Origin: a virus
Taxonomy: Duplodnaviria; Heunggongvirae; Uroviricota; Caudoviricetes
Length of the DNA: 37,522 nucleotides
Strand: one strand, 5' to 3'
Virus record (IMG/VR): IMGVR_UViG_3300029068_000003
Part shown: positions 1 to 37,522 of the stretch, one piece after another
How the letters are laid out: the number at the start of each line of letters is the position of its first letter
Position numbering within the stretch: the stretch's first letter is position 1
Program-made: the position numbers and the translations under genes
Notes under the pieces: generated by a model
The model's database searches: none
Seen by the model: the letters and a program-made list of their open reading frames with translations, nothing else
What the model was told of the DNA's origin: nothing

Positions 1-366
1 GATTACAGTATTTGGCATTGCGGCGGACGGCCAGAAGAACGGAACGCCAATAGCTGGAGCACCTTCTCCCAAACCAAGGTTTTCGAGAGCCGTTTTCACC
101 GTGCCATCCGATTTGATATCGCCAAACGGATTCTTGCGGCTTAACAGCAGCGCACGAAGCGCGGTAAGCAGCTGGTCGTGCCGCCCCTTCTCCAGGCTGG
201 CACCGGATGCCTCCACCACGCTGCAAAGCTCCTCCTGCAACATGTCAAAGTAGTCATCATCCAGATCGGTGGCAGGCGTGCCGGTCTGGGGGTTACCACG
301 GGTAAAACCGTTCTTACCCGCGCCGAACTTATCCTTCTGCGCGGTTTTCGTGTCTATACGATGCAT
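1..366 (-). CDS. Side tail fiber protein, N-terminal part (partial; continues beyond window start)
   Basis: Minus-strand frame open across 1..366 from ATG (complement of 364-366); translation begins [43 protein letters not shown]..., resembling conserved N-termini of enterobacterial prophage tail fibers; lies just downstream of the baseplate genes. Not in the ORF track because it is truncated. Confidence 0.6.
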
Positions 367-369
367 GGA

Positions 370-954
370 TTACTCCGGATATTTAAAAATTACGTAGGTA
401 TGCGACGGGCAGAGTTTGTTAAGCACACATTCGACAACTGTGTCGCCCCAGATACGCAGTGCGGAATCACAGGGATCGCCACATGTCATCCAGGTGGTGT
501 TGGTGGCGGCTGGCATGTTGACCTGCCAGTAATACCGCCATTCAGGCGCGTTCACAGCGTCAGTACAGGCCGATGAGCAGGTGAACGTGCTTTTGTCGTA
601 TCGCTTGATGGTGGCATCTGGTCTGCCCAGGGCAGCAAGCTGTGCAAGATAAAAATCCTCGTTGATGCCGCCCGCCAGGTTAACCTTCGCATCCAGCCGT
701 TGCTGACGCTGGCGAAGGGTCTGTGTCCCTGCGGGAATACATTCATCCGGCAGACCGCACAGACGCTCCCAGCGGTTTATCAGTTCAGTGGTGGTGCGCG
801 GATCCAGCTCCCGCATCAGGGCATCCGCACGCTGATGAACGCGGGTTAATGACGGTGCCGCACCGGCAATCGCCGGATCGCTGGCTGACCACGCCGGACC
901 GGGGGGCAACAGTGCTGACAACAGACGGATGTAATCATCGTTTGTCACGTCCAT
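370..954 (-). CDS. Baseplate/tail protein, Mu gp48-like (DUF2313; e14 YmfQ-like)
   Basis: 194 aa ORF with ATG start, directly downstream of the baseplate J-like gene and upstream of the tail fiber; size and position as in Mu-type tails. Confidence 0.55.
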
Positions 955-2003
955 GAAATCGTCCCCAGTACCGCCAGTTCATTTTTTGCAATGGAGATAT
1001 TGTCTGCCGGTGCAAGCAACTGATGGCTGTATTCCCCGTTCGCACCGGAAATCGCCTCACTGATACGCGATACCTTCAGTTCTCCCTGCGGATAACCATC
1101 ACGCAGCAGGAACGAACGCAACTCCGCGGTGATGGCAGCCCGTATTTCCGGTGTGTCCGGCGTCACACGGATATGAAAATCCACCGTATGTGCCACCGGC
1201 CTGAACACATACAAATCAGAGCCTGCCACCGGGGCCAGTGGCTCGATATGTTGTCTTGCCGCCGTTTCCGTTGATTCTTCCGGAATGGGATTAATCAGGT
1301 CACTGCTGGCAATCATCACACCGACAGTTCCCGTTCCCATCCAGTGACGGTATGTCCATGCGCGGGTAATGCCGGGCACTTCTTTAGCCCAGACAACATA
1401 GTCCCCGTCAGCCCCGCCCTGCGGCGTCCAGTAATACCGCTCAATGACGCGGGCGCGCCACGTTTCCAGCTCTTCAGTATCAAATCCGCCTGTCAGGGTG
1501 TCAGCCACACCGGAAGACGGCAGACCATTCACCGGCGTGACCAGGATTAATGCCGTACCGTCGTCAGCATTACCGACCGCACCTGCACTTGAGCAGGCGA
1601 TCGGCACGCGCAGGACACCACCGGAGCTGGTTGCATCGTCAGTTGTCGTGTACTGCACCAGGTCATCGCGCTGAATAACACTCCCGGCGGTCACCTTCAG
1701 GCCATCGCTGACACCTTCCCAGCGCATATACCCACTGGCAACCGTGGCTCCCTTGCGCGGACACCGTTTCATCGCAGCATGTCGCGCCAGCCAGGACTCA
1801 TCGCACAGGTCAGGCAGCATGTTCATTGCCAGATAATCGATGTAACCGTAAACCGTATGCAGCGCCGCCGCATACACCTTTGCCCGCACGTCTTCATCCA
1901 TGCGCCGGAGCGTGTCGCTGACGTCCAGCCTGGCGAATAAATCGTTACGGAGCATACTGATATTTTCTGCCAGCGTCGGGCGCTGAAATTCACTGTCCGC
2001 CAT
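945..2003 (-). CDS. Baseplate J-like protein (Mu gp47-like)
   Basis: 352 aa ORF, ATG start; position in a Mu-like baseplate gene series; overlaps neighbours by a few nt (coupled). Confidence 0.7.
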
Positions 2004-2418
2004 GCGTTATCGCACTCCACAGATCATCAAAAGAAATCATTACCGGTCCGTCACGACGCCAGAGGGTGATACTGTTACCCAGTTCATTAATCCCGGTGCG
2101 GCGGATATCCAGATCAATACGGGACACCACGCCGTCATCAATCATCCATTGCAGGCATTCGCGGATATACCCCCTTACCGTCTGCACCAGCTGATTGGTC
2201 AGTTTGCTGCGCTGAAGCAGCCACAGTCGGGAGCCGTAACGGTCATTCTGTACCGCAGACCAGGTATCCCCCCACCATCCCATCGGGACGTCGGCGTTGT
2301 CATCAGGCTCCGCCCGCCGCCAGGTAAACAGGGAAATCACCACGGCGCGGGTCAGCGGATCCAGCGGTGCGCTGGCGCAGGTGCGTTTACCGTTCACCGT
2401 CAGCCACAGTTCCATCAT
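1990..2418 (-). CDS. Baseplate protein, phage GP46 family (Mu gp46-like)
   Basis: 142 aa ORF, ATG start, overlapping junctions with flanking baseplate genes. Confidence 0.55.
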   Translation of the reverse strand: MMELWLTVNGKRTCASAPLDPLTRAVVISLFTWRRAEPDDNADVPMGWWGDTWSAVQNDRYGSRLWLLQRSKLTNQLVQTVRGYIRECLQWMIDDGVVSRIDLDIRRTGINELGNSITLWRRDGPVMISFDDLWSAITHGGQ

Positions 2419-2963
2419 GCCTCCATCGCTTTATCAGGTTTGTCGGTGTTACTGCCCTGACCGTTCTCTCTGTGACGATGCCCGTTATAGGCAAGCCGCA
2501 TCGCTGACATGGTGGTGCCGCCGGAGTCGCACAGGTCTTTCACCTGTCCTGTCACTTCCAGGTCCATTTCAAAACGTGCTTCAGGTGCATTGCGAAACGT
2601 GATCGTTTTACCTGCACCGTCCACCACGATCCCCTCCCGGGTCAGCATCACGGACTGCCCCTGATCGTCATAGACAGCCACCTCACCCGTCTGCAGCCCT
2701 TTCAGGCGGTAGCGCCGGTCCGACACCGTAACAACCACCGCATGAGAACGGTCGCCATCCGGAAACAACACCACCGCTTCCGCACCGCTGTTTGCCCTTG
2801 CGGTAAAACCGTAGGGTTCAAGATGCTCAACCCCGGCTTTGGGTTCACCGGCAATCAGGGACACATCCACGGTCTGACATTTCGTGGCGGCACTGATGCT
2901 TTTCACCACGGCCCGCCCAATCAGGCCGAGGAGTTGTCGCTGCATGGCTTCAATCGTCCTCAT
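2415..2963 (-). CDS. Baseplate assembly protein V / spike (Mu gp45-like)
   Basis: 182 aa ORF, ATG start, between the hub-like gene and the gp46-like gene. Confidence 0.55.
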   Translation of the reverse strand: MRTIEAMQRQLLGLIGRAVVKSISAATKCQTVDVSLIAGEPKAGVEHLEPYGFTARANSGAEAVVLFPDGDRSHAVVVTVSDRRYRLKGLQTGEVAVYDDQGQSVMLTREGIVVDGAGKTITFRNAPEARFEMDLEVTGQVKDLCDSGGTTMSAMRLAYNGHRHRENGQGSNTDKPDKAMEA

Positions 2964-4042
2964 CAGAACGGATCCTCCTGTACTCTGGCTTTTTTCTTTT
3001 TCCGCGCGCCGGGGGCTTCGGGTTCAGGCAGATAAGCATCAGGTGGGCCGACACGGATTTCCGTCAGGGTGCCGTTCTGGTCCTGAGTAAACGTGACTTC
3101 CGAGACAAGCAGTTCGGTATTGTCGAAACCACAGACCGGATCGAAGACAATCACCCGCTGGTTGGGCTGCCACAGCGTACCGTTACCCTGTCGCCAGCCC
3201 TGCACCACATAGGTGGTTTCATCCGTCCGCGCCGCCCGTTGTCGGGCTTCAAAGTCAGCACGCGCAATACAGCCTGCCCCCGTAGCCTGCCCTGTCTGCC
3301 TGATATACATCGGACGGTAACGGGCAATAAATGCATCCTCTGTGCGGGCCCGCAGCGCGGTGGTGGTGGCCTCACCGAAATCATCGTCGTTTCCGGCACG
3401 CTGCCCCGCTACCTGGTAAACTGAAAACCGCTCCCGGATACTCTTCTCCGTATCACAGGAAAGGATGTTTTCCCCAAGTACCAGCGCGGTATGTGCCCGC
3501 GTTGAGCCAATACCACCAATCACCAGCCTGCCGTGCGGGTCGTCATAAGCCAGCGCCTGCTGCTGACCGAGTATTTTGTTGATCACCTCGATCACCGTTT
3601 CACCGTGATCAGGCTGGACATCCGGAATAACACCCGACGGCGCATCGCTGTTCACCACCTCAATGCCGAAAGGCGCAGCAAGCGCCTGCGCAATCTGTAC
3701 CAGCGATCGTCCGTTAAACTGTGTCGGTTCGGCTGCACAGTCAATCAGGTCAGCAGTCAGACTACGTCCGGCAATACCGGTGCTGACCGAACGGGCATCG
3801 TAATGAACGGGGGTCGCCTCCACCCAGCCGGTGATCACCAGCTCATCACCAATCAGCACTTCCACTTTTGAACCATTTTTAATGCGCGGCTGAAGCGTGG
3901 TGATACCCTCATCTCCCGGCCACTGGCGGGTGATCTCCACGCTGAAATCCCGCGCCAGCCGTTCAATACCGGCACCGATGCGCACCGATGTCCAGCCATT
4001 CCACTCCCGGCCATTTACCCGTAGCGTGACATTGTCGTTCAT
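2963..4042 (-). CDS. Baseplate hub / tail protein (Mu gp44, P2 gpD-like)
   Basis: 359 aa ORF, ATG start, directly downstream of the DNA circulation protein gene. Confidence 0.55.
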   Translation of the reverse strand: MNDNVTLRVNGREWNGWTSVRIGAGIERLARDFSVEITRQWPGDEGITTLQPRIKNGSKVEVLIGDELVITGWVEATPVHYDARSVSTGIAGRSLTADLIDCAAEPTQFNGRSLVQIAQALAAPFGIEVVNSDAPSGVIPDVQPDHGETVIEVINKILGQQQALAYDDPHGRLVIGGIGSTRAHTALVLGENILSCDTEKSIRERFSVYQVAGQRAGNDDDFGEATTTALRARTEDAFIARYRPMYIRQTGQATGAGCIARADFEARQRAARTDETTYVVQGWRQGNGTLWQPNQRVIVFDPVCGFDNTELLVSEVTFTQDQNGTLTEIRVGPPDAYLPEPEAPGARKKKKARVQEDPF

Positions 4043-5367
4043 TGCACTGGCACCTTCAGAGGGATCACCGGCACAAAGCCGGGATGCGTAATGGCATTAC
4101 GCCGGATAATGTCCGCGTCACGCGCCGCGTTATCAAACCAGGTCGCCGCCAGCACCAGCGCGGGTAAAACCTCATCCGGCGTGCGCTGAATGATCCGAGC
4201 AGACTGTTCAAGGCGCGTGTTGATATCCGCATTCAGATCTGCTTTCACCCGGCGCAGAGCCAGAAACAGCGCATCACTGGTTGTACGGGACAACTCCTTA
4301 TCAATTGCCGTATTCAGTGTGTCGCGAATGTCGGTCAGTTCTTCCCACGTTGGCAGGTCAACCGTGTTTTTTACCGCCGGTGCATTGTTCAGCACCGGAT
4401 GCGTGACGGCAGGCCAGCCGGAGCTCTGCGCGGGTGTTGTTGACTGCCCCACTGCGGCATTCTGCATCACCGCAGAAGTTGTTGGCGCAGGCAATCGGGT
4501 AACGGCATACGCCGCTTCGCTGATTGCAGTCGTACGAAGGGTGCTGGCAACCATGTTACGCTGCTGCGTCGCTGTGGCGGTGGTTTTACTGTCCGTTTTC
4601 CAGACGCCGCGCGGTTGCAAATCGCTGCCGAGGCTGACACAAGAAAGCGTTTTGATCATGGTGACCAGGTCGCTGGCGTTACCATAAAGGCGTTTCCCGG
4701 TACGCCACATTTTCTGCACCTGCTCAACGAAATTTTTGCCTGACGATGGCGGCGGCAGAAGTACCGAGATATCCCCCTGCAACAGCCTGGCGGCATCCGA
4801 TACGGCAGAATCCACCACTTTCATCGCATCAGAAACATACCCCAGCATTATGCTGGCATTACCGATAACGTCGTTCTGCACGAAATCCGCCACACCATCG
4901 ATACTGAAACCGCTGAAGCTGTCACTGATGCAGTCATCCAGTGCAGAACAGGATGACATCAGCGTCTGCGCCGTCGCCGCACCTGATGTGGGGTAAGAGA
5001 GTTCTCCTGCTTCGACAAACTTCAGGTCAAAGCGGACAATACGCCCTTCACTTTTCGATGTGCTGACCCGAACTTCCCCGTCAACACAGACTTTCAGCTC
5101 ACCATATGTCGGGTGGACAAGCGTGCCGGGACCTGGTTTATTCAGCGCTTCAATCAGGCGATCGCGCTGGTCAAAGCAGTCATCTCCCACCACATAAGCC
5201 GTGATGGACGGGCGAAAAGTGATTTTCCCCAGGTCTTCGGTATAGGGTTTGTCGCGGTTCGGGTATTCATGTGTTTCCACACGGCGACCGGTTCCCGCAC
5301 TTTCTTCTTCAACCTTAAACGGCACGCCGCGAAATGACGCGTCCTGAAGCCTGTCTTTCCACGTCAT
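4039..5367 (-). CDS. DNA circulation protein (Mu gp43/N-like)
   Basis: 442 aa ORF beginning MTWKDRLQDASFRGVPFKVEE, N-terminus typical of the Mu N family; located after the tape measure as in Mu-like tails. Confidence 0.6.
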   Translation of the reverse strand: MTWKDRLQDASFRGVPFKVEEESAGTGRRVETHEYPNRDKPYTEDLGKITFRPSITAYVVGDDCFDQRDRLIEALNKPGPGTLVHPTYGELKVCVDGEVRVSTSKSEGRIVRFDLKFVEAGELSYPTSGAATAQTLMSSCSALDDCISDSFSGFSIDGVADFVQNDVIGNASIMLGYVSDAMKVVDSAVSDAARLLQGDISVLLPPPSSGKNFVEQVQKMWRTGKRLYGNASDLVTMIKTLSCVSLGSDLQPRGVWKTDSKTTATATQQRNMVASTLRTTAISEAAYAVTRLPAPTTSAVMQNAAVGQSTTPAQSSGWPAVTHPVLNNAPAVKNTVDLPTWEELTDIRDTLNTAIDKELSRTTSDALFLALRRVKADLNADINTRLEQSARIIQRTPDEVLPALVLAATWFDNAARDADIIRRNAITHPGFVPVIPLKVPVQ

Positions 5368-5382
5368 ATATACTCCGAAAAT

Positions 5383-5408
5383 TAAAAAGCCACCTATTAG
5401 AAGGTGGC
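5383..5408 (-). terminator. Intrinsic terminator downstream of the moron gene
   Basis: Perfect 7-bp stem gccacct/aggtggc (5389-5395 / 5402-5408) with 6-nt loop, followed on the minus strand by a T-run (plus-strand A-run 5384-5388). Confidence 0.55.
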
Positions 5409-5428
5409 CTTGTAATGAATTTTATTAA

Positions 5429-5959
5429 TTAGCGAGTCAGAAACAACGAATCTTTATACTTTTGCTGTTGTTCATTTAAATACTTAGCTGTTTCATCGCT
5501 GGCAAATGGAAATATTACCGTATTTTTAGGCATGGTAATTTCTTTTTTGTCCAGCGTCAGAGTAAACATAGGAACATACTGAGCAGAGTAACGCACCGCA
5601 GAAACGAGCTCTAGTTTAGACTCTTCAATAACACTTAAATTATCTAGGCTAACTTTCTCTTCATCTTTTTTCTTTGACGCATTTAAAGTTTTTATTACTT
5701 TATTTAATTTCTCCTGAAAATCCTCCTTAAAGTTTTCAGGATTGCCGTCGACAACAAGAATCTGTTCACCCTGATTATCTGGAAAAATAATCTTTGCACT
5801 TATCAATTTATTTTCTTTATAAACATCACCAAGTTTTATGGCTCCTCCAGATAACTGAATAATATGTTCATCTTTAAAGGAGATGTTGCCAGAGATTATG
5901 AGAGATGAAAAAATAGCCGCTGCTCCAAGAATTACACTTGCTGTGATATAGCCTTTCAT
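5429..5959 (-). CDS. Moron-encoded secreted or membrane-anchored protein, function unknown
   Basis: 176 aa ORF, ATG start; N-terminal hydrophobic segment (ILGAAAIFSSLIISG); strongly AT-rich relative to flanking tail genes; own terminator; inserted between DNA circulation and tape measure genes. Confidence 0.55.
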   Translation of the reverse strand: MKGYITASVILGAAAIFSSLIISGNISFKDEHIIQLSGGAIKLGDVYKENKLISAKIIFPDNQGEQILVVDGNPENFKEDFQEKLNKVIKTLNASKKKDEEKVSLDNLSVIEESKLELVSAVRYSAQYVPMFTLTLDKKEITMPKNTVIFPFASDETAKYLNEQQQKYKDSLFLTR

Positions 5960-6050
5960 TTTTCGCCTATTAACATTTTTCTAAATGTGCATTAATTCTA
6001 TCACTCTATTTATGACTTACAACCAGCAATACCTGTGAGGGGAATCCTGG

Positions 6051-7883
6051 CTACCAAAATCGGGTATAGCCAACATCGTGATTTATATCAATGCCACTGG
6101 AGCGTGTTTCCGTAACCCGCATACCTGGTGGCATATTTATAAATGATACCTTGATCTCACCATCAACTTTTGGCGCGGTAGCTTTATTAATCATGAAGGG
6201 ATTCGGACCTGTGGCACCGGAGGCGTTGTTTGCCTGAGCCGGATCCACCTCCGGATAAGGAGTGTATCCCCGTGGCGGTATTCCCGTCCCATAAGCATCA
6301 TAAGCACCCGCGCCCCACTGCGCCGAGTTAATGGCATCGACCGTGTCACCGGAACTGTCGGTAAACCATTCAATAATCGGCTTCAGCTTATCCCACATAT
6401 CCTGAAACCACTTAACAACCGGTCCCCAGTTATTGATCACCATCCCCAGCGGCGACCAGGCAAAAACCTTCTTCAGAAGTTCCCAGCCAGCCTCAAAATA
6501 AGGACTAATGGTTTCCCAGAGCTTCTTAAAATAAGGTCCGACAACATCCCAGTTAGTGATAATTAATCCCGCAGCCAGGGCTATCGCCGTCGCAATCATG
6601 CCAATCGGCGTCATCGACATGATCCTGCTGACGATACTGATGGCACTGCCCACGCCCATCAATCCCAGTTTCAGAATCGCAAGACCGGCAGCAAGCCCGA
6701 CGACGCCGCGAATAACCCGGGGATTTTCATCCGCAAACTTCGTGAATTTTTCCCCTAACTCCCCCAGCCATTGCGTGATATTTTTGGCGTCACCAGAAAA
6801 TGCGCCGCCAATAGCCGCAAGGCCGTTAGTTGCGGTCCCCGTCATTGCCTCCCACAGGTTGGACAGCGTACCAAGCTGGGCCTGAACACGTTTATTCAGG
6901 CTGGCCTGTTTATTCATCTTCTGCTGGATCTGATCGTAACCATCCTTTCCTTTATCGATCAGAGCATTGACCACCTGAAGGGTTTCGGCATCATCACCAA
7001 ATATTGCCTTAAGTACACCGGTTCGCTTAACGTCGGTCAGTTTTCGCAGCTTTGCCAGTTGCCTGAACATGTTATCAAGACCGCCAAAACTCCCTTTGCC
7101 GTCAGTAAAATCGAGCTGTACCCCGAGTTTCTGGCGGGCCATAACTTTATTAACGCCCCTGATTTTCTTAACGCTTAATCCGGACTGGATAACTTTTCGC
7201 AGGGCATTACCTGCCGACTCCCCGTTCATCCCCATCTGATCCATCATGACGCTGATGGGGGCAAGGCTCTGTGCAGCCTGAAGACCGTCCTTGTTCACCA
7301 TCTTCAGAACAGAACTGGTTTTAGTGAAGAAGGACAACATGTTGGTATCGTCAACGCCCAGATAAAACGCCTTCTGGATAGTGTCGAACAGCCCCATCAT
7401 GTCTTCTGACGCCGTTCCGGTAGCATCCTGCATCTTTGCAGCAAACTCAGCAGCCGCTTCCGGTGTTTTTTTCAGTTGTACCGCAAGATAAGCTGTCGCT
7501 TTACCCACACCGCCAAGAATATTTTCTGCCGGGATCCCCTGACGCACCAGCATCTGCATCATGTTCTGGAAATCAGCCGTTGTACCGGGTAGCTGGTTAC
7601 CCAGGCCAATAGCCAGTTTATTGATGTCCTGAAAGCTCTTTCCGACCTCGCCGTTCGCATCCATCATGGCGACTTTCAGCCCGGTGGCGGCGTTTTCCTG
7701 ATCGGCATAAGATTTCAGGGAAAGCGTCAGACCCGCTGCCAGTCCGCCACCAAGCGCCAGCCCACCCTGTGATGCTTCTTCCGCCTGGCGTTTAAATCCC
7801 CGGATTTTCTTTTGCATTTTCGACAGCGCGGGAGAAAGTCTGTCGACACCGGTGATCAACGCCTTAAGCTCAAATTCAGCCAT
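6051..7883 (-). CDS. Tail tape measure protein
   Basis: 610 aa ORF, ATG start, Ala/Gly/Leu-rich with hydrophobic stretches; between tail chaperone and baseplate genes. Confidence 0.7.
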   Translation of the reverse strand: MAEFELKALITGVDRLSPALSKMQKKIRGFKRQAEEASQGGLALGGGLAAGLTLSLKSYADQENAATGLKVAMMDANGEVGKSFQDINKLAIGLGNQLPGTTADFQNMMQMLVRQGIPAENILGGVGKATAYLAVQLKKTPEAAAEFAAKMQDATGTASEDMMGLFDTIQKAFYLGVDDTNMLSFFTKTSSVLKMVNKDGLQAAQSLAPISVMMDQMGMNGESAGNALRKVIQSGLSVKKIRGVNKVMARQKLGVQLDFTDGKGSFGGLDNMFRQLAKLRKLTDVKRTGVLKAIFGDDAETLQVVNALIDKGKDGYDQIQQKMNKQASLNKRVQAQLGTLSNLWEAMTGTATNGLAAIGGAFSGDAKNITQWLGELGEKFTKFADENPRVIRGVVGLAAGLAILKLGLMGVGSAISIVSRIMSMTPIGMIATAIALAAGLIITNWDVVGPYFKKLWETISPYFEAGWELLKKVFAWSPLGMVINNWGPVVKWFQDMWDKLKPIIEWFTDSSGDTVDAINSAQWGAGAYDAYGTGIPPRGYTPYPEVDPAQANNASGATGPNPFMINKATAPKVDGEIKVSFINMPPGMRVTETRSSGIDINHDVGYTRFW

Positions 7884-8058
7884 GTGTGCGTTTCTCCTGC
7901 TCTATCCTGTTTGCCTGACTGACCAGCAAGGGAATTTCACTGATCGGCATATTCAGCAATTCGAAGGGATTAATGCGCCAGTAACTGGCGCAGTCAAAGA
8001 AGCGATCAGTGAGGTATTCAGCCGTCAGGCCTGGAGGAAAAAACCAGCCACAAGCCAC
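7876..8058 (-). CDS. -1 frame extension of the tail assembly chaperone (G/GT-like programmed frameshift product, C-terminal part)
   Basis: ORF in the -1 frame relative to 8025..8294, overlapping its 3' end; slippery heptamer U UUU UUC on the mRNA (complement of 8037-8043) sits in the overlap; the ORF-track start is GTG, not an independent ATG. Confidence 0.5.
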   Translation of the reverse strand: MACGWFFPPGLTAEYLTDRFFDCASYWRINPFELLNMPISEIPLLVSQANRIEQEKRTHG

Positions 8059-8294
8059 GCCGCAGCATTCAGGTCTGCCGGAGACATCTGGTCGACAGAG
8101 TTTTGCGGCACTTTCGCCAGCCGCACAATGTATTTCGATACCACATGCGCCAGAAGTCTGACTGACTCATCCTGATTCATCTGGTAGGGATACCCCAGCT
8201 CGCGGACATCTTTCCCGGTGGGCTCATCAAACTCCAGTACGGAGAGTGTCTCGCCATGAGCAGTAATCGGTTTCTTTAACTCAAGCTCTTTCAT
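8025..8294 (-). CDS. Tail assembly chaperone (Mu gp41-like)
   Basis: 89 aa ORF, ATG start, between tail tube and tape measure; carries the slippery site near its 3' end. Confidence 0.55.
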   Translation of the reverse strand: MKELELKKPITAHGETLSVLEFDEPTGKDVRELGYPYQMNQDESVRLLAHVVSKYIVRLAKVPQNSVDQMSPADLNAAAWLVAGFFLQA

Positions 8295-8650
8295 TACTGG
8301 TAATCCCCTTCTTCACCGTGGAACTCAAGATCAACCGTGCCTTCTTCGGCATTATGGTTCGCTTCGCCGTGCAGCCAGGCAGACGACAGTACATAGACCT
8401 GACCGTTCGCCAGCTCGGCAGTGATGGTCATCTCATCAGACGAGGTGATTTTGCTCACCGGAAAATTCTTCGGCACCTTGAAGGTCCCTTTGACATAGGG
8501 CGCACGGTGAGTTTCCTTGCGGTCCACTGAACCGTCCAGGCCGATGATGTCATCATTGACCGTCCTGTTCATGGGCACCTCAATGCCGCCGGTCAGCGAT
8601 AGCTGCTGACCGTCAATTTTGAAATAACAGGTTCCCCCGATACGGGCCAT
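8294..8650 (-). CDS. Tail tube protein
   Basis: 118 aa ORF, ATG start, immediately downstream of the sheath gene. Confidence 0.6.
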   Translation of the reverse strand: MARIGGTCYFKIDGQQLSLTGGIEVPMNRTVNDDIIGLDGSVDRKETHRAPYVKGTFKVPKNFPVSKITSSDEMTITAELANGQVYVLSSAWLHGEANHNAEEGTVDLEFHGEEGDYQ

Positions 8651-10146
8651 TATGCAGACTCCTCTGAATACTGAAGACGGAACTGGTTAACCACGGCAAA
8701 GACACGCAACTGGTTAACATAGTCAGGCGGGAACAGCGTGTTCAGGCGGTTCGGATCGCTGGCATCACGCTCCACAACCAGGTACTGCTTAAACAGTTCG
8801 TAGTTTTCCACGATCCCCGCACGCTCAAGCTGACGGTAGGTTGCCAGCAGTTCCCCTTTGATCACCGCCGGGGTGACAATCGCCTGACCGGGACCAAAGC
8901 GGGTACCGTCACTGGCAAGCTTGTGACGCCCGTACTTACTGGTAATGACGGATTTCAGTTTGCGCAGTACATACGCGCTGGTATGCAGCGTCTCACTGTC
9001 GAGGTAGCTGTTATCCGCAACCCCGTAAGCGTTTTTCCTGTACGTGGTGACATCACGCTGAATGCGCAGTACCCCGCTTTCGACATACGCCGTTGCCACG
9101 CCATGAGACAGCAGGGTCTGTTGTTCGGTCATCGTGAACCGTTTCCCCTTCGGCGCAGGCAGCATACCCACCAGCTCACCGGTCTGCGTGGGACGTGCCG
9201 GATCGTTGCGAATAAACACCGCTGCGCGGGCGGTACGGCTTGCCGCCAGTTCGTCGGCAGGCGTCTGGGTCTCTTTTTCGTACCCCGCCAGGGTAATGTG
9301 CTGCTGGTTAAACTGGTCACCTGCGGTCACCAGTTCTGACAGCGTGCCGATCTTTGCCGTATACACATGACCATACAGCTGACGCGCATAGCTCCAGCGA
9401 CCGCTGGTATCGTTCATCTCGGTCACCAGCGTGTTAACGGAGGCCGTGTCGTTGAACGGCAGGCCGATATAATCAAACGGCTCATCCGCCATTGCAGCCA
9501 CCGCGCCGGTGAGAACCGGAGCACCCGTTCCGGCGGTACCCGTCGCCACGGCAATCTGTACGCCCGCTGGCAGCACTTCGCCCCCACCAAAGCCGTAGTA
9601 ATTGAGGCTGACAGGAATTTCATTCCCGCAAAGCCCCTTATGACGCGCGGTCAGTGTGACCACACCTGCCGAAGATGAAGCCGTAAACGGCAGGGCCGGA
9701 ACGGCATTGATGGCATCCTGGATACTGCCGGCAATCGTCGTGACGTTATCGCCGTTGGTCACCGGAGCCTGCACGCGGGTACGTCCCACATAGACATTCA
9801 CCGTGCCGCTTTCGGTTGCTTCCCCGGTCACCGTCAGCGTAACCGTTGCCGCCGCGCCTGTGGCTTCCGGAACGGCAATCACATACAGCTCACCAAACGG
9901 GTCGGTCTGGCGATAAGCCTCGACCATACGCGCCAGCTGACTTCCCGCACCACAAATCTGGCGTGCATAGTCTGCCGACGGCATCAGCACCAGACTGTTG
10001 GCAACAATCTCTGCACCGTTATTGGCATGACCAATCAGCAGCGATGCTCCGCTGTCCTGTGCAGTATTCGCAGCCTGGTTATCCATTTCCGCATAAAACA
10101 GCGGAACCAGCGTATTCGACGGAATGGTGTTAAAGCTTATCGTCAT
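8650..10146 (-). CDS. Tail sheath protein (contractile tail)
   Basis: 498 aa ORF, ATG start, sheath-tube-chaperone-tape measure order. Confidence 0.75.
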   Translation of the reverse strand: MTISFNTIPSNTLVPLFYAEMDNQAANTAQDSGASLLIGHANNGAEIVANSLVLMPSADYARQICGAGSQLARMVEAYRQTDPFGELYVIAVPEATGAAATVTLTVTGEATESGTVNVYVGRTRVQAPVTNGDNVTTIAGSIQDAINAVPALPFTASSSAGVVTLTARHKGLCGNEIPVSLNYYGFGGGEVLPAGVQIAVATGTAGTGAPVLTGAVAAMADEPFDYIGLPFNDTASVNTLVTEMNDTSGRWSYARQLYGHVYTAKIGTLSELVTAGDQFNQQHITLAGYEKETQTPADELAASRTARAAVFIRNDPARPTQTGELVGMLPAPKGKRFTMTEQQTLLSHGVATAYVESGVLRIQRDVTTYRKNAYGVADNSYLDSETLHTSAYVLRKLKSVITSKYGRHKLASDGTRFGPGQAIVTPAVIKGELLATYRQLERAGIVENYELFKQYLVVERDASDPNRLNTLFPPDYVNQLRVFAVVNQFRLQYSEESA

Positions 10147-10300
10147 CGGTGTTCACCTTTTTATTCACGCGCCGGATATCACCCGCTGCTTCACGGCGCA
10201 GCCAGTAGTTGTTCTCGTCAACATTTCGCCCTTCGGCGGGCAAAAGGTCGCCGCGGGCAGGGTCAGGCACTGACCGCCCTTTAACAGGTTTGACAAACAT
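10130..10300 (-). CDS. Small protein (about 56 aa), possibly Mu gp38-like; below the ORF-track size cut-off
   Basis: ATG (complement of 10298-10300) preceded by GAGGA 6 nt upstream; translation MFVKPVKGRSVPDPARGDLLPAEGRNVDENNYWLRREAAGDIRRVNKKVNTDDDKL; fills the gap between 10309..10869 and the sheath gene. Confidence 0.4.
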   Translation of the reverse strand: MFVKPVKGRSVPDPARGDLLPAEGRNVDENNYWLRREAAGDIRRVNKKVNTDDDKL

Positions 10301-10308
10301 GAGGATCC

Positions 10309-10869
10309 TCAGGAAGGAAGGGTTATTTCGGTGTGATGTTCGATATCGCCGTCAGGCCCGTTACCGGGATCGAGATAATCAACATCAATCGCCAGCGTTC
10401 GCAGTTCATCCAGACTGTTCAGGTCATCCTGCTGGCGGGTATCGTCTTCGGTCAGCTCGCTGATGATCGAAAAATCGAACTGATAAATCAGCTCATGACG
10501 ATTCAGATCCAGCAGCGTGCCGCCGTCATAGTTAATCGGGTTACCGCACGCTTCCGGGTTCCAGCCCAGCAGGGCCTTAAAGAGCATCTGCCGGACATCG
10601 TCCACCACATCATACGAAGCAAACTGACCGCGCTCATCACGCCCGTTACTCAGTATGACAACCACGGAGAAGCCCTCTTTCAGCTCCTGCCAGTAGTCGG
10701 TCTGGCTTTTGTTTTCTCCCGGAGAATCATCCCCCGGTACCACATACGCCGCCGGGAGTCTCAGCTTTCCGACCTCCGGCAGATTTTTGAACTGTGCCGC
10801 GCCTGCCACCCGGTTCTCAAAATACGGGCAGCGGGCACGCAGCGCAGCAATAACAGGCGTCAGTTTCAT
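10309..10869 (-). CDS. Tail-associated structural protein (Mu gp37-like)
   Basis: 186 aa ORF, ATG start, position between neck genes and sheath. Confidence 0.45.
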   Translation of the reverse strand: MKLTPVIAALRARCPYFENRVAGAAQFKNLPEVGKLRLPAAYVVPGDDSPGENKSQTDYWQELKEGFSVVVILSNGRDERGQFASYDVVDDVRQMLFKALLGWNPEACGNPINYDGGTLLDLNRHELIYQFDFSIISELTEDDTRQQDDLNSLDELRTLAIDVDYLDPGNGPDGDIEHHTEITLPS

Positions 10870-11372
10870 CTGTGTCGTCGCTCCGGCTTCAGTGATTTAC
10901 GCAATTCCCGCGCCAGAAAATAGCGTGTCCAGCTGCGGTTCTTTTCAAGCGTTTCCACCATGAAGTTATTACGTGGAGCCAGTCGCCAGCCGCTGCCACC
11001 GGATGCACCACGATGATGGCTGCGACGACGCTTTGCCCCTCGCCTCACGCCATAGAACAAAAAAGCCGGATAAAAATCACCGGTGATACGGCGGTTTCCC
11101 TCTCCATTACGCTGGTTAGGGGCTATACGTGCCATAAAACCAGGGCGATGTTTACTGGCTCTGGGTACCATGTAACCAATCGAACGAGCCAGGCGTCCGG
11201 TCTGATAACCGGGGTTTTCACCCGGTGCCGACCGCGCACGGCGCATCACCAGCCGACGGGCATCACGCATATGACGCTGACCAATCGTGACAAACGCCCG
11301 CCGGACACGGGCGCGGTTAAAGCGCATCTCCGCGGGCTGCTGAACATCAACGTGCAAAAAGGAAGTCGTCAT
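10866..11372 (-). CDS. Tail completion / virion morphogenesis protein (HK97 gp10-like, basic)
   Basis: 168 aa Arg-rich ORF, ATG start, in the neck region. Confidence 0.45.
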   Translation of the reverse strand: MTTSFLHVDVQQPAEMRFNRARVRRAFVTIGQRHMRDARRLVMRRARSAPGENPGYQTGRLARSIGYMVPRASKHRPGFMARIAPNQRNGEGNRRITGDFYPAFLFYGVRRGAKRRRSHHRGASGGSGWRLAPRNNFMVETLEKNRSWTRYFLARELRKSLKPERRHR

Positions 11373-11757
11373 TGTTGCCTCCGTGACTCTGCCTACATTC
11401 GCCCAGCTCCGTACACTCCAGCAGCAGAAAGCGCCGCGCCCCGTTCAGATCGCGCTGACGTTTCACCCGGTACACACTGTCACCGCAGACCACCTCATAA
11501 TCAGCGGTGATCCCCCGGCGGTAACGAATGGTGATGTAATGGGTGATGGCGTCCCCGGTCTGCGCGGTTTCCTGCCAGGTGGTGGCACTGGTCTGGACAA
11601 CCTTCGCCCATGTCCGGAACGCAACCGGGTATTGAGGCTCCACGCCAAAGTTATCCGCGGGCATATCCACCCGCTGGCGGATCAGGACGCGTTTATTCAG
11701 TTCACCGGGGTCCGGCAGAATGTAGGTTGCGCTGGTCTGCGCCTGACGAATTTTCAT
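11347..11757 (-). CDS. Head closure / head-tail joining protein
   Basis: 136 aa ORF, ATG start, follows the gp6-like connector gene. Confidence 0.5.
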   Translation of the reverse strand: MKIRQAQTSATYILPDPGELNKRVLIRQRVDMPADNFGVEPQYPVAFRTWAKVVQTSATTWQETAQTGDAITHYITIRYRRGITADYEVVCGDSVYRVKRQRDLNGARRFLLLECTELGECRQSHGGNNDDFLFAR

Positions 11758-12077
11758 TGCGGGAAATACCTGTACGGGCCGACAAGCCAGTTAAAGCTCA
11801 TTGGCAACTCCATTTTCTCAACGTCTGTAACCGACGAGCGATTTTCGTAAAAATGGCTGATAAGCATCAGCATCCCCAGACGAATATCATCCGGCAGGTG
11901 CAGCCCGTCCGGATCGCTGTCCGGAATGGTTTCATCCGGAGCATAGAGCTTCCGGTTCAGATACGTTTCCGTCCGCTTTTGCGCCGCACAGGCCAGCAGT
12001 TGCAGATGGCGGTCATCAGCATCGAAATCCTCATCCAGCCGGAGTTGGGCTTTAATCTCTTCCATTGTCAGAAGCAT
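11754..12077 (-). CDS. Head-tail connector protein (gp6-like)
   Basis: 107 aa ORF beginning MLLTMEEIKAQLRLDEDFDADDRHLQ, typical of gp6-like connectors; downstream of capsid. Confidence 0.6.
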   Translation of the reverse strand: MLLTMEEIKAQLRLDEDFDADDRHLQLLACAAQKRTETYLNRKLYAPDETIPDSDPDGLHLPDDIRLGMLMLISHFYENRSSVTDVEKMELPMSFNWLVGPYRYFPQ

Positions 12078-12079
12078 AC

Positions 12080-12280
12080 TCAGCCCTCTTTACTGGTCGT
12101 GGCTTTTTTCTCTTTTGCCGCTTTACTGCTTTTTGCACTGGTTCCGCGCTCTGCTAACCCGGCCTGAAGTGCAATCTCCTGCACCCGGGCAGGAAGCGCC
12201 CCGTCGTCATACTCACCGGCCCGAATGACCTCAACACGCATACCGTCCGGTGACCATTTCAGATCTTGTTTCAGGATCAT
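12080..12280 (-). CDS. Small hypothetical head-associated protein
   Basis: 66 aa ORF with ATG start and Lys/Ala-rich C-terminus, tightly packed between capsid and connector genes. Confidence 0.35.
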   Translation of the reverse strand: MILKQDLKWSPDGMRVEVIRAGEYDDGALPARVQEIALQAGLAERGTSAKSSKAAKEKKATTSKEG

Positions 12281-12329
12281 GATTCTTCACCCGTCAGAAC
12301 AGGGGGCGCGGTTCCACGCCCCTGAGTGA

Positions 12330-13535
12330 TTACGCCGCTGCAATCTTCAGCAGTTTGATGGCCTGCGAATCGACCAGCATCCCGCCGGTGCGCTTGGTGG
12401 TATAAAAACCGACAAACGGTTTATTGGTGTACGGGTCACGCAGAATGCGGGTGCCGATACGGTCAACGATGGTGTAACCCCGTTTGAAGTTACCAAATGC
12501 AATGGCTTTCGCATCAGCGGCGATATCCGGCATCTGTTCGTTTTCAGCGATACCGTAACCCGCCAGAGAGGACGGCTGCCCCAGTTCCAGCCCCGGACGC
12601 CACAGATAGTTACCCTCGGTGTCTTTCAGCAGACGGATGGCAAACAGGCTGTTGTTGTTCATCATGAACTTCGCGCCAGTGCGGTGTGCCTTACGCAGCG
12701 TGTAAATCAGTTTGATAATGGCGTCTGCAGTCACCGCGGTCGCTTCGCCGGATACAATATGCTGAAGTTTGCCGAACGCCCGGACCTTGTCGGTTTCATC
12801 AGTGGATTCATACGCCAGGAACCCTTTCGGCTTCTTGGTGCCATCGCCTGAGGTAAAGGCAATTTCTTCCTGTTCGGCAAATTCGGTTGCCAGCTCGCTG
12901 TTGATCCAGGCCTCCACGTTGAAGAAGGCATCGTCCAGCATTTTCTGGGTAGCCTGCGGGTTGCCGTAGATTTCCCCCATGAGAGGTTCAATCAGCTCCA
13001 GTCTGGAGGTGGCAGTCTGGGATCGCGTATCCGTTTCCCCCACCCATCCGGAAGCCGTACCGCCCAGATTCACCAGTTTTTTGTAGTCGGAACCGCCAAC
13101 GGTGATCACCGTGGCTTCCTGACGCATCACCACTTCATCTTTCAGCAGGTTAAGAATGTTGCGATCCAGTTCTTCCGGCACGGCGTAGCCACCGTCTTCA
13201 TCGGTACCCACCTGCAATGCCTTACGCTCCAGATCGCGCAGACCGTCTTCACGGCCTTTACGCAGGAAGCCCACAAACGCCTCTTTATGCTCGGTGGCCA
13301 GTTTATTTTGCGCTCCACCTGCCGGACGTTTCAGCTCAAGCAGCTCTTTTTCAAGGTCGCTTTTGAGATTTTCCAGCTCGCTGAGTTTCCCGTTCAGGGT
13401 TTCCACCTGCCCGGCAAGCTTGCCTTTTTCCTGCTCAATCGCATCCACGCGCTTGTCGTTCTTTGCTTTGAAGTCGTCAAACTTCTGCTGCAGCTCCTGC
13501 GCGACCTGTTCGACATCTTTAATATCAACCGCCAT
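12330..13535 (-). CDS. Major capsid protein (HK97 family)
   Basis: 401 aa ORF, ATG start with AGGAG upstream; follows the prohead protease as in HK97-type head modules. Confidence 0.8.
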   Translation of the reverse strand: MAVDIKDVEQVAQELQQKFDDFKAKNDKRVDAIEQEKGKLAGQVETLNGKLSELENLKSDLEKELLELKRPAGGAQNKLATEHKEAFVGFLRKGREDGLRDLERKALQVGTDEDGGYAVPEELDRNILNLLKDEVVMRQEATVITVGGSDYKKLVNLGGTASGWVGETDTRSQTATSRLELIEPLMGEIYGNPQATQKMLDDAFFNVEAWINSELATEFAEQEEIAFTSGDGTKKPKGFLAYESTDETDKVRAFGKLQHIVSGEATAVTADAIIKLIYTLRKAHRTGAKFMMNNNSLFAIRLLKDTEGNYLWRPGLELGQPSSLAGYGIAENEQMPDIAADAKAIAFGNFKRGYTIVDRIGTRILRDPYTNKPFVGFYTTKRTGGMLVDSQAIKLLKIAAA

Positions 13536-13549
13536 CGTATTTCTCCTGA

Positions 13550-14236
13550 TTAGAAGTTCAGATTTTTCAGTGCATTCAGTGCAGAGCCCACATCCTCAGC
13601 GTCGCGCAGGGACAGTGCGCCATAGCCCCCGGCCATGAATGCTTTGGCCTGGGTACGGGAGAGTCCGACATCACGCAGGACTCTTTCGATTTTTTTCTGT
13701 TCGGGGATTTCCCCGCGGGCCAGCGCGTTCTTGACGTCGCTGATCCGCGCCTCGTCGTTAGACGGAAACGTCACCAGACTGACTTCCCAGAGGTCGATTT
13801 CTTTCAGCAGAAAGGCTTCTTTCGTCCGGTCGTATTCCCAGTCCTTCAGGACGTACCCAATAGAAAGGCCGGTTAACGAACCGGCCTTCATGTGTGCATG
13901 TGCGCGTTTTGCCAGGGGATCATCATCAATGAGCAACCGCCCCCTGACGTAAAGCCCGACATCGTCTTCCTTCATTTCGGTGTAAACACCGATGGGCTCA
14001 TCCATGCGGTGCTGCCAGAGCAGCGCAGGTAACGCTTTTCTGTCACTCCACGCCCGCAGGGACGCAGCAAATGCCCCGGACATCACCACATCATCGTGAC
14101 TGTCCTTTACACCAAAGACGGAGCCATATCCTTCAAACTCACCGGAGTCACTGACAGATTTCAGACTCAGCGGTACATCAAGACGTTGTTTCGTCTGCAT
14201 TGGCGTTATCCTTCTGCTTACCGGCTTTACTGCCAT
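13550..14236 (-). CDS. Prohead protease (HK97 family)
   Basis: 228 aa ORF, ATG start, between portal and capsid. Confidence 0.7.
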   Translation of the reverse strand: MAVKPVSRRITPMQTKQRLDVPLSLKSVSDSGEFEGYGSVFGVKDSHDDVVMSGAFAASLRAWSDRKALPALLWQHRMDEPIGVYTEMKEDDVGLYVRGRLLIDDDPLAKRAHAHMKAGSLTGLSIGYVLKDWEYDRTKEAFLLKEIDLWEVSLVTFPSNDEARISDVKNALARGEIPEQKKIERVLRDVGLSRTQAKAFMAGGYGALSLRDAEDVGSALNALKNLNF

Positions 14237-15419
14237 CGGAGGGTTTCGTGGTCATGTTCATCGGTGTGAGATAGACATCACCACCGGGACGCGGATTCAT
14301 ATCTTCCAGGTCGCGGCAGTCATTGGGAGAGTAAATTCCCCAGTTAATCCCGGTGGCGTAGGCTTCAAAACGGGACTTCATATCCCCGCGCAGTAACGCC
14401 CCGGCGTTAAATTTGGCGTAATAAACACCCTGCTTACTTTTTCGTACCAGTCCGGTGTTGATCCGCTGCTCAATGCGGGTCAGATACGGCACCAGTGAAT
14501 AGTTGATAAATCCGAGCCCCAGCTCTTCGATATTGTTGAAGGTGGCGCGATCGGTGTTCTGCACCATGTGCAATGGCACACGGAACAGACGACAAATTTC
14601 TTCAAGCTGAAACTTGCGGGTTTCCAGGAACTGGCTGTCCTCTGCGTTCAACGCCATCGACTTCCAGTCCAGCCCCATCTCAAGGATCATCGGGCGGTGA
14701 GCATTGCCAAGCCCGGTGTGACGCTCCTCAAAATCTTTCTTCAGGCGCTCATAAGCCTGATCCGACAGCGTCTGCTCTGTACGCAAAACACCCGACGTCA
14801 CCGCGCCATTGCTGAACAGTCTGGCCCCGTGCTCTTCGGTCGCTGCCGCCAGCGATATTGCCTCGCGGGCATAGGCGATGGGATTCAGTCCCACCAGACC
14901 GTCCAGCGTCAGCGTACGCACATGCCAGATATCCTCCTGGCTCAGTACATCCGTGGAGCCATCCGGGAATGTGACCTGATAGACCGGTTCCCAGCTACTG
15001 TTAAGCTTCGGTACCACACAGCCGGGATCGACGGGCAGCAGTTCAGCCACTTCGCCAAATGCTTTCACTTTGTAGGCGTAAAAGTTTCCCCTCAGGCACA
15101 GACAGGTGACCACCAGCTCCCAGAACTCCTGCGGCGTCATATAGCCATTGGGATGCGTGGAGATCAGTTTATGCAGACGTTCGCCGGTGGCTCTCTGCTT
15201 CAGGCTGCCGTTCAGGTGATACAGATTGCAGGGCAACATCCCGACCGACTCTGCCAGCACTCTGACGCAGGAAAAAACCGCCGTCAGTCGCATGGCCCGC
15301 TGACTGCTGATCTGCTTTCCGGTATAGGTGTCATACGACAGCCCGATGGCATCCGCCAGCTCTGCTGGCGTGGTCACCGGTGCGTCACTTTTTCGTTGAA
15401 ATAATCCCGAAAAGAACAC
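14178..15419 (-). CDS. Portal protein (HK97 family)
   Basis: 413 aa ORF; start is GTG at 15419 with GGAGG 6 nt upstream; follows the terminase large subunit. Confidence 0.75.
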   Translation of the reverse strand: MFFSGLFQRKSDAPVTTPAELADAIGLSYDTYTGKQISSQRAMRLTAVFSCVRVLAESVGMLPCNLYHLNGSLKQRATGERLHKLISTHPNGYMTPQEFWELVVTCLCLRGNFYAYKVKAFGEVAELLPVDPGCVVPKLNSSWEPVYQVTFPDGSTDVLSQEDIWHVRTLTLDGLVGLNPIAYAREAISLAAATEEHGARLFSNGAVTSGVLRTEQTLSDQAYERLKKDFEERHTGLGNAHRPMILEMGLDWKSMALNAEDSQFLETRKFQLEEICRLFRVPLHMVQNTDRATFNNIEELGLGFINYSLVPYLTRIEQRINTGLVRKSKQGVYYAKFNAGALLRGDMKSRFEAYATGINWGIYSPNDCRDLEDMNPRPGGDVYLTPMNMTTKPSDGSKAGKQKDNANADETTS

Positions 15420-15601
15420 TATTTACCTCCGCCGACAGACGACTGTGTACGGTCGAGATATCGCGCCACCAGCCACGACCAGAACAGGCACAGCGCCCCG
15501 GCAACAACAAAACCCGCCGGGGGATAAATCAGCCAGGCACCATACGCCAGCAAAAGCGCACCCAGCACGCCCACCAGAGGCGCGAGAATCAGCATGATCA
15601 T
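15419..15601 (-). CDS. Small hydrophobic protein (two predicted TM segments)
   Basis: 60 aa ORF, ATG start, [46 protein letters not shown]; wedged between terminase and portal. Confidence 0.4.
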
Positions 15602-15612
15602 AATTACCTCAG

Positions 15613-17346
15613 TTAAAGCGAGCGGATCCCGTAGGACTCAATGTGATCAGACAGCGTGTCTTCTTTCTCGTACAGCATGGCTCTGCCAACCGCCATAATC
15701 AGCGCAACTGCACCATCGATTTTGTTTTCCGCCTGCTCCTTGACGGGCTTCACCACATCATCGTTACCCGGAATGGTTTTGCCGACCACGTTGCCGATAC
15801 ACCAGGTCATGATGGGATTGCCGTCATGATGAAAACGCCCCGATTCAATCGCCGCTTCCAGCTCTTTCATCGGATCGGACATGTTGGTGTAGTTCTGAAT
15901 GATGGTGACGGGGTTCAGGTCTTCATCAGCAAGGTCATGTGACAGCCCCGTCGCCCCGAAGGGGTCGATGGGTGACTCACTGACCGGGCTGATTTTGTTC
16001 GCCGCTTTGACCTCTTCGAGGATGTAGCGATAATCCACCTCCGCACCATCGGTAACGGTCAGAACGCCCATTTCCACCCATTTCTGAAAGCGTTCGGCTG
16101 TCCGGCGATCTTCATTTTTCTCGACGCTGTACACCGTGTCATACGGTACCCAGAAACGCGGGGCCACACTGTAGTAATGCGTTTTACCGTCAATCTCGCG
16201 GGTATAAAGTCGCGCCATGCTGTTCATATCCAGCTTACGCGCCAGGTCAAAGGCCAGAATGCACGGCTGCCCCTCGAACTGCTCAAGGGTCAGTGATTTA
16301 TCCTCGCAGCTCTGCCAGCTCACCAGGTTGAAATACGCCGAACGCGCCGACACCCAGATATTGAGGTGCTTTGTTTTAAAGACGTTTGCCAGACGGGCGT
16401 TATTTTTCGCACGCTGCTGCTGACTTAACAAAAATTCGCGATAAACCGACACGCCAATATTCGGGTTAGCTTTTTCCAGCACCTGCGGGTCGGTCCAGTC
16501 ATCGCCTTCGTCAACGGTATAGATGATCCCGAACAGTTCATCGTTGGGTACCGACCCGTTGAGCATCTCGATAACTTCCCGCCGCTTGTCGTAGCACGGC
16601 CCCTCAATGTTGTACCCGGCAGTAGTAATGGCCCACATCAGTGGCTGACGTCGCGCCCCCATCCCGGTAAGCATCGTGGTGTAAAGCGCATCGGTGGCGT
16701 GCTCGTGATATTCATCCACCACGGCACAGTGGGGTGATGAACCATCACCGGGGTTACCGATCAGCGGTTCAAACCGCGCGCCATCCTCCGGACGATTCAT
16801 GTTTGAGGCGTTAACCTCAATCCCGAACGCTTCCGTCAGCATGGGTGTGCGTTTACACATCAGTCGCGCCGGGCGAAAGACTTCCCACGCCTGTTTCTCT
16901 GTCGTGGCACCGGAATACACTTCCGCGCCAAACTCGTTATCACAGGCAAAACAATACAGGGCAACACCGGCAGAGATTGCCGATTTGCCGTTCTTACGGG
17001 GGATTTCGGTATACACCTCCCGGAAGCGGCGCAGCCGGGACCCTTTATTGACCCAGCCAAACGCACAGCAGACCACAAATAGCTGCCACGGCTCCAGCGT
17101 GATGGGCATCCTCTTGAATGCCCACTCACCCTTGGTGTGCGGCAACAGCTGAATAAATTTGGCGGCCCGTTCAGCCAGGTCCTTGTCGAAGCGGTAACGA
17201 AACGACTTACTTTTTTCCGCCATCAGGTCATCAAGATGGCGCTGGCAGGCCTGAATCACAAACTGGCAGGCCACAATCTTTCCGCGCACAACATCACGGG
17301 CATACTGATTGGCAGCATTTACGTTGGGGTAAGATTTCCGGCTCAT
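15613..17346 (-). CDS. Terminase large subunit
   Basis: 577 aa ORF, ATG start, directly downstream of and overlapping the small subunit gene. Confidence 0.85.
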
Positions 17347-17837
17347 GACTCGATGATTTTCAGAAACGGGTTAGTGGCTTTCTTCTGCCCCGCCAGGCCA
17401 ATCAGACGCTGGCGGCTGCTGGGGTCGAGTCCGAGCATTGCCCCCGTGCTGCTCATCTCGGACTCCTGTTCTTTTTTGGCGGTCAGCTCCGGATTTTTTA
17501 CCCTGCCGCCCATTGCACCGGTGATGGTGTTGCCCTGTATGGCAATATTTTTCACGGCACGTCGCCAGAACTCATAGGCCACGCACCACCGCTCAAGCAC
17601 CGCGAGGTCAGTCACGCACAACAGGCCCTGACCGCAGAGTTCTTTGGTTGTCAGTTGCCACATGATCGTGGCGAGAGGGAGATTTTCTTCTGCGAACCAC
17701 TCCGGTGGCTCAACACCTTTGATGGGCGTAAAAACAGGTTCATCTTTATTCAGGGCTCGCTTGCCGGGGTTTCCGGCCAGCGCCTTGCGCGCCGTTGGCT
17801 TGGGGCGACGCCCGGAACGCCCCGCCGTTCCAGCCAT
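17343..17837 (-). CDS. Terminase small subunit (P27-like)
   Basis: ORF-track start at 17846 is GTG; in-frame ATG at 17837 has AGGAG 6 nt upstream, so the start is set there. Confidence 0.65.
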
Positions 17838-17846
17838 ATGCGGCAC

Positions 17847-17962
17847 TCCTGGTTAAATTTCATTTTTCGCGGGTATAAAAAAACGATGGGGCGGGCAGTC
17901 CGGAAGACGTCAGGTCACAGGGATTTGACCCGCCCCTCCCCTCTGGCAGTGGGAACTGGTTC
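17847..17962. other. Candidate cos / packaging site region between HNH endonuclease and terminase genes
   Basis: 116-bp non-coding gap with GC-rich inverted repeat ggggcggg ... cccgcccc (about 17888-17935); HNH-terS adjacency as in HK97-type cos phages. Confidence 0.35.
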
Positions 17963-18313
17963 TTACTTCAGCCGTTCACGGGCCGTCTTCGCCTTATGAC
18001 ACGGCCAGCACAGGCTCTGCAGATTACTGTCTGCATCGGTGCCGCCATGCGCTTTAGGGATGATGTGATCAACGGTTTTCGCCTCACGCACCACACCAGC
18101 ACGCAGGCACAACTGGCACAGGCCTTTGTCACGCTTCAGGACACGTTCACGGATAACATCCCATTTCGAACCATAACCGCGCTGGTGTCGGGACTGGCCT
18201 GGCTTGTATTGCTTCCAGCCTTCGCTTTTGTGGCTTTCGCAGTAGCCTGACGGGTCAGTAGTGGTATGGCGGCAGCCGCGAACACGGCAGGCTTTTGGGG
18301 TTCGTGGTGGCAT
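17963..18313 (-). CDS. HNH endonuclease (terminase-associated)
   Basis: Cys/His-rich C-terminus (CQLCLRAG...VDHIIPKAHGGTDADSNLQSLCWPCHKAK); ORF-track start is GTG at 18376; in-frame ATG at 18313 has AAGAGGA upstream, so start set there. Confidence 0.75.
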   Translation of the reverse strand: MPPRTPKACRVRGCRHTTTDPSGYCESHKSEGWKQYKPGQSRHQRGYGSKWDVIRERVLKRDKGLCQLCLRAGVVREAKTVDHIIPKAHGGTDADSNLQSLCWPCHKAKTARERLK

Positions 18314-18463
18314 TGCATAATCCTCTTGGGTGGTTCGCGTGCGATACGTGGCATCCTTCTCAGAATCGAATCGCACTCCACTCCGGTTTTGCCATAAACG
18401 ATCTTTTATGCTTCGCTGGATGTAGTTGATAGTTGTTGAAACTCAATGAACAGGAGTTCACAA

Positions 18464-18799
18464 ATGAATAGTTATGAATGGGAATGGCTTTTAAACAAAG
18501 ATGACACCCTATGCTTTTTCCCCGTAGGCCATTCTGTAGAAGGTAATTACAAAATTCACTTTGAGTTGAGCGGTAGTTGTAACCTTAGAGTCTCAGATGC
18601 TGAATGGCATGGTAAACCTGTACTGCTGTTCGAATACTTCGATGAAGATGATGACCGCCCTGCAATAATCGAAATATTAGAAACAACCACTACAACTGTG
18701 GAGGCGATGATCGCACATCTGAATAGTATCGATAGTATTTACCATGAACCGATTTACAAAGCGGTTTACGAGTGGGCCGTAAAGTTTTTCTATCGATGA
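18464..18799 (+). CDS. Hypothetical acidic protein (cassette gene 1)
   Basis: AT-rich plus-strand ORF opposite to the flanking late genes; AGGAG 7 nt upstream of ATG 18464 (track ATG 18446 lacks an SD); acidic tract EYFDEDDDRP; no recognisable domain. Confidence 0.5.
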   Translation: MNSYEWEWLLNKDDTLCFFPVGHSVEGNYKIHFELSGSCNLRVSDAEWHGKPVLLFEYFDEDDDRPAIIEILETTTTTVEAMIAHLNSIDSIYHEPIYKAVYEWAVKFFYR

Positions 18800-18842
18800 T
18801 ACTTCGTTATCTTGCTGGCATTCACAATACCTTTACATACTA

Positions 18843-19469
18843 ATGACATGCCAGCACAATACTGTCACTTACAACCGTTCGGATTACCTAGAGAAAAGTA
18901 TGATTCAGGATTTACTGATCGAAGCAATTAGTCACGATAGGATGCATAAAAAGTTAAATGAACTGAATTGCTACTTCTACAATCGCAAACATGAAACTCA
19001 AATACGTGATGAGTTAGTTGTTATTCTCAATCAAATCAGCACACTAACTGCTTTAAGTGAGCATCCAAAACTCGGTATCGGCGCTGTTGACATATCACTT
19101 TATAACCAGTCGATATTAACGTCTGAACATAATGGCAATGTTGCAACCATCGAGATCAAACACCATTACCCAAAGGATTTACTTTATCGGCAAGTTCAAG
19201 AAGACATCATTTTCGATATTTCAAGAGTAATAGTTTCACCAACTACACATTTTATCCATATAATCCAGCAAAGAACTAGGATTAATACTCCTTCTTTTGG
19301 CCAAGTGAAATTCCTTGAACGTGATGCAAGTGATATCAGCACTTATGTGCAATGCCTTGAAGAGCTAAGTTCCTTCCCCAGTATCTTTCATAAAAAAAGT
19401 ATATGTATTGAGGTACTTGGTGAAATTATGTCGACATATACCTTTAACGTATATTCATTTGACAACTGA
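18843..19469 (+). CDS. Hypothetical protein (cassette gene 2)
   Basis: 208 aa AT-rich ORF co-oriented with gene 1; alternative in-frame ATG at 18900; no recognisable domain. Confidence 0.45.
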   Translation: MTCQHNTVTYNRSDYLEKSMIQDLLIEAISHDRMHKKLNELNCYFYNRKHETQIRDELVVILNQISTLTALSEHPKLGIGAVDISLYNQSILTSEHNGNVATIEIKHHYPKDLLYRQVQEDIIFDISRVIVSPTTHFIHIIQQRTRINTPSFGQVKFLERDASDISTYVQCLEELSSFPSIFHKKSICIEVLGEIMSTYTFNVYSFDN

Positions 19470-19490
19470 TTAATTTGACAATTTTATTGC

Positions 19491-19748
19491 TTAATGGTTA
19501 GTTCTCTCTGCATCTATTTTACGAATATCAGCTTTATCCCGATTGCAGTTAGCCAGTGCAGACAACAGACTCACATTCAGCTCCAGGCTGGCACCATAAG
19601 TCAGAGGATTTGGTATGAACGGTACAGGTGTTTCAGAAGTCAGACTAGTCGGTAATGTTGTAGCCGGAGTGCTCACGTAAACTGTCCGCGTACTTCCGCA
19701 ACCGCTCAGCAGCGGCAGCAGGCACAAGGCGTGCAGCACAACCATCAT
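19491..19748 (-). CDS. o-spanin (Rz1-like outer-membrane lipoprotein)
   Basis: In the +1 frame overlapping the 3' part of the Rz-like gene; starts MMVVLHALCLLPLLSGCGS with a lipobox (LSGC); Pro/Thr-rich. Confidence 0.5.
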   Translation of the reverse strand: MMVVLHALCLLPLLSGCGSTRTVYVSTPATTLPTSLTSETPVPFIPNPLTYGASLELNVSLLSALANCNRDKADIRKIDAERTNH

Positions 19749-20025
19749 CCGCAACAGCCACTTTGATATCTTTCTGGGTTCTCTGTGACTCCAGTGCGAT
19801 CTGCTGTTTTGCATGCTGGTTAACCTCTATAACTGTATTGACGATTTGCAGTGATTGCAGGACGTTACGGGTAATGGCTGTTGCAGATTCAGCATTTTGT
19901 ACAGCCTCATCAGCACGTTTCTTTTCGTGCTGATATTTGCTGTAGTAGTGGTTGGCAGACCAGATGAAAGAACCGATGACAGTAAAGAAGAATGCAGCGA
20001 TAACCAGCTTATAGCTCAACTTCAT
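19645..20025 (-). CDS. i-spanin (Rz-like)
   Basis: 126 aa ORF with ATG start, N-terminal TM segment then charged coiled-coil-like region; directly downstream of the endolysin. Confidence 0.6.
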   Translation of the reverse strand: MKLSYKLVIAAFFFTVIGSFIWSANHYYSKYQHEKKRADEAVQNAESATAITRNVLQSLQIVNTVIEVNQHAKQQIALESQRTQKDIKVAVADDGCAARLVPAAAAERLRKYADSLREHSGYNITD

Positions 20026-20485
20026 TTACCACCCCACCAGCCTCTTTAAATCGGGCAATCAGGTCACCGATTTTATGTTCATACTGACCGTAACCTGCAC
20101 CAGGTAATGACGCCCAGATATTGCTGCAACGGTCGATTGCCTGACGAATATTGCCACGGTCAATCATCGGTAAAGCGCCACGCTCTTTAATCTGCTGCAG
20201 AGCTACAGCGTCCTGGCTTTCTGGAGAAAAATCTTTCAGGCCAAGCTGTTTACGGTAAGCATCCCACCAGCGTGAAAGAAGCTGGTAACGTCCGGCGGCT
20301 GTTGACTTGAGTTTCGGGTTTAGCGTGACAAGTTTGCGAGGGTGATCGGAGTAATCAGTGAAGAGTTCACCACCGACAATAACGTCATAACCGTGGTTAC
20401 GTGTCGGTTGTCGTCCGTTATCCGTTCCTTCTGACCAAGCCACCATATCAAGGAAAGCTTTACGCTGGGAATTTAGTACCTGCAT
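20009..20485 (-). CDS. Endolysin (lambda R-like lytic transglycosylase)
   Basis: 158 aa; sequence ...QRKAFLDMVAWSEGTDNGRQPTRNHGYDVIVGGELFTDYSDHPRKLVTLNPKLKST... is near-identical over long stretches to lambda R as recalled. Confidence 0.85.
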   Translation of the reverse strand: MQVLNSQRKAFLDMVAWSEGTDNGRQPTRNHGYDVIVGGELFTDYSDHPRKLVTLNPKLKSTAAGRYQLLSRWWDAYRKQLGLKDFSPESQDAVALQQIKERGALPMIDRGNIRQAIDRCSNIWASLPGAGYGQYEHKIGDLIARFKEAGGVVNEVEL

Positions 20486-20488
20486 AAA

Positions 20489-20815
20489 TTACTCCTTAGA
20501 GCCACCAAACTTATTACCGATTACTCTCATTGCAGCCCCACGAATAGCATCGACACCGATCAACCCAACGCCACCACCAATGGCAACAGAAAGCGATTTA
20601 GGCCATCCGACATACTCAAGCGCGGATGCAAAGGTCAACGTCAGAGCACCACAGAGCAAAATCTCAAGCGTTTTTCGTTTCCAGCCCCCACCACCGCCAA
20701 AATAGGCAATGCGCAAACCAGCCATAACGATCGACATAATCACTGCGCCCAGCGGTGTGTCTCCACGCCACCAGCTCTGGACCAACTCCAGCCATGTATT
20801 TGGGTTATGAGGCAT
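20489..20815 (-). CDS. Holin (class I, lambda S-like topology)
   Basis: 108 aa ORF with hydrophobic segments and a charged C-terminus, immediately upstream of the endolysin. Confidence 0.6.
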   Translation of the reverse strand: MPHNPNTWLELVQSWWRGDTPLGAVIMSIVMAGLRIAYFGGGGGWKRKTLEILLCGALTLTFASALEYVGWPKSLSVAIGGGVGLIGVDAIRGAAMRVIGNKFGGSKE

Positions 20816-20952
20816 TTGTAGTTATCTCTCACCTCGCAATACAGGAGGTGCAAATTGAGGGAACATCATGTACCGCAAATCAGAAGCGGAAACGTCAAAG
20901 AAGCCGAGCCAATGGATAACTGCGGGATAGACCAGGCCCAACGAATCCCTAG

Positions 20953-20988
20953 GCCCAAAAACGACAAAACCCGCTCAATGGCGGGTTT
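20953..20988 (-). terminator. Intrinsic terminator upstream of holin (candidate tR'-like site for Q antitermination)
   Basis: Stem aaacccgc/gcgggttt (20967-20974 / 20981-20988) with loop tcaatg; T-rich tract follows on the minus strand (plus 20956-20969 is A-rich). Confidence 0.45.
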
Positions 20989-21022
20989 AAGCTGTGTGGC
21001 GAAGTAACCACTCTTAACACGA

Positions 21023-21063
21023 TATAATACTTTTTGCGTACGCGTTAACTTTTTCTGTAGTAT
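21023..21063 (+). promoter_or_regulatory. Candidate sigma70 promoter(s) for the 21146..22557 cassette
   Basis: Perfect TATAAT at 21023-21028; also TTGCGT (21034-21039), 18-nt spacer, TAGTAT (21058-21063); AAGGA Shine-Dalgarno before ATG 21146. Confidence 0.35.
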
Positions 21064-21145
21064 TTAGTGTAAGATTCTTCACAAGATAGATACTTTGGAG
21101 TACATGATGTAAAGTGCTGTATGCATAAACAGTACAAAGGATATC

Positions 21146-21667
21146 ATGATGAACAAATTAGCACGCTTATTATTAACAGCAAGCTCAATTGCACCTGTTT
21201 GCGCAACTCTATTTTTTATTGGATATGTAAAAGATACGGTTTGGCTGATGCAATATAGCTTATGCGTTGGCATAGCAAGTTGGTTATTAGCAATAGGCCT
21301 GATTCAATATGCTGAGAAACAACTTGAACCTCTGACAAAAAATATTAGTTCAGTTTCTCCCGCTAACAAAGAAGTAACTAATTATTTCTTAAGCTATTTA
21401 TTCCCTCTCCTAGGAACAGACTCTATTGCTGAAAATAAAGCATATGCGTTATTCTTTTATTTGTCATTGTTATTTTACATCAGCTTTTCCGAGAACTATA
21501 ACTTTAACCCAGTATTGTCACTTATCGGTTATAAATTTTACGAAGCTGAAGATGACACCGGCGTAGGTTTTGTATTGATTTCTAAATCAGTCATTACTGA
21601 TATTAAAGATATCAAATTTACAGTTATTCAATTAACAGACTACACATTTCTACATGTTAAAGGATAA
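21146..21667 (+). CDS. Small integral membrane protein with about 4 TM helices (KwaA-like architecture, unverified)
   Basis: 173 aa AT-rich ORF with hydrophobic segments (LLLTASSIAPVCATLFFIGYV; WLMQYSLCVGIASWLLAIGLIQYA; YALFFYLSLLFYISF); opposite strand to flanking Q and lysis genes. Confidence 0.55.
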   Translation: MMNKLARLLLTASSIAPVCATLFFIGYVKDTVWLMQYSLCVGIASWLLAIGLIQYAEKQLEPLTKNISSVSPANKEVTNYFLSYLFPLLGTDSIAENKAYALFFYLSLLFYISFSENYNFNPVLSLIGYKFYEAEDDTGVGFVLISKSVITDIKDIKFTVIQLTDYTFLHVKG

Positions 21668-21672
21668 TAACC

Positions 21673-22557
21673 ATGGCACTTTTTGCAGTAATAGATAATA
21701 CAATTGCAACGAGAATTGTTAGAGTCGAACTTGATGCAACAGCAAGTACTTCTGTTACGGCCATTTTCCAACAACAGCGTCAATATTTTGAAAGTCATCA
21801 TAACAATATGATACCATTCTATGCCGGTTATACACCAAAACATAGTGAGTGTTTTGAAATACAAAACTTTACTGATTCTGCACGCCTGATTGACGCAGTC
21901 AATAGGCCTACCGCCGTGCCTGTCTGGGATCCCAGCCAAATTGATATTGGTTATATTAAAGCATTATTTGTTGGTGTTGACGCGCCAGCAAACCCCAATA
22001 TTATTGCGCTACAAACCTTCAACAAAAAACAAATCTTAGATACCTCAAAATCATTCTTTGGAAAGCTTTTTGCAAGCAAAACTACCTTTAGTAAAGCTAA
22101 TAGCATCGGTTTTAATGTTGATGATAAACTAGTTGCAATAATTATCAATGATACAATACGATTTAAGAGTTTCTTTAATCTAAGAAGCATTTTTGACATG
22201 TCGTCCTATTTTTCTGCTGCTACTGACCAAGAACTTAATGCATTTAGTCAACTTAGTGTATTTTCTACTCCCCAAGGTTTTGATCTAAAATCCGTTGCAG
22301 ATACAGTGATAAGAAATAAAGTAACACTAATAAATCAGACTGGGATGCTAACACCCCAAAATATGTCAAAGTTTAAATCCGAAGCTGCTAAAGTCAATTT
22401 CCCCTTACAAACCATAATAGTTGGCGGTGTTGAGAAAATTGTCATGCCTTCATCAAAAAAAGAAATAAAAGCCCTTCTTGACTTTCTTGAGGAAGACATT
22501 TGGATTTCAGGGATAAGTGGAAGACGCTTTAAATCGAATTCAAAGCGCCCAATATAA
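21673..22557 (+). CDS. Soluble partner protein of the membrane protein (KwaB-like size, unverified)
   Basis: 294 aa AT-rich ORF starting 5 nt after the upstream stop, with an SD overlapping the upstream gene end (operon); no recognisable catalytic motif. Confidence 0.55.
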   Translation: MALFAVIDNTIATRIVRVELDATASTSVTAIFQQQRQYFESHHNNMIPFYAGYTPKHSECFEIQNFTDSARLIDAVNRPTAVPVWDPSQIDIGYIKALFVGVDAPANPNIIALQTFNKKQILDTSKSFFGKLFASKTTFSKANSIGFNVDDKLVAIIINDTIRFKSFFNLRSIFDMSSYFSAATDQELNAFSQLSVFSTPQGFDLKSVADTVIRNKVTLINQTGMLTPQNMSKFKSEAAKVNFPLQTIIVGGVEKIVMPSSKKEIKALLDFLEEDIWISGISGRRFKSNSKRPI

Positions 22558-22578
22558 CTAGAAGACAGTTAAGAATAG

Positions 22579-22926
22579 TTAACAGGCAAGAGTGCAAACA
22601 ATGCCTTCAATGAAACCAAGCGATGTTTGCAACTCTTTCCTGATAGTCCCATCCGAACACTTTCTCTTCTTAGCAATGGCTCGCAATGAAATCCCTACCA
22701 CAAAATGGGCTATAACTAATTCATACTCTTCTGGTTTGTACTTTCTTAATCTAGCTACGCACCCATCGATCATGAGCCCCTCATCATCATCACACTGAAT
22801 CCGGGACTTTTTGCCATGAGGTAAAAGCCCCTTGAAGCCAGCGGCTACCGGTTGCCAGTCCACTCCGCTATTGTCTGAAGCAGCCCAAGCTCCCCAACGA
22901 TCCATCACTTCATACATATCACGCAT
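22579..22926 (-). CDS. Late-gene antiterminator Q (QuuD-like family)
   Basis: Motifs ...DRWGAWAA...AAGFKGL...CDDD...CSDG... match the small Q family as recalled; ORF-track start is TTG at 22941; in-frame ATG at 22926 has GGAG upstream. Confidence 0.65.
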   Translation of the reverse strand: MRDMYEVMDRWGAWAASDNSGVDWQPVAAGFKGLLPHGKKSRIQCDDDEGLMIDGCVARLRKYKPEEYELVIAHFVVGISLRAIAKKRKCSDGTIRKELQTSLGFIEGIVCTLAC

Positions 22927-22943
22927 CAACTTTCTCCACAAAA

Positions 22944-23939
22944 TCAGGCCAGCACGCCAATTGCCAGCGCACGATCGATAAAACGAAATATCAGCTCCAG
23001 CTGGGAGCCATACTTCTCTTCAAATGCCACGGTATCCGCATGCAGCTCGTCGTGATGCTTTCTGCACAAAGGCAACACAAAGAGGTCATGCGCTTTTGTA
23101 CCCATCCCACCCTGACCGTGGCCTATCAAGTGGTGGGGATCATCAGCAGGCTTTCCACAACATGCACACGGCTGTGTCTTAACCCAGCGCGTGTACTTTT
23201 CATTAACCCAGCGGCGACGTTTTGGGCGTAACATAAAAGACTCCGGCGACTCCGGATCCACTTTCAGCGCCAGCACCTTTTTCGCCTTATCCTGGATGAT
23301 GCTGGTGGCAGGAACCGAAGGCACAAGGTCACTTTCCCGGGTAACAGACGGCACAACAGGCTTCGGTAATCTCAGTGCCTTACGGGCTGCACTTTCCGGT
23401 AAGGCATCCGCCAGATCATTACGAATCAGCCACCAGCACAGTTCCGGCATTGTCACAACGTGACTGTCATCAAAACCGAGATCCCGACGCACAACAGACA
23501 ACACCCAGCGGGCACAGTTATCCGTTGCCATTGATTCCAGCCGTTCCGTGAACTGATCGCGCAGCTGGTTATCGCAGTGCCAGCACAGACGGATTGCGCC
23601 CGGAGCGTGTCGCATTGTGGTCATGTTCTCGCTGTGCCAGTCGGAATGAGGCCACTGGCAGCCTTTTTCACGAAGTAACCAGCTTTCAAGACATTCCACG
23701 CCACCAGCACGACGGATCACTGCCTCATTGCGGAACACGGCCTGAACGGCAGGATCATCCGCCAGCGGTTGTGATGCCGCCGGAACGGCACCACTGGCGA
23801 AAGATGAATAACGTTCCGGCTCAGGCTCCAGCAGGACACGCCCCTGCATAAACAGGGGCATCAGCTCTGAACCTGGTCTGAACAATACGATCCCCATACG
23901 CGGGGCAATTTCAGGGGTCAGTAGTGCTCTCACGGTCAC
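22944..23939 (-). CDS. DUF968-family protein (YdfU-like) with C-terminal HNH/Ref-like Cys/His motif
   Basis: 331 aa; C-terminus ...CACCGKPADDPHHLIGHGQGGMGTKAHDLFVLPLCRKHHDELH; GTG start one nt after the upstream stop; nin-like position. Confidence 0.55.
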   Translation of the reverse strand: MTVRALLTPEIAPRMGIVLFRPGSELMPLFMQGRVLLEPEPERYSSFASGAVPAASQPLADDPAVQAVFRNEAVIRRAGGVECLESWLLREKGCQWPHSDWHSENMTTMRHAPGAIRLCWHCDNQLRDQFTERLESMATDNCARWVLSVVRRDLGFDDSHVVTMPELCWWLIRNDLADALPESAARKALRLPKPVVPSVTRESDLVPSVPATSIIQDKAKKVLALKVDPESPESFMLRPKRRRWVNEKYTRWVKTQPCACCGKPADDPHHLIGHGQGGMGTKAHDLFVLPLCRKHHDELHADTVAFEEKYGSQLELIFRFIDRALAIGVLA

Positions 23940-23940
23940 C

Positions 23941-24750
23941 TCAATGAACGGTATCGAGCAGCTTTAACAGCTCAGGGAATCGGGATTCGAAGAAGTGCGG
24001 CTGCGTCTCGCGCGGATTTGCGGGACTGGTGATGTTCTTGCCGAACATGCAGCCTTTCGCTGTCAGCGACCAGAATTTTTTGATGTTGTTAATCGCGGTA
24101 CGGCTGTATCGTTCGCGCTGCTCGACGATCCCCAGTTTCACCATCTGGTGATATGCCTGATTAGCTGTTAGGCGGATACCATACTGCTTCAGCAGTGCAC
24201 TCAGTGACAGCGTGGGGCGGCTTGAGCCATCAGGCGCGTCAGCAGGAGCATCAATGGCATAGCGCGGTGCCAAATTCGGTAAGCCAACAGCCTCCTGGAG
24301 TTTCTGACAGGCACCAAGCACTGAAGAGTTAGACAGGTTTAACTCCCGGCGCATAAAGTCCAGCAGGATCACGCCAGCCTGCATCTTGTCAGCAGCCTGC
24401 CCGGATAATTTTTCCGGTGTGCTGGTTACCATATCGAAAGTACGGATCACCTTCAGATGGAATGACGGGCTGATCCACATTGCATAGGCATACACCAGTT
24501 CTTTGCAGACATACGTTCCCTGGTTATTTCCGCCATTAATGACGCTAACTGGTTGATTTTGTTCCAGAGGCGGAATTCCACCCTCGGTGAAAAGTTGTTC
24601 AATCAATTCACAGGTTTGCTTATTGGAGAGCCAGTATTTCGGGCGGTTTTTTTGTTCTCCCCCGGCTGCCCTGTGCAGATCGTTCAGGCTGTAACGCCCA
24701 TAAGCATCACGACGAACTTCAATACCATCAATGACCATCAGATTATTCAT
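23941..24750 (-). CDS. KilA-N domain protein (antirepressor-like)
   Basis: 269 aa; N-terminus MNNLMVIDGIEVRRDAYGRYSLNDLHRAAGGEQKNRPKYWL resembles KilA-N/Bro-N domains. Confidence 0.5.
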   Translation of the reverse strand: MNNLMVIDGIEVRRDAYGRYSLNDLHRAAGGEQKNRPKYWLSNKQTCELIEQLFTEGGIPPLEQNQPVSVINGGNNQGTYVCKELVYAYAMWISPSFHLKVIRTFDMVTSTPEKLSGQAADKMQAGVILLDFMRRELNLSNSSVLGACQKLQEAVGLPNLAPRYAIDAPADAPDGSSRPTLSLSALLKQYGIRLTANQAYHQMVKLGIVEQRERYSRTAINNIKKFWSLTAKGCMFGKNITSPANPRETQPHFFESRFPELLKLLDTVH

Positions 24751-24769
24751 ACTTCGTTTCTCCTCTTAA

Positions 24770-25159
24770 TCAGGCGGCTGCACCCGCCGTTTTCTCGTAC
24801 TTACTGATAGTGATCTCGACCTTCCCTCCCGGGATAACCGGTCCCCACTCCACCAGCATTCTTTTCACCTGACTGTCGTCTTCCCACACACCCGCGTGGG
24901 TCAGGGCGTCAAACAGCGCCTTGTTATAGTTGTCCAGATCGCGGATCCGGTTATCCGGAGGAAACAACACGATCTCCACTGAAGCAGGTGCCGACGTTGG
25001 TTTCGGCAGACGACGTAACTGCTCAACTATTGCTGCGCACGCCGCGCTCTGGAATTTTCGCCCCGCCGCGCTTATCAGACTCTTACCAGCAAACGCCCCT
25101 TTGTTGGGGTGTCGCCAGTACGTGTTCACGCTGGGCGGGAAAGGCAAGATCAGCTTCAT
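24770..25159 (-). CDS. rusA: Holliday junction resolvase RusA
   Basis: 129 aa; PPSVNTYWRH...RDLDNYNKALFDALTHAGVWEDDSQV aligns with E. coli RusA (PPSNNRYYRH...[26 protein letters not shown]). Confidence 0.8.
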   Translation of the reverse strand: MKLILPFPPSVNTYWRHPNKGAFAGKSLISAAGRKFQSAACAAIVEQLRRLPKPTSAPASVEIVLFPPDNRIRDLDNYNKALFDALTHAGVWEDDSQVKRMLVEWGPVIPGGKVEITISKYEKTAGAAA

Positions 25160-25482
25160 ACTTTCAGGCCTCTCTCATGTAACCAGTGGGCTGCACGCAG
25201 CCTGGCGTTTTCCTCACCGGCAAGCAGTGCGCGGATAATCCCGACCGCCTCGCTGTCGTCGTCCTTCACCGCGGTATGAAGCGTTATCCCCCGGGCCACG
25301 CCACGCTTTATCGTGATGACGCCTTTTTTCTCCAGTGCACGAAGATGCTCTACCGCTGCATTCACTGAACGGTATCCCAGCATGGTTGCCACCTCCTGAT
25401 TGGTTGGCGGAAAGCCACGCTCTTTCTGGTAAGAAATCAGCATATCCAGCACCTGCTGCTGGCATTGAGTTAACGTCGTCAT
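25156..25482 (-). CDS. LexA N-terminal DNA-binding-domain-like protein (wHTH), function unknown
   Basis: 108 aa; LTQCQQQVLDMLISYQKERGFPPTNQEVATMLGYRSVNAAVEHLRALEKKGVI resembles the LexA DNA-binding domain; ATGA overlap with the upstream gene. Confidence 0.45.
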   Translation of the reverse strand: MTTLTQCQQQVLDMLISYQKERGFPPTNQEVATMLGYRSVNAAVEHLRALEKKGVITIKRGVARGITLHTAVKDDDSEAVGIIRALLAGEENARLRAAHWLHERGLKV

Positions 25483-26165
25483 GCCGCCATCTCCCTGACC
25501 AGTTTTTCCGCCTGCTGGCGAACCTGCACCAGAAAGGCTTCACCACATGCCTCAAGTTCATCGCGCCCGATGTAGCTGATTGCCGGTCCCTTCCAGGTCT
25601 TGTCGAAAACAGCAATAGCACCAGCGAAGAAAGCGCCTGTCGGCACCTGCTTCTCATCCTTCGGGATAAACCAGGCAGGCAGTTCAAAACCAATACGCCC
25701 GCGAATAAAAGCAATATGGTCCGCATCTTCCGGCCACCACACTTCGCTGGTGGCAGCTTTGATCAGGAAAACATAGCGCCCGCCCTTATCACGCATGGCA
25801 CTGGCATGTTTCATGATGTAACGCATGCCGGTGATGTATTGCCCCTCATGCTGACTGGCGCGGCTGTATGGGGGATTACCAAAGGCAGCACCTTTAAGCT
25901 CCGCAAGACGTTCTGACCAGTCATGCGCCAGCGCGTTATCTTCCGCCGTGTAATACGCGGCACATTTGGCGTTATCACCGTCAGTAAACAGATCCAGAAC
26001 AAACGGGCCAAACAGGGTGTTAATTCCCCAGAAAATGTTGTCCGGCGTGCGCCACTGATCGCCCACTTCCTTCAGTTCATGGGCTGGTTTGTTCCGCAGT
26101 TCCACCAGCGCCTGGCAATATTTATTACTCATTAAGCCCCCACGTAATTCCCTGACAGATACCAC
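25479..26165 (-). CDS. Phage N6-adenine DNA methyltransferase (Dam-like)
   Basis: 228 aa with catalytic NPPY motif (AAFGNPPYSRA); ORF-track start is GTG; alternative in-frame ATG at 26132. Confidence 0.7.
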   Translation of the reverse strand: MVSVRELRGGLMSNKYCQALVELRNKPAHELKEVGDQWRTPDNIFWGINTLFGPFVLDLFTDGDNAKCAAYYTAEDNALAHDWSERLAELKGAAFGNPPYSRASQHEGQYITGMRYIMKHASAMRDKGGRYVFLIKAATSEVWWPEDADHIAFIRGRIGFELPAWFIPKDEKQVPTGAFFAGAIAVFDKTWKGPAISYIGRDELEACGEAFLVQVRQQAEKLVREMAA

Positions 26166-26620
26166 TCTTCACCCGATGCAGCGCGCTTGCTGCTTTTCCG
26201 TAAGCACCGCTCACGACGCGCCAGAAAATTGTTTCGTTCTGGCTGGGAGTGGCTTTCACGGAATGCCGCCATCCACACGGTTGCAGCACGACGGTATAAG
26301 CCCCTGGACTCCAGTTCTTCAGCCTGGCGGGTCAGGCACAAAATCACCCGTGGATCGTTAGTGCCGATATAGAAATTGCGCACAGGTCTGGTTTCTCGAA
26401 CTGGTTGTGGTTCCGGTTCCTGCGCTCTCTCAGTCAGGCGCGGGAAATGTCTGCGTGTATCTCCTTCACAACGGTGAGCCACACGCCCACTCTGACGTAA
26501 CTTGCTTGCTGACTGCAGAACGCGCTGCCGTGAGTAACCTGCAAAAGCATCCGCAATGTCTCCGGAAGTACATCCCGGATGGGCTTCAATGAATTTCTGA
26601 ACTTCATTCAAAAGACTCAT
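26132..26620 (-). CDS. Hypothetical protein (possible wHTH regulator)
   Basis: ORF-track start is GTG at 26626; in-frame ATG at 26620 with GGGGG upstream; coupled to the replication gene stop. Confidence 0.4.
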   Translation of the reverse strand: MSLLNEVQKFIEAHPGCTSGDIADAFAGYSRQRVLQSASKLRQSGRVAHRCEGDTRRHFPRLTERAQEPEPQPVRETRPVRNFYIGTNDPRVILCLTRQAEELESRGLYRRAATVWMAAFRESHSQPERNNFLARRERCLRKSSKRAASGEEWYLSGNYVGA

Positions 26621-26622
26621 GA

Positions 26623-27564
26623 TCACCCCCTGAATCCTGCCGGGATCTGGCTGTAGTCCACGTTGTCGTAACTGGATTTGAAGTACGGGTCTTCGCGTTT
26701 TTCGGTGTACGTGCTGACGGACGGTGATAAGCGCAGGGAAAGCTCATCCCATTTTTCCCGCAACTTCGACGGGCTGAGCACGTTACGGCACCAGAACGGA
26801 TCGCGGCTGACGCGGCTGTACATCTCGCAGATTTGTTTGTGAGTACGACCATCCTGCACACACATCAGGCGAATTTCGTTTGCCCAGGCTGTCCAGTTCG
26901 GTTCTTTGGGACGAACCACCTCGCCGTCACATTCGGCGGCTTGCTCGTACAGGGCGATGATTTTTTTCCAGAGCCACTGTGCGCAGGTCAAATCATCCTG
27001 CGTTCCCCACTGGCGCTTTTTAGGGCTGAATACAACCGCATCAGGATGGCGAGTTAAAAAATCCTGTTCATCCGTCTGCGTGTCCGGTTGCGAAGCGTCC
27101 GGACGAGAAGGTTTTTTATCTGACGGATCATGTTTTGATTTTACTGACGGATCCCCGCCAGATTCTGACGGATGAAAACCCGCTTTTTTGCCAGATTTCG
27201 ACGCATCAAATTTTGACGGGTCAGATTTTGATGCGTCAGATTTTGACGGGTCAGAATCTGACAGTTGAGAAAATGCCGCTGCCTGAAGCTTCGCAACGTT
27301 AAGCTGATAAACATTCGACGCATTGCGGTTACCCTGGCGACGCGCCTTACGCGTTAACCAGCCTTCTGCTTCCAGCCGTGCGATAGCCGTCCTGACGGTA
27401 CTCATCCCCGCGCCAATCTGACGGGCAATGGTTTCAATTGATGGCCAGCACACACCTTCGTCATTACTGAAATCAGCCAGGCGGGCCATAATTGCCACGC
27501 TGGATAATTTCATGCCTGATGCAGCGCAACCATCCCATACATAGCCGGTTAATTTAGTGCTCAT
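26623..27564 (-). CDS. Replication initiator protein (HTH N-terminus, low-complexity linker encoded by iterons)
   Basis: 313 aa; N-terminal wHTH-like region; Ser/Asp/Lys-rich repeat segment (SDSDPSKSDASKSDPSKFDASKSG) encoded by DNA direct repeats; position equivalent to lambda O. Confidence 0.6.
   Translation of the reverse strand: MSTKLTGYVWDGCAASGMKLSSVAIMARLADFSNDEGVCWPSIETIARQIGAGMSTVRTAIARLEAEGWLTRKARRQGNRNASNVYQLNVAKLQAAAFSQLSDSDPSKSDASKSDPSKFDASKSGKKAGFHPSESGGDPSVKSKHDPSDKKPSRPDASQPDTQTDEQDFLTRHPDAVVFSPKKRQWGTQDDLTCAQWLWKKIIALYEQAAECDGEVVRPKEPNWTAWANEIRLMCVQDGRTHKQICEMYSRVSRDPFWCRNVLSPSKLREKWDELSLRLSPSVSTYTEKREDPYFKSSYDNVDYSQIPAGFRG
27112..27264. repeat. Iteron array (candidate replication origin) inside the initiator gene
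   Basis: About 8 direct repeats of a TTTTGACGGGTCAGA-like unit, including three contiguous 15-bp copies at 27211-27255 (ttttgacgggtcaga / ttttgatgcgtcaga / ttttgacgggtcaga). Confidence 0.55.
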
Positions 27565-27573
27565 GACCGACCT

Positions 27574-27912
27574 CTATTTCCCTGAATTTACGACGAAACT
27601 GTTCGAGCGGGCTGAAGCACTCATGCTCATAGCCTTCGCGGAGGTAGATAACCCGTTGTGTTTCCGGCTCCCAACGAATGACTCTGACGGGCACTCCGTA
27701 GTGATCTTTGAACCAGCGGTTAACTTGTCGCAAAGGACTGTCTCCTTCTGCCGGTTGAAATCACCCACAGCCCACTCAGCAAAGCTGTGGGTTACAATTT
27801 CCCTGTCACCTGGTACATTAACTGCATAGCAATACTCCACCTTCGCTTTTCCACCCGGTACAGGAAGCGCAATCAGTTGCGAGCGACGGTAGTGTGTTGT
27901 TAAACTGTTCAT
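27574..27912 (-). CDS. Hypothetical protein (reality uncertain)
   Basis: 112 aa ORF whose ATG overlaps the stop of the upstream gene (ATGA); contains a perfect 9-bp inverted repeat (27763-27771 / 27784-27792), so may instead be partly regulatory DNA. Confidence 0.3.
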
Positions 27913-28517
27913 GCGTTAGTTTCTCCACAGTCACGACACGCCACGGCGCCCGGAGCTGCACACTCGCGGGCGTCATTACTTTCTGAAATGCAAAAGATTT
28001 TGTAGACCAGTGCTGCATGCTCCTGCAGCTTCGAAATTGAGAGATACAGCTCGTCGTTAATTGCTGTCTTCTCATGCGGTTCCACCACACCGTCTTCGAT
28101 TGCCGAACGAATCTGTCTGGAATAACTGCCAATCTGTTCAATGACTTCCAGCAGGCGCTGGTTAATATCGGCGTTGTCCACATCCTCGACGTCAGGAAGA
28201 GACACAAAGACGCCATTTGCAGACTGCGCCACAGCGTCAGCAATGAAGTGAGTTCCACCAGCACGTTGCAAAATCATTGCCCATCCCAGCGGGAAAATCT
28301 GATCGCCATCGGCACGAAGGCGGTTAAATAATGCGTTTTCTGTTACATCCAGCCAGTCAGCTGCTTCAGCGTAACCACCCGGCAACGCTGCGATAGTTTT
28401 TCTGACAGCTTTCACGTACCACTCAGGCTGTTTTTCTACTTTCCAGTGATGCTTACCCACGGTTAGCCTCATCGTTCTGTGGTTTCTGTTAATCGATTTA
28501 TCCATTAGATTTTTCAT
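27909..28517 (-). CDS. CII-like regulatory protein (CP76 family-like), start uncertain
   Basis: Segment ...[36 protein letters not shown]... resembles the CP76 CII-like family as recalled; ORF-track start is GTG at 28574 (overlaps cro by 77 nt); in-frame ATGs at 28517 and 28505. Confidence 0.4.
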
Positions 28518-28698
28518 AAAGCTCAGGTTTAAATGGCAACCGTCCGCAAGTTCTATATGCAGCTTCTGCTGCACGTCCTTTTGGAATTAACTGGCCCGGA
28601 CGGTTTCGCCACTGATAAACGGCTTCAGTTGTTATGCCGAAAAAAGCAGCAACTTTCTCAATACTGCCGAAGTAGCTTTCGATATCGTCAGTTGTCAT
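28498..28698 (-). CDS. Cro-like repressor
   Basis: 66 aa HTH protein (...VAAFFGITTEAVYQWRN...), divergent from the cI-like gene, GGAGGG Shine-Dalgarno. Confidence 0.65.
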   Translation of the reverse strand: MTTDDIESYFGSIEKVAAFFGITTEAVYQWRNRPGQLIPKGRAAEAAYRTCGRLPFKPELYEKSNG

Positions 28699-28795
28699 AC
28701 GCCCTCCAAACTAAGTTTTATTAGATGCTAATTACAAATCTATCTTTGGTCAATAAAAACTAAGATTACTTAGCAATTCAAGAAATGGTGCTCCT
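28699..28795. promoter_or_regulatory. Immunity-region operator/promoter (OR, divergent cro and cI promoters)
   Basis: 97-bp AT-rich gap between divergent cro and cI; palindrome AAACTAAGTTT (28708-28718) and CTAAG-ATTA-CTTAG (28760-28773). Confidence 0.55.
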
Positions 28796-29422
28796 ATGGA
28801 AACGGTTGGTCAGCGTATAAAAGCTCTGAGAAGAGTTACCGGAACGTCCCAGAAAGAATTGGGTAAATTTTGTGGAGTAAGCGACGTTGCTGTGGGGTAC
28901 TGGGAGAAAGACATCAATACCCCTGGTGGGGAGGCACTTTCGAAATTAGCGAAGTTCTTCAATACGTCAATAGATTACATTCTTTATGGTGCTGAGTTTG
29001 AAGGCAAACTCGTCACAAACATGCGCAGAGTTCCTGTAATATCGTGGGTTCAGGCTGGGCAGTTTACTGAGTGCAGGGCAGCAGAAGTGTTTAGTGAAGT
29101 GGACAAGTGGGTAGATACATCATTAAAGATTGGTGATAACTCATTTGCATTAGAGGTTAAAGGTGACTCCATGACTAACCCTAATGGCCTCCCAACAATA
29201 CCAGAAGGCGCAACAGTGATTGTAGATCCAGATGCAGAACCTCGTCATGGAAAAATAGTCATCGCTCGACTTGATGGAACAAACGAAGCTACAGTAAAAA
29301 AATTAGTCATCGATGGCCCTCAAAAGTTTTTAGTGCCATTAAATCCTCGGTATCCCAACATCCCTATCAATGGTAATTGCCTTATCATTGGTGTAGTCAA
29401 AGGAGTTCAATACGAACTCTAA
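28796..29422 (+). CDS. CI-type repressor (XRE HTH + S24 LexA-like autopeptidase)
   Basis: 208 aa; N-terminal HTH (QKELGKFCGVSDVAVGYWEKD); C-terminal Ser/Lys dyad context (VKGDSM ... ATVKKLV). Confidence 0.8.
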   Translation: METVGQRIKALRRVTGTSQKELGKFCGVSDVAVGYWEKDINTPGGEALSKLAKFFNTSIDYILYGAEFEGKLVTNMRRVPVISWVQAGQFTECRAAEVFSEVDKWVDTSLKIGDNSFALEVKGDSMTNPNGLPTIPEGATVIVDPDAEPRHGKIVIARLDGTNEATVKKLVIDGPQKFLVPLNPRYPNIPINGNCLIIGVVKGVQYEL

Positions 29423-29669
29423 GACCTCTCTTCTCTAACTAAGGCACCGAACTAAGAAAAGTTTGGTGTTTTCTCTTGCCATAACAACTAAGTTAAGTTA
29501 GATTTTATATCAAAGATAACGAACAGGCAGGACGCCCACGAAGTAGCCGCCTGGGGCATATGAAGTCCAGGATGATTCGTTAGCAACAAAAAAGCGCCCT
29601 ACAGGACGCTTAGCTCTTTAACAATCTGGTCCCCATCAACAAGTAACTGATAACTTGAGGAGGTGTGAA
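29423..29669 (+). promoter_or_regulatory. Candidate OL/pL region
   Basis: Repeated ACTAAG half-sites, including the same AACTAAGTT palindrome (29486-29494) found in OR; GAGGAGG Shine-Dalgarno for the downstream ORF. Confidence 0.4.
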
Positions 29670-29876
29670 ATGCACAAAACAGAACCAAAAATCGTCGCGC
29701 CCGGATACACAAATGAGGAAATTTACGAGTGGATGGCAAAGAAGCTGGCAGCTATAAACCAGCTTCGTGAAGTGCTGTCTTATCGACAGGAAACAATAGA
29801 CTCCTTAAAAAAACTGGATCAGGAAATCACGGTTTTATCACAGGATGTTACTTTAGATATTGTGCAGACAAATTAG
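29670..29876 (+). CDS. Small early-left protein, function unknown
   Basis: ORF-track start is TTG at 29655; ATG at 29670 lies 6 nt after GAGGAGG; 68 aa. Confidence 0.45.
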   Translation: MHKTEPKIVAPGYTNEEIYEWMAKKLAAINQLREVLSYRQETIDSLKKLDQEITVLSQDVTLDIVQTN

Positions 29877-30282
29877 GATCCCATTCATTTTCGTCAAAAT
29901 CATCAAAGTGATGAATTTGTGATCTCCAGTCTCGATAATCTAAAAATTTCTGGGCGGTTACGCTTATTTTATCAAGTGTGAGTTCATCCTGAATTGAAAG
30001 AAGAAGTTCATCAAATTTCATCTCATTAATCTGTTTTGGCATCCAGTGATGCTTCATCAGAATAAGGTGAACCAGAGCCTTTTTCCCATTCAACTGATTA
30101 TAGGGAGTGCCGAATTTCTTCCGGTGCTCATGTAAGACAAGGTCCAGAAGAGTAAGTAATGTTGCCCTTGATTCAACTTTGCTTATTTCGACTGATGACA
30201 CTACCCCACTGATTTCAATGCCCCGATACTTTCCAACATTTTCACAGTGGGATTTGTACAGCGTATAGATATTACCGGACAT
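29848..30282 (-). CDS. Hypothetical protein encoded antisense to the early-left operon (moron candidate)
   Basis: 144 aa AT-rich ORF, ATG start, convergent with and overlapping the 3' end of 29670..29876; direct repeats upstream; no recognisable domain. Confidence 0.45.
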   Translation of the reverse strand: MSGNIYTLYKSHCENVGKYRGIEISGVVSSVEISKVESRATLLTLLDLVLHEHRKKFGTPYNQLNGKKALVHLILMKHHWMPKQINEMKFDELLLSIQDELTLDKISVTAQKFLDYRDWRSQIHHFDDFDENEWDPNLSAQYLK

Positions 30283-30297
30283 TTCTTTTCCTTTTGC

Positions 30298-30349
30298 GTT
30301 GTTGGGGATAACCAGATTAACCGAATCCTTGTTGTTGGGGAATAACCAG
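30298..30349. repeat. Direct repeat pair upstream of the antisense gene (candidate regulator binding sites)
   Basis: gttgttggggataaccag (30298-30315) and gttgttggggaataaccag (30331-30349). Confidence 0.5.
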
Positions 30350-30549
30350 GTCCACCTCGCCTGATGTGGCTAAAAGCAGGCACATAACAGCTAAGTATTT
30401 TCAACCAGAGAGAATTCTTAGCGTTGTGGTGAATGCGGCTCAGCGCACGCGGGTTAAGGTTGAGGCTGACAGTCGACCTTCTGTGGATACCCACCCGCCT
30501 GGTGTGCAACCTTCGCCAGGCACCGGGAGGCACCCGGCACCACAACTTT

Positions 30550-30613
30550 ATGCTGTGTGTAGTCTTGGCGGTACCAGTTTGTACTCTTGCTTCCGGCTGG
30601 TACCGTCCTTTTT
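30550..30613 (+). ncRNA. Candidate small RNA with intrinsic terminator (possible DicF-like sRNA)
   Basis: 9-bp stem cggtaccag/ctggtaccg (30569-30577 / 30597-30605) followed by tcc + TTTTT (30609-30613); 5' arm uggcgguaccaguuuguacuc resembles the DicF seed region as recalled from memory only. Confidence 0.3.
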
Positions 30614-30702
30614 ACAAAACAGAGAAGAGCATCACCGGACGACGGGCTCATAACCCAATCCATCCGGGCGGCTGCCACCGCAGGTGTTCTTCTCTGTTTT
30701 GT
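30614..30702. repeat. Long inverted repeat (15-bp arms, 59-nt spacer) upstream of the YfdP-like gene
   Basis: acaaaacagagaaga (30614-30628) and tcttctctgttttgt (30688-30702) are exact reverse complements. Confidence 0.55.
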
Positions 30703-30750
30703 GGAGAAACTAATCGGCCTTGCAGGGTCGATATGATGAGGAGCAGCAAA

Positions 30751-31113
30751 ATGGCTAGCGAACGCAGTACTGATGTGCAGGCATTTATCGGGGAGCTGGA
30801 CGGCGGCGTATTTGAAACCAAAATCGGCGCAGTTCTCAGTGAAGTCGCTTCCGGTGTGATGAACACGAAAACCAAAGGGAAGGTCTCACTCAATCTGGAA
30901 ATCGAACCGTTTGATGAGAACCGTGTGAAAATCAAACACAAACTCTCATATGTTCGCCCAACTAACCGCGGGAAAATTTCCGAAGAAGACACCACCGAAA
31001 CGCCGATGTATGTCAATCGCGGTGGTCGCCTGACTATTCTGCAGGAAGACCAGGGACAATTACTGACTCTTGCCGGTGAACCTGACGGAAAACTCCGCGC
31101 AGCAGGTCGTTAA
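30751..31113 (+). CDS. YfdP-like prophage protein
   Basis: 120 aa from ATG 30751 (GAGGAG 7 nt upstream); the longer track ORF from 30433 runs through the structured region and is unlikely. Confidence 0.45.
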   Translation: MASERSTDVQAFIGELDGGVFETKIGAVLSEVASGVMNTKTKGKVSLNLEIEPFDENRVKIKHKLSYVRPTNRGKISEEDTTETPMYVNRGGRLTILQEDQGQLLTLAGEPDGKLRAAGR

Positions 31114-31178
31114 TATCGTTCTTAATAAACTAATTATTTACCTCATCACTGAATATCTTTATATAGTGAGGACTTATT

Positions 31179-32003
31179 ATGTCTCAGAACTTAGACGCAA
31201 CCGCAATTAATCAAATCCATGCCCTTATTTCTGCTCAGGGTGTTAATGAAATTATCAGTAAGATTGGTGCCGACGCAGTGGCATTACCTGAGAATTTCCG
31301 CATTCATGATCTGGAAAAATTTAATTTAAATCGCTTCCGTTTCCGTGGTGCGCTTTCCACTGCCAGCATCGATGACTTTACCTGTTATTCTAAAGATCTT
31401 GCAGATGAAGGCACCCGCTGCTTTATCGATGCTGATAATATGCGTGCCGTCAGTGTTCTTAACCTGGGTACTATTGATGAACCAGGTCACGCCGATAACA
31501 CCGCCACTCTCAAACTGAAAAAGACAGCACCGTTCTCTGCTCTGTTGTCTGTTAATGGCGAGCGTAATTCCCAGAAGTCACTGGCAGAATGGATTGAAGA
31601 CTGGGCCGACTACCTTGTGGGCTTTGATGCTAATGGTGACGCTATTCAGGCAACAAAAGCGGCTGCGGCTGTCCGTAAAATCACGATTGAAGCAAACCAG
31701 ACCGCTGATTTTGAAGATAATGACTTCAGCGGCAAACGCTCCCTGATGGAGTCTGTCGAAGCGAAGACCAAAGACATTATGCCAGTGGCATTTGAATTTA
31801 AATGCGTTCCGTTTGAAGGCCTGAAAGAACGTCCATTTAAATTACGCCTCAGCATTATCACTGGCGATCGTCCTGTACTGGTTCTGCGCATTATTCAGCT
31901 GGAAGCAGTGCAGGAAGAAATGGCTAACGAATTTCGTGATCTGCTTGTTGAGAAATTCAAGGACAGCAAAGTAGAAACCTTTATTGGTACTTTCACCGCC
32001 TGA
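31179..32003 (+). CDS. DUF2303 / YfdQ-like prophage protein
   Basis: 274 aa, ATG start with TGAGGA Shine-Dalgarno; size and neighbours match the CPS-53 YfdP-YfdQ-YfdR block as recalled. Confidence 0.55.
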
Positions 32004-32131
32004 TTTCATTACTGCAAATGCCCCTGCGGGGGCATTTATGGAAACGTAATTGACTCAATAATCGCCTGATGGCGAGGGTTTTCTTTAACCCAAATTCAGC
32101 GCGGTGCAGCGCATATAACGAGGAGAACAAA

Positions 32132-32668
32132 ATGTCATTTATTAAAACTTTTTCTGGGAAGCATTTTTATTATGACAGGATAAATAAAGACGACATCGAT
32201 ATTAACGATATCGCGGTTTCCCTTTCAAATATCTGTCGCTTTGCCGGTCATCTTTCGCACTTCTACAGCGTCGCCCAACATGCGGTGCTTTGCAGCCAGC
32301 TGGTACCGCAGGAATTTGCTTTTGAAGCGTTAATGCATGATGCAACAGAAGCGTATTGCCAGGACATCCCCGCACCACTGAAACGCCTTCTTCCTGACTA
32401 TAAACGGATGGAAGAAAAAATAGACACCATAATCCGTGAGAAATACGGGTTACCCCCGGTTATGAGCACGCCTGTGAAATATGCCGATCTCATCATGCTG
32501 GCAACCGAACGCCGCGATCTCGGGCTTGATGATGGCTCTTTCTGGCCTGTACTGGAAGGTATCCAGGCAACAGAGATGTTCAACGTGATTCCACTGGCAC
32601 CGGGCCATGCCTACGGGATGTTTATGGAACGTTTTAAAGAGCTGCATAAGATGCATAAGCAATCCTAA
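32132..32668 (+). CDS. HD-domain phosphohydrolase (YfdR-like 5'-deoxynucleotidase)
   Basis: 178 aa from ATG 32132 (AGGAG 6 nt upstream); His/Asp-containing segment (AGHLSHFYSVAQHAVLCSQ...ALMHDATEAYCQDIP) consistent with an HD domain; the track start at 32069 lacks an SD. Confidence 0.6.
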   Translation: MSFIKTFSGKHFYYDRINKDDIDINDIAVSLSNICRFAGHLSHFYSVAQHAVLCSQLVPQEFAFEALMHDATEAYCQDIPAPLKRLLPDYKRMEEKIDTIIREKYGLPPVMSTPVKYADLIMLATERRDLGLDDGSFWPVLEGIQATEMFNVIPLAPGHAYGMFMERFKELHKMHKQS

Positions 32669-32722
32669 CTGCGAAATTAACTAGTGAAATAGTTTTGTAG
32701 CAAAAGAAATGAGGTTATCAAA

Positions 32723-32968
32723 ATGCTTCAAATGCTGACACTTGAGGAATGGGCTGCGGAAAAATTTAGGAGTAACCCTCCAAGTGTGTCCACATTGCGT
32801 CGTTATGCTAAGCAGAATTTATTTTGTCCACCGGCAATGAAACAAGGTCGACTATGGCGAGTACGTGAGGACGCAGAGTTAGTTGGAGAATTAGTTACTC
32901 CTGTCATTAAGAAAAGTGATTCTATTATTCTACAAAGGATTTTAAGTAATGGCAGCCAGACCACGTAA
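32723..32968 (+). CDS. Excisionase (Xis)
   Basis: 81 aa ORF immediately upstream of and overlapping int; GAGGT Shine-Dalgarno. Confidence 0.6.
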   Translation: MLQMLTLEEWAAEKFRSNPPSVSTLRRYAKQNLFCPPAMKQGRLWRVREDAELVGELVTPVIKKSDSIILQRILSNGSQTT

Positions 32969-34076
32969 GAATAATGTTTCAGTCCCGAACTTGTATCCGC
33001 TCTATAGCAGAAAAGTAAATAAAGTTTATTGGCGATATAAGCATCCAGTGACCGGGAAGTTTCATTCTTTGGGCACAAACGAAGCTGAAGCCATTGCTAT
33101 TGCCACTGAGGCCAATACACGCCTAGCTGAGCAAAGAACCCGGCAGATTCTAGCTATCAGTGACAGGATCGCAACCAGCAAAGGAAAAGCAATCACAACG
33201 TCAACCTGGTTAGATCGCTATCAAGCAATCCAGGAAGACAGACTGAAAAGTGGCGATATAAAGCTCAACACTTATAAACAGAAAGCCAAACCAGTATCCT
33301 TGCTCAGGGAACGAGCAGGACTGAAGTTGATATCAGCCGTTGATGTCAGAGATATAGCACAATTACTTGATGAGTATATCTCTGCTGGACAGCCTAGAAT
33401 GGCCCAGGTCGTAAGGTCTGTATTGATCGATGTGTTTAAAGAAGCACAGCATTACGGCGAAGTTCCACCAGGGTATAACCCTGCTCTTGCAACGAAGCAA
33501 CCCAGAAGAAAAATTACCCGACAACGGTTAAGTCTTGAAGAATGGCAAAAAATTTTTGATATCGCAGATGCCAGTCATCGTTATATGGGGAATGCCATGC
33601 TGTTAGCACTGGTTACTGGCCAGAGGTTAGGTGATATCTCGCGTATGAAATTTAGTGATATTTGGGATGATCATCTCCATGTTATTCAGGAAAAGACCGG
33701 GAGCAAAATCGCAATCCCGCTTTCCCTTCGTCTCAACGCGATTAGCTGGAGTTTACGCGATGTAGTAGTCCGCTGCCGTGATTATGCAGTCAGTCCATAC
33801 TTAGTGCATTTTTTCCGTTCAACCTCACAGGCAAAACGTGGTGCACAGGTTAAATCCAATACATTGACGATGAATTTTAGTAAAGCACGGGATTTAGCAG
33901 GGATTGACTGGGGGGATGGCTCACCTGCCACATTCCATGAGCAAAGGTCTTTATCTGAACGCCTGTACAAAGAACAAGGGATAGATACTAGGAAGCTACT
34001 TGGGCATAAAACACAACAGCAAACTGATCGTTATGATGATGATCGTGGGAAAAACTGGATGAAGATAACATGTTAA
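32949..34076 (+). CDS. Tyrosine integrase (lambda Int family)
   Basis: 375 aa; C-terminal catalytic region with ...HEQRSLSERLYKEQGIDTRKLLGHKTQQQTDRYDD...; next to the xis-like gene and the attachment-site side of the prophage. Confidence 0.85.
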   Translation: MAARPRKNNVSVPNLYPLYSRKVNKVYWRYKHPVTGKFHSLGTNEAEAIAIATEANTRLAEQRTRQILAISDRIATSKGKAITTSTWLDRYQAIQEDRLKSGDIKLNTYKQKAKPVSLLRERAGLKLISAVDVRDIAQLLDEYISAGQPRMAQVVRSVLIDVFKEAQHYGEVPPGYNPALATKQPRRKITRQRLSLEEWQKIFDIADASHRYMGNAMLLALVTGQRLGDISRMKFSDIWDDHLHVIQEKTGSKIAIPLSLRLNAISWSLRDVVVRCRDYAVSPYLVHFFRSTSQAKRGAQVKSNTLTMNFSKARDLAGIDWGDGSPATFHEQRSLSERLYKEQGIDTRKLLGHKTQQQTDRYDDDRGKNWMKITC

Positions 34077-34394
34077 AATTGTGGGAATGAGCAAATATTA
34101 GTTACGCATGTAAAAAGCACACAATGTAATTAATAAGTCTACTTAGTATAATGATTGGATGTTTTTTTCATAATTGACATTAATTACCCCACAAATTGCA
34201 GAGTTAATGCCGAATCAATGTAGAGTATAAAAACAATATTTTTATAGATTTACTGTTTCATCAGTAAACCATTCCCTTGGTGAAAGCCTAGTATCGTACT
34301 TTTATCACATTTTATTTCATCGACTCTCGTAAATAATTTGTTATATGCCATAATGCCTCCTTAACAAAAAAACCACAACCTCATGGAGAGTTTC

Positions 34395-36722
34395 ATGGCA
34401 TTTAACCTTACCCGTATGACAGTTTATGCTCTTCTTTGCGCTTTAGAGGAAGACCTCCGTTCAATAGTTGTAAGTTACATCTTGAAGCCAGAAGATAAAG
34501 AAATAAAACTACCAAACGAACTTTTAGAAAAAGCTAAAAGAAGACTAGAAAAAGACCTCGGCACTGTGATGGATGGTATAGAATCAATTGATTTAATAGA
34601 ATATTTTGACCTTGGAGATACTTACCAAATCATAAATTCCAATGGAAAGGAAATTCCCGATCACATATATAAATTCATAAAATCCATTACCAAAGATTTG
34701 GACTCTCTCGTTCTAATAAGAAACAGAGTTATGCATATTCGACCATTAGACGTAGAAGATTACCCTACGCTTGCATCTATTTGCGAAAAGATAATAAAAT
34801 CCGAAACAAACTGTTGGTCTAACCTTACAGAAATATCCCAAAAAATAAATAACAACCCCAGCTTCTTGTTATCGATGGAAATTAAAAATTATGATGAAGA
34901 AAAGCAAAATCATAATTTACCCCTCCCTGATTTTGATGAAACAGGATTGATAGGAAGACAAAGTCATGTCCAAAAAGTAAAACAACTTTGCTATGGAGCG
35001 TTCCCTGTCATTTCCATAGTTGGAGAAGGTGGCGTAGGAAAAACTGCGCTGGCACTTAAAGTTGCTTATGAAATACTCGAGGATGAAGATAATCCTTTTG
35101 ATGCAATTGTTTGGGTTTCATCAAAAACCACACAAATAACTGTAAATGAAATAAAAGAAATCAAAGACGCTATATCCGACTCCATAGGGGTTATACAGGA
35201 AATATCAAATCAAATAATTGGAACGAGTGTAAAACAATCGAATTTTGAAGAGATAATCGAATATCTTACGACATTTAAAATCGCTCTTTTCATTGATAAT
35301 CTCGAGACAATCCTTGATGATAACATACGCGAATTTGTTGGTGCTTTACCTCAAGGAAGTAAAATAATAATAACATCAAGAATCGGATTGGGTGCATTTG
35401 AGTATCCAGTGAGATTGCAAGGTATCGATGAATCATATGCTTCACAATTAATGAGAATATTGGCAAAAATAAGAGGTGTTGACTCCTTAGAGAAAATAGA
35501 AGAAAAAATAATGAGGAGTTATGTCAATCGTATGTCGCGTAACCCAAGTTACATTAAGTGGTTCGTAAGTTCGGTTCAAACGGGATTGAGCCCTGAAGCA
35601 GTTCTTCAAAATTCAAATATGTTTCTTGATTTTTGCATGTCAAATGTTTATGAGTATTTATCTACAAATGCCAGGACACTTACTGCAGCCCTACAGTGTG
35701 CTCCCGGTTTAAAAGACGTACCTGAGCTATCTTATTTAACTGGATTTGACTCCCTTCAAACTCATCAATCCATTCAAGAATTGATGGCTACAAATATGTT
35801 GTCACAATCATCTAAAACGAAAGGTGCAAGTGTTAAAACCACTTACCAATTATCTGAATTAGCAAGGTTATATTTAGGCAAGAATCATAAACCGACCCAG
35901 ACTTATCAAAAAAGCATTCATGAAAAGCGGAACAAATTAAATGCACTTTTTGAAAAACAGCTGATGTCGAGAAGTGAAGATAAATATAATCCTCTGAATA
36001 TAAAATTCAGGGATAAATCTGATCGAGTTATTGTGAAAATGCTTAGAGACTCTCAGTCATTTATAAGAAATGGTCATCACGATAAAGCATTTGAATTACT
36101 CACTGAATCACACAAATTATCCCCAGACTATTTTGAAGTTGCTCGCGTGATGGCCTACTTACATCAACAGAATGGTGCAATTAGTGATGCCCGTGAGCAA
36201 TACGAATTGGCTATTGTATTATCACCTGACACACCTCAATTACACTACTGGTTCGCAAAATTCTTACTGCGTGAAGAGGATAATGTCGATGACGCTTTAA
36301 CTCAAATACAGCTAGCACATAATTTAGACCCCACATCTATTGAAGTATCTCTATCTTTGTCAAGAGTCTATATGTTCCAACATAGATTTGATGAGGCTGA
36401 AAATGTTCTTTCACTCATAGAATTAGATATTAAAAACTCTAGTGAACATAATATAAAAATATTTAAAGATACACACATTCAAATATCTTACCGGAGAGCT
36501 GATAATTTAGCTCAAAAAGGTGAGTATTCTGAAGCAATGTCATATCTAGAGAAAATGCTTGAGCAATTTGAGGAACTACCCGATTATTACAAAGATGTGC
36601 ATATTAGAAAAAAATTATCGAAATGCGAATTTCTATTGAAGACAATTTCTCGTAGTGCAGATCAATTAATCCTTCACAGAGCTGATAATTTTAGAGAATG
36701 GCTACAAAAAGAATGTGCTTAA
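34395..36722 (+). CDS. HEPN - P-loop NTPase (STAND/NB-ARC-like) - TPR-like repeat protein; candidate antiviral STAND (Avs-like) or abortive-infection effector
   Basis: N-terminal RNxxxH HEPN motif (LVLIRNRVMHIRP); Walker A GEGGVGKTALA; Walker B-like IALFIDNLE; helical repeat C-terminus; AT-rich; own terminator; start taken at ATG 34395 (GGAGAG upstream) rather than 34383. Confidence 0.65.
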   Translation: MAFNLTRMTVYALLCALEEDLRSIVVSYILKPEDKEIKLPNELLEKAKRRLEKDLGTVMDGIESIDLIEYFDLGDTYQIINSNGKEIPDHIYKFIKSITKDLDSLVLIRNRVMHIRPLDVEDYPTLASICEKIIKSETNCWSNLTEISQKINNNPSFLLSMEIKNYDEEKQNHNLPLPDFDETGLIGRQSHVQKVKQLCYGAFPVISIVGEGGVGKTALALKVAYEILEDEDNPFDAIVWVSSKTTQITVNEIKEIKDAISDSIGVIQEISNQIIGTSVKQSNFEEIIEYLTTFKIALFIDNLETILDDNIREFVGALPQGSKIIITSRIGLGAFEYPVRLQGIDESYASQLMRILAKIRGVDSLEKIEEKIMRSYVNRMSRNPSYIKWFVSSVQTGLSPEAVLQNSNMFLDFCMSNVYEYLSTNARTLTAALQCAPGLKDVPELSYLTGFDSLQTHQSIQELMATNMLSQSSKTKGASVKTTYQLSELARLYLGKNHKPTQTYQKSIHEKRNKLNALFEKQLMSRSEDKYNPLNIKFRDKSDRVIVKMLRDSQSFIRNGHHDKAFELLTESHKLSPDYFEVARVMAYLHQQNGAISDAREQYELAIVLSPDTPQLHYWFAKFLLREEDNVDDALTQIQLAHNLDPTSIEVSLSLSRVYMFQHRFDEAENVLSLIELDIKNSSEHNIKIFKDTHIQISYRRADNLAQKGEYSEAMSYLEKMLEQFEELPDYYKDVHIRKKLSKCEFLLKTISRSADQLILHRADNFREWLQKECA

Positions 36723-36750
36723 TTTTATTTTCATAAAACCAAATACTAAA

Positions 36751-36779
36751 GCAAGCCCTTTATTAGGGTTTGCTTTTAT
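36751..36779 (+). terminator. Intrinsic terminator after the HEPN-NTPase gene
   Basis: Stem gcaagccct/agggtttgc (36751-36759 / 36765-36773, one G-U pair) followed by TTTTAT. Confidence 0.5.
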
Positions 36780-37073
36780 AGCTATCGAACAATAATCCTG
36801 ATTATATCCATACAGTACAATCCACCTCATTTTCTGATATTTATTTATGTGTAAATTACTATAATTTTATAACCATAGTATAGCTGAATAAGAATTTACA
36901 AAATCAACAGCACAGCTCTGACTAAACAACCAACTTTTGTAGATATTATAACATAAGGTCTCTATCGTTATATGGTTCAACCTAGAACCGCTCGGTAGCC
37001 TCTTGACTCACCAAACCTCCAAGGGGTTTTGATAACTTATTTTGATAAAATTTTGATAACCGTTAGCAACCTA

Positions 37074-37104
37074 ACAAAAAACAGCGGGAGCGTTACACTC
37101 CCGT
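37074..37104 (-). terminator. Intrinsic terminator of icd
   Basis: Stem cgggag/ctcccg (37085-37090 / 37098-37103) followed by a T-run on the minus strand (plus 37075-37081 A-run), about 25 nt downstream of the icd stop. Confidence 0.6.
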
Positions 37105-37128
37105 TAATAAATTTAACAAACTACGGCA

Positions 37129-37522
37129 TTACATGTTCTTTATGATCGCGTCACCAAACTCGCTACATTTCAGCAGCTTAGCGCCTTCCATCAGACGTTC
37201 GAAGTCATAGGTTACGGTCTTGGCATTGATCGCGCCTTCCATACCTTTAACAATCAGGTCTGCGGCTTCAGTCCAGCCCATATGGCGTAACATCATCTCA
37301 GCGGAGAGAATAATAGAGCCAGGGTTTACTTTGTCCTGACCGGCGTATTTCGGCGCAGTACCGTGGGTGGCTTCAAACAGGGCGCATTCGTCACCGATGT
37401 TTGCTCCAGGGGCGATACCGATACCGCCAACCTGCGCTGCCAGAGCGTCAGAAATGTAGTCACCGTTCAGGTTCATACAGGCGATAACATCATATTCAGC
37501 CGGACGCAGCAGGATCTGTTGC
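37129..37522 (-). CDS. icd: Isocitrate dehydrogenase, C-terminal portion (partial; continues beyond window end)
   Basis: Translation ...[92 protein letters not shown] matches the E. coli Icd C-terminus as recalled; frame stays open to the window edge. Confidence 0.85.

What the first reader, a model, noticed from the sequence alone, without database searches (positions are those of the whole stretch)
30421..30730. Highly structured GC-rich non-coding region with a terminator hairpin; possible prophage sRNA (DicF-like)
About 300 bp upstream of the YfdP-like gene contains several short hairpins, a strong 9-bp stem with a downstream U-tract (30569-30613), and a long inverted repeat with 15-bp arms (30614-30702). 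The 5' arm of the terminator hairpin resembles, from memory, the seed region of the Qin prophage sRNA DicF, which regulates ftsZ and other targets. This would be an RNA gene at the position where lambdoid phages process early-left transcripts. An ORF-track protein (30433..) overlaps it but is probably not real.
Basis: partly seen in the sequence, partly recalled or inferred. Interest (0 to 1): 0.6.

Follow-up and report, generated by a model that had tools for sequence, protein, structure and literature searches.

The report
Prophage DicF-like small RNA island
The 300 bp upstream of yfdP do not code for protein: they are three conserved folded RNA modules, one a diverged relative of the cell-division regulator DicF, laid out as at the classical dicF locus and usually mis-annotated as a hypothetical protein.

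Summary
Window 30390-30702 (+ strand) is GC-rich and folds far better than shuffles (z -6.5).

It has three modules, each conserved across Enterobacterales prophages:
1. A five-hairpin domain (30423-30546). It matches Rfam STnc100 over the full model, just under threshold (44.2 vs 47 bits, E 2.8e-8), and its scaffold shows covariation.
2. A DicF-like module: a conserved single-stranded 16-mer (30551-30566) followed by an intrinsic terminator (30567-30613).
3. A three-way junction closed by a ~20-bp helix (30614-30702). Its invariant arm carries the 14-nt anticodon stem-loop of initiator tRNA-fMet. No Rfam family matches it.

The Qin dicF locus has the same order: structured domain, DicF with its terminator, then a long helix, then the next gene. 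A model built only from yfdP-upstream modules finds genuine DicF (29.8 bits, E about 7e-4 in 156 kb).

It is not a DicF orthologue. The Rfam DicF score is 19.9 against a threshold of 48, the 5' seed differs, and predicted ftsZ pairing is at chance level.

The overlapping ORFs are not conserved as coding sequence. yfdP starts at 30751.

The most likely function is an Hfq-type base-pairing sRNA, made by termination or by RNase E/RNase III processing of the early-left transcript. Its targets are unknown.

Verdict: new variant of a known kind, moderate interest.

The parts
30352..30381 (+). Conserved box CCACCTCGCCTGATGTGGCTAAAAGCAGGC, upstream of the RNA modules. Function unknown; it may be the 5' boundary, a processing signal, an atypical promoter or a protein site.
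   Evidence: The box is retained in e14 and phiES15. In loci that lack the five-hairpin domain (L013, L087, L256, L264) it lies 10-90 nt upstream of the seed and terminator. It occurs once in the window. No sigma-70 consensus lies nearby.
30390..30422 (+). 5' hairpin (13-nt arms).
   Evidence: dG -11.8, z -5.5. It lies inside the Rfam STnc100 match.
30423..30546 (+). STnc100-type five-hairpin domain. It is closed by the helix GUUGUGGUG / CACCACAAC and contains the invariant motifs GGUGAAU and CACCGGGAGGCACCCGGCACC.
   Evidence: Rfam STnc100 matches 30393-30616 at 44.2 bits (threshold 47), E 2.8e-8, over model positions 1-206. The loci held contain 95 distinct domains in 190 instances. Covariation on 25 representatives gives 97.3% paired against 88.0% in shuffles, 8 pairs with changes on both sides, and 0 of 500 shuffles as high.
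30551..30566 (+). Conserved single-stranded 16-mer UGCUGUGUGUAGUCUU, the putative base-pairing seed of the DicF-like sRNA.
   Evidence: It is unpaired in the centroid fold. It is conserved, with at most small changes, in at least 10 genera upstream of terminators of different sequence.
30567..30613 (+). DicF-like Rho-independent terminator: a 13-bp stem, a 15-nt loop and a U5 tail.
   Evidence: Rfam DicF gives 19.9 bits, E 0.085. Model R2 gives 65.6 bits here and 29.8 bits on genuine DicF. Stem variants in homologues are compensatory.
30614..30702 (+). Three-way junction. It has a 19-21 bp closing helix (a putative RNase III site), an invariant arm A (30635-30667) and a variable arm B (30668-30681).
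   Evidence: RNAalifold and pair counts on 21 sequences from 14 or more genera give 97.7% paired against 92.6%, 9 pairs with changes on both sides, and 0 of 500 shuffles as high. No Rfam family matches it. In Qin the analogous helix starts 4-5 nt after DicF's U-tract.
30643..30656 (+). CGGGCUCAUAACCC, identical to the anticodon stem-loop of E. coli initiator tRNA-fMet (three G:C pairs plus the loop CUCAUAA).
   Evidence: The tRNA-fMet sequence was verified against annotated tRNA-Met genes, four copies per genome. The 24-nt motif around it is exact in more than 120 viral contigs and in 24 species' genomes. ARAGORN calls no tRNA in the window.
30739..30753 (+). Shine-Dalgarno AGGAG and the true ATG of yfdP (CDS 30751-31113).
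   Evidence: PGAP annotation of a 100% identical genome, and the sequence itself.
29476..29504 (+). Probable early-left promoter (TTGCCA, 17 nt, TAGATT), overlapped by CTAAG/CTTAG operator-like repeats.
   Evidence: In homologues, strong but different promoters sit at the same place.
29515..29584 (+). Conserved ~70-nt leader RNA element immediately downstream of the early-left promoter.
   Evidence: Model R1 scores 97.4 bits here. There are 45 distinct copies behind promoters of several immunity types, with compensatory changes in the second hairpin.

Best explanation
Window 30390-30702 is a non-coding RNA island in the early-left operon of an SfV/SfIV/e14-type lambdoid prophage. It is built from three exchangeable RNA cassettes in the same order as at the Qin dicF locus.

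What is shown:
- The + strand RNA folds into an STnc100-type multi-hairpin domain, then a DicF-superfamily module (a conserved unpaired 16-mer followed by an intrinsic terminator), then a three-way junction closed by a ~20-bp helix.
- All three modules are conserved with compensatory base changes across Enterobacterales prophages.
- None of the overlapping ORFs is conserved.

What is inferred:
- Transcripts that end at the terminator (30613) give an sRNA of about 220 nt.
- By analogy with DicF, RNase E cleavage in the AU-rich spacer after the closing helix (about 30547-30550) would release an Hfq-binding 3' fragment of about 65 nt. Its conserved 16-mer would act as the seed for base pairing with mRNAs that are still unknown.
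- When transcription from the early-left promoter reads through on induction, the long helix at 30614-30702 would be cut by RNase III, as happens downstream of DicF. This would separate the sRNA from the yfdP-yfdQ-yfdR-xis-int mRNA.
- The seed differs from DicF's, so the target set is expected to differ. Division inhibition through ftsZ is not predicted.
For: Homology and structure:
- Rfam STnc100 matches the full model at E 2.8e-8.
- The domain scaffold shows covariation, as does the three-way junction.
- Terminator stems vary in a compensatory way while the 16-mer stays fixed in at least 10 genera. This is the usual signature of a seed next to a terminator.

Relation to DicF:
- The Qin locus reads structured domain, DicF, 21-bp helix enclosing an STnc100-like domain, then dicB.
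- The region that the P1 annotators marked 'dicF-like' is the same kind of cassette, and P1 carries a second STnc100-like domain upstream of tciA whose closing helix has a compensatory change.
- DicF and the window module share 48 of 58 aligned positions.
- Model R2, trained without DicF, finds DicF at 29.8 bits, E about 7e-4 in 156 kb.

Published processing and binding:
- DicF's 5' end is made by RNase E, and its 3' end by termination (53 nt) or by RNase III (72 nt); DicF binds Hfq (PMC5069750).
- The canonical STnc100 copy downstream of stx2B overlaps the Hfq-bound sRNA EcOnc27 (PMC12711010).

Strand: G.U pairs occur only on the + strand, and the + strand folds 17 kcal/mol better.

Non-coding:
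- ORF 30366 stays open in only 11 of 21 distinct homologues.
- Substitutions fall 8:5:8 over the three codon positions.
- There are 1-nt indels.
- PGAP calls the region a frameshifted pseudogene.
- The domain is replaced by at least 4 unrelated cassettes between the same flanks.

Prevalence: some part matches in 2782 of 5426 complete E. coli genomes, and at least 80% of the region in 1626.
Against: - I found no expression data for this locus: no mapped 5' or 3' ends and no Hfq binding.
- No sigma-70 promoter is recognisable between 30283 and 30392, so the transcript's origin is inferred. A Reg-Seq study saw an active start site for the e14 copy (ymfH operon) in only one condition (PMC12132413).
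- No target was identified, and the window holds no significant complement to the seed.
- Both Rfam scores are below their gathering thresholds.
- The E-values from model R2 are rough.
- RNase E and RNase III cleavage are argued only by analogy with Qin.
- The conserved 16-mer could be a protein or RNase recognition site rather than a pairing seed.
Confidence: 0.6

Rival explanations
1. The region is a purely cis-acting leader. The terminator attenuates early-left transcription, and the flanking structures set the stability, processing or translation of the yfdP-yfdQ-yfdR-xis-int mRNA. No RNA from it acts in trans.
For: The element lies inside an operon, between the early-left promoter with its conserved leader (29476-29584) and yfdP. 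In ST64B and phiNP no protein gene separates the promoter from the modules. In e14 the same island lies directly upstream of xisE-intE, so it gates excision genes. Related cassettes precede dicB, kil and tciA.
Against: A strictly conserved unpaired 16-mer next to terminators of varying sequence is not needed for attenuation. The closest relatives, DicF and the STnc100 copy EcOnc27, are trans-acting or Hfq-bound sRNAs (PMC5069750, PMC12711010). The two roles are not mutually exclusive.
Confidence: 0.25
2. It is a true DicF orthologue that blocks cell division by pairing with the ftsZ ribosome-binding site.
For: The window shares UUGGCGGUAYCAGUUU(G)UACUC with the part of DicF that pairs with ftsZ. 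Its AGUUU and CUCUU can pair with AAACU and GAGAG of the ftsZ RBS, giving a duplex of -21.2 kcal/mol against -22.5 for DicF.
Against: Rfam DicF scores 19.9 bits against a threshold of 48. The predicted ftsZ duplex is no better than for shuffled sequences or random targets (P 0.55 and 0.36). The loop and 3' arm differ, and the 5' seed is different. In homologues the loop varies widely while the 16-mer is conserved, so selection acts on the 16-mer and not on the residues facing ftsZ.
Confidence: 0.08
3. The region encodes a protein, either YmfH-like or an N-terminally extended YfdP.
For: Open frames exist at 30366-30653 and 30433-31113. Some records annotate ymfH or hypothetical proteins here.
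Against: The frame is interrupted in 10 of 21 distinct homologues, substitutions show no third-position excess, and there are 1-nt indels. PGAP marks the region as a frameshifted pseudogene and starts yfdP at 30751, 7 nt after an AGGAG. RNA covariation explains the conservation. Unrelated cassettes replace the interior between the same flanks.
Confidence: 0.03
4. The 30614-30702 element, and its tRNA-like relatives in other phages, is a functional mimic of the initiator-tRNA anticodon arm. It would bind or decoy a factor that reads that arm, rather than serving only as an RNase III site.
For: The 14-mer is identical to the tRNA-fMet anticodon stem-loop. The 24-nt arm is invariant while the closing helix and arm B vary. 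In Klebsiella-type phages the same arm sits in an acceptor-like fold with an RCCA end, 6 nt after the last tRNA of an array.
Against: No binding partner has been tested. It could be a relic of a tRNA gene retained for structure alone. In e14 the CAU is mutated, although e14 is a defective prophage.
Confidence: 0.15

Closest known systems
DicF sRNA and the dicBF operon of the Qin prophage (Rfam RF00039)
   Same: Both lie in a prophage early operon downstream of the immunity repressor. Both have the order structured 5' domain, spacer, short sRNA ending in a terminator whose 5' arm begins UUGGCGG, then a ~20-bp helix immediately after the U-tract, then the next gene. 48 of 58 aligned positions are identical. 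A family model trained without DicF finds DicF.
   Different: The Rfam score is far below threshold (19.9 vs 48). The single-stranded 5' seed is UGCUGUGUGUAGUCUU instead of UUUCUGGUGACGUU. The loop and 3' arm of the terminator differ. The upstream cassette here is STnc100-type, whereas Qin carries another type (shared with the P1 'dicF-like region') upstream and the STnc100-type cassette downstream. The downstream gene is yfdP, not dicB. ftsZ pairing is not supported.
STnc100 (Rfam RF02076), with EcOnc27 and PasD: prophage sRNAs
   Same: The full-length model matches (E 2.8e-8). The invariant motifs GGUGAAU and CACCGGGAGGCACCCGGCACC are present. The closing helix and the P2 hairpin are kept through compensatory changes, and a terminator follows.
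   Different: The match is 2.8 bits below the Rfam threshold, so pipelines do not annotate it. P2 has three CG-to-GC swaps and the interior hairpins differ. The context is the early-left operon, whereas the copies described in the literature lie in late regions, near Q, downstream of stx2 or near the esterase gene (bioRxiv 10.64898/2026.05.13.724894; PMC12370729). The terminator module here is DicF-like rather than the usual CCCCUCUCCGGAGGGG type.
Phage P1 ban-operon leader ('dicF-like region' annotated in AF234172)
   Same: The same cassettes are embedded in a polycistronic phage operon together with tRNA genes. An STnc100-like domain lies directly upstream of tciA, with a compensatory closing helix GUUGCGGUG / CACCGCAAC.
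   Different: The order and number of cassettes differ. P1 has no copy of the 30614-30702 junction, and real tRNA genes are interspersed.
RNase III processing helices in phage early transcripts (the DicF 72-nt 3' end)
   Same: A near-perfect dsRNA helix of about 20 bp lies right after the sRNA terminator.
   Different: Cleavage has not been tested here. The helix caps a conserved three-way junction whose invariant arm suggests a further function.
HK022 put RNA (processive antitermination)
   Same: The conserved ~70-nt leader at 29515-29584 lies immediately downstream of the early-left promoter, has a predicted two-hairpin fold with compensatory changes, and precedes terminators. This is the position of putL (PMC9378689).
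   Different: A covariance model of the leader does not hit HK022 putL or putR, and only short motifs are shared. This is a positional analogy only.

Membership tests
DicF (RF00039) | Score at or above the Rfam gathering threshold (48 bits) | tested here: not met
   19.9 bits, E 0.085, covering only 30554-30608. Genuine DicF scores 76.7 bits.
DicF (RF00039) | Locus architecture: early operon of a lambdoid prophage, structured domain upstream, intrinsic terminator, long helix immediately downstream | tested here: met
   for Qin; for the window.
DicF (RF00039) | Sequence relationship detectable by an independent model | tested here: met
   Model R2, built from 14 yfdP-upstream modules without DicF, hits L127:1497-1558 at 29.8 bits, E about 7e-4 in 156 kb (rough calibration). 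Pairwise identity is 48 of 58 aligned positions.
DicF (RF00039) | DicF 5' seed (the region that pairs with xylR) conserved | tested here: not met
   UUUCUGGUGACGUU against UUUAUGCUGUGUGUAGUCUU. The window's 16-mer is itself conserved across genera.
DicF (RF00039) | Complementarity to the ftsZ ribosome-binding site | tested here: inconclusive
   The duplex is -21.2 kcal/mol against -22.5 for DicF, but P is 0.55 and 0.36 against shuffles and random targets. The test lacks power, because validated DicF gives P 0.19 and 0.10.
DicF (RF00039) | Hfq binding; RNase E 5' processing; RNase III alternative 3' end | not testable with these tools
   Known for DicF (PMC5069750). Here only the structural prerequisites can be seen.
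STnc100 (RF02076) | Score at or above the Rfam gathering threshold (47 bits) | tested here: not met
   44.2 bits, E 2.8e-8, model positions 1-206 of 206. There is no match at the gathering threshold.
STnc100 (RF02076) | Closing helix, P2 hairpin and terminal CCGGG-AGGCA-CCCGG hairpin, kept through covariation | tested here: met
   Alignment A2: 97.3% of cells paired against 88.0%, 8 pairs with changes on both sides, 0 of 500 shuffles as high. The window subtype has CG-to-GC changes at three P2 pairs. Caveat: the inner closing helix and the last hairpin were used to collect the sequences; the outer helix pairs and P2 were not.
STnc100 (RF02076) | Usual genomic context: late region, near Q, downstream of stx2, near the esterase and lysis genes | tested here: not met
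   Here the context is the early-left operon between the repressor and yfdP-xis-int. Contexts in the literature: 10.64898/2026.05.13.724894 and PMC12370729.
Intrinsic (Rho-independent) terminator | GC-rich stem followed directly by a U-tract | tested here: met
   A 13-bp stem and U5 at 30609-30613. The consensus scan missed it only because the loop exceeds 8 nt.
RNase III substrate | About two turns of near-perfect dsRNA; cleavage in vivo | tested here: inconclusive
   A helix of 19-21 bp, conserved with compensatory changes. Cleavage cannot be tested here.
tRNA | Cloverleaf recognised by ARAGORN or Rfam tRNA | tested here: not met
   No tRNA in the window. Only the anticodon arm of tRNA-fMet is matched.
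HK022 put RNA (for the 29515-29584 leader) | Detectable similarity of sequence and structure to putL or putR | tested here: not met
   Model R1 does not hit HK022 28240-28312 or any PR-proximal site. BLAST is also negative.
Protein-coding gene (ymfH-like) | Reading frame conserved, substitutions biased to third codon positions | tested here: not met
   The frame is open in 11 of 21 homologues, codon-position counts are 8:5:8, and there are 1-nt indels. PGAP marks it as frameshifted.

The most novel reading that the evidence does not exclude
The 30614-30702 junction and its relatives in Klebsiella-type phages would form a new family of phage tRNA-like RNAs. In the Klebsiella-type relatives the same invariant arm sits in an acceptor-like fold with an RCCA end, as the last unit of a phage tRNA array. 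The functional core of the family would be a mimic of the initiator-tRNA anticodon arm. Such a mimic could act as a decoy or ligand for a factor that reads that arm: a VapC-type nuclease that cleaves tRNA-fMet, MetRS, or the 30S P site with IF3. More broadly, DicF, STnc100, PasD and this element would be interchangeable cassettes of one tRNA-derived RNA toolkit that lambdoid and P1-like phages shuffle within their operons.
Probability: 0.15. Interest if true: 0.8.

Novelty: new variant of a known kind. Interest (0 to 1): 0.55.

Why it matters
- DicF has been treated as an isolated, Qin-specific regulator, and STnc100 and PasD as late-region sRNAs. Here the two are shown to be cassettes of one modular system that recurs in early operons of many Enterobacterales prophages. 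Each variant seed may have its own targets.
- This variant has some match in about half of complete E. coli genomes, and at least 80% of the region is present in 1626 of 5426. It sits upstream of the excision genes. It is routinely annotated as a hypothetical protein, as ymfH or as a pseudogene, because it falls just under the Rfam thresholds.
- Phenotypes assigned to 'YmfH', such as triggering of a retron toxin, may in fact be RNA effects.
- The conserved 16-mer gives a directly testable seed.
- The arm that mimics tRNA-fMet gives a concrete lead on what the second element does.

Tried and rejected
1. Rfam at gathering thresholds over the whole window found nothing. Only the permissive scan revealed STnc100 and DicF.
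2. The sigma-70 scan of 29400-31300 found no promoter between 30283 and 30392, and inspection by eye found only poor -10/-35 candidates. The origin of the transcript remains inferred.
3. ftsZ pairing: the whole-length duplex, the restricted duplex and the shuffle and random-target controls are uninformative, since even validated DicF is not significant. ftsZ targeting is therefore neither supported nor excluded.
4. A search of the window for a phage-internal complement of the seed found only a single 3-mismatch site, which is at chance level.
5. The idea that the leader is HK022 put: BLAST and covariance model R1 do not hit putL or putR, so homology is rejected and only the positional analogy is kept.
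6. tRNA identity of 30614-30702: ARAGORN is negative, also for the tRNA-like relatives.
7. Named sRNAs PasB (inside a structural-gene operon) and HnrS (late genes, EHEC/EPEC only) are different loci.
8. Pairing of the CUCAUAA loop with the yfdP start region was rejected, because the downstream sequence is not conserved in homologues.
9. Literature searches for ymfH, yfdP, 'DicF-like' and ST64B with sRNA found no description of this RNA. Faubladier and Bouché 1994, on dicF-related prophage sequences, is not held.
10. Genome-wide target prediction was not possible, because no whole host genome is available in the sandbox.
Full report
**Observation.**
- The terminator has a perfect 9-bp stem at 30569-30577 / 30597-30605. 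It extends to 13 bp and is followed by CUUUUU at 30608-30613.
- The 'long inverted repeat' is longer than reported. Its arms are 25 nt at 84% complementarity, 30614-30638 / 30678-30702. They fold into a 21-bp helix that closes two inner hairpins (dG -47.5, z -7.1).
- Upstream lie a small hairpin (30390-30422) and a five-hairpin domain closed by the perfect 9-bp helix 30423-30431 / 30538-30546.
- The stretch 30385-30720 folds at -145.9 kcal/mol against -110.3 for dinucleotide shuffles (z -6.5). The minus strand reaches only -128.9 (z -3.7).
- GC is 0.53-0.56 here and 0.37-0.44 on both sides.

**Setting.** The window is an SfV/SfIV/e14-type lambdoid prophage. On the + strand the order is:
- a LexA-family repressor (28796-29422);
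- a promoter-like site at 29476-29504, overlapped by CTAAG/CTTAG repeats that also occur between the repressor and cro genes;
- a conserved ~70-nt leader (29515-29584);
- a 73-aa ORF;
- a 144-aa gene on the opposite strand (ECs1072 family; 29848-30282);
- the 468-bp gap that holds the finding;
- yfdP (30751-31113), yfdQ, yfdR, xis and int.

In ST64B and phiNP no protein gene lies between the early-left promoter and the RNA modules. In K-12 e14 the same island, annotated as the CDS ymfH, lies directly upstream of xisE-intE.

**Module 1, the STnc100-type domain.**
- No Rfam family reaches its gathering score in the window.
- The permissive scan gives STnc100 (RF02076) at 30393-30616: 44.2 bits against a threshold of 47, E 2.8e-8, over the whole model.
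- I collected 95 distinct domains (190 instances) from viral contigs and phage records and aligned 25 representatives.
- RNAalifold recovers three helices: a closing helix, a hairpin P2 and the terminal hairpin CCGGG-AGGCA-CCCGG.
- On that structure 97.3% of cells pair against 88.0% in shuffles. Eight pairs change on both sides, and 0 of 500 shuffles reach the observed values.
- The window subtype is shared with e14, ST64B, phiES15, P1 and the domain upstream of dicB in Qin. It differs from the canonical form by CG-to-GC swaps at three P2 pairs.
- Outer closing-helix pairs vary (GC 15 / AU 9 at one pair, for example).
- Caveat: the inner closing helix and the last hairpin were part of the collection pattern. 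The outer pairs and P2 were not.
- All members of this subtype score below the Rfam threshold (33-44 bits). That explains why annotation pipelines miss them.

**Module 2, the DicF-like module.**
- After the closing helix comes UUUA-UGCUGUGUGUAGUCUU, followed by the terminator.
- Rfam DicF matches only weakly (19.9 bits, E 0.085).
- Three lines of evidence show a real relationship.
  - Locus architecture. In Qin (L127) a multi-hairpin domain closed by GUUGUGG.../...CUGCAAC precedes DicF. Four to five nucleotides after DicF's U-tract a 21-bp helix begins. It encloses an STnc100-like domain (33.7 bits) and ends just before dicB.
  - Direct alignment. DicF and the window module share 48 of 58 aligned positions, including UUGGCGGUAYCAGUUU and UACUC.
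  - An independent model. A covariance model built from 14 yfdP-upstream modules, without DicF, retrieves genuine DicF at 29.8 bits. The E-value is about 7e-4 in 156 kb; the calibration is rough. It also retrieves the untrained ST64B copy at 31.3 bits, and nothing else scores below E 0.1.
- Across homologues the terminator varies: GGCGGUACCAG.., GGCGGCGUC.., GGCGGCAUC.., GCCCAUCAC.., and versions with long insertions. The changes are compensatory.
- The unpaired 16-mer UGCUGUGUGUAGUCUU stays nearly fixed. It is found in Escherichia, Shigella, Salmonella, Citrobacter, Cronobacter, Klebsiella, Enterobacter, Buttiauxella, Mixta, Pseudocitrobacter and Phytobacter.
- Other loci carry other 'seeds'. 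One example is CAACAGCCACUGCUUU in mEp460 and Stx2c-type phages.
- At least four unrelated 5' domains occur between the same flanks. The region behaves as a set of exchangeable cassettes.

**Module 3, the three-way junction at 30614-30702.**
- Twenty-one diverse copies (alignment A3) give a consensus with three parts: a 19-bp closing helix, an invariant arm A, and an arm B of variable length and sequence.
- 97.7% of cells pair against 92.6% in shuffles. Nine pairs change on both sides, one of them split CG 11 / GC 10. None of 500 shuffles reaches these values.
- G.U pairs place the RNA on the + strand.
- No Rfam family matches the element.
- Arm A contains CGGGCUCAUAACCC. This is identical to the anticodon stem-loop of E. 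coli initiator tRNA-fMet, whose sequence I verified against annotated genes.
- The 24-nt core GACGGGCUCAUAAYCCAAUCCAUC is exact in more than 120 viral contigs. A slightly more degenerate 22-nt form of it (GACGGGCUCAUWAYCCAAUCCA) is found in 24 species' genomes.
- In Klebsiella-type phages the same arm sits in a short acceptor-like fold: GGCCU...AGGCC followed by RCCA. It lies 6 nt after the last tRNA of a 1-4 gene array, between Q and the lysis genes. ARAGORN does not call it a tRNA.

**Non-coding status.**
- PGAP, in a genome identical to the window, starts yfdP at 30751, 7 nt after an AGGAG. It calls the upstream stretch a frameshifted hypothetical pseudogene.
- Among 21 distinct close homologues, ORF 30366-30653 stays open in 11.
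- Substitutions fall 8:5:8 over the three codon positions, and single-base indels occur.
- The 226-aa ORF-track protein from 30433 is yfdP's frame read too far upstream.

**How it most likely works.**
- Shown: the folds, their conservation and covariation, the relationship to STnc100 and DicF, and the operon position.
- Inferred, by analogy with DicF, whose 5' end is made by RNase E, whose 3' end is made by termination (53 nt) or RNase III (72 nt), and which binds Hfq (PMC5069750):
  - Termination at 30613 would yield an RNA of about 220 nt.
  - RNase E cleavage in the AU-rich spacer would yield an Hfq-type sRNA of about 65 nt, with the conserved 16-mer as its seed.
  - On read-through from the early-left promoter, RNase III would cut the 30614-30702 helix and separate the sRNA from the yfdP-int mRNA.
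- The canonical STnc100 copy downstream of stx2B overlaps an Hfq-bound sRNA, EcOnc27 (PMC12711010).
- The targets are unknown. The window holds no complement to the seed.
- The predicted duplex with the ftsZ RBS (-21.2 kcal/mol) is at chance level. That test has little power, because validated DicF does not stand out either.
- I put 0.6 on this explanation overall. I am more confident in the anatomy and family relationships, and less confident in trans-action through the seed.

**Rivals.**
- A purely cis-acting leader or attenuator (0.25). This is not exclusive of the main explanation.
- A functional mimic of the tRNA-fMet anticodon arm, for module 3 (0.15).
- A true ftsZ-targeting DicF orthologue (0.08).
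- A protein-coding gene (0.03).

**Comparison with the literature.**
- A 2026 preprint links STnc100 and PasD as related prophage sRNAs of late regions (bioRxiv 10.64898/2026.05.13.724894). It does not mention DicF or yfdP.
- The P1 annotators marked a 'dicF-like region' in the ban-operon leader. It is the same kind of cassette as the domain upstream of DicF in Qin and in mEp460-type phages.
- I found no description of the yfdP-upstream RNA, of its seed, or of the three-way junction.

**Verdict.** The region is a real and widespread non-coding RNA island that is routinely mis-annotated. It is a new variant within the DicF and STnc100 kinds, not a new kind. It has one unexplained component, the arm that mimics tRNA-fMet. 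Some part of the region matches in 2782 of 5426 complete E. coli genomes, and at least 80% of it is present in 1626.

Noticed in passing
window 29476-29584: A probable early-left promoter (TTGCCA, 17 nt, TAGATT) is followed by a ~70-nt leader (AACGAACAGGCAGGACGCCCACGAAGUAGCCGCC, a hairpin, then GAUGAUUCG). There are 45 distinct copies behind promoters of several immunity types, with compensatory changes in the second hairpin. This is the position of HK022 putL, but a covariance model of the leader does not hit putL or putR.
   Followed up: partly
L003:1503-1590, L004:1503-1590 and 15 other loci (Klebsiella-type phages): An unannotated tRNA-like RNA is the last unit of phage tRNA arrays between Q and the lysis genes. 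It has an acceptor-like stem followed by RCCA, the same arm resembling the tRNA-fMet anticodon arm as window 30635-30667, and a variable third arm. ARAGORN does not call it a tRNA.
   Followed up: partly
L002:3076-3387 (K-12 e14 'ymfH'), corresponding to about window 30427-30739: The K-12 CDS ymfH covers exactly this RNA island. Overexpressed ymfH was reported as a trigger of the retron-Sen2 RcaT toxin (bioRxiv 10.1101/2020.06.22.160242), so that phenotype may be caused by the RNA. The e14 copy has a mutated CAU loop and a 1-nt deletion in the terminal hairpin loop.
   Followed up: no
window 30298-30322 and 30331-30356: A direct repeat GTTGTTGGGGA(A)TAACCAG, with starts 33-34 bp apart, lies between the divergent 144-aa gene and the RNA island. 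It may be a regulator-binding site. Similar sequence precedes the conserved box in phiES15, L087 and L256.
   Followed up: no
L131:1700-1830 (phiNP leader) and L117: The long non-coding early-left leader of phiNP contains T-arm-like minihelices (GGUCCGUUCAAUUCGGACACC and CCGGUUCGAUUCCAGACACCA). This suggests that these leaders are assembled from tRNA-derived pieces.
   Followed up: no
L129:409-597 (ST64B, minus strand of the locus): ST64B carries C4 antisense RNA (79.7 bits) and isrK (64.3 bits) matches about 2.5 kb from its copy of the island, on the other side of the immunity region.
   Followed up: no
L130:1984-2196 (Cronobacter phage phiES15): The STnc100-type domain and the same 16-mer seed occur with a different terminator and without the three-way junction, directly upstream of a kil (septation inhibitor) gene. 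In Qin related cassettes precede dicB, and in P1 an STnc100-like domain precedes tciA, so several lie next to division-inhibition genes.
   Followed up: partly
L137 (IMG/VR contig 2861053794_000003): Three to four STnc100-type domains lie in tandem within about 1 kb. Their interiors differ but their ends are conserved.
   Followed up: no
L261 (record titled Chryseobacterium sp. 18061): A complete enterobacterial-type copy of the island occurs in an assembly labelled Chryseobacterium. This is probably contamination or mis-binning.
   Followed up: no

What the first reader, a model, noticed from the sequence alone, without database searches (positions are those of the whole stretch)
34077..37522. 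Integration at the 3' end of icd with int adjacent, as in e14 and phage 21; cargo slot between int and att
The window ends in the icd C-terminal coding region with its terminator, and int/xis lie about 3 kb away facing it. e14-type elements integrate within icd and supply a replacement 3' end. The int-to-icd interval in e14 holds lit; here it holds the HEPN-NTPase gene, suggesting a variable defence-cargo slot. The exact att core cannot be located without the other prophage end.
Basis: partly seen in the sequence, partly recalled or inferred. Interest (0 to 1): 0.5.

Follow-up and report, generated by a model that had tools for sequence, protein, structure and literature searches.

The report
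e14-type prophage end in icd
This is the integrase end of an e14-type prophage inserted in the E. coli isocitrate dehydrogenase gene, which it repairs with its own copy of the gene's last 54 codons; between integrase and attachment site lies a slot where related prophages carry different anti-phage genes, a known kind of arrangement.

Summary
Observation and interpretation both hold. The window ends in icd (minus strand, 37522 to 37129). Its last 165 nt (37293-37129) and its terminator (37103-37085) are phage-supplied: 10 synonymous differences, no amino-acid change, against 2 differences in the 229 nt upstream. xis and int (94% identical to K-12 IntE) face icd 3.05 kb away. All 13 of 5426 complete E. 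coli genomes with this junction hold a second icd 3' copy. In RM10466 it is the displaced pseudogene at the far prophage end. The crossover falls within 37293-37232, probably 37293-37283.

Three TTATCAAAA repeats (37027-37059) look like the integrase's arm-type sites. The variable slot starts just outside them and ends in the last codons of int. Fourteen sampled e14-type lysogens carry 12 unrelated gene sets there, including Lit, Septu, DarTG, Shosta and Kiwa. The window's cargo is one AT-rich 775-aa gene: HEPN-like domain, NB-ARC NTPase, TPR repeats. It is probably an untested Avs-like sensor.

A phage-21-type relative has no such slot. icd integration has been known since 1989, and icd is catalogued as defence hotspot #24. 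This is a well-resolved new example, not a new principle.

The parts
32723..32968 (+). xis (excisionase, 81 aa), overlapping the start of int
   Evidence: Pfam Exc, E 1.5e-12. Annotated xisE in RM10466.
32949..34076 (+). int, a lambda-type tyrosine integrase of the e14 IntE lineage (375 aa)
   Evidence: Pfam Arm-DNA-bind_1 E 2.1e-37 and Phage_integrase E 5.2e-17. It is 94% identical to K-12 IntE and 60% identical to the Int of lambda-like phage ev207. The motifs TGQRLGD, HEQR, LLGH and RY are visible in the sequence.
34052..34080 (.). Left edge of the variable slot. Homology among e14-type prophages ends within the last ~8 codons of int or at its stop codon.
   Evidence: BLAST end points against 13 lysogens and the printed alignment.
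34077..37010 (.). Cargo slot between the int stop and the outer edge of attP (2.93 kb here); GC 0.34, against 0.44 for int and 0.50 for the whole window
   Evidence: The content is unrelated in 12 of 14 sampled lysogens.
34395..36722 (+). Cargo gene, 775 aa (an upstream ATG at 34383 would give 779 aa). Layout: N-terminal HEPN-like domain (about aa 1-160, RNRVMH at 109-114); NB-ARC STAND NTPase (Walker A GEGGVGKT at 210-217, Walker B LFIDNLE at 298); C-terminal TPR array (about aa 540-760).
36748..36776 (+). Hairpin just after the cargo stop codon, a probable terminator of the cargo gene
   Evidence: Inverted repeat I3, 12-nt arms, 92% complementary, 5-nt loop. Inference only.
37011..37128 (-). 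Conserved phage segment downstream of the icd stop (P' arm of attP), shared by all e14-type lysogens sampled
   Evidence: Homology to 13 lysogens resumes at 37011-37028.
37027..37059 (-). Three direct repeats of TTATCAAAA, 11 and 13 bp apart. These are the proposed arm-type Int-binding sites P'1-P'3.
   Evidence: The 9-mer occurs 5 times in the window against 0.48 expected, and three copies cluster here. A fourth copy in the same orientation lies in the P arm of RM10466, 127 bp before the core. The repeats are conserved in 11 lysogens with different cargo. Phage ev207, which has a different Int, carries three TCCCCAAAA repeats at the same position and one in its P arm.
37075..37103 (-). Phage-borne copy of the icd terminator (8-bp stem, 3-nt loop, T-run)
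   Evidence: Relative to the native terminator the stem changes on both sides (CGGGCGT/ACGCCCG to CGGGAGTG/CGCTCCCG) and stays paired.
37129..37293 (-). Phage-supplied replacement of the last 54 codons plus stop of icd (165 nt)
   Evidence: Homology between attL and attR begins at 37293. There are 10 nt differences from the native end, all synonymous, including TCA to AGC (Ser). The Icd protein accession is the same in lysogen and empty-site strain.
37232..37293 (-). Interval in which the crossover must lie: 62 bp identical in attL, attR and attB. The probable core is 37283-37293 (ATGTTACGCCA).
   Evidence: In K-12 e14 the first attL/attR difference comes 11 bp after the start of homology. In ev207 the homology to icd starts 2 nt further in.
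37294..37522 (-). Host part of icd (codons upstream of the junction), running off the window
   Evidence: Two differences in 229 nt from the empty-site allele. Pfam Iso_dh.

Best explanation
The region is the attL (integrase-proximal) junction of a full-length e14-type temperate prophage integrated in the 3' end of the E. coli icd gene.

An IntE-type, lambda-like tyrosine integrase recombines attP with a site at icd codon 363. The phage carries a 165-nt surrogate of the last 54 codons plus a copy of the terminator directly after the core. Icd therefore stays intact and here is unchanged in amino-acid sequence. The native 3' end is left as a pseudogene at the far junction.

The P' arm of attP ends with three TTATCAAAA repeats, which I take to be arm-type Int sites (inferred). 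The DNA between the outermost of these repeats and the int stop codon is free of integration constraints. It serves as a cargo slot that differs among otherwise similar e14-type prophages and mostly holds anti-phage systems.

In this prophage the slot holds a single, horizontally acquired, AT-rich gene. It encodes an N-terminal HEPN-like (AbiF/Swt1-like) domain, an NB-ARC STAND NTPase and a C-terminal TPR array.

The mechanism of the cargo protein is inferred and not shown. By analogy with Avs/NLR-type systems, the TPR array would recognise a protein of an infecting phage. Nucleotide-dependent oligomerisation of the NTPase would then bring the HEPN domains together, and the activated RNase would cleave RNA and abort the infection, protecting the lysogen population and the prophage.
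For: Integration
- attB, attL and attR were compared using an empty-site genome and a lysogen that is 99.96% identical over window 32701-37522.
- Divergence jumps from 2/229 nt upstream of the junction to 10/165 nt downstream, with zero amino-acid changes.
- All 13 genomes with this junction have a second icd 3' copy.
- Int is 94% identical to K-12 IntE, and the gene order is that of e14.

Arm sites
- The 9-mer is enriched, clustered and in one orientation, and it also occurs in the P arm.
- It is conserved across lysogens with different cargo.
- A phage with a 60%-identical Int has a different triple repeat at the same place.

Slot
- Conserved flanks end at 34052-34080 and 37011-37028.
- 14 sampled lysogens hold 12 unrelated cargo sets. 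These include Lit (E 8.5e-124), Septu PtuA (6.4e-239), DarT/DarG (1.4e-42 and 6.6e-58), Shosta (ShosA 1.3e-79), Kiwa, and NsnA-, AriA- and Ppl-like proteins.
- The icd locus is listed as defence hotspot #24 in PMC10121019, with Lit and a type IV restriction system for K-12.

Cargo protein
- Domains are given.
- GC is 0.345 against 0.497 for the window.
- An 86%-identical Klebsiella homologue sits after the tail-fibre genes of P2-like prophages. An Aeromonas homologue is a lone gene in a non-phage context. This is the behaviour of a mobile single-gene module.
Against: - The distal junction of this particular prophage is outside the window. attR was taken from RM10466, which is only about 97% identical over the structural genes.
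- The 62 bp of perfect identity after the start of homology mean that sequence alone cannot place the crossover more precisely. It also cannot exclude integration or later conversion by homologous recombination.
- Int binding to the TTATCAAAA repeats is untested.
- No experiment links the cargo protein to phage defence. It matches no Avs/AVAST model in PADLOC; its only match of weight there is to a candidate family.
- The Pfam HEPN_Swt1 match is below threshold (E 0.05).
- No homologue was found in 50,697 phage records.
- Three or four cargo sets have no recognisable function, so 'defence slot' is a majority statement and not a rule.
Confidence: 0.85

Rival explanations
1. The cargo gene is not an anti-phage system. 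It would be a STAND-type regulator or another lysogenic-conversion gene (moron) with a host-physiology role. In that case the slot would be a general moron site and not a defence slot.
For: Some database sources name homologues 'LuxR family glucitol operon transcriptional activator', as for MalT-like STAND regulators. The protein does not match the PADLOC Avs models. Three or four cargo sets in the slot have no defence match. e14 itself also carries ymfD and ymfE, of unknown role.
Against: No DNA-binding domain was found. The N-terminal domain has an invariant Rx4H motif, and its best structural matches are HEPN proteins, including the abortive-infection protein AbiF. It also matches a PADLOC candidate defence family. 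The gene recurs at a cargo position in P2-like prophages. Eight of the 12 cargo sets in the same slot, this one not counted, match known or candidate defence systems.
Confidence: 0.2
2. This lysogen arose, or its junction was later reshaped, by RecA-dependent homologous recombination through the 165-bp icd homology and not by Int-mediated exchange at the core.
For: The first 62 bp of the phage-borne icd copy are identical to the host allele. In K-12 e14 the differences start after 11 bp.
Against: int and xis are intact. The start of homology coincides to within 2 nt with that in e14 and in ev207, as expected for a fixed core. The identity may simply be the phage's own sequence. Both routes give the same structure.
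Confidence: 0.1
3. icd is uninterrupted and the prophage merely lies next to it (integration beside the gene, not within it).
For: The Icd protein is full length and identical to that of an empty-site strain.
Against: The last 165 nt differ at 10 synonymous sites from the native end, while the upstream 229 nt differ at 2. A second copy of exactly this 165-nt segment plus terminator, identical to the empty-site allele, lies at the far end of the prophage. All 13 genomes with the junction have two copies.
Confidence: 0.01

Closest known systems
e14 element of E. coli K-12 (Brody & Hill 1988; Hill, Gray & Brody 1989; Mehta, Casjens & Krishnaswamy 2004; references as listed in PMC12803456; their content is cited from my own knowledge because the papers are not held)
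   Same: Same attB inside icd, the same 165-nt surrogate 3' end, Int 94% identical, and xis adjacent. The gene order is the same from icd through int and xis to pinE, mcrA and the icd pseudogene. The P' arm with the TTATCAAAA repeats is also the same.
   Different: K-12 e14 is a 15-kb deleted remnant. This element keeps the head, tail, lysis and replication genes. The slot holds ymfD, ymfE and lit in e14 and a single HEPN-NTPase-TPR gene here. The e14 surrogate changes two Icd residues and this one changes none.
Phage 21-type lambdoid phages that use the same icd site (Wang et al. 1997, from my own knowledge; NC-SV in PMC12803456; here represented by phage ev207)
   Same: Homology to icd starts within 2 nt of the same position. 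There is a surrogate 3' end plus terminator copy, then a triple direct repeat straight after the terminator, with one more copy in the P arm.
   Different: Int is only 60% identical. The repeat is TCCCCAAAA and not TTATCAAAA. The icd fragment lies 114 bp from int with no cargo between, and accessory genes (sitABCD and others) lie on the other side of attP.
Defence hotspots of temperate phages and satellites (P2/P4: Rousset et al. 2022, from my own knowledge; E. coli pan-genome hotspots: Hochhauser et al. 2023, PMC10121019)
   Same: Conserved flanks enclose interchangeable, mostly defensive cargo. The icd/ycgX locus is their hotspot #24, occupied by a defence-carrying island in 150 of 897 genomes, with Lit and a type IV restriction system listed for K-12.
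   Different: That work defines the hotspot at the level of the chromosome (a whole island between core genes). Here the variable position inside the e14-type prophage is resolved to the interval between the int stop and the outermost arm repeat. I found no paper that describes this intra-prophage slot, but the library lacks most subscription journals.
Avs / antiviral STAND NTPases (Gao et al. 2022, from my own knowledge) and HEPN abortive-infection proteins (AbiF, PDB 8vz6)
   Same: Three-part layout of N-terminal effector, STAND P-loop NTPase and C-terminal repeat sensor. The gene is single and is carried on mobile elements.
Lambda attP-int organisation (from my own knowledge)
   Same: int reads towards attP, and three tandem arm-type sites lie in the P' arm next to int.
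   Different: The arm repeats lie about 230-265 bp from the core, because the icd surrogate and terminator intervene. About 3 kb of cargo separates the P' arm from int.

Membership tests
e14-type icd-integrating prophage | Junction inside the icd coding region, 165 nt before the stop, with a phage-borne surrogate 3' end | tested here: met
   Homology between attL and attR starts at window 37293, which is 165 nt before the end of the stop codon. There are 10 synonymous differences from the native end.
e14-type icd-integrating prophage | Displaced native icd 3' fragment at the distal prophage end | tested here: met
   It is not in the window. It is present in RM10466 (a 168-bp pseudogene next to iraM), and all 13 genomes with this junction have two icd 3' copies.
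e14-type icd-integrating prophage | IntE-lineage integrase with an adjacent excisionase | tested here: met
   94% amino-acid identity to K-12 IntE. xis matches Pfam Exc.
Lambda-Int family tyrosine recombinase | N-terminal arm-binding domain plus a C-terminal catalytic domain with the R..HxxR..H..Y residues | tested here: met
   Pfam Arm-DNA-bind_1 (127 bits) and Phage_integrase (62.6 bits). The catalytic motifs were seen by eye in the alignment and were not formally aligned to lambda Int.
Lambda-type attP with arm-type sites | Direct repeats bound by the Int N-terminal domain in both arms | tested here: inconclusive
   Sequence evidence is strong, but binding was not tested and cannot be tested with these tools.
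Prophage defence hotspot (conserved flanks, variable defensive cargo) | The same flanks in related elements with unrelated content enriched in defence systems | tested here: met
   12 cargo sets in 14 lysogens; flanks are 86-92% identical. Eight of the 12 sets, the window's own not counted, match PADLOC known or candidate systems.
STAND NTPase (NB-ARC type) | P-loop NTPase domain above the Pfam threshold, with Walker A and Walker B motifs | tested here: met
   NB-ARC 35.8 bits against a cut-off of 23.5. GEGGVGKT at 210-217 and LFIDNLE at 298, both nearly invariant.
Avs (AVAST) anti-phage systems | Match to Avs1-5 profile models | tested here: not met
   PADLOC returned only PDC-M34B and a weak mad8 hit. 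The protein therefore has an Avs-like architecture but is not a member of the modelled families.
Avs (AVAST) anti-phage systems | Demonstrated protection against phage, triggered by a phage protein | not testable with these tools
   No experimental data were found.
HEPN domain | Conserved Rx4-6H motif in an all-alpha domain | tested here: met
   R109-N-R-V-M-H114 is invariant in 61 homologues. The model is all-helical, with mean pLDDT 75.7.
HEPN domain | Significant profile or fold match to known HEPN families | tested here: inconclusive

The most novel reading that the evidence does not exclude
The interval between the int stop and the P' arm of e14-type prophages is a sharply delimited, so far undescribed intra-prophage defence hotspot. 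Its unassigned occupants would be new anti-phage systems. These are the HEPN-NB-ARC-TPR protein here, a 1040-aa plus 156-aa pair, a 348-aa protein, and several two- or three-gene sets without any family match. The HEPN-NB-ARC-TPR family, which also sits at a cargo position of P2-like Klebsiella prophages, would be a new Avs-like sensor class.
Probability: 0.5. Interest if true: 0.45.

Novelty: new member of a known kind. Interest (0 to 1): 0.3.

Why it matters
Integration of e14 and phage 21 into icd with a replacement 3' end is textbook material, and defence hotspots in prophages are an established concept. The principle is therefore not new.

What the analysis adds is resolution.
- It places the crossover interval.
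- It identifies the probable arm-type sites of the e14 integrase lineage, and a different set for a second integrase lineage that uses the same attB.
- It shows that the variable cargo begins right at the edge of the minimal attP.

This gives a simple rule for harvesting cargo from several hundred E. coli genomes. Some of that cargo matches nothing known, and the HEPN-STAND-TPR gene is a concrete, testable candidate.

Tried and rejected
- The classic papers on e14 and phage 21 attachment (PMC179457, PMC331406) are not held. A four-term search for them found nothing. Statements about them rest on my own knowledge and on the reference list in PMC12803456.
- The best match to Int in the phages collection (vB_EcoM-689R6, 94.6%) is a prophage excised in silico together with host flanks (icd, rluE, nudJ). 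It gives no true attP.
- tblastn of the cargo protein against 50,697 phage records found no match.
- NCBIfam gave only generic TPR hits for the cargo protein and nothing for nine other slot proteins.
- A PDB sequence search gave only designed or generic TPR proteins.
- A literature search for HEPN + STAND + NB-ARC + TPR + anti-phage found nothing.
- Nucleotide comparison with the Klebsiella and Aeromonas homologues shows similarity confined to the coding sequence. No shared cassette ends or recombination sites could be defined.
- The slot edges are ragged over about 30 bp. A site-specific cassette mechanism was therefore considered and set aside in favour of ordinary recombination in or near the flanks.
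- I considered that the e14 sRNA co293/C0293 might lie in the conserved segment. Rfam found nothing of that kind, only a sub-threshold STnc150 match.
Full report
**What is in the sequence**

ORF listing and reading of 33800-37522 show the following features.
- xis at 32723-32968 (+) and int at 32949-34076 (+).
- A 306-bp AT-rich spacer, then one long ORF at 34383/34395-36722 (+).
- About 400 bp without long ORFs.
- On the minus strand, an ORF that runs off the window end and stops at 37129.

Pfam confirms each assignment.
- The last ORF is the C-terminal 130 residues of isocitrate dehydrogenase (Iso_dh, E 1.8e-42).
- int has the lambda-type arm-binding domain (E 2.1e-37) and the Phage_integrase domain (E 5.2e-17).
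- xis matches Exc (E 1.5e-12).
- The long ORF has NB-ARC (35.8 bits, cut-off 23.5) and several TPR families.

A terminator-like hairpin with a T-run lies at 37103-37085 on the icd strand. The int stop and the icd stop are 3,052 bp apart, and int reads towards icd.

**Is it an integration within icd?**

The stretch 34077-37522 occurs at 99.8-99.9% identity in 13 of 5426 complete E. coli genomes. Each of these has two places that match the icd 3' end.

In one of them, RM10466 (L001), the annotated order is icd, a TPR protein, intE and xisE, then replication, lysis, head and contractile-tail genes. It ends with pinE, mcrA, a 168-bp icd pseudogene lacking its N-terminus, and iraM. The window matches this prophage over most of its length at about 97%. 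Its last 4.8 kb match at 99.96%.

An empty site, with icd directly followed by iraM, was taken from strain WP2-S18-ESBL-07 (L002). K-12 e14 was taken from a K-12-like genome (L003).

In the six-way alignment, attR becomes identical to attB at the position that corresponds to window 37293. This is exactly 165 nt before the end of the stop codon. attL stays identical to attB down to 37232 and then differs.

Over the 165 nt the phage-borne copy differs from the native end at 10 positions in 8 codons. All are synonymous, and one is a serine codon switch from TCA to AGC. The 229 nt upstream differ at only 2 positions. The Icd protein accession is the same in the lysogen and the empty-site strain.

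The copy of the terminator differs on both sides of the stem and still pairs.

It is not met, so the integration reading stands. The distal junction of this particular prophage lies about 3.5 kb beyond the start of the window, so it was seen only in relatives.

**Where the crossover is**

Sequence alone limits it to 37293-37232, which is 62 bp identical in attL, attR and attB.
- In K-12 e14 the first attL/attR difference comes 11 bp after the start of homology.
- In the lambda-like phage ev207 the homology to icd starts 2 nt further in.

The core is therefore most likely at 37293-37283 (ATGTTACGCCA on the icd strand). This is an inference. Exchange or later conversion through the 165-bp homology cannot be excluded for this lysogen.

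**Probable arm-type sites**

Just beyond the terminator copy lie three direct repeats of TTATCAAAA (37027-37059, minus strand), 11 and 13 bp apart.
- The 9-mer occurs 5 times in the window against 0.48 expected.
- A reconstructed attP has a fourth copy, in the same orientation, 127 bp before the core in the P arm. The P arm came from RM10466 and the P' arm from the window.
- The three repeats are conserved in 11 lysogens whose neighbouring cargo is unrelated.
- Phage ev207 has an Int only 60% identical. At the same position after the icd terminator it carries three repeats of TCCCCAAAA, with one more in its P arm.

Two integrase lineages that share one attB but have different repeat sets are what arm-type Int sites would look like. 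From memory, this agrees with Wang et al. 1997 on phages 21 and e14. Binding was not tested.

**The slot**

An IntE-type int at 85% nucleotide identity or more is present in 500 of 5426 genomes; most of these are K-12 laboratory strains. I read the annotation around int in 12 further lysogens and one 'phage' record.

BLAST against the window shows that similarity ends at 34051-34080, that is, in the last ~8 codons of int or at its stop. It resumes at 37011-37028, directly outside the outermost repeat. The content between these points is unrelated from strain to strain.

| Strain | Slot content | PADLOC match |
|---|---|---|
| K-12 e14 | ymfD, ymfE, lit | Lit 8.5e-124 |
| SCU-176 | Septu plus an IS200 | PtuA 6.4e-239 |
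| A17 and 689R6 | DUF262 protein plus partner | NsnA-like |
| 2014C-3338 | TrlF-family ATPase plus partner | Ppl-like |
| GPEC60-33-648 | DarTG | DarG 6.6e-58, DarT 1.4e-42 |
| H3 | ATPase plus a small protein | AriA-like |
| AHM8C160RI | degraded Kiwa plus one gene | KwaA, KwaB |
| VTB97584v | candidate system plus one gene | PDC-S02 |
| 2c3 | Shosta | ShosA 1.3e-79 |
| ESBL 15 | 1040-aa plus 156-aa pair | none |
| GF8 and TUM9812 | 348-aa protein | none |
| E700025 | three genes | none |

Counting the window, that is 12 cargo sets in 14 lysogens. Eight of them, the window's own weak candidate match not counted, match known or candidate defence systems.

The slot in the window has GC 0.34, against 0.44 for int and 0.50 for the whole window.

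In ev207 the icd fragment lies 114 bp from int and its accessory genes lie on the other side of attP. The slot therefore belongs to the e14 integrase lineage and not to icd integrators in general.

**The cargo protein**

Databases annotate a 775-aa form that starts at 34395. The family is widespread in Gammaproteobacteria with a constant length.
- In an alignment of 61 members, R109-N-R-V-M-H114 is invariant. Walker A (GEGGVGKT, 210-217) and Walker B (LFIDNLE, 298) are conserved.
- The N-terminal 130 residues match the PADLOC candidate family PDC-M34B (E 4.8e-10).
- They match Pfam HEPN_Swt1 only weakly (E 0.05, below threshold).
- An AlphaFold model of residues 1-185 is all-helical, with mean pLDDT 75.7 but low confidence at 110-115.

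'HEPN-NTPase' is thus a fair description, but the HEPN part is only moderately supported.

The protein does not match the Avs models of PADLOC. It is not found in the phage collection.

An 86%-identical Klebsiella homologue lies after the tail-fibre genes of P2-like prophages. From memory, that position corresponds to a described P2 cargo site. An Aeromonas homologue is a lone gene among chromosomal genes. Nucleotide similarity to both is confined to the coding sequence.

The proposed mechanism is sensing by the TPR array, NTPase-driven oligomerisation, HEPN RNase activation and abortive infection. It is inferred from the architecture and from Avs-type systems. Nothing here demonstrates it.

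**Comparison with what is known**

The following are established.
- Integration of e14 and phage 21 into icd with a replacement 3' end. The references are listed; the papers themselves are not held.
- The general idea that one type of mobile element carries different defence systems at dedicated positions (PMC10121019).
- The icd/ycgX locus as hotspot #24 in that study: occupied by a defence-carrying island in 150 of 897 genomes, with Lit and a type IV restriction system listed for K-12.

I found no description of the slot between int and the P' arm as such. The library lacks most subscription journals, so this is weak evidence of novelty.

**Verdict**

The finding is correct and well supported. 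It is a new, well-resolved example of known kinds: an e14-type icd integration, and a prophage defence hotspot. Its main practical value is as a source of candidate defence genes, beginning with the HEPN-NB-ARC-TPR gene in this window. Interest is 0.3.

Noticed in passing
window 21146-22557 (+): An intact Kiwa system lies between the Q-antiterminator and lysis genes, on the strand opposite the late genes: KwaA at 21146-21667 (PADLOC E 1.9e-83) and KwaB at 21673-22557 (E 2.3e-150). RM10466 has an MBL-fold hydrolase and two hypothetical genes at the same place. The prophage therefore has a second cargo position.
   Followed up: partly
window 36849-37109 (+): A sub-threshold Rfam match to STnc150 (25.4 bits against a gathering score of 60; E 0.002-0.014). 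The well-aligned part consists of the UUUUGAUAA repeats and the complement of the icd terminator. In Salmonella, STnc150 lies between icdA and STM1239 on the strand opposite icdA (PMC2515195). The Salmonella sRNA locus may therefore derive from, or overlap, an e14-type attP P' arm.
   Followed up: partly
L015 (E. coli E700025) 9585-10088: Inside the slot, an icd 3' remnant (9585-9808, 76% to window 37051-37275) is followed 30 bp later by an int 3' remnant (9839-10088, 77% to window 33808-34057). This fits tandem integration of a second icd-specific element followed by deletion of nearly all of it, which would leave its int-proximal cargo behind. It suggests one route by which the slot gains genes.
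   Followed up: no
L013 383-2272; L001 41629-42462; L003 16937-17770: At the other prophage end, between pin and the P arm, mcrA of e14 and RM10466 is replaced by a 629-aa DUF262 protein in strain VTB97584v. This may be a further variable position next to attP. It lies outside the window.
   Followed up: no
window 32715-32723 (+): A further exact copy of TTATCAAAA ends at the first base of the xis start codon. It could be chance or a regulatory Int site.
   Followed up: no
L018-L021 (Klebsiella) 6001-8328: The 86%-identical homologue of the cargo protein is found on many Klebsiella contigs. In all four places read it sits between the tail-fibre gene and the gpU/tape-measure block of a P2-like prophage.
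   Followed up: partly
whole-genome counts: The icd 3' end matches 7338 places in 5426 complete E. coli genomes, with up to 4 per genome. About 1900 places are thus extra copies, and a large minority of genomes carry something integrated at icd. Only 500 genomes have an IntE-type int, so most occupants use other integrases.
   Followed up: no

What the first reader, a model, noticed from the sequence alone, without database searches (positions are those of the whole stretch)
34395..36722. HEPN-NTPase-TPR gene carried as cargo between the prophage integrase and the icd attachment site
A 775-779 aa protein combines an N-terminal HEPN RNase motif (RNxxxH in LVLIRNRVMHIRP), a central P-loop NTPase (Walker A GEGGVGKT, Walker B-like hhhhDNLE) and a C-terminal TPR-like helical array. 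That is the sensor-switch-effector layout of antiviral STAND (Avs/NLR-like) proteins, here with a predicted RNase effector. The gene is much more AT-rich than the phage genes, has its own terminator, and sits in the int-att junction, the position where prophage e14 carries the Lit abortive-infection protease. It is the strongest candidate in the window for a poorly described single-gene defence system.
Basis: partly seen in the sequence, partly recalled or inferred. Interest (0 to 1): 0.85.

Follow-up and report, generated by a model that had tools for sequence, protein, structure and literature searches.

The report
Prophage-borne HEPN–STAND–TPR defence candidate
An E. coli prophage carries, between its integrase and its attachment site, one 775-residue gene joining a predicted RNA-cutting HEPN domain, an NLR-type ATP switch and a TPR sensor; it is very probably an antiviral receptor of a type already predicted by computer but, as far as I could find, never tested.

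Summary
Window 34395-36722 (+) encodes a 775-aa protein. It has an N-terminal all-helical domain with an invariant RNRVMH (Rx4H) motif, an NB-ARC STAND NTPase with invariant Walker A and B motifs, and a C-terminal TPR array.

The gene lies in a 3-kb, 34%-GC cargo block that replaces e14's ymfD-ymfE-lit between conserved intE and the icd 3' end. An 86%-identical orthologue sits after the tail-fibre genes of Klebsiella P2-like prophages. Others sit beside integrases in Vibrio and Pseudomonas islands.

The wider family (648 clusters) is HEPN-NB-ARC-TPR, mostly with an extra C-terminal cold-shock domain. That fusion was listed in the 2013 HEPN census. This exact protein (WP_000885267.1) is a seed in a 2026 survey of defence STANDs. 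I found no experimental test.

Verdict: a new, untested member of the Avs/NLR-like kind, probably working by trigger-induced oligomerisation that activates an RNase. Interest is about 0.4.

The parts
34395..36722 (+). HEPN-STAND-TPR gene (775 aa plus stop); an alternative upstream ATG at 34383 would give 779 aa
   Evidence: ORF list; RefSeq CDS WP_000885267.1; homologues start at MAFNLTRM; GGAG at 34385-34388 lies 6 nt before the 34395 ATG
34395..34874 (+). N-terminal all-helical domain (aa 1-160), predicted Swt1/Abi2-type HEPN RNase effector
34719..34736 (+). RNRVMH = Rx4H HEPN catalytic motif (R109...H114)
   Evidence: Invariant in 44 family members; R and H invariant in 54 superfamily members at 30-40% identity
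34914..34958 (+). Strongly conserved linker NLPLPDFDETGLIGR (aa 174-188) leading into the NTPase
   Evidence: N174-R188 nearly all invariant; low pLDDT in the model; function not known
34959..35429 (+). NB-ARC nucleotide-binding domain (aa 189-345) with Walker A GEGGVGKT (35022-35045), Walker B ALFIDNLE (35283-35306) and an IIITSR sensor-1-like motif (35364-35381)
   Evidence: Pfam NB-ARC E 6.8e-9, above the gathering cut-off; motifs invariant; most conserved region, 73% mean pairwise identity
35430..35894 (+). Helical domain plus winged-helix domain of the STAND module (aa 346-500), ending in invariant K496/H498/P500 (KNHKP, a possible MHD-like histidine)
   Evidence: Secondary structure of the model: helices 346-465, beta-hairpin 469-486, helix 488-497. 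Foldseek matches over NBD-HD-WHD to 6mfv, ZAR1, NRC and CED-4. Invariant residues. The MHD equivalence is my inference
36015..36440 (+). TPR array (aa 541-682), presumed sensor
   Evidence: Pfam TPR_19/TPR_14/TPR_2 above cut-offs; consensus-TPR structures hit at E 1.4e-18; pLDDT above 90
36441..36719 (+). Variable helical C-terminal extension (aa 683-775); in most relatives a cold-shock domain follows this region, but it is absent here
   Evidence: Least conserved region, 36% mean pairwise identity; one TPR_2 hit at 703-729; alignment to the 921-aa P0128 stops at aa 744 and the CSD lies beyond
36748..36776 (+). Hairpin after the stop codon, a possible intrinsic terminator
   Evidence: RNA fold gives a 12-bp stem, dG -17.3 kcal/mol; not called by the consensus scan because the T-tail is weak
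34053..37010 (.). Cargo block with no counterpart in e14, GC 0.336; it is flanked by conserved xisE/intE (to 34052) and by the icd 3' end plus 119 bp (from 37011)
   Evidence: blastn against K-12: 32705-34052 is 87.6% identical to intE/xisE, 37011-37522 is 93.6% identical to icd 3' plus downstream, and nothing matches in between. K-12 has ymfD-ymfE-lit there. GC
32949..34076 (+). intE-type tyrosine integrase immediately upstream (context)
   Evidence: ORF; RefSeq annotation intE
37129..37522 (-). 3' part of icd (isocitrate dehydrogenase), which holds the attachment site of e14-type prophages (context)
   Evidence: ORF; RefSeq annotation; K-12 annotates e14 as starting inside icd

Best explanation
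This is a single-gene, prophage-carried antiviral STAND (Avs/NLR-like) receptor with a HEPN RNase as its effector. Proposed mechanism: (1) In the resting cell the protein is a monomer, auto-inhibited in the ADP-bound state of its NB-ARC module. (2) During infection by another phage, a phage product, most likely a protein, is bound by the C-terminal TPR array and the variable helical tail. (3) Binding releases the NB-ARC switch and ATP-dependent oligomerisation follows. (4) Oligomerisation brings the N-terminal HEPN domains together. HEPN RNases need two domains to form one composite Rx4-6H active site, so this step switches the RNase on. (5) Cleavage of cellular and/or phage RNA stops translation and aborts the infection, protecting the lysogen population and the resident prophage. 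What is shown here: the domain architecture, the invariance of the catalytic and nucleotide-binding residues, the cargo position, and the spread among unrelated mobile elements. What is inferred: steps 1-5, the RNase activity, the defence phenotype and the nature of the trigger.
Confidence: 0.7

Rival explanations
1. It is a STAND-based defence or conflict protein, but the N-domain is not the killing enzyme. The HEPN-like bundle would act as an RNA-binding, sensing or adaptor domain, as proposed for the inactive HEPN of eukaryotic Swt1, and the output would be something else, such as recruiting a host factor or sequestering the trigger.
For: The Pfam family it resembles is named after an HEPN thought to be inactive and RNA-sensing (PMC3710099). 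The sequence score is sub-threshold. Foldseek was negative. Most relatives add a C-terminal nucleic-acid-binding CSD, so RNA binding is a theme of the family.
Against: The catalytic R and H of Rx4H, and the N after R, are invariant over 54 sequences at 30-40% identity. Inactive HEPNs typically lose them, and PMC3710099 calls the STAND-TPR-S1 fusions 'mostly active'. No other effector domain is present in the protein, and no conserved partner gene exists.
Confidence: 0.12
2. It is a non-immune STAND regulator of the MalT/GutR/AfsR kind, as JGI's automatic name 'LuxR family glucitol operon transcriptional activator' suggests, controlling prophage or host genes.
For: Some sources name homologues that way. 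Bacterial STAND-TPR proteins include transcription activators (Lee et al. 2026 text). A weak NCBIfam match to AfsR and FxSxx_TPR exists.
Against: No HTH/LuxR/SARP DNA-binding domain was detected at any threshold. The N-terminus is a HEPN-like bundle instead. The gene travels alone between unrelated prophages and islands without a target operon. All NCBIfam matches are far below their cut-offs.
Confidence: 0.04
3. It is selfish cargo whose main role is phage-against-phage or element-against-host conflict. For example, it could be an addiction or exclusion module that kills cells when the prophage is lost or when the carrier's own lytic cycle is disturbed, and not a general anti-phage receptor.
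For: It is found almost only on integrative elements, next to integrases or in phage cargo slots. It is a toxic-type effector with no neighbouring antitoxin.
Against: There is no partner or antitoxin gene. The tripartite sensor-switch-effector layout matches ligand-triggered receptors. The same gene occurs in unrelated carriers (lambdoid e14-like, P2-like, non-phage islands, and a lone chromosomal copy), which argues against dependence on one carrier's biology. In practice this rival overlaps with prophage-encoded defence.
Confidence: 0.08

Closest known systems
HEPN(Swt1-like)+STAND-ATPase+TPR+S1/CSD fusions catalogued by Anantharaman et al. 2013 (examples Npun_F6454, MED222_16016, Desac_1927; PMC3710099)
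   Same: Same order of domains and the same HEPN subfamily. I recovered this superfamily independently: 648 clusters share the N-domain, and of 54 sampled, 54 have NB-ARC, 50 have TPR and 35 have CSD. The window protein aligns over aa 1-744 at 40% identity with a CSD-bearing member.
   Different: The window protein belongs to a shorter branch (about 775 aa) that lacks the C-terminal cold-shock domain. The 2013 entry is one line in a table: no function, trigger or context was studied. I could not fetch the named examples to confirm orthology.
Avs / AVAST antiviral STAND proteins (Avs1-4 of Gao et al. 2022; Avs5-24 of later work including Lee et al. 2026)
   Same: Single-gene N-effector / STAND NTPase / C-terminal helical-repeat sensor layout; carried in mobile defence contexts; this accession is in the seed list of the 2026 survey. 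It probably works the same way, by trigger binding, oligomerisation and effector activation.
   Different: No PADLOC AVAST model matches. The NTPase is closest to the NB-ARC/AP-ATPase type. The effector is a HEPN RNase, whereas the characterised Avs proteins I saw described use Cap4/Mrr DNases, SIR2 and similar. The tail after the NTPase is short: 372 aa, below that study's 400-aa sensor filter. The trigger is unknown.
Rst_TIR-NLR of P4 satellite hotspots (Rousset et al. 2022, PMC9122126)
   Same: NB-ARC plus C-terminal TPR with an N-terminal enzymatic effector; a single gene carried in a phage or satellite cargo hotspot; experimentally anti-phage.
   Different: The effector is TIR (NAD+-directed), not HEPN. 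Sequence relationship of the chassis was not tested here, because only a truncated sequence was available.
AbiF/AbiD (Abi_2) HEPN abortive-infection RNases
   Different: AbiF/AbiD are stand-alone HEPN proteins; the solved AbiF dimer is bound to a ncRNA. Here the HEPN is fused to, and presumably controlled by, a STAND switch.
Lit protease of prophage e14
   Same: Occupies the same slot (between intE and the icd attachment site) of a closely related prophage backbone. Lit is a prophage-borne abortive-infection gene that shuts down translation.
   Different: The protein is unrelated: Lit is a metalloprotease that cleaves EF-Tu. e14 carries ymfD-ymfE-lit there, and this prophage carries a single HEPN-STAND-TPR gene.
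RNase L (vertebrate) - functional analogy only
   Same: A repeat-domain sensor controls dimerisation of a HEPN-family (KEN) RNase that degrades RNA to block virus replication (HEPN classification in PMC3710099).
   Different: RNase L has no STAND NTPase, is activated by the small molecule 2-5A, and is not homologous outside the HEPN fold.

Membership tests
STAND NTPase, NB-ARC/AP-ATPase type | P-loop NTPase with Walker A GxxGxGK[ST] and Walker B hhhhD[DN] | tested here: met
   GEGGVGKT (aa 210-217) and ALFIDNLE (aa 297-304) are present and invariant
STAND NTPase, NB-ARC/AP-ATPase type | Match to the Pfam NB-ARC model above the curated cut-off | tested here: met
   35.8 bits against a cut-off of 23.5, E 6.8e-9, aa 194-333; 54/54 distant relatives also match
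STAND NTPase, NB-ARC/AP-ATPase type | NBD followed by a helical domain and a winged-helix domain, then superstructure-forming repeats | tested here: met
   Model secondary structure; Foldseek matches to 6mfv (STAND-TPR), ZAR1, NRC2/3/4, Sr35, CED-4 and SAMD9 at E 1e-7 to 1e-4; TPRs. The NBD part of the model has low confidence (pLDDT 31-77)
STAND NTPase, NB-ARC/AP-ATPase type | Ligand-induced, nucleotide-dependent oligomerisation | not testable with these tools
   Needs purified protein and its trigger
HEPN superfamily (Swt1-like / Abi2 clade) | Rx4-6H motif, commonly R[NHQD]xxxH | tested here: met
   RNRVMH at aa 109-114; R, N and H invariant in 44 sequences; R and H invariant in 54 sequences at 30-40% identity
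HEPN superfamily (Swt1-like / Abi2 clade) | All-alpha helical-bundle HEPN fold | tested here: inconclusive
HEPN superfamily (Swt1-like / Abi2 clade) | Match to Pfam HEPN_Swt1 (PF18731) above the curated cut-off | tested here: not met
   The window protein scores 14.2-14.6 bits against a cut-off of 27.5. It is nevertheless the top or second family and recurs in 18/26 orthologues (best E 9.7e-5) and 13/54 relatives (best E 7.6e-5)
HEPN superfamily (Swt1-like / Abi2 clade) | Metal-independent endoribonuclease activity | not testable with these tools
   Biochemistry needed
Avs/AVAST types 1-5 as modelled in PADLOC-DB v2 | Match to an AVAST protein model | tested here: not met
   Only PDC-M34B (N-domain) and a weak mad8 hit (E 1.7e-4) were returned at E<=1
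Avs (antiviral STAND) in the broad functional sense | Effector / STAND / sensor in one polypeptide, in a defence or mobile-element context | tested here: met
   Architecture; cargo slots of two unrelated prophage types and integrase-flanked islands; Kiwa in the same prophage; listed as a seed in Lee et al. 2026
Avs (antiviral STAND) in the broad functional sense | Demonstrated protection against phage and activation by a phage-encoded trigger | not testable with these tools
   No report found in the held literature. Tables S5 and S6 of Lee et al. 2026 are not held, so I cannot exclude that it was tested there
MalT/GutR/AfsR-type STAND transcription regulators | DNA-binding domain (LuxR-type HTH or SARP) | tested here: not met
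   No such domain in Pfam or NCBIfam scans at E<=1

The most novel reading that the evidence does not exclude
The HEPN-NB-ARC-TPR(-CSD) superfamily may be a nucleic-acid-linked branch of bacterial NLR-like immunity. In about two thirds of its members a C-terminal cold-shock (OB-fold) domain sits where other Avs proteins have only a protein-binding sensor. These receptors might therefore be triggered by, or directed to, phage RNA or ssDNA and not a phage protein, with an RNase as output. That would be a bacterial STAND analogue of RNA-sensing innate immunity. The CSD-less E. coli/Klebsiella prophage branch would be a derived form that swapped this input for its fast-evolving helical tail. No characterised Avs that I saw described senses nucleic acid or uses a HEPN RNase.
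Probability: 0.15. Interest if true: 0.7.

Novelty: new member of a known kind. Interest (0 to 1): 0.4.

Why it matters
If confirmed, this would add an RNase-armed receptor to the bacterial NLR-like (Avs) repertoire, whose characterised members mostly destroy DNA or NAD+. It would also give a compact 775-aa, E. coli-native model for asking how a STAND switch controls a HEPN RNase, which is the same fold used by Cas13, Csm6 and RNase L. The finding is a clean example of cargo-slot exchange. The same int-att slot carries Lit in e14 and this gene here, and the same gene is carried in the tail-fibre-adjacent slot of P2-like Klebsiella prophages. The practical value is as a well-justified candidate for a trigger screen. 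The conceptual surprise is limited, because the architecture and even this accession are already in computational catalogues.

Tried and rejected
1. Nucleotide and protein searches of 50,697 GenBank phage records found no homologue, so 'a common phage gene' is rejected. It is known from prophages and islands only (PHROG 24039, function unknown; one IMG/VR contig, which is a lower bound because only two peptide patterns were scanned).

2. Sequence searches of the PDB, with both the single sequence and the N-domain profile, gave only TPR hits or noise.

3. Foldseek of the N-domain against the PDB found nothing significant. I report this as evidence against the HEPN call and did not discard it.

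4. The 'HEPN-TPR' system pFR83 tested by Rousset et al. 2022 looked like a possible identity. Its sequence starts differently and shows no P-loop in the part held, so it is a different protein.

5. No paper mentions PDC-M34 or WP_000885267 in its main text. DefensePredictor's tested and predicted tables do not contain the accession.

6. Gao et al. 2022 and Brenes & Laub 2025 are not held in the library and could not be checked.

7. The consensus promoter scan found no sigma-70 site in the 318-bp upstream spacer, so the promoter is unresolved.

8. Housekeeping ATPase and transcription regulator readings are rejected. All such NCBIfam and Pfam matches are far below their cut-offs or cover only the P-loop or TPR, and there is no DNA-binding domain.

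9. My first blastn against 'L002.fa' mixed several loci held in one file. It was repeated on K-12 alone.

10. The CoCoNuT paper and Kaur et al. 2020 were checked for this architecture and nothing relevant was found.
Full report
OBSERVATION. The window contains an ORF at 34383-36722 on the + strand (779 aa). RefSeq annotates it from the second ATG (34395, 775 aa) as WP_000885267.1, 'tetratricopeptide repeat protein'. Homologues all start at MAFNLTRM, and GGAG lies 6 nt upstream of 34395, so I use the 775-aa numbering. The gene is 34.5% GC against 51% for the rest of the window. A stop-free run of this length at that composition is vanishingly unlikely by chance, and more than 1,040 homologues exist. 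The 'own terminator' is a 12-bp hairpin (dG -17.3 kcal/mol) 26 nt after the stop with a weak U-tail, and the consensus scan did not call it.

DOMAINS. Pfam places an NB-ARC domain at aa 194-333 above its curated cut-off, and several TPR families at aa 559-750. A full-length AlphaFold2 model (pLDDT 77, with the NTPase part poorly resolved) matches an archaeal STAND-TPR protein (6mfv), the plant resistosomes ZAR1, NRC and Sr35, CED-4 and SAMD9. In a 44-sequence alignment down to 51% identity, Walker A, Walker B, the TSR arginine and a KxHxP motif at the end of the winged-helix region are invariant.

The N-terminal 160 residues are the critical part of the claim. On its own the domain gives only a sub-threshold Pfam hit to HEPN_Swt1 (E 0.04-0.055, about 14.5 bits against a 27.5 cut-off). 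The same family is hit by 18 of 26 orthologues (best E 9.7e-5), and single orthologues hit Abi_2 and HEPN_RiboL-PSP. Thirteen of 54 much more distant relatives also hit HEPN_Swt1.

THE WIDER FAMILY. An exhaustive phmmer search with the N-domain found 648 clusters at 50% identity. In nearly all of them the domain is N-terminal in a protein of 780-1,050 aa. Of 54 sampled, all have NB-ARC, 50 have TPR_19 and 35 have a C-terminal cold-shock domain. The window protein aligns over aa 1-744 at 40% identity with a 921-aa CSD-bearing member, so it belongs to a shorter branch that lacks the CSD. Within the family the NTPase is the most conserved part (73% mean pairwise identity). HEPN and TPR are intermediate (51-54%), and the last 93 residues are the most variable (36%). 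Distant relatives (25-30% identity) occur on plasmids of Planococcus, Rhizobium and Acinetobacter.

CONTEXT. The gene occurs in 13 of 5,426 complete E. coli genomes, always in the order xisE-intE-gene-icd. Alignment with K-12 shows that 32705-34052 matches e14 xisE/intE (87.6%) and 37011-37522 matches the icd 3' end plus 119 bp (93.6%). The 2.96 kb in between (GC 0.336) has no e14 counterpart and stands where e14 has ymfD-ymfE-lit.

The 86%-identical Klebsiella orthologue lies in P2-like prophages directly after the tail-fibre genes. From my own knowledge, that is the position of the Z/fun cargo locus of P2. The V. parahaemolyticus orthologue lies between two integrases beside an RVT_1+SLATT_5 gene pair. 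The P. fragi orthologue lies next to an integrase at the edge of an island. The A. hydrophila copy is a lone insertion among housekeeping genes. No partner gene is conserved. The one IMG/VR contig recovered again shows a low-GC gene near a contig end. No record in the GenBank phage collection has a homologue. PHROGs has the family as phrog_24039, 'unknown function'. The same window prophage carries a complete Kiwa system in a second low-GC slot.

MECHANISM. The best-supported reading is an Avs/NLR-like receptor. The TPR array and variable tail bind a phage-derived trigger. The NB-ARC module exchanges nucleotide and oligomerises. The N-terminal HEPN domains are brought together to form composite Rx4H sites, since HEPN domains are typically dimeric RNases (PMC13092281). 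RNA cleavage then aborts the infection. The architecture, the residue invariance and the cargo context are shown here. Every dynamic step is inferred by analogy with characterised STAND receptors (Lee et al. 2026; Kaur et al. 2020) and HEPN RNases.

Three rivals were considered: a non-catalytic HEPN (0.12), a transcription regulator (0.04) and a carrier-specific addiction module (0.08). They are weakened by the invariant catalytic residues, by the absence of any DNA-binding domain, and by the variety of carriers.

COMPARISON WITH WHAT IS KNOWN. Anantharaman et al. [quoted passage not shown] They also mention bacterial N-terminal HEPN + STAND proteins with C-terminal cold-shock-like OB folds. 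That is the superfamily found here.

Lee et al. 2026 (bioRxiv 10.64898/2026.01.04.697583) list WP_000885267.1, NTPase 186-403, as seed 136 of 656 'known immune-related STANDs and additional candidates', and they count HEPN_Swt1 among effector domains. Their tested families were drawn from sensors of at least 400 aa after the NTPase. By their own coordinates this protein has 372 aa there. It was therefore probably not among them, but the tables that would settle this are not held.

Rousset et al. 2022 validated a TIR-NB-ARC-TPR protein from a P4 hotspot. Their 'HEPN-TPR' construct is a different protein. PADLOC's AVAST models do not match. I found no experimental work on this architecture. Two relevant papers, Gao 2022 and Brenes & Laub 2025, could not be read.

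VERDICT. It is a new, apparently untested member of a known kind (single-gene antiviral STAND receptors) with an effector type, HEPN RNase, that has been predicted but, to my knowledge, not characterised in this setting. The architecture and the accession are already in computational catalogues, and the mechanism is the expected one, so a specialist would not be surprised. Interest is 0.4. The most novel reading left open is that the superfamily, given its frequent cold-shock domain, links STAND immunity to nucleic-acid sensing (probability about 0.15).

Noticed in passing
window 21146-22557 (+): A complete Kiwa defence system: KwaA at 21146-21667 (PADLOC E 1.9e-83) and KwaB at 21673-22557 (PADLOC E 2.3e-150; Pfam KwaB E 1.9e-7). 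It lies in a low-GC (0.35-0.39) block between the lysis genes and the Q antiterminator, on the strand opposite to the phage late genes. It is a second defence cargo slot in the same prophage.
   Followed up: partly
L001 6016-8416 (E. coli RM10466, same prophage type): At the slot where the window has Kiwa, the otherwise near-identical RM10466 prophage carries different cargo: two hypothetical proteins plus an MBL-fold metallo-hydrolase (RefSeq annotation). This slot appears to be an exchange hotspot, and the trio may be another defence candidate.
   Followed up: no
L003-L006 12503-18125 (Klebsiella P2-like prophages): Right after the HEPN-STAND-TPR gene, the tail block (GpU, tape measure, GpE, tube, sheath) is on the opposite strand to the tail-fibre genes before it and to gpD/ogr after it. 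As I recall, in phage P2 this block is co-directional, so the cargo gene may sit at an inversion junction.
   Followed up: no
L007 4127-9615 (V. parahaemolyticus island): The Vibrio orthologue is preceded by a reverse transcriptase (RVT_1, 517 aa) plus a SLATT_5 protein, an integrase, and an unannotated 502-aa gene directly upstream with no Pfam hit. The RT-SLATT pair looks like a retron- or Abi-type defence module, and the 502-aa gene is unexplained.
   Followed up: no
window 5001-6000, 18001-20000, 28001-30000: Further dips in GC (0.41-0.46 against about 0.55 in the flanking phage genes) could mark additional morons. They were not examined.
   Followed up: no
window 34914-34958 (aa 174-188): The linker NLPLPDFDETGLIGR between HEPN and NTPase is almost completely invariant, even at 30-40% identity, and is more conserved than most of either domain, yet it is modelled with low confidence. 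It may be a hinge or an auto-inhibitory element. No known motif was matched.
   Followed up: no
window 34077-34394: The 318-bp AT-rich spacer upstream of the gene has no sigma-70 consensus promoter by the scan. How the gene is transcribed in the lysogen is open: read-through from int, a non-consensus promoter, or a silenced promoter.
   Followed up: partly
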